DNA from: Escherichia coli
GTDB lineage: Bacteria > Pseudomonadota > Gammaproteobacteria > Enterobacterales > Enterobacteriaceae
Assembly: GCF_003334385.1 (NCBI RefSeq)
Contig: NZ_QOWN01000040.1
Length of the DNA stretch: 38,787 nucleotides
Strand: one strand, 5' to 3'
Shown here: positions 1-38,787 of the stretch, piece by piece
Layout: every line of letters starts with the position of its first letter
How positions within the stretch are numbered: the first letter of the stretch is position 1
Translations under genes and position numbers: made by a program
Notes under the pieces: generated by a model
Databases searched by the model: none
Told to the model about the DNA's origin: nothing
The model's input: the letters and a program-made list of their open reading frames with translations, nothing else

Positions 1-7582: not shown

Positions 7583-10500
7583 ATGAAGTCCAGATATCGA
7601 ACCTGGCTTGCTGTCCCGCCTGAGGAGACAGAAGCCGTAAAAAATGCAGTTCCCCCGTTAAATGGCCGCAAAGCTGTCGCATGGGATCCAGAAAAAAAGC
7701 TCTGGTATGCCCGGGCGGGTACCGAACTTTCACTGCTGGAGCGCTGGTTACCCCGGCCACAGGAACTGTCGATGGATGCCGGCGATCCGGTCACTGAATT
7801 TGCTCAGGTCCTGGAAAACGCCGGGCTGGTTATTCAGGGATTGCCACAGATGGACGGAGCCATACACAGAGTGGCCACCCGGGATGACAAAAAAGGGGCC
7901 AAAAGTGGCGCATACAGGGCCTATCTTGATGGTCGTCCCGCCGGCTGGTACCGCGACTACCGGAGCGCCGATGACAGTCCCACAAACTGGGTATTTTCCG
8001 GCGGAGAACAACACGATCCTCTGGCCAGACTGCATCTGCGGGCATTCGCTCAGCAACAGCGCGATGATAACGCACGTAAACTGCAGCAACAGTATAACAA
8101 ACAGGCCGGCTATGCCCGCTCCTATATTAACGGTTTGCCACAGGCAACAGCACATGAATACCTGACGCGCAAGGGCATCCGGGCCGCGCCTGGCGTGCGG
8201 CTGAATAATAAAAATGAGCTGGTTATTCCCTTCAGCAACGGCCGGGGAGAAATACGTTCGTACCAGCGTATTCCGGTCACCGGCGGGAAGGATGCCCGCA
8301 TTCTGAAAGACTCCGAGAAAACCGGCAACTGGTTCACCTTCGGAACCCCGGAAAATGGCCGTCCCCTGTTATTTGCGGAAGGTTACGCTACTGCCGCCTC
8401 CCTGCACGAAGCAACCGGCCTTCCGGTTCTGATGACAGTTGATGCCAGCAATATGATTGCCGTGGCAGAAAATGCCCGCCAAATCTGGACTGACAGCCCC
8501 TTTGTCTTCTGTGCCGACAACGATCATCAACGGGAAATTAACAAAGGGGTTTTTAGTGCAACAAAGGCCGCAGAAGTCACGAATGGCGAAGTCATTATTC
8601 CGGCCTTTACGGAGGCGGAAAAAGCACAGGGACTGACCGATTTCAATGACCTGGACGCCAGCCGGGGACGGGACGACTTTCAGAATGCCATGAACGCACA
8701 GTTAAAACATATCGGTATCCCCACACCCAACAGTGACACTGCCGACAATCGTGAGGCTGTCGTGATCGGCAACCTGATATTCACACCGGTAAAAGATGAG
8801 AAGCCACAAATGTCCCCTGAAAACAGACAGAGCACAGCCCCGGAAACGGAGCTGGCGACACAGGATACGCCTTATGACACCCACTCCGACGATACAGAAA
8901 ACCAGGCATATGAAGATGACTATGCCGCCTATGCATCCCTGCAATCAGTAACTGCGGAGACGTTATCCCCGGATAAACCACTGGAGAATATTGCGTCTGC
9001 CGCTGATACCGGCACAGAGAATACCTCTGCGGCTACCGCTGGCGACCAGGAAGACCTCAATACAGACGCCACAGGTACAGACACCGCTCACAACAGCGAC
9101 ACAGCAGAAACAGGAACGCTTCCTGAACCTGCCGGGATGCAGTCCGTGCAGCAGGCAACCACTGAACCGACCGCAGAAGATAAACCACACGAGAACGTTG
9201 TTTCCGCTGCCGATACCAGAGAAGAAAATGCCTCTGCCACCACCGCTGACAACCAGAGCACGCAGGCAGAAGAACATCCCCGGAGTGAAGACACACCGGA
9301 AACCTCCCTCTCCGACGCGGCCGGGACACAGCACACCACCACAACGCAGTCTGAAGAACAAGTGCAGGTTTCCATGGCCAGCGCTGACGACTGGAGCGCA
9401 TTTGCGGAAGATCTCAACGCTGACACTCCGGGGGCCCCCACTGTTCACAACACCGACAACGCGGAGACAAACACAGTTTCTGAACCGGCCGGGATGCGGC
9501 CAGTTCAGCAGGTGACCACTGAACTGACGGCAGAAGATAAAGCACAGGAAAAGAGCGTTGCGTCTGCCGCTGAGACCGGCGCAGAGCACTCCTCTGACAT
9601 CACCGATGACAACAGGAACGCACCCGCTGAGGAGCTCAATGCCGATGCCACGGTTGCTGTTCACAACACCGGCACAGCAGAAACAGCCTCACCTTCTGAA
9701 CCTGCAGAAACTCAGCCAGTCCGGCAGGCCACCGCTGAACCGACGGCTGAAGATAAACTGCAGGAAGAGCGTCTTGTGTCCGCCACTGAGACCAGCACAG
9801 CGAATGAAGCAGCCCGCCCTGATACGCCATCGCTTTTCAGCCGTCTGCGCCGTTTTCTGACCGGTGGGAAATCACGCACCTCAGAACCTTCCGTTATTCA
9901 GGAGAAAAAGCCCACGGAGGCTGAAACAGCAACAGAGGAGGTCGCACCACCATCACCACCGGAAACCAGCCCGGAAGACACATCGTCAGCGGAACCGGAC
10001 ACGATTATCTTTGCACCCCGCCGTCCCGACAGTCCGCAGCGGCACAACCTGGACGAGATCCTTAAAAATCTTACACACAAAGAGTTTCCCGACAGGACTG
10101 CGCTCTACAGCGTTGACGGTGAACCCGCCTTCCTGGACAGACTCTACTGTCTCGAAATGGTGGATGGCGCCAGCGCGGATGACAAAAAGGTCCTGGCTGC
10201 CCTTGCTGTGGCCACCAACTTCTATGGCGGCGTTATCGAGCTGACCGGCAGTGATGCCTTTAAGCAAAAAGCCATGCAGCTGATTGTCGAATACGACATC
10301 AAGGTTCGCATGAAACTCCCGGCCCAGCGGGCAGCACTGGAAAAACTCCGAAAGGAAAAAGAGATGGCGCATGATGCCATTGTCACCCACAGACCCACGC
10401 CGGAACTCAACCGCCAGTCACCGGAAGAGACAACAATGGCCCAACCGGCTCCCCCTGTGTCACCGAAGGCAGAGGCTGAACAAACAGCAGGCAGTACGGC

Positions 10501-11608
10501 TGAAACACCGCATCCGGAAGCGCCGGTCACGGCAAAAGCTGAAGCCCCCCGGGCCGACAGACCGGAACAACCCGCCGCCCCGTCGTCTGCGCCAGAAAAA
10601 GCCCCTGTCAGTGCACAGCCGCAGCAACCCGACACACCGGAGGAAGAGCCGCCCGGCAAGCTCAGCCCCGGTGAAAGTGTGACTGCCGTCCTGACAAACT
10701 ACGGAGAAAAAGAGTATGCGCCCGGAAAAGGGCGCTGCTTTTTTGTGGAGCTCACCAACCGCAGTGGCAAACGGGAATACTGGGGAAACGGCCTGGAAGA
10801 ACTGGTCAAAAACCATCAGAAGGGTGACCCCGTCACACTGACACTGCAGGCGAGAGAAACATTCCGGCTGTCCGGTGAAACGCGGGATCGTATCCGTAAT
10901 ATCTGGGCCATAACCCCGGTCAGTAACGGCATTACCGTTAATAATGACCAACCTCATGCGGGTCAGCATACCCTGGAGTTTCCGATGGCAACATTCAGCC
11001 AGGTGATGTTACAGATGCAACAACACTGGCCACAGATAATGCAGGAAGTTCGCTCCCCCAAAAATCCTCCCAATAATCTGTACATTGGTGAAGACAGGCA
11101 ACCTGCATCAGCACCTCAGGATCAATCAATGCGACTCCCCCTCGCTGGTAATGCACCCAATGAACTGATACCAGCCATCGCCTCTGCCGATAAGGACAAT
11201 CGTCAGTTGAATCTTCTGCTGGTCCACAGCGCAGATGATCATCTGCAGGGCGTGGTCCGCCTGAACGGCACCCTTTACCCGGCACTGGCCACCCCGTCAG
11301 CTGACAACCGTCAGCTGGTCATCAATGCCCTGACGGATAACGGTCTGCAGTTTGCCGGTTACGGTGAAGCTGTTAACCATGATGAGAATAATCATCAGCG
11401 TCCGTCCCCACAAATAATGCAGTTTCACCTGAAGCAACAGGACTCCCCGTTGTTTGCCGCCATCCACAAACCGGAAGAGCAACCGGACAAGCTTTTCCGC
11501 TCTCTGGGTTTTGAGCAGACCTGGAAAGAGTGGTCTGACAGCCAAAAGGCGGAGGACAGGCAGGAAAAAACTCTGCAACAGGCACAATCCCACAGCCCCG
11601 GCCGATGA
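7583..11608 (+). CDS. sog: Sog/TraC-type conjugative DNA primase, multidomain (1341 aa)
   Basis: N-terminal WLAVP...AVAWDPEKKLWYA module. EGYATA primase signature at nt 8378..8395, with a downstream CADNDH acidic motif (Toprim-like). Contains long disordered repeats, an LPD7-like segment (FLDRLYCLEMVD...VIELTGSDAFKQKAMQL) and a KfrB-like beta domain (GKGRCFFVELTNRSGKREYWGNGLEE). Sits between traK and traL as in R64. Confidence 0.85.
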   Translation: MKSRYRTWLAVPPEETEAVKNAVPPLNGRKAVAWDPEKKLWYARAGTELSLLERWLPRPQELSMDAGDPVTEFAQVLENAGLVIQGLPQMDGAIHRVATRDDKKGAKSGAYRAYLDGRPAGWYRDYRSADDSPTNWVFSGGEQHDPLARLHLRAFAQQQRDDNARKLQQQYNKQAGYARSYINGLPQATAHEYLTRKGIRAAPGVRLNNKNELVIPFSNGRGEIRSYQRIPVTGGKDARILKDSEKTGNWFTFGTPENGRPLLFAEGYATAASLHEATGLPVLMTVDASNMIAVAENARQIWTDSPFVFCADNDHQREINKGVFSATKAAEVTNGEVIIPAFTEAEKAQGLTDFNDLDASRGRDDFQNAMNAQLKHIGIPTPNSDTADNREAVVIGNLIFTPVKDEKPQMSPENRQSTAPETELATQDTPYDTHSDDTENQAYEDDYAAYASLQSVTAETLSPDKPLENIASAADTGTENTSAATAGDQEDLNTDATGTDTAHNSDTAETGTLPEPAGMQSVQQATTEPTAEDKPHENVVSAADTREENASATTADNQSTQAEEHPRSEDTPETSLSDAAGTQHTTTTQSEEQVQVSMASADDWSAFAEDLNADTPGAPTVHNTDNAETNTVSEPAGMRPVQQVTTELTAEDKAQEKSVASAAETGAEHSSDITDDNRNAPAEELNADATVAVHNTGTAETASPSEPAETQPVRQATAEPTAEDKLQEERLVSATETSTANEAARPDTPSLFSRLRRFLTGGKSRTSEPSVIQEKKPTEAETATEEVAPPSPPETSPEDTSSAEPDTIIFAPRRPDSPQRHNLDEILKNLTHKEFPDRTALYSVDGEPAFLDRLYCLEMVDGASADDKKVLAALAVATNFYGGVIELTGSDAFKQKAMQLIVEYDIKVRMKLPAQRAALEKLRKEKEMAHDAIVTHRPTPELNRQSPEETTMAQPAPPVSPKAEAEQTAGSTAETPHPEAPVTAKAEAPRADRPEQPAAPSSAPEKAPVSAQPQQPDTPEEEPPGKLSPGESVTAVLTNYGEKEYAPGKGRCFFVELTNRSGKREYWGNGLEELVKNHQKGDPVTLTLQARETFRLSGETRDRIRNIWAITPVSNGITVNNDQPHAGQHTLEFPMATFSQVMLQMQQHWPQIMQEVRSPKNPPNNLYIGEDRQPASAPQDQSMRLPLAGNAPNELIPAIASADKDNRQLNLLLVHSADDHLQGVVRLNGTLYPALATPSADNRQLVINALTDNGLQFAGYGEAVNHDENNHQRPSPQIMQFHLKQQDSPLFAAIHKPEEQPDKLFRSLGFEQTWKEWSDSQKAEDRQEKTLQQAQSHSPGR
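8946..9830 (+). repeat. degenerate in-frame tandem repeats (about 72-aa unit) inside sog
   Basis: Units start with TAE(T/D)(L/K) at about 8950, 9170, 9527 and 9743. The recurring pattern is TAEDK-x-E..V.SAA(D/E)TG.E...(E/D)LN(T/A)DA...HN(S/T)..AET....EPAGM.(S/P)VQQ.T.E. Confidence 0.85.
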
Positions 11609-11624
11609 GCCGGTAAGGACGACC

Positions 11625-11975
11625 ATGAACATGAAAAAAACGCTGCTGGTCATACTGACCGGCATCACCCTGGCATCACCGGTGGCAGGTGCCGCCACCT
11701 GCCGGGCGGGGGCCGCTGCCGAAGCCGGCAGCAGAGCCGCCTGGGAGCGGGCGCGCACAGCCAGCCAGGCATGGTCACAGCGGGAGAATGACGTCGCCTC
11801 CTCCCTGCAGTCCTGCCTGTCCCGCATCAAGGACATCAGTATCACTCTTCCGCAGTTCCCCAGCCTGGACAAGCTCCTCCGCGACCTGGAAAACCAGGTC
11901 TGTGATGCCGTCGTGGATCGGGTGAATGACCATCTTCCGGGGAATATCGACCCCTGGAAAGACTACAACCTCTGA
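11625..11975 (+). CDS. traL: small secreted/periplasmic transfer protein (TraL position)
   Basis: I chose the internal start MNMKKTLLVILTGITLASPVAGAA (signal peptide) with AAGGA upstream. The track ORF start at 11454 overlaps sog. The 116-aa size and position match R64 traL as recalled. Confidence 0.6.
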   Translation: MNMKKTLLVILTGITLASPVAGAATCRAGAAAEAGSRAAWERARTASQAWSQRENDVASSLQSCLSRIKDISITLPQFPSLDKLLRDLENQVCDAVVDRVNDHLPGNIDPWKDYNL

Positions 11976-11986
11976 ACAGGAGCACC

Positions 11987-12682
11987 ATGAGCGAAGCACA
12001 ACCCACCTCCCCTGTCTCACCGGAAGCGGATAACAGCGGAGATATTTATAACCCCGTGCTCAGAACCATCGCACAGTCAGAACAACGGGCCGCGCTGGTA
12101 CCCGGTCTGGTCAGGGCGTTGCTGTGCAGCGGCGCAGCACTCTGCATCAGCCTGGTGGCTAATGGCATACAGTACTGGCATGCCACCGGCGTGACGCGCG
12201 AATACTTTGCCACTGACAATGGCCGACTGGTCCGTCTGGCACCAACCAGCCAGCCGGCCTGGAGTCAGAGCGACGTCATGAACTTTGGCAGCATGACGCT
12301 GAGCGAAGCCTTCAATCTCGATTTTGTCCACTACCGAAAACAAATCACGACACAGGCCCCCCGCTTTTCCGAAGCCGGCTTTGCCGGCTATGTGAATGCC
12401 CTTCAGGCCTCGAACATTCTCGACACTATTAAAAAGGAGAAATTTAACCTCACAACCACTATCGGGGCAGGTACCCTGGTCAACCAGGGACAGATGGAGA
12501 ACGGTGTCTGGTTCTGGAAATTCCAGTATCCGGTCAGGATGCGCCTGGTCGGTCAGACCAGCACCCGCCCCGAACAGGCCTTCACCTTTGAAATCACTGT
12601 CCGGCGCGTTGACCCCCGCATCAAACCCGGCGGCATGGAAATCAGTCAGATGGTTTCCCGTAACGCCGCAGCAGGAATCTGA
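11987..12682 (+). CDS. traM: T4BSS inner-membrane protein, DotI/IcmL/TraM-like
   Basis: 231 aa with one TM helix (LVRALLCSGAALCISLVANGI) and AGGAG upstream. Matches R64 traM in position and size. Confidence 0.65.
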   Translation: MSEAQPTSPVSPEADNSGDIYNPVLRTIAQSEQRAALVPGLVRALLCSGAALCISLVANGIQYWHATGVTREYFATDNGRLVRLAPTSQPAWSQSDVMNFGSMTLSEAFNLDFVHYRKQITTQAPRFSEAGFAGYVNALQASNILDTIKKEKFNLTTTIGAGTLVNQGQMENGVWFWKFQYPVRMRLVGQTSTRPEQAFTFEITVRRVDPRIKPGGMEISQMVSRNAAAGI

Positions 12683-12692
12683 GACTCATATC

Positions 12693-13667
12693 ATGCACAT
12701 ACATCATCTTATTGGCGCACTGCTTATTGTGTGCGGCACTGTCACAGCTGCAGATAACCCGGGCTGGAAAAATGCACGAAGCCCGCAGACCGGCGGAAAG
12801 ACCGCACAGGCAACCGGGAACACCCCGGCAGGCGGTCCCCCGCCAGCCGCACAACTCCCGGGAAACCTGCCGCCTCCCGGCGCTGCTCTCGTACAGGAAG
12901 GCGCATCGCTGGATTCTCCCCTGAATGCCGGTGAAATTCGTGAACTCCGTGGGATAATGGCCGATAACGAACGGGCCATCAGTGCCCCGCTCACCAGTGT
13001 GGTGCCCCGTATCAGTTCCCTCACGGTGAATCTGTCTCCGGGGGCCAGCCTGCCCCTTGTCCGTACCGCTCTGCATAACGTCAGCGTGGTGACCTTCACG
13101 GACGTCAACGGCAGTCCGTGGCCACAGTCGGATCCGCCCTATAACGCTGCGCCCGGTCACTTTGACGTGCAGTTCAACGGCAATATGGTGTCCGTCACCC
13201 CCCTGCGCGCCTGGGCTGCCGGGAATGTGACGGTCTATCTCAAAGGATTGTCTGTACCGGTCATCCTGAATATCACCAGTGGTGAAACAGACACCACTAC
13301 CCTGAGTCAGGAAATCGACAGTCGTCTGGATCTGCGCATTCCCCGGCAGGGACCTGCCAGCCCGGTGGTGTCCATACCGTCAGAAAAAATTGCCCTGCAT
13401 GACGCCACTCTGCAGGCCTTTCTGGACGGTGTGCCACCGGATGATCCCGCCATCCGCCGCCTGAAATTCTCCGGTAACGTCCCGGACACCACCATCTGGC
13501 AGCACGGCGATGATCTTCTCGTGCGCTCACGGGCTATGCTGCGGGATGAATTTGAACAGACGCTGGCATCGGCTGATGGTACGCGGCTGTGGAAACTGCC
13601 GGTGACCCCCTTACTCACCTTCTCCGTGAATGGTCAGTCCGTTCACGTCACCCCGGAACTGGAGTAA
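12693..13667 (+). CDS. traN: T4BSS outer-membrane-complex protein, DotH/IcmK/TraN-like
   Basis: I chose the start MHIHHLIGALLIVCGTVTA (signal peptide). The track start at 12396 overlaps traM by 287 nt. The 324-aa size and position match R64 traN. Confidence 0.65.
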   Translation: MHIHHLIGALLIVCGTVTAADNPGWKNARSPQTGGKTAQATGNTPAGGPPPAAQLPGNLPPPGAALVQEGASLDSPLNAGEIRELRGIMADNERAISAPLTSVVPRISSLTVNLSPGASLPLVRTALHNVSVVTFTDVNGSPWPQSDPPYNAAPGHFDVQFNGNMVSVTPLRAWAAGNVTVYLKGLSVPVILNITSGETDTTTLSQEIDSRLDLRIPRQGPASPVVSIPSEKIALHDATLQAFLDGVPPDDPAIRRLKFSGNVPDTTIWQHGDDLLVRSRAMLRDEFEQTLASADGTRLWKLPVTPLLTFSVNGQSVHVTPELE

Positions 13668-13670
13668 ATC

Positions 13671-15002
13671 ATGAGCGCAGAACAGGACACAGCCGCAAAA
13701 TCCGGCAAAAAGCTGTCAGCCCTGCTGGTTATGGGGGGCGTGATTATCATCGGGGGCGGATACCTGCTGCTCACCTGGCTGTCCCCCGAAAACGCTGCAT
13801 CGCTCTCGTCAGTCAATATCAACAGCACAACGTCCGGCGGCGGACGGAACGTGATGGAGACACAGCACTACCGGGATTTACTGCGGGCTGACAATGAACG
13901 TGGTGCTGCTGAAGCGTTACGTAATAACGAGACGTTTATCGCCAGTCTGCCCCGGGGACTGGATACAGATACCGGAAACGATCAGAAAAGGGATAATCCC
14001 CCCGATGATCAGTCAGGCACTTCCGGGCAAAACGCATCCCCTCCTCAGGAAGATCAGACGGCCCGGGAAAAACGGCGTGAGGCATTACAGAAACTGCTTG
14101 CCCGTATCAACACACAGCATCAGGATGCCCGGCCACCGGTAGTGGCAGCAGCCATGTGGAGCACCACCGGCGCGCCCGGGACAGCCCCTCATGCGTCACC
14201 GTCCGGTACCGTTACATCACAGCATCCCCGTCTGCAGGAGACGAGTCTGGCAACACCGGCTACACGTCAGGGGATCCAGCTGATACCGGCACTGACCCGC
14301 GTACCGGCTTACATCGACACCGAAGTGGACTCTGACAATGCGGTCTCCCGCGTGGTGGCCTCCGTACCTGCCGGGCCATGGGCCGGAGCCGTTCTCTACA
14401 GCCAGGACGCCAGACTCGCAGGTCAGGGAATGGATATCCACTTTGACCGGATGATGTGGCGGGGCATGTTTCTGAAGGTCAATGCATATGCCCTGAATGA
14501 ACGAACAGGAATGTCAACCGTGGCCAGCGACGTGAACCACCGCTGGTTTAAGCACATTGTTCTGCCGTCCATACTTGGCGGTGCGGGAAAGGGAGGGAGT
14601 CTTTACAAAGACGCCAACACACAGATCCTTCAGGGAAACTACGGCAGTCTTACCGGCAGGGTGGGAATGCCTGATGGCAGGGCGCTGGCCGGCGTCATGG
14701 CAGGCGGCATGGCCGAACGGGGCAGCGAGCTGCTGACCCGCCAGGCAGAGAGCGAACCTTACCGTCAGGTGACAGTATCACGGGGCGAGGTCGTCTCAAT
14801 TCTGTTTGTTGAGCCGGTCATGAGCAACGATATCAGTCCCACCTCCTCCGGGAGTATCCCTTCAGTGCCACCGTCCTCAGGACGTCCGCTCACCCAGGCG
14901 GAGGCCGAGCACCAGGCCTCTGACAGAATCCAGGCAGCTGTCCTCCGTAAACAGAATGAAATGCGGCAACGCTACGGCATACAACAGGAAAGTTATCCAT
15001 GA
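13671..15002 (+). CDS. traO: VirB10/TrbI-domain core-complex protein, DotG/IcmE/TraO-like
   Basis: N-terminal TM helix, a Pro/Gln-rich linker and a C-terminal TrbI-like domain (VVASVPAGPWAGAVLYSQDARLAGQGMDIHFDRM...). Confidence 0.75.
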   Translation: MSAEQDTAAKSGKKLSALLVMGGVIIIGGGYLLLTWLSPENAASLSSVNINSTTSGGGRNVMETQHYRDLLRADNERGAAEALRNNETFIASLPRGLDTDTGNDQKRDNPPDDQSGTSGQNASPPQEDQTAREKRREALQKLLARINTQHQDARPPVVAAAMWSTTGAPGTAPHASPSGTVTSQHPRLQETSLATPATRQGIQLIPALTRVPAYIDTEVDSDNAVSRVVASVPAGPWAGAVLYSQDARLAGQGMDIHFDRMMWRGMFLKVNAYALNERTGMSTVASDVNHRWFKHIVLPSILGGAGKGGSLYKDANTQILQGNYGSLTGRVGMPDGRALAGVMAGGMAERGSELLTRQAESEPYRQVTVSRGEVVSILFVEPVMSNDISPTSSGSIPSVPPSSGRPLTQAEAEHQASDRIQAAVLRKQNEMRQRYGIQQESYP

Positions 15003-15712
15003 AAAACGAACATGAAGATCCCGGCAGCTTTGGCGAAACGCCGGCACCGGCATCCGGCAAATCCTTCCTGAAACGTCAGTATATGGGATACAGCCTGCCG
15101 GTCTGGGCCGGCTGTGCCCTCATCATCCTGGCCGCCATCTGGTACAAGTTTCTGCGGACACCCTCAGAGCCCCCTGCAGATGCAGGCTTTGCTGTCACAC
15201 CGCCCGCTGCTGAGAGCTGGGCAGAGCCCATGACCATGACGGAGACCGGGGGCGGAAACAACATGCCCGCACCGCCGGTTGCCCCACAGGCAGATATGCA
15301 GCAACTTGCCCGTGATCTGAAAGCAGAGCTGGACAGACGGGATGAGGAAATCCGACGCACCCTGACCATGCTGAAGGACAGTATCACCACTCTCAGTAAC
15401 GCCATTCAGAAGGATGAGGCCTGGGCACAGGAAACCCGTCAGTTGCTTGAGGAGACCCGTAAGCAGGTGCATACCCTGCAGATGCAGGGAGCACTGCCAG
15501 CCCCGACCGGGAATAACAGACAGCCTGCGAAAACCCTGCCTTCACCTCTGCAGGGCATGAAAATCATGTCGGTGGAGAAAGGCATGGCCTGGATCCGCTG
15601 GCAGGGCAGTGCCTGGGCAGTACGGGAAGGCGACAGTCTGGGAAACATCACCATCACCCGGATTGACCCGTCCAGCCGGGCAGTCATCACCTCTGCCGGT
15701 ACATTACGATGA
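14999..15712 (+). CDS. traP: DotF/IcmG/TraP-like bitopic membrane protein
   Basis: Single TM helix, a coiled-coil segment and a C-terminal beta domain (MKIMSVEKGMAWIRWQGSAWAVREGDSLGNITITRIDP). Start overlaps the traO stop. Confidence 0.65.
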   Translation: MKNEHEDPGSFGETPAPASGKSFLKRQYMGYSLPVWAGCALIILAAIWYKFLRTPSEPPADAGFAVTPPAAESWAEPMTMTETGGGNNMPAPPVAPQADMQQLARDLKAELDRRDEEIRRTLTMLKDSITTLSNAIQKDEAWAQETRQLLEETRKQVHTLQMQGALPAPTGNNRQPAKTLPSPLQGMKIMSVEKGMAWIRWQGSAWAVREGDSLGNITITRIDPSSRAVITSAGTLR

Positions 15713-16239
15713 TGAGCATTGATGCCCTGACAGCCATAGAGAACTTTGCCAGCGGTATTTTCAGTGCAGGCATGGAGTTTCTCTTTACCTGGGGAGAGCT
15801 GCTGGGGATTATCGGCCTTATCGGTCATCTGATGCGCGCCCGGGCAGAAGGACGTCGCAGTATGGGACCGGGAAAATTTATTGCCGGTATCTTCATCTGC
15901 GGCATGCTGGTCAGTCTGCCCTCAATGATCAATGCCGGTGGTACCCAGATGGGCTTCAGGGCAGATTCTTTCGCCCCCATCGCATACGTGCAGCCGGGCT
16001 CCTTTGGTGCCGCTGCCGGTGCCGTCAATGCCATTCTCTCACTGGCAAAACTGGCCGGCGTCGGTTTTGTCATGAACGGCATATCCATCTGGCGCAAATC
16101 ACTGCTGGACGGGCACACCGCCCTGAGCGCCAGTGAATCCATCAGTAAAGGGAACGTCAAGTTTGTGGCCGGCGTTCTGCTGGTTTTCAACGACCGGGTT
16201 ATCGATGCCACTCTGGCAAGCCTCGGTATCGCCTTCTGA
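15709..16239 (+). CDS. traQ: polytopic inner-membrane protein, DotE/IcmC/TraQ-like
   Basis: 176 aa with several TM helices and ATGA coupling to traP. Matches R64 traQ in position and size. Confidence 0.6.
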   Translation: MMSIDALTAIENFASGIFSAGMEFLFTWGELLGIIGLIGHLMRARAEGRRSMGPGKFIAGIFICGMLVSLPSMINAGGTQMGFRADSFAPIAYVQPGSFGAAAGAVNAILSLAKLAGVGFVMNGISIWRKSLLDGHTALSASESISKGNVKFVAGVLLVFNDRVIDATLASLGIAF

Positions 16240-16285
16240 CCCCTGTATTTTTTCAGTAAATCAATCTGTTAATAAAGGAGACACT

Positions 16286-16684
16286 ATGTCACGACTTCGT
16301 GCCATGGCGGCGCGTCTGCGCGCTGCATCTGTTTATGTTCAGTTATGCCTGATGGCCTGCCGTGACCGGCTGGTACGCCTGTTACTGCTGCTTCCCGTGA
16401 TGCTGCTGCCCCACACCGCAATGGCAAATACCCTCTTCGATATGATTAAAACCGTTGGCGATGGTGCCAGAGGCTCCAGCAGTTCGTTTGTGGCTATCGG
16501 TCAGGTTATTGGCCTGGTGCTCTTTATCGGCGGCCTGCTTGGCCTCAAACAAATCGGTAAAAAACCCGGTGCAGGGCTGGCCTGCCTGCTGTCAATTCTG
16601 GTCGGCGTCTGCCTTGCCGTCGTACCGGAACTGATGGGCAGCGGACAGAAAACGCTCGGTCTTTCTCCGGTTTCAATCAGTTAA
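16286..16684 (+). CDS. traR: small membrane protein, DotP/IcmD/TraR-like
   Basis: I chose the start at MSRLRAMAARL, with AAGGAG 5 nt upstream. Two hydrophobic helices (VIGLVLFIGGLLGL, LACLLSILVGVCLAVV). Confidence 0.6.
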   Translation: MSRLRAMAARLRAASVYVQLCLMACRDRLVRLLLLLPVMLLPHTAMANTLFDMIKTVGDGARGSSSSFVAIGQVIGLVLFIGGLLGLKQIGKKPGAGLACLLSILVGVCLAVVPELMGSGQKTLGLSPVSIS

Positions 16685-16740
16685 TCCGCAAAGGCACCGG
16701 GAAACCGGTGCCGTCTTCACACAATGAGGAGGACCAGACC

Positions 16741-16992
16741 ATGTCCTGTGAGCTGCCCCCTTTCACCCTGCTCAGAACAGAGCACGGCAACGTGATTGCC
16801 CGCGACAACCGGGATAATCAGGAGTTTGTGTTTGCAGAGTGTTACTCCACCGCTATAGCAGCACTGATTCTGGCTGCCGTCACCCTGTATACAGAGAGAA
16901 AAGCGTATGAAAAAGACCCCGCCACTCATCGCCCCGGTCCGGGAACGATGGCTTTTCCCGCTCCCGCAACCGGACACGGTATTCAGCGGTGA
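16741..16992 (+). CDS. small hypothetical protein (traS position)
   Basis: ATG preceded by GAGGAGG; 83 aa with one hydrophobic helix. It overlaps the next gene by 86 nt, so one of the two boundaries is uncertain. Confidence 0.45.
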   Translation: MSCELPPFTLLRTEHGNVIARDNRDNQEFVFAECYSTAIAALILAAVTLYTERKAYEKDPATHRPGPGTMAFPAPATGHGIQR

Positions 16993-26972: not shown

Positions 26973-26983
26973 GGAGGTTTATT

Positions 26984-27634
26984 ATGAACAAAACAAAAAG
27001 CAGATATCCTTCCTGGTGGGCATATTACCACTTGGCCCGCAACGCTTATTTCTTATTAGGAATACCGTGTTTACTTTTATACTCAGCCGCTTATACATCA
27101 GATTTATTAGATGATAATCTAAGACATTCAATAAGTCTTTTTATTCTGGCATATGGATGTTATTTTCTTCTTTTCATTCCTCCGCTCTGGTTATATCTGA
27201 GAACCAGAGCGAAGAAAAAGAAAGTCCAGCAGGTTGTTCAGCAGATAAAAGAAAGCAGTCCCTTTGCGCCGACCAGCGATTACGAGCAACTGTCATTCTC
27301 AAAGAGTTGTTATTTCGGGATCGACATTAAAAACGGCACCATGCTGTATGTGCGCATTTATCCGAACAATGTGATGGATGTGATTGGTCTGGATATTCAC
27401 AACTTTACCCGCACGGTTGCTGAAGACGGCAAGCTGGAAATCCACACTACATATGTGAGTCTGCCGATGATCCCACTGGAAATCTCCGGCATCTCATCAA
27501 GGACGCTGGCCAACACCATGCACACCATGGCTGCACGTGGATATGAGTACAAGGAACGTTTCCCGCAGATGATTCGGTATCGGGTTAAAGAATGGGAAAA
27601 AGTTGCCGGTGTGCCTGTTGCGGAAGTATTTTGA
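26984..27634 (+). CDS. excA: entry-exclusion-like inner-membrane protein (ExcA position)
   Basis: 216 aa with two N-terminal TM helices, a Lys-rich linker and a soluble C-terminal domain. It is immediately downstream of traY, and R64 ExcA is about 220 aa as recalled. Confidence 0.6.
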   Translation: MNKTKSRYPSWWAYYHLARNAYFLLGIPCLLLYSAAYTSDLLDDNLRHSISLFILAYGCYFLLFIPPLWLYLRTRAKKKKVQQVVQQIKESSPFAPTSDYEQLSFSKSCYFGIDIKNGTMLYVRIYPNNVMDVIGLDIHNFTRTVAEDGKLEIHTTYVSLPMIPLEISGISSRTLANTMHTMAARGYEYKERFPQMIRYRVKEWEKVAGVPVAEVF

Positions 27635-27666
27635 GGTAGCTATCAACTGTTAGACGATAATCCGTC

Positions 27667-27698
27667 AGCCGGTTTTCTCTGAACCGGCTTTTTCTTTT
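27667..27698 (+). terminator. rho-independent terminator after excA
   Basis: AGCCGGTT-TTCTCTG-AACCGGCT stem-loop followed by TTTTTCTTTT. Confidence 0.8.
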
Positions 27699-27907
27699 CA
27701 GGCAGAATGCCTGTCTGCCGTCTATCTCAGGACGCCGCATGGAGTCTCTATGTTTTCCCCACAAATTCTTAGCACTGTCTTGCCCACTGTAGACAAAATC
27801 AATACAATTCTGCATATCAGTTATCTATAAAAGATAACAATATCATTATAAATAATTATCATATCCACACACTCAAGGCAGTACCTAGAAAACATAAAGA
27901 TAAAATC

Positions 27908-29494
27908 ATGTCTGAATCCCGCAGCAATTTTCCAGCACGACATGGTACTCCATGGAATACTGAAGAGTTACAGCGTCTTCTCGTATCCATAGCGGAGGGC
28001 GTCTCGCTAAAAAAACTTACTCAAACACATCAACGATCGTCCGGGGGAATACGTGGAGCAATCAAACGCCTGCTTCCTTCTGAGTTTCTTGAGTTCAACG
28101 ATATAAACACGGTGAATGATCTCAGCAATTACTTCAACAAGATTCCTCGCCAAGAACACAATAGTATCATCAATAATTTAATATCATTGAGCACTGCAAA
28201 AACAATTGCTCATGATAAAGTTGAAATACAAAAGAATAGTTTTAAACAAAATACCCCACTCCCCCTCTGCCAACCCAATACAGATTTTAAAGATTATATA
28301 GCCGATGAACATGATGTCATTATGCTAATTCATTCTGCTATCGAAAGTTTATCTAATAAACGACATCAATATATTCTTCTAATGCGGCTCGGCACAGATG
28401 ATTCACCTCATTCTCTGGCAGATATTGCCGTCAAATTAGGAATTTCCCGTGAAAGGGTAAGACAACTTCAGGAACGAGCCCTTGGCTTACTAGCTGCTAA
28501 ATCTCGCTATGAAGGGACACCTGGAGCTTGCCTTAAAGCCCTTATTAACTCAATAGGTAATTCACCATATGATATAGCAGTATGGATTTATCGTATTGTT
28601 CATCGGGATTTCGTTACATCCTCTGACTTAGCCGCCAAATTCATTATTTTTACCGCAGGCATTCCTAAAGCAAGACGAGATGAAATAAAAAGTTCGCTCT
28701 CATTAATATCACAATTACAAAAGCAGAGGTTACGTGAACGAAGAGCAGAATTAGCACACGCTCGCGCTCAGGAAAGAGCCCGAATCAAGAAAGAAAGAGT
28801 TGAGTTCATATTCAGTAAATGGCTAGACAATACACATTGGCCAAAATATATCGCACCTCCTCCCCCCGTAGAACAGCTATGTTCACAGAGAGCGGTTAAT
28901 GATACTGACATATCTGGATTCTTTTACTCTCAAAAATTAGGTCGTACAGTCCAGTACGAATCAGGGCTTGAGTTTAAAATAATGAATCTATTAGAATGTT
29001 GCAATCAGGTTCTTTTCTATCAAGAACAACCATTTTCTATTCCATATTGTTTTAAAAACAAATCAAAAAAATACTATCCAGATTTACTCATTGCGACAGT
29101 TGATGGTCGGTGCCTACTTATGGAAGTGAAGCCAACAGACCGAATGACCTTGAGTCTCACGAGAATAAAAAGTAATGCAGGTCGCAAATGGGCACATACT
29201 CGAGGATGGGGATGGTTGGTCATTAGTGATAGGTTCTCGTTACGTCAGCTGGAAGAACATGCCATCTCAACAAACACATGGAAACTTATAGAGGCTGAAC
29301 TGAAAACATCAAGGATTTTAGCATGGCGTGAAATGATGGAGTTACGTACACGATACGAGATTCATCGTTTAGATCTTATTGCATATATCATTCAGTCTGG
29401 TGCTGAAGTGGATAACTTTTATCGAATTACCCCGAAAATATCTAATAATACATCTAACCAGAGACAACCAAATGAGAGCGACTGTCATAATTGA
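27908..29494 (+). CDS. multidomain protein: SANT/Myb-like N-terminus, sigma-70 region 4 HTH, coiled coil and TnsA-like PD-(D/E)xK nuclease domain
   Basis: Around aa 138-197, KRHQYILLMRLG...SLADIAVKLGISRERVRQLQERAL resembles sigma70 region 4. Around aa 338-440, YESGLEFKIMNLLE...YYPDLLIATVDGRCLLMEVKP resembles the TnsA N-terminal endonuclease E/D/E-x-K pattern. No TnsB/TnsC-like gene lies nearby. Confidence 0.65.
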   Translation: MSESRSNFPARHGTPWNTEELQRLLVSIAEGVSLKKLTQTHQRSSGGIRGAIKRLLPSEFLEFNDINTVNDLSNYFNKIPRQEHNSIINNLISLSTAKTIAHDKVEIQKNSFKQNTPLPLCQPNTDFKDYIADEHDVIMLIHSAIESLSNKRHQYILLMRLGTDDSPHSLADIAVKLGISRERVRQLQERALGLLAAKSRYEGTPGACLKALINSIGNSPYDIAVWIYRIVHRDFVTSSDLAAKFIIFTAGIPKARRDEIKSSLSLISQLQKQRLRERRAELAHARAQERARIKKERVEFIFSKWLDNTHWPKYIAPPPPVEQLCSQRAVNDTDISGFFYSQKLGRTVQYESGLEFKIMNLLECCNQVLFYQEQPFSIPYCFKNKSKKYYPDLLIATVDGRCLLMEVKPTDRMTLSLTRIKSNAGRKWAHTRGWGWLVISDRFSLRQLEEHAISTNTWKLIEAELKTSRILAWREMMELRTRYEIHRLDLIAYIIQSGAEVDNFYRITPKISNNTSNQRQPNESDCHN

Positions 29495-29590
29495 TGACGC
29501 ACAGGACGGAAAAAATAATAGCTGCCGGACAGCAGCAACCAGCAGTCGTCCGGTAAAAAAGACAAACAAGGCGCATTGAGGTCAGCCTTC

Positions 29591-29628
29591 GCAACAATCC
29601 GGCGGCAGATGTCCTGCCGCCGTGTTGC
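29591..29628. terminator. extended stem-loop between convergent ORFs
   Basis: GCAACA..GGCGGCAG-ATGTC-CTGCCGCC..TGTTGC: an 8-bp perfect core stem plus a 6-bp outer stem. Confidence 0.45.
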
Positions 29629-29638
29629 CCGTTAACGT

Positions 29639-29932
29639 TTAACTTCGTAGGCTAACGTTGCCACAAACACCGTATTTCCCTGCTCGATACGAAATCCGCA
29701 AAGCGAATCCCTCACCATCCAGACAAAACACAGTATCGTCACACAGACGACGATTAACATCATTAAAAACATTCGTTGTGGCATCGCAGCCCCTCCATTG
29801 CCTTTCGGCCGTCATCGGGCTACTATAATGTTGTCTAGGCATTACAGTGGGCCCTGGGTTGATTGATAAAAAAATCGCCTGGGGCTTTCTGCTACATGCC
29901 GTCCACAAAACGCTTTCGGCATACAGCCTCAA
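29639..29932 (-). CDS. hypothetical protein (start uncertain)
   Basis: ORF only. There is no clear RBS for either the Met at 29932 or the internal Met at 29842. Confidence 0.3.
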   Translation of the reverse strand: MRLYAESVLWTACSRKPQAIFLSINPGPTVMPRQHYSSPMTAERQWRGCDATTNVFNDVNRRLCDDTVFCLDGEGFALRISYRAGKYGVCGNVSLRS

Positions 29933-30113
29933 GCGCCCGCCGCTATTCTAATCGTTTTCCTGTCCGCCACAATCCTTTTCATGCCACCACGTATTTTGTG
30001 TCAGGGACAGAAATAAAGCCGGAAAGTGACTACGTGTGCACACATCTGTTTTCCGGGCTGCAGGCATCGTGTTATTTTCTGAAATGCAAAATAATAAAAA
30101 ACAAGGACACATC

Positions 30114-30356
30114 ATGAAGGATGAAATACACAGTACCAGCATTAACCCGGATGTTGTTGAGCAGTTTCTGGCCCTTATGAATACACATTGTAAATCCTCA
30201 GAAGAGGCGCTCACCATGCTGAGTACGCTTTGTTACAACCTGATGATGACATGCGGTATCCATTCCATGGACAGCCAGATGCTCAATGGGCATGGGATAT
30301 CCATGCAACTTCAGGGGATTGATATTGCCGAAAAGCCAGGCAAGAATATTCACTAA
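30114..30356 (+). CDS. small hypothetical protein
   Basis: I chose the internal ATG, which is preceded by AAGGA; 80 aa. No motif recognised. Confidence 0.45.
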   Translation: MKDEIHSTSINPDVVEQFLALMNTHCKSSEEALTMLSTLCYNLMMTCGIHSMDSQMLNGHGISMQLQGIDIAEKPGKNIH

Positions 30357-30443
30357 CCTGAACAGGGCCTGAAAACGCTGTCTTTTCAGGCCTCTGCAGG
30401 CAAAAACTGATGACAACAAAATTTCTGCGTTTGTACCCCACCG

Positions 30444-30635
30444 ATGAAAAAGACAAAAACTCACACCGGGCTTCTCATCATTAAAGATAAAACCCGACGT
30501 GTCAGCCTCTACGAAACGCCAACGGCATGGTGTATCAGGGGGCAGGAGTGCTACAGCAAAAGCACTGGACGCCGCTGTGGCAGCCACGACAGTCTGAGCA
30601 GACTGCGCCTGGACAGCATTAAGCCTGTTGAATGA
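30444..30635 (+). CDS. small basic hypothetical protein
   Basis: 63-aa ORF whose stop overlaps the next start (ATGA). Confidence 0.4.
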   Translation: MKKTKTHTGLLIIKDKTRRVSLYETPTAWCIRGQECYSKSTGRRCGSHDSLSRLRLDSIKPVE

Positions 30636-31015
30636 GTGGTGGCACCATGAAAGATAACAACACAACCGCCACCCCAGAAACCTGGAAAATGCGTTTTCTG
30701 GCCAACGGGACATCCGGCACATGGTTTTACACTGACGACATTGCAGTCACTGACGCGTGGCTTCGCGCGCACCCGGATGATGTGGAGGTTATCCCTCTCT
30801 GCCGGATACAGCCCCGCCAGCATTCCCATGAACAACATATTGAAGAACTCCGCGCAGCCCTGGCCCGGATGCTCCATATGCATCATATGATGCTGGAAAC
30901 CACACATTACCGGGAAAATATCACCGATGCCCGTTGTATCCGTGAAATGCATGAAGCGCCATTACAGGCGCTCAATATTCTGTCCAGATACCCGCATAAA
31001 AAGGACGAGGTGTGA
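30632..31015 (+). CDS. hypothetical protein
   Basis: 127 aa, translationally coupled to the previous ORF. An alternative start lies at 30647. Confidence 0.5.
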   Translation: MSGGTMKDNNTTATPETWKMRFLANGTSGTWFYTDDIAVTDAWLRAHPDDVEVIPLCRIQPRQHSHEQHIEELRAALARMLHMHHMMLETTHYRENITDARCIREMHEAPLQALNILSRYPHKKDEV

Positions 31016-31018
31016 CGC

Positions 31019-31234
31019 ATGTGGCTACTGATTTTCTGGCTTTCATCGCCCTTTAATGTCTCTTCCGGTGATGCCCGTCAGCCCACACTGGCGGTGCACA
31101 GCCAGGCCTTTCATACCGAACGGGCCTGCCGCGATGCATTGCGCGCCATTAAAAAGGAGAATGTTGGCGAATTTTCTCTGCGGGGCGTTTGTGTTTCTGA
31201 CGGAAATACGAAGGAGGAGGCTGAGAGCTCATGA
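31019..31234 (+). CDS. small hypothetical protein with a hydrophobic N-terminus
   Basis: 71 aa beginning MWLLIFWLSSPF, which is signal- or anchor-like. Starts 4 nt after the previous stop. Confidence 0.45.
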   Translation: MWLLIFWLSSPFNVSSGDARQPTLAVHSQAFHTERACRDALRAIKKENVGEFSLRGVCVSDGNTKEEAESS

Positions 31235-31455
31235 CGGATATTACTGACAGACATACACTTCGCCGTATGTCCTGGGCAGAGCTGAGCACTACGGCCCGGG
31301 ATGCAGAATCAAAACATGATTACGAAAGAGCCAGAATACTGTGGTCATACGCATACAGTATTGCAACAACCAGCATAAATAAAAATCTGGCCAGTGCACA
31401 TATTCGTTACTGTGACAAAAACATACACCTGATGAGTATAATCAAACTTTATTAA
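31231..31455 (+). CDS. ANR-family-like small regulator (AraC negative regulator type)
   Basis: 74 aa, ATGA-coupled. ARDAESKHDYERARILWSYAYSIATTSINKNLASAHIRYC fits the A..AE....Y..A...W..A......N......R..C pattern I recall for Aar/ANR proteins. Confidence 0.45.
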   Translation: MTDITDRHTLRRMSWAELSTTARDAESKHDYERARILWSYAYSIATTSINKNLASAHIRYCDKNIHLMSIIKLY

Positions 31456-31633
31456 TTATCTGTTTCTGTAAACAACATACACTCATAAAAGATAATATCT
31501 TACACAAGTAAACCAAACTGTCACAACGAAAATAACGGCCTTGCTTTATTGCATTATTCTGAAGATATCAGTATATAAGATGAGCATTCGTGGCTGGTTA
31601 ATATTTCCTCTCAGCATTCAAGACCACATCGTT

Positions 31634-31665
31634 CATTAATGCCTCATTTTAATGAGGCATTAATG
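31634..31665. repeat. 15-bp perfect inverted repeat (hairpin) between convergent genes
   Basis: CATTAATGCCTCATT-TT-AATGAGGCATTAATG lies 21 nt beyond the stop of the minus-strand transferase gene. There is no U-tract on either side. Confidence 0.6.
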
Positions 31666-31686
31666 ATTACCCAGATTAGAACCTGT

Positions 31687-33231
31687 TTAAAACGCTGAAT
31701 CTGCCTTTCCTGTAAGTAGAGGCTCTTCCGGTAAAGTCATAATCGGGACATCATGTTCACCATTAAATACCGATACATATTCAGTGTAATTACCCTGTAA
31801 TAATGGTGAAATCAACGGCAAATTCCGTGTTTGTATTCCGGTGAGCCACTGGAAAATTTCCGGAAAGCGACGGGCACTGATATGAATATCATGGTTCTGA
31901 TGCGTTACGATATCACTGGCCATAATAACAAAGGGGACATCATACCCTGAGCGTAAACCCGGCGCGTGATGAACAGGAGTGCTGTCTGAACTGACAGACA
32001 GGCCATGATCAGAAAAGTAGACCATAGCAAAATCCTCTCCACGAGCTGTCACCATCTCATAAATATTCTGCAGAAATTTATCCAGTTTCACCAGTGTCGA
32101 TAAATAACAGGATACTTTTCGCCCAAATATTTCACGGAATGGCTCAGCATCATTAAAAAGTCTGTCACAGGGATTAGGATGTGACCCCATCATATGAACA
32201 AAAATTACTTTTGGAGAGGATGAATTAACCGCCTCCCTGACGAACTGAAGCATGTCTTCATCATCTGTCCGGCGTGATGCAAAACTTCCCTCTTTAAGAA
32301 AATATTTCTTATCTGCATTGCTGGCAACAACAGAAATCAACGTATCATGTACCCCTAAAGCCCCCTGATTTGATATCCACCATGTTTCATATCCTGCATT
32401 GCTGGCAAGCGTAACCATATTATTACCAGGATTGCCTGATTCAGCATAGTCAAGAATAAGTGTTCTGCTGAGTGAATCAATGGTATTGGCCGCAGATGAA
32501 AAATAGCCATTAATAAATATACCCGGTGCTGAATTCATCCATGGTGTTGTCGGCAACGGATACCCATAGACTGAAAGATAATCCCGCCGGACACTTTCAC
32601 CAATAACAATAATTATTGTTTTATATTTCTTTTCAACACTCACTATTTCCCATGAGCTTTTTTGATTGTTATTAAGTGTTTCATAACGAATCATTTCGGC
32701 TCTGGTTTCAGCAACGCCTGTCACCACCTCCACAGCCATACGTCTGGGCCATGCATTGACCGACAATGCAATAAAAAATAACAGAAAGAGAACGCCTTTT
32801 TTGTTTCTTTCTCGTGTACGCCAGAACCAGACAGTGAACATAACTATCATCAATGAGATAATAAAATAAATAATGGGTATACCTGCGATAAACTCTTCTG
32901 CTTCTGTTACATTAGTCTGCATTAACGATGCAATAAAGCTGCCGTTAATCTTCCCGTAGATAATACCCACCGGAGCATAAAATGCACTAAACAAAAGAAA
33001 ACAGCAGACACATACTGCTGACAGTATATTCTGCCGTCCTGTCATAAACAGCAGAAACAAAAGAATAATATTACCAAATGCATTCTTCTCTGTATATCCA
33101 CAACACCATGAAACAATTACAGAAAATAACAGACAAACGAGAACTTTTTTATTCACTGCATGGATGCAGAAATTTCTTACCCCACTCAGAAAATATTCGG
33201 ATTTTTCTTGCGCGCGTAACTTACCTGGCAT
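31687..33231 (-). CDS. phosphoethanolamine transferase (EptA/OpgE/Opt-type, sulfatase superfamily)
   Basis: About 5 N-terminal TM helices, then IIIVIGESVRRDYLSVYGYPLPTTPW, SSAANTIDSLS (candidate Thr nucleophile), VHMMGSHPNP and YFSDHGLS. The gene is very AT-rich. Confidence 0.8.
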   Translation of the reverse strand: MPGKLRAQEKSEYFLSGVRNFCIHAVNKKVLVCLLFSVIVSWCCGYTEKNAFGNIILLFLLFMTGRQNILSAVCVCCFLLFSAFYAPVGIIYGKINGSFIASLMQTNVTEAEEFIAGIPIIYFIISLMIVMFTVWFWRTRERNKKGVLFLLFFIALSVNAWPRRMAVEVVTGVAETRAEMIRYETLNNNQKSSWEIVSVEKKYKTIIIVIGESVRRDYLSVYGYPLPTTPWMNSAPGIFINGYFSSAANTIDSLSRTLILDYAESGNPGNNMVTLASNAGYETWWISNQGALGVHDTLISVVASNADKKYFLKEGSFASRRTDDEDMLQFVREAVNSSSPKVIFVHMMGSHPNPCDRLFNDAEPFREIFGRKVSCYLSTLVKLDKFLQNIYEMVTARGEDFAMVYFSDHGLSVSSDSTPVHHAPGLRSGYDVPFVIMASDIVTHQNHDIHISARRFPEIFQWLTGIQTRNLPLISPLLQGNYTEYVSVFNGEHDVPIMTLPEEPLLTGKADSAF

Positions 33232-33390
33232 TCTTTACACCGATACAGACAGTTAATTAAATATTCATGGGCACTTTATGTGAAATAGTTCACAAAAGTA
33301 TCTCACACCTGTACATTCCGGCACCTATGATACCAACAAGAATATTTTCAACAACTCATTCCCTGAATTCATAAGGCACAAAATGATTAT

Positions 33391-33414
33391 AACGCCTCAC
33401 AACCACGAGGCGTT
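33391..33414 (-). terminator. stem-loop after the 154-aa membrane protein gene
   Basis: AACGCCTC-8 nt-GAGGCGTT with flanking extension. On the minus strand it is followed by ATCATTTTGTG. Confidence 0.45.
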
Positions 33415-33427
33415 AATCATAATGCAT

Positions 33428-33892
33428 TTAGTGTATAAATATACCTTTTGCTCTTTTAGAGAGATAAATATACAAAATAAAAAGAACAGCAATAACGCCA
33501 TCAATAAATATGTTTTCAATACTTCCATCAGGAGTATAATCAATCCCAACAATATAAAAACAATAGACATAACTTACAGCATAATAAACGATATAAACAA
33601 GATAAATATACAGAAGCAATCTGTTAACATGTCTTTTTCTTCTAAAGAAGGAGAGTATAAAATACATACATAACACAGAAAGAATAATAAACACCCCTAT
33701 AGATATAATAAAATACTCTTTTACCTGTGAGTCTTCGTGCAGCGACATGTACAATGAATAAAAAGTTCCAGCCAGACTCAGCCTTGTGATAAATATATAA
33801 ACAACAGACAAAAGAATAATAAAAAGAACTATACCAAACTTTGGTCTTTTTTCTTTTTGTAGCATTACAGCATTTTCCTTCATCATATACAC
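33428..33892 (-). CDS. polytopic membrane protein, unknown function
   Basis: 154 aa with about four Tyr/Ile-rich TM helices. Extremely AT-rich and upstream of the PEtN transferase on the same strand. Confidence 0.55.
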   Translation of the reverse strand: MYMMKENAVMLQKEKRPKFGIVLFIILLSVVYIFITRLSLAGTFYSLYMSLHEDSQVKEYFIISIGVFIILSVLCMYFILSFFRRKRHVNRLLLYIYLVYIVYYAVSYVYCFYIVGIDYTPDGSIENIFIDGVIAVLFILYIYLSKRAKGIFIH

Positions 33893-33975
33893 GTTCTTTA
33901 CACTATTCCTGTAAAATTTCGATAAAAGCTCATCAGATTTTGTGTGAGGACGGTGACAAAAAATGAGTCCGGTTT

Positions 33976-34656
33976 TTAAAGGGTATATGCAGAAACCATC
34001 CGTGTGGTTCCGGTCAGCGTGTCTGAGACCTCAACATCCCGGGTGATGATTGTCATTCCGGACTGACGCAGCCGCTGCACATCTGCGGCAATACGCTGAA
34101 TACCAAGCCAGAACAGACCATCCAGCGCGGTGACAATTAACCCGCTTTCCAGCGCCAGTTTCAGCCGTGCTGTCGGAGCTTTAACCTCCCCGGCTATATC
34201 AGTGAAACAACGTGTCGTCATGCCATAGCTGTCCACCCGCCGTATTCGCGTCGCAAGACTGTAACTGAAGCTATCAGGCACGCCGGATAAGTCATTCTGC
34301 AGACTGTATACACATCCCCGCTGCCGCTCATTGAATACGACTTTTTTCTGGCTGAGCAGCCATTCCCGCCGCAGGCTGTCAATCATCTGCGGTGTCCGGG
34401 TTAACAGCAGACGAAACGGCAGTTCAAAACTGGTCACGTAATCAACATTCAGCAAAGCTGTCCGTAGCCGCTCCCTGGCACCTGCTCCGGTATCACGGCA
34501 TTCACGCATGACATCTGCCCACTGGCGCATCAGTCGCGGAGACTCATTCCTAGCCCTGAACTGATATTTCTCAATCTGATAATCAATATGTTCCTGCATA
34601 CCGTCACCGGATATCTGTTGCCGTATCATCACGGATATCAGCGTACTGGAATTCAT
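33976..34656 (-). CDS. DNA-binding protein with a C-terminal HTH_39-like winged helix
   Basis: The C-terminus ALESGLIVTALDGLFWLGIQRIAADVQRLRQSGMTIITRDVEVSDTLTGTTRMVSAYTL fits the pattern of the PF14090-type HTH as recalled. The N-terminal domain is unrecognised. Confidence 0.55.
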   Translation of the reverse strand: MNSSTLISVMIRQQISGDGMQEHIDYQIEKYQFRARNESPRLMRQWADVMRECRDTGAGARERLRTALLNVDYVTSFELPFRLLLTRTPQMIDSLRREWLLSQKKVVFNERQRGCVYSLQNDLSGVPDSFSYSLATRIRRVDSYGMTTRCFTDIAGEVKAPTARLKLALESGLIVTALDGLFWLGIQRIAADVQRLRQSGMTIITRDVEVSDTLTGTTRMVSAYTL

Positions 34657-34758
34657 GCCCTGCGTGAAGTATCACACTGCCAAAAAAAACACACCTGAAC
34701 GTTATTATTTCGCAATATTAATTGCACCTGTTTTCATAAATAAAAAGGAGACGATGAA

Positions 34759-35226
34759 ATGATAAAATATATCTTTTCACTCACCATTATTTTTTCCGCT
34801 TCTCTCTGTGCCGCACAGATTCAGGGGCACGTCATCCGCGTTCTTGATGGTGATACGCTGGAAATATTACAGGACAAAAAGCCTGTCAGGGTCCGTCTGG
34901 CTAATATTGATGCACCGGAAAAGAAACAGCCCTTTGGACGCTGGTCAGCCACTCAGTTGAAGGACCTGGTGGCCGGAAAGCCCGTAACCGTGCAATACGC
35001 GCAGACAGACAGGTATGGCCGTATTCTCGGCCGGGTCTATACCGCTGACGGCACAGAAGCAAATCGCTGGCAGGTCCGTAACGGCGCTGCCTGGGTGTAC
35101 CCGGACTACAATAATGACTATACTCTCCCGCCGCTCCAGCGTGATGCCCGCGCCCTGAAGCGGGGATTATGGGCAGATAAAAATCCGGTACCACCATGGA
35201 CCTGGAGAAAACAGAATAAAGAATAA
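34759..35226 (+). CDS. nuc: secreted staphylococcal-nuclease-like thermonuclease
   Basis: Signal peptide MIKYIFSLTIIFSASLCAA and the SNase motif VIRVLDGDTLEIL...VRLANIDAPEKKQPFG...YGRILGRVY. AAGGAG lies 8 nt upstream. Confidence 0.85.
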   Translation: MIKYIFSLTIIFSASLCAAQIQGHVIRVLDGDTLEILQDKKPVRVRLANIDAPEKKQPFGRWSATQLKDLVAGKPVTVQYAQTDRYGRILGRVYTADGTEANRWQVRNGAAWVYPDYNNDYTLPPLQRDARALKRGLWADKNPVPPWTWRKQNKE

Positions 35227-35238
35227 TTATTTGCTGAT

Positions 35239-38787: not shown

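Follow-up and report, generated by a model that had tools for sequence, protein, structure and literature searches.

A sigma-70 region 4 fused to a TnsA-type nuclease domain in a solo gene of mobile elements, with a possible role in defence or inter-element conflict

In the window, by which is meant the whole 38,787-nucleotide stretch of Escherichia coli DNA analyzed here (contig NZ_QOWN01000040.1), a complete gene at 27908..29494 (+ strand) encodes a 528-aa protein in which a genuine sigma-70 region 4 is linked through a long helix to a TnsA-type PD-(D/E)xK nuclease domain, both Pfam domains scoring above their cut-offs. The favored explanation, to which we assign a probability of roughly one-half, is that this is a stand-alone nuclease of mobile elements, aimed or controlled by promoter-recognition modules and deployed in defence or inter-element conflict. 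The proposal builds on the identities of the domains, the conservation of catalytic and DNA-contact residues, the solo occurrence of the gene, its carriage by mobile elements and its frequent adjacency to defence systems. A literature search for a sigma region 4 combined with a TnsA nuclease returned nothing beyond the two papers on plasmid pCT (Cottell et al., 2011, 2014), and RNA polymerase promoter-recognition modules joined to a nuclease constitute an architecture that we have not found described.

The gene, its history and its upstream region

The open reading frame begins with an ATG and, in the ORF list, has exactly the extent, strand, length and quoted residues that an earlier sequence-only reading had given it; its GC content of 39.5%, where the window as a whole has 52.1%, agrees with the description of the gene as AT-rich. 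That same reading also labeled it an orphan, which is wrong on two counts: the gene has been known since 2011 as pCT_066, and the family comprises no fewer than 458 clusters (50% identity) matching at E≤1e-30. The encoded protein is pCT_066, a WP_000004560-type “TnsA endonuclease N-terminal domain-containing protein,” and the published pCT_066 primers match exactly at 27970-27989 (+) and 29239-29258 (−). Its counterpart in pL2-87 bears the same TnsA endonuclease N-terminal annotation. The gene was originally described as an “unusual putative sigma factor” of the IncK plasmid pCT (Cottell et al., 2011), an annotation that took in the sigma-like part only and noted neither the nuclease, nor the wider family, nor the defence-island context. 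Its knock-out left plasmid stability, conjugation, host growth, biofilm formation and competition unchanged (Cottell et al., 2014). Such a null outcome is as expected of a conditional immunity gene, and the normal transfer of the knock-out plasmid disfavors a role in conjugation or in exclusion, the latter having been among the initial suggestions.

Immediate surroundings in the window are of a non-defence kind, consisting of excA and a Hok/Sok module. ExcA is encoded upstream at 26984-27634 (NCBIfam surf_exc_IncI1, E=7.7e-76) and, as initially proposed, the gene of interest lies beyond its terminator, a terminator-like hairpin at 27667..27689 (+) composed of a 9-bp stem and a T-run, which also appears as a repeat in the inverted-repeat listing. 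This hairpin directly precedes the regulatory region of the gene itself. Two weak sigma-70 promoter-like sites follow at 27780-27808 and 27834-27862 (+), each with 9 of 12 matches; the number of such sites does not exceed the shuffled expectation, and the segment 27780..27862 is a candidate promoter only. The second site overlaps an inverted repeat, GTTATCT-N5-AGATAAC (27820..27838), located by exact sequence match and previously put forward as a possible operator. The repeat is indeed present, but it is not on its own beyond chance, because by our own arithmetic about 26 perfect 7-bp repeats with a spacer of at most 10 nt are expected in 38.8 kb. Nor do the upstream regions of 10 homologues contain it, which leaves the operator idea without support. 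Approximately 150 nt of upstream sequence travel with the gene in Pectobacterium, Providencia and Salmonella.

Promoter-recognition modules and the connecting helix

The chief recognition element is a sigma-70 region 4 helix-turn-helix (HTH) of the group-1 sigma type, spanning aa 134-198 (28307..28501, +) and delineated by Pfam and PDB profiles. PF04545 scores 36.2 bits over residues 150-193 (cut-off, 24.1), and among PDB entries a profile of the family finds RpoD/SigA region 4 at E=1e-15, so that the sigma-70 region 4 recognized by eye in the initial reading is well borne out. The recognition helix reads SRERVRQ. Seven residues, R152, R160, L170, E182, R183, R185 and Q186, are conserved at 90% or more in 71 diverse members that share 19-41% identity with the window protein, and are invariant in a 29-sequence alignment. 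We take these to be the equivalents of sigma70 R554, R562, L573, E585, R586, R588 and Q589, respectively, which presumably read the −35 hexamer or otherwise contact DNA. No Sigma70_r2 match was obtained from Pfam at E≤1, and all NCBIfam sigma models match only over their last ~60 residues, far below their cut-offs.

Ahead of this module, the AF2 model places a three-helix HTH at aa 11-57 (27938..28078, +), with helices at 18-29, 34-41 and 45-55, that is possibly Myb/SANT-like or GcrA-like. The W..EE..L signature noted earlier is conserved, its W and E being invariant along with further G, L, G, H, R and R positions in the homologue alignment; the assignment to Myb/SANT rests on weak matches. 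Per-member Pfam searches of 15 sequences gave four weak Myb_DNA-binding matches, the best at E=0.005, and comparison of the domain with PDB profiles gave weak Myb matches (c-Myb, E=0.36) together with spurious matches to WH2. The same N-terminal module in one relative, P0182, and in that relative only, gives a sub-threshold match to Pfam GcrA (E=1.3e-4). Many family members do without the domain, which is thus an optional addition to the core.

On the other side of sigma region 4, the AF2 model continues with a helical bundle (aa 205-249) and an Arg/Glu-rich segment (aa 254-307), together at 28520..28828 (+). The latter, anticipated as a coiled coil, is modeled as one uninterrupted helix of 54 residues with pLDDT above 90, and is probably a dimerization coiled coil. 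The arrangement of the domains relative to one another is uncertain, since the pTM of the model is 0.57.

The nuclease and the domain that follows it

The TnsA-like PD-(D/E)xK nuclease domain occupies aa 330-440 (28895..29227, +). Its kinship to TnsA emerges both from Foldseek and from a sequence-level match to the TnsA of CRISPR-associated transposons (CAST; E=1.4e-9), in line with the fold that had been predicted from the letters alone. The catalytic candidates are E355 (28970-28972), D392 (29081-29083), E406 (29123-29125) and K408 (29129-29131), all on the + strand. Like the DNA-contact residues of sigma region 4, these four are retained at 90% or more in the 71 members and are invariant among the 29 aligned sequences; a lack of such conservation would have counted against the initial reading. 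The E/D/E-x-K pattern proposed at the outset thus stands as a conserved set, but its first glutamate had been misplaced. Upon alignment to the Tn7 TnsA sequence, the equivalent of TnsA E63 is presumably E355 of a “GLE” motif and not E351 of the nearby “YES,” even though E351 is also invariant in the 29-sequence alignment. The alignment to CAST TnsA agrees with the E355 assignment. Judged by its residues, the domain appears catalytically intact and would be an active nuclease.

The polypeptide does not end with the catalytic domain. A helical, winged-helix-like domain at aa 445-510 (29240..29437, +), modeled by AF2 as helices over 445-497 plus short strands, had been overlooked in the first reading. 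Pfam TnsA_C finds no match in the window protein. The Foldseek alignment to TnsA extends over ~230 columns, exceeding the length of the catalytic domain, and the segment is likely to be the equivalent of the TnsA C-terminal domain, which holds the same position.

Family, distribution and genomic neighborhoods

The succession of sigma region 4, helix, nuclease and probable winged helix is the core layout common to the clusters, and members from different phyla retain the full architecture in an intact ORF. Among the 71 long members, Sigma70_r4 is matched in 70, TnsA_N in 69 and RNA_pol_A_CTD in 9, with individual matches to the last exceeding the cut-off. These RNA polymerase alpha C-terminal domains in relatives had also escaped the first reading. 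Their presence recasts the HTH as one of several RNA polymerase promoter-recognition modules. When the genome collection was scanned with the sigma region 4 motif, 79 of the 80 loci proved to be ordinary sigma factors.

The gene is carried on plasmids, islands and a prophage. About 300 IncI-complex plasmids bear the gene, and in the 4.7% of complete E. coli genomes that have it, it is plasmid-borne every time. Its place in IncI plasmids is a fixed gap of the backbone, at which those lacking the gene have a different small ORF. Copies are truncated or internally deleted in ~19% of E. coli carriers, a rate of decay that fits a dispensable and possibly costly gene. Viruses hardly figure: 2.9 million viral contigs of IMG/VR yielded 2 loci, and 50,697 phage records contained one full-length homologue plus 3 further records matching the nuclease domain only. 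A phage origin was entertained and rejected, given a single full-length prophage homologue (in a Mycobacterium prophage) and the two IMG/VR loci.

Neighborhoods were sampled in 14 independent homologue contexts, a small and non-random set. The gene is solo in all 14, and neither TnsB nor TnsC occurs within 10 kb in any of them, which extends to the homologues the lack of these partners and of transposon ends first remarked upon in the window. A catalogued defence system is adjacent or within 10 kb in 5 of the 14 contexts, and an OLD-family nuclease is present in a sixth. In a Pectobacterium integrase island, the gene directly follows GajA and GajB of Gabija (E=9e-269 and 2e-230) and precedes McrBC; on a Providencia plasmid, it directly follows Borvo BovA (E=2e-128). 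A BREX operon (brxA, brxB, brxC, pglX) lies ~3 kb away in Salmonella, and the Xanthomonas homologue adjoins a Lamassu LmuB-like SMC ATPase with SIR2 and GmrSD nearby. Another integrase island combines a Thoeris ThsB-like TIR protein with an OLD nuclease, PIN, HNH and a STAND ATPase, and at a proAB site the gene stands beside an OLD-family nuclease. No recognizable defence genes were seen in the Streptomyces, Archangium and Stenotrophomonas contexts. In an F-type conjugative element, the gene is near ardA and radC; a plasmid leading-region anti-defence gene was considered on this account and rejected, as the gene there is oriented the other way and oriT is distant from the IncI copy. The window protein itself matches no model of PADLOC-DB v2.0.0, the sole signal being a weak one to SspB over the HTH (E=5.6e-4, 17 bits).

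Proposed mechanism and competing explanations

The scheme that best accommodates these observations is a single-gene cargo of plasmids, islands and prophage that would encode a probably dimeric DNA endonuclease. A long helix ties the TnsA-type nuclease and its probable winged helix to modules of transcription-machinery origin. Of these, sigma region 4 of group 1 is the constant one and retains the residues that would read the −35 hexamer; some relatives also have the C-terminal domain of RNA polymerase alpha or, as in the form found here, a Myb/GcrA-like HTH. Through these modules the nuclease would be brought to promoter-like DNA or linked to factors that engage the corresponding surfaces of RNA polymerase, whereupon the TnsA-like domain would cut. 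The defence-island neighborhoods fit the stand-alone, HTH-guided nuclease in defence or competition that the sequence-only reading had envisaged. We infer nuclease activity, binding to −35-like DNA, dimerization and an immune role. As a counterpoint, unless kept under tight control, a nuclease reading −35-like hexamers should poison its host, and a search for a control element or immunity partner of the gene found none.

A related proposal, rather unlikely and in effect a sub-variant of the defence reading, no longer has promoter DNA as the main target and regards the protein as an integrated decoy. Sigma region 4, the alpha C-terminal domain and the GcrA-like module would then mimic the RNA polymerase surfaces that phages attack, and a phage factor would unleash the nuclease; AsiA- or gp67-type anti-sigma factors, alpha-acting ADP-ribosyltransferases and promoter-bound phage activators would be candidate triggers. 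In a related version, the nuclease would replace RNA polymerase on upstream promoter DNA exposed during takeover. Of all parts of RNA polymerase, sigma region 4 and the alpha C-terminal domain are best known for being targeted by phages, the family repeatedly includes the latter, the gene is found in defence islands, and the closest structural relatives of its sigma region 4 include complexes of that region with phage proteins (4g6d, 1tlh). A decoy would also explain the sparing of the host genome. Yet the strongest conservation in sigma region 4 falls on DNA-contact residues, as expected for DNA binding and not required of a decoy, and the homologues, inspected by eye, show no sign of mimicking the sigma factor of their own host.

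Three further explanations forgo an immune function. Conceivably, the gene is a selfish free-standing endonuclease, homing- or addiction-like, that cuts a specific site recognized by its HTH modules and thereby spreads or retains its cassette with no benefit to the host. Its invariably solo occurrence at many unrelated intergenic positions and elements, its AT-richness relative to its surroundings, the co-traveling upstream sequence in three genera and the absence of a plasmid phenotype upon knock-out would all be congruent with this. What makes it unlikely is that loss alleles are internal deletions or truncations and not clean empty sites, that gene-less IncI plasmids hold a small ORF and no recognizable target site, that phages, where free-standing homing endonucleases are common, are nearly devoid of homologues, and that −35-specific residues imply a very frequent target instead of a rare one. 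It is similarly improbable that the protein is a transcription regulator, binding −35- or UP-like DNA or competing with sigma for RNA polymerase, with the nuclease fold reduced to a DNA-binding or oligomerization module. This explanation echoes the original “sigma factor” annotation and draws on a genuine sigma region 4 with intact recognition residues and on the other transcription-type modules that accompany it. However, without sigma regions 2 and 3 the protein cannot serve as a sigma factor, retention of the E/D/ExK set at 90% or more in very divergent members is unexpected of a dead nuclease fold, and the knock-out altered no measured trait of plasmid or host. Finally, a Tn7-like transposon remnant or domesticated subunit, decaying or served by a distant TnsB/TnsC-type partner, is very improbable. 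No solved structure is nearer in fold and sequence than TnsA, including CAST TnsA, but beyond the fold there is no positive evidence for the domesticated transposition protein or transposon fragment once contemplated: TnsB and TnsC are missing from the 14 contexts, the only inverted repeats around the gene are weak (71-82%) with no convincing flanking inverted or direct repeats, the protein reaches 47 bits with NCBIfam TnsA_like_Actin (NF033179), whose cut-off is 110, and an intact, full-architecture ORF across phyla ill befits a remnant.

Relation to known systems and significance

The proposed conflict nuclease shares elements with several known proteins. With TnsA of Tn7 and CAST (PDB 1f1z, 1t0f; PF08722), it has in common the E...D...(Q/E)xK motif and, probably, a helical, winged-helix-like domain after it; unlike TnsA, it carries an N-terminal extension of ~320 residues with sigma region 4, the coiled coil and an extra HTH, and it resides solo in islands and plasmids, with neither TnsB/TnsC partners nor transposon ends. 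With region 4 of RpoD/SigA (PF04545), it shares ~45% identity over the HTH by our own count, the (S/T)RER(V/I)RQ recognition helix and the conserved backbone-contact arginines, whereas it lacks regions 1.2, 2 and 3, cannot bind core and open promoters, and is fused to a nuclease. Shedu SduA is a single-polypeptide PD-(D/E)xK defence nuclease with variable N-terminal sensor domains, found solo in defence islands and mobile elements. The family parallels it in pairing a conserved C-terminal PD-(D/E)xK core with swappable N-terminal modules, but its core is TnsA_N and not DUF4263, it has no PADLOC match, and its putative sensor modules are parts of RNA polymerase. MzaA of the MZA system (NCBIfam NF041931) also brings a sigma-70 region 4 into a defence-associated protein; the match to it, however, is confined to region 4 and reaches 27 bits against a cut-off of 800, and MZA is a five-gene system whereas the window gene is solo.

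The gene rides epidemic resistance plasmids of the IncK/IncB/O/Z type, including the pCT blaCTX-M-14 lineage, and for 15 years has carried the database label “sigma factor” with no phenotype attached. Should its product be a nuclease of immunity or conflict, hosts of these plasmids gain an unrecognized barrier to phage or rival plasmids, one that would bear on phage therapy and on plasmid ecology. The family may also represent a TnsA fold at work outside transposition, and it allows a direct test of whether bacteria use look-alikes of the transcription machinery to target or sense invaders.

Domain architecture and fold

The 528-amino acid fusion protein is encoded on the + strand at 27908..29494 from an ATG start, exactly as the sequence-only reading had it. 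Ahead of the gene stand excA (26984-27634), which matches the NCBIfam model for the IncI1-type surface exclusion protein at E=7.7e-76, and a hairpin resembling a terminator (27667-27689), an order that was likewise read correctly. Its GC content of 39.5%, against 52.1% for the window, sets it apart in composition profile from the traY region (52-60% GC). Pfam places Sigma70_r4 at residues 150-193 (36.2 bits; cut-off 24.1) and Tn7_TnsA-like_N at residues 366-440 (46.5 bits; cut-off 26.5). The AlphaFold2 model, for which 29 homologues were used (mean pLDDT 88), begins with a three-helix N-terminal domain (residues 18-55), followed by two further helices with a disordered linker (103-121), a four-helix sigma region 4 (134-198), a small helical bundle (205-249), a single 54-residue helix (254-307) corresponding to the Arg/Glu-rich "coiled coil" noted earlier, an alpha/beta nuclease domain (337-439), and a C-terminal helical domain (445-497) with short strands.

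The helix-turn-helix, initially described as sigma70 region 4-like, is by its sequence a genuine group-1 sigma region 4. In addition to the Pfam match, the family profile matches RpoD/SigA region 4 structures at E ~1e-15, through the motif eR..vL.mRlGl....TL.eiG..fgvSrERvRQiq.rAlrrL. R152, R160, L170, E182, R183, R185, and Q186, each at least 90% conserved in a 71-member alignment, correspond by position to R554, R562, L573, E585, R586, R588, and Q589 of sigma70, the residues that contact the -35 element and the backbone. Neither Pfam nor NCBIfam detects a sigma region 2 or 3 in the protein, which rules it out as a sigma factor; the earlier annotation thus mistook what kind of protein it is.

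On the nuclease side, Foldseek ranks TnsA first (probability 1.0, ~230 columns aligned), and the C-terminal half, used as a profile, finds the TnsA from a CRISPR-associated transposon (E=1.4e-9) with ES.LE, Y.PD, and E.KP in register, bearing out the TnsA-like endonuclease call. E351, S352, E355, D392, E406, and K408 are invariant among 29 homologues with identity down to 22%; in 71 more diverse members, whose identity to the window protein is 19-41%, D392 never varies and E355, E406, and K408 each reach 90% conservation or more. We take E355, D392, and E406-x-K408 to be the equivalents of E63, D114, and Q130-x-K132 of Tn7 TnsA. The proposed catalytic set is thus conserved among homologues, but its first member needs correction: since E355 aligns with E63, the E351 of "YES" is a conserved neighbour and not the E63 equivalent. 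Judged from these alignments, the domain looks TnsA-like and active, with its catalytic centre intact. Separately, residues 335-421 match PHROG 218, which carries the label 'head closure' (E=1.3e-11), and the nuclease domain shares 37% identity over 75 residues with the protein annotated in Acinetobacter phage vB_AbaM_ME3 as 'head completion protein', which suggests that this family of phage head-completion proteins has a TnsA-like nuclease fold.

A family with variable promoter-recognition modules

The description of the gene as an orphan does not survive: it was already on record as pCT_066, and an exhaustive HMMER search of 1.84 billion representatives recovered 458 related cluster representatives at E<=1e-30. 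Sixty-five relatives that share both Pfam domains emerged from a word-indexed search; they come from Pectobacterium, Dickeya, Salmonella, Providencia, Buttiauxella, Mangrovibacter, Xanthomonas, Stenotrophomonas, Streptomyces, Kitasatospora, and Archangium. Because most top HMMER matches span profile positions ~150-516, the conserved core (~370-400 amino acids) comprises sigma region 4, the helical linker, the long helix, the TnsA-like domain, and the C-terminal domain; the N-terminal part is variable.

Among 71 long members, Pfam detects Sigma70_r4 in 70, TnsA_N in 69, and RNA_pol_A_CTD in 9 (best E=1.2e-15). This alpha C-terminal domain precedes sigma region 4 in relatives such as P0167 and P0187 (48 and 38 bits; cut-off 23.8), P0119, and P0182. 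The last is ordered as a GcrA-like helix-turn-helix (E=1.3e-4, below cut-off), an alpha-CTD-like domain, sigma region 4, and TnsA, and its first module shares R.G..W..EE...L.....G......A..H.R....I...L..L with residues 11-57 of the window protein. As these variants indicate, the family repeatedly joins transcription parts that recognise upstream promoter DNA (the UP element, the -35 element) to one nuclease core. Such parts are docking places for activators and phage factors. Two further arrangements were seen: P0167 carries two extra Myb/GcrA-like module copies at its C-terminus, and P0089, another relative, appears from its sequence to begin with a second TnsA-like domain in degenerate form.

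Plasmid distribution and published record

The window contains exact matches, at 27970-27989 and 29239-29258, to the primers published for the "pCT putative sigma factor", which identifies the gene as pCT_066 of the epidemic IncK blaCTX-M-14 plasmid pCT. Two papers discuss it as a putative sigma factor (PMC3377399, PMC4083329). In 2011 it was noted as unusual, with homologues only in four related plasmids (PMC3377399). In 2014 it was swapped for aph, which left the traits assayed unchanged: stability of the plasmid, its conjugation into E. coli or Salmonella, growth of the host, and biofilm, with a competitive index of 1.00 (PMC4083329). Automatic annotation labels it "TnsA endonuclease N-terminal domain-containing protein" or "sigma factor-like HTH protein", and we found no description in the searchable literature of the fused architecture, the family, its alpha C-terminal domain variants, or its defence-island association.

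Near-identical DNA occurs in 471 PLSDB plasmids, in 280 of which the protein is at least 80% complete. Among 5,426 complete E. coli genomes, 256 have the gene, in every case on a plasmid, and in 207 of them the copy is near-full-length. In IncK2/Z-type backbones its place is fixed, in the gap that separates excA from the pnd (Hok/Sok) module, whose flank is common to ~1,900 IncI-complex plasmids; where the gene is missing, these plasmids have a small reverse-strand ORF at the same place. Decay is sporadic: some IncI-gamma/K1 plasmids, p61806-CTXM among them (locus L093, 3999-4003), have lost 1,366 bp by a clean internal deletion (window 27956-29321) and retain only the first 16 and last ~57 codons, and other copies are truncated or frameshifted, with 5′ fragments annotated 'RNA polymerase subunit sigma-70' in other plasmids.

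Upstream of the gene, the inverted repeat GTTATCT-N5-AGATAAC is present at 27820-27838, where it overlaps a weak promoter-like site (27834-27862), but it is absent upstream of 10 homologues, so that the operator once proposed is reduced to the possibility of a plasmid-specific, putative one. Promoter-like sites in the region are no more frequent than in shuffled sequence.

Neighbouring features of the window

Immediately downstream lies the pnd module, with a Hok/Gef-type toxin ORF (29632-29784, - strand) and sok antisense RNA (29782-29938, - strand; Rfam RF01794, 125.6 bits). Relative to the IncK2/Z plasmid pL2-87, the window carries a 2.6-kb insertion of 37% GC (31407-33991) encoding, on the - strand, a 514-amino acid phosphoethanolamine-transferase-like protein (31687-33231) and a 154-amino acid ORF with no family match (33428-33892). 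The former is distant from the CptA, EptA, and MCR families (best NCBIfam 102 bits vs. a cut-off of 404; 20-26 bits vs. ~1250 for MCR-4/5/7/8 models) and may be a divergent enzyme that modifies lipid A or LPS, here carried by a conjugative plasmid. Two AgrB-type antisense RNAs (35973-36060 and 36716-36801; Rfam RF02891, 47.7 and 51.8 bits) occupy the positions at which pL2-87 has two DinQ-like type I toxin (dqlB) genes annotated, marking a tandem duplicated toxin–antitoxin pair.

Genomic contexts of homologues

The absence of TnsB and TnsC genes, first remarked on for the window, extends to all 14 independent homologue neighbourhoods, and no neighbour is common to the 14. Defence genes recur. 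In Pectobacterium, the gene sits in a P4-type integrase island immediately after GajA/GajB (PADLOC 9e-269, 2e-230), followed by three genes of no known function and then McrBC. In Salmonella, a BREX operon (brxA, brxB, brxC, pglX) ends ~3 kb upstream; on a Providencia plasmid, the homologue lies immediately after Borvo BovA (2e-128); in Xanthomonas, it adjoins an LmuB-like SMC ATPase (1.6e-31), with SIR2_2 and GmrSD close by. An integrase island in GCA_015548865 holds an OLD nuclease, ThsB (4e-132), PIN, an adjacent HNH, and a STAND-type ATPase, and a proAB-adjacent island also has an OLD-family nuclease. Elsewhere, one homologue adjoins HipA and another lies near RHS toxins. No recognised defence genes accompany the homologue in a conjugative element of the F type (close to ardA and radC, to which it is oppositely oriented), in a Mangrovibacter integrase island adjoining smpB, or in a Mycobacterium abscessus prophage, where it lies beside three tyrosine integrases; the IncI/K plasmid site likewise has no defence neighbours, and the Streptomyces and Archangium settings are unremarkable and chromosomal. 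Phage records almost never carry the gene, and no PADLOC model matches the window protein.

The three consecutive Pectobacterium genes (locus L002, 12150-17274) encode 734, 643, and 327 amino acids, the last with a weak ZorA/MotA-like match (E=8e-6), and may form an uncatalogued defence system. About 150 nucleotides upstream of the start codons are conserved among the Pectobacterium, Providencia, and Salmonella loci, whose neighbourhoods are unrelated, and the gene thus seems to carry its 5′ region along when it moves; only a short GGCAGT...GAAAAC-like stretch of it recurs in the window copy.

A candidate conflict nuclease

The best-supported reading is that of a stand-alone nuclease that would act in defence or in conflict between mobile elements, with the promoter-recognition modules providing its targeting or control. 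Several observations converge on it: an intact TnsA-type catalytic centre, strongly constrained DNA-reading residues in sigma region 4, N-terminal modules that vary within the same functional theme, solo and horizontally mobile occurrence with recurrent placement in defence islands, and a gene dispensable for plasmid maintenance and transfer that decays sporadically. We put its probability at about one half, because the neighbourhood sample is small and a protein that reads -35-like DNA would need some means of sparing its host. That same difficulty lends interest to a variant in which the modules, as RNA polymerase look-alikes, are decoys that sense phage takeover factors; we regard it as rather unlikely, given that conservation is concentrated on the DNA-contact residues.

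The solo mobility of the gene would also fit a selfish, homing-type endonuclease, yet its loss alleles are of the deletion type, recognisable empty target sites are lacking, and it is rare in phages, all of which render this origin improbable. A pure transcription regulator would leave the conserved catalytic residues unexplained and is similarly doubtful, while a Tn7 remnant, having failed every context test, is very improbable indeed. Under the favoured reading of a conflict nuclease, the window protein would resemble single-polypeptide immune and conflict effectors, in which swappable sensor modules are attached to a nuclease core. It would differ from those known in its unusual set of recognition modules, and in a nuclease fold hitherto tied to transposition.
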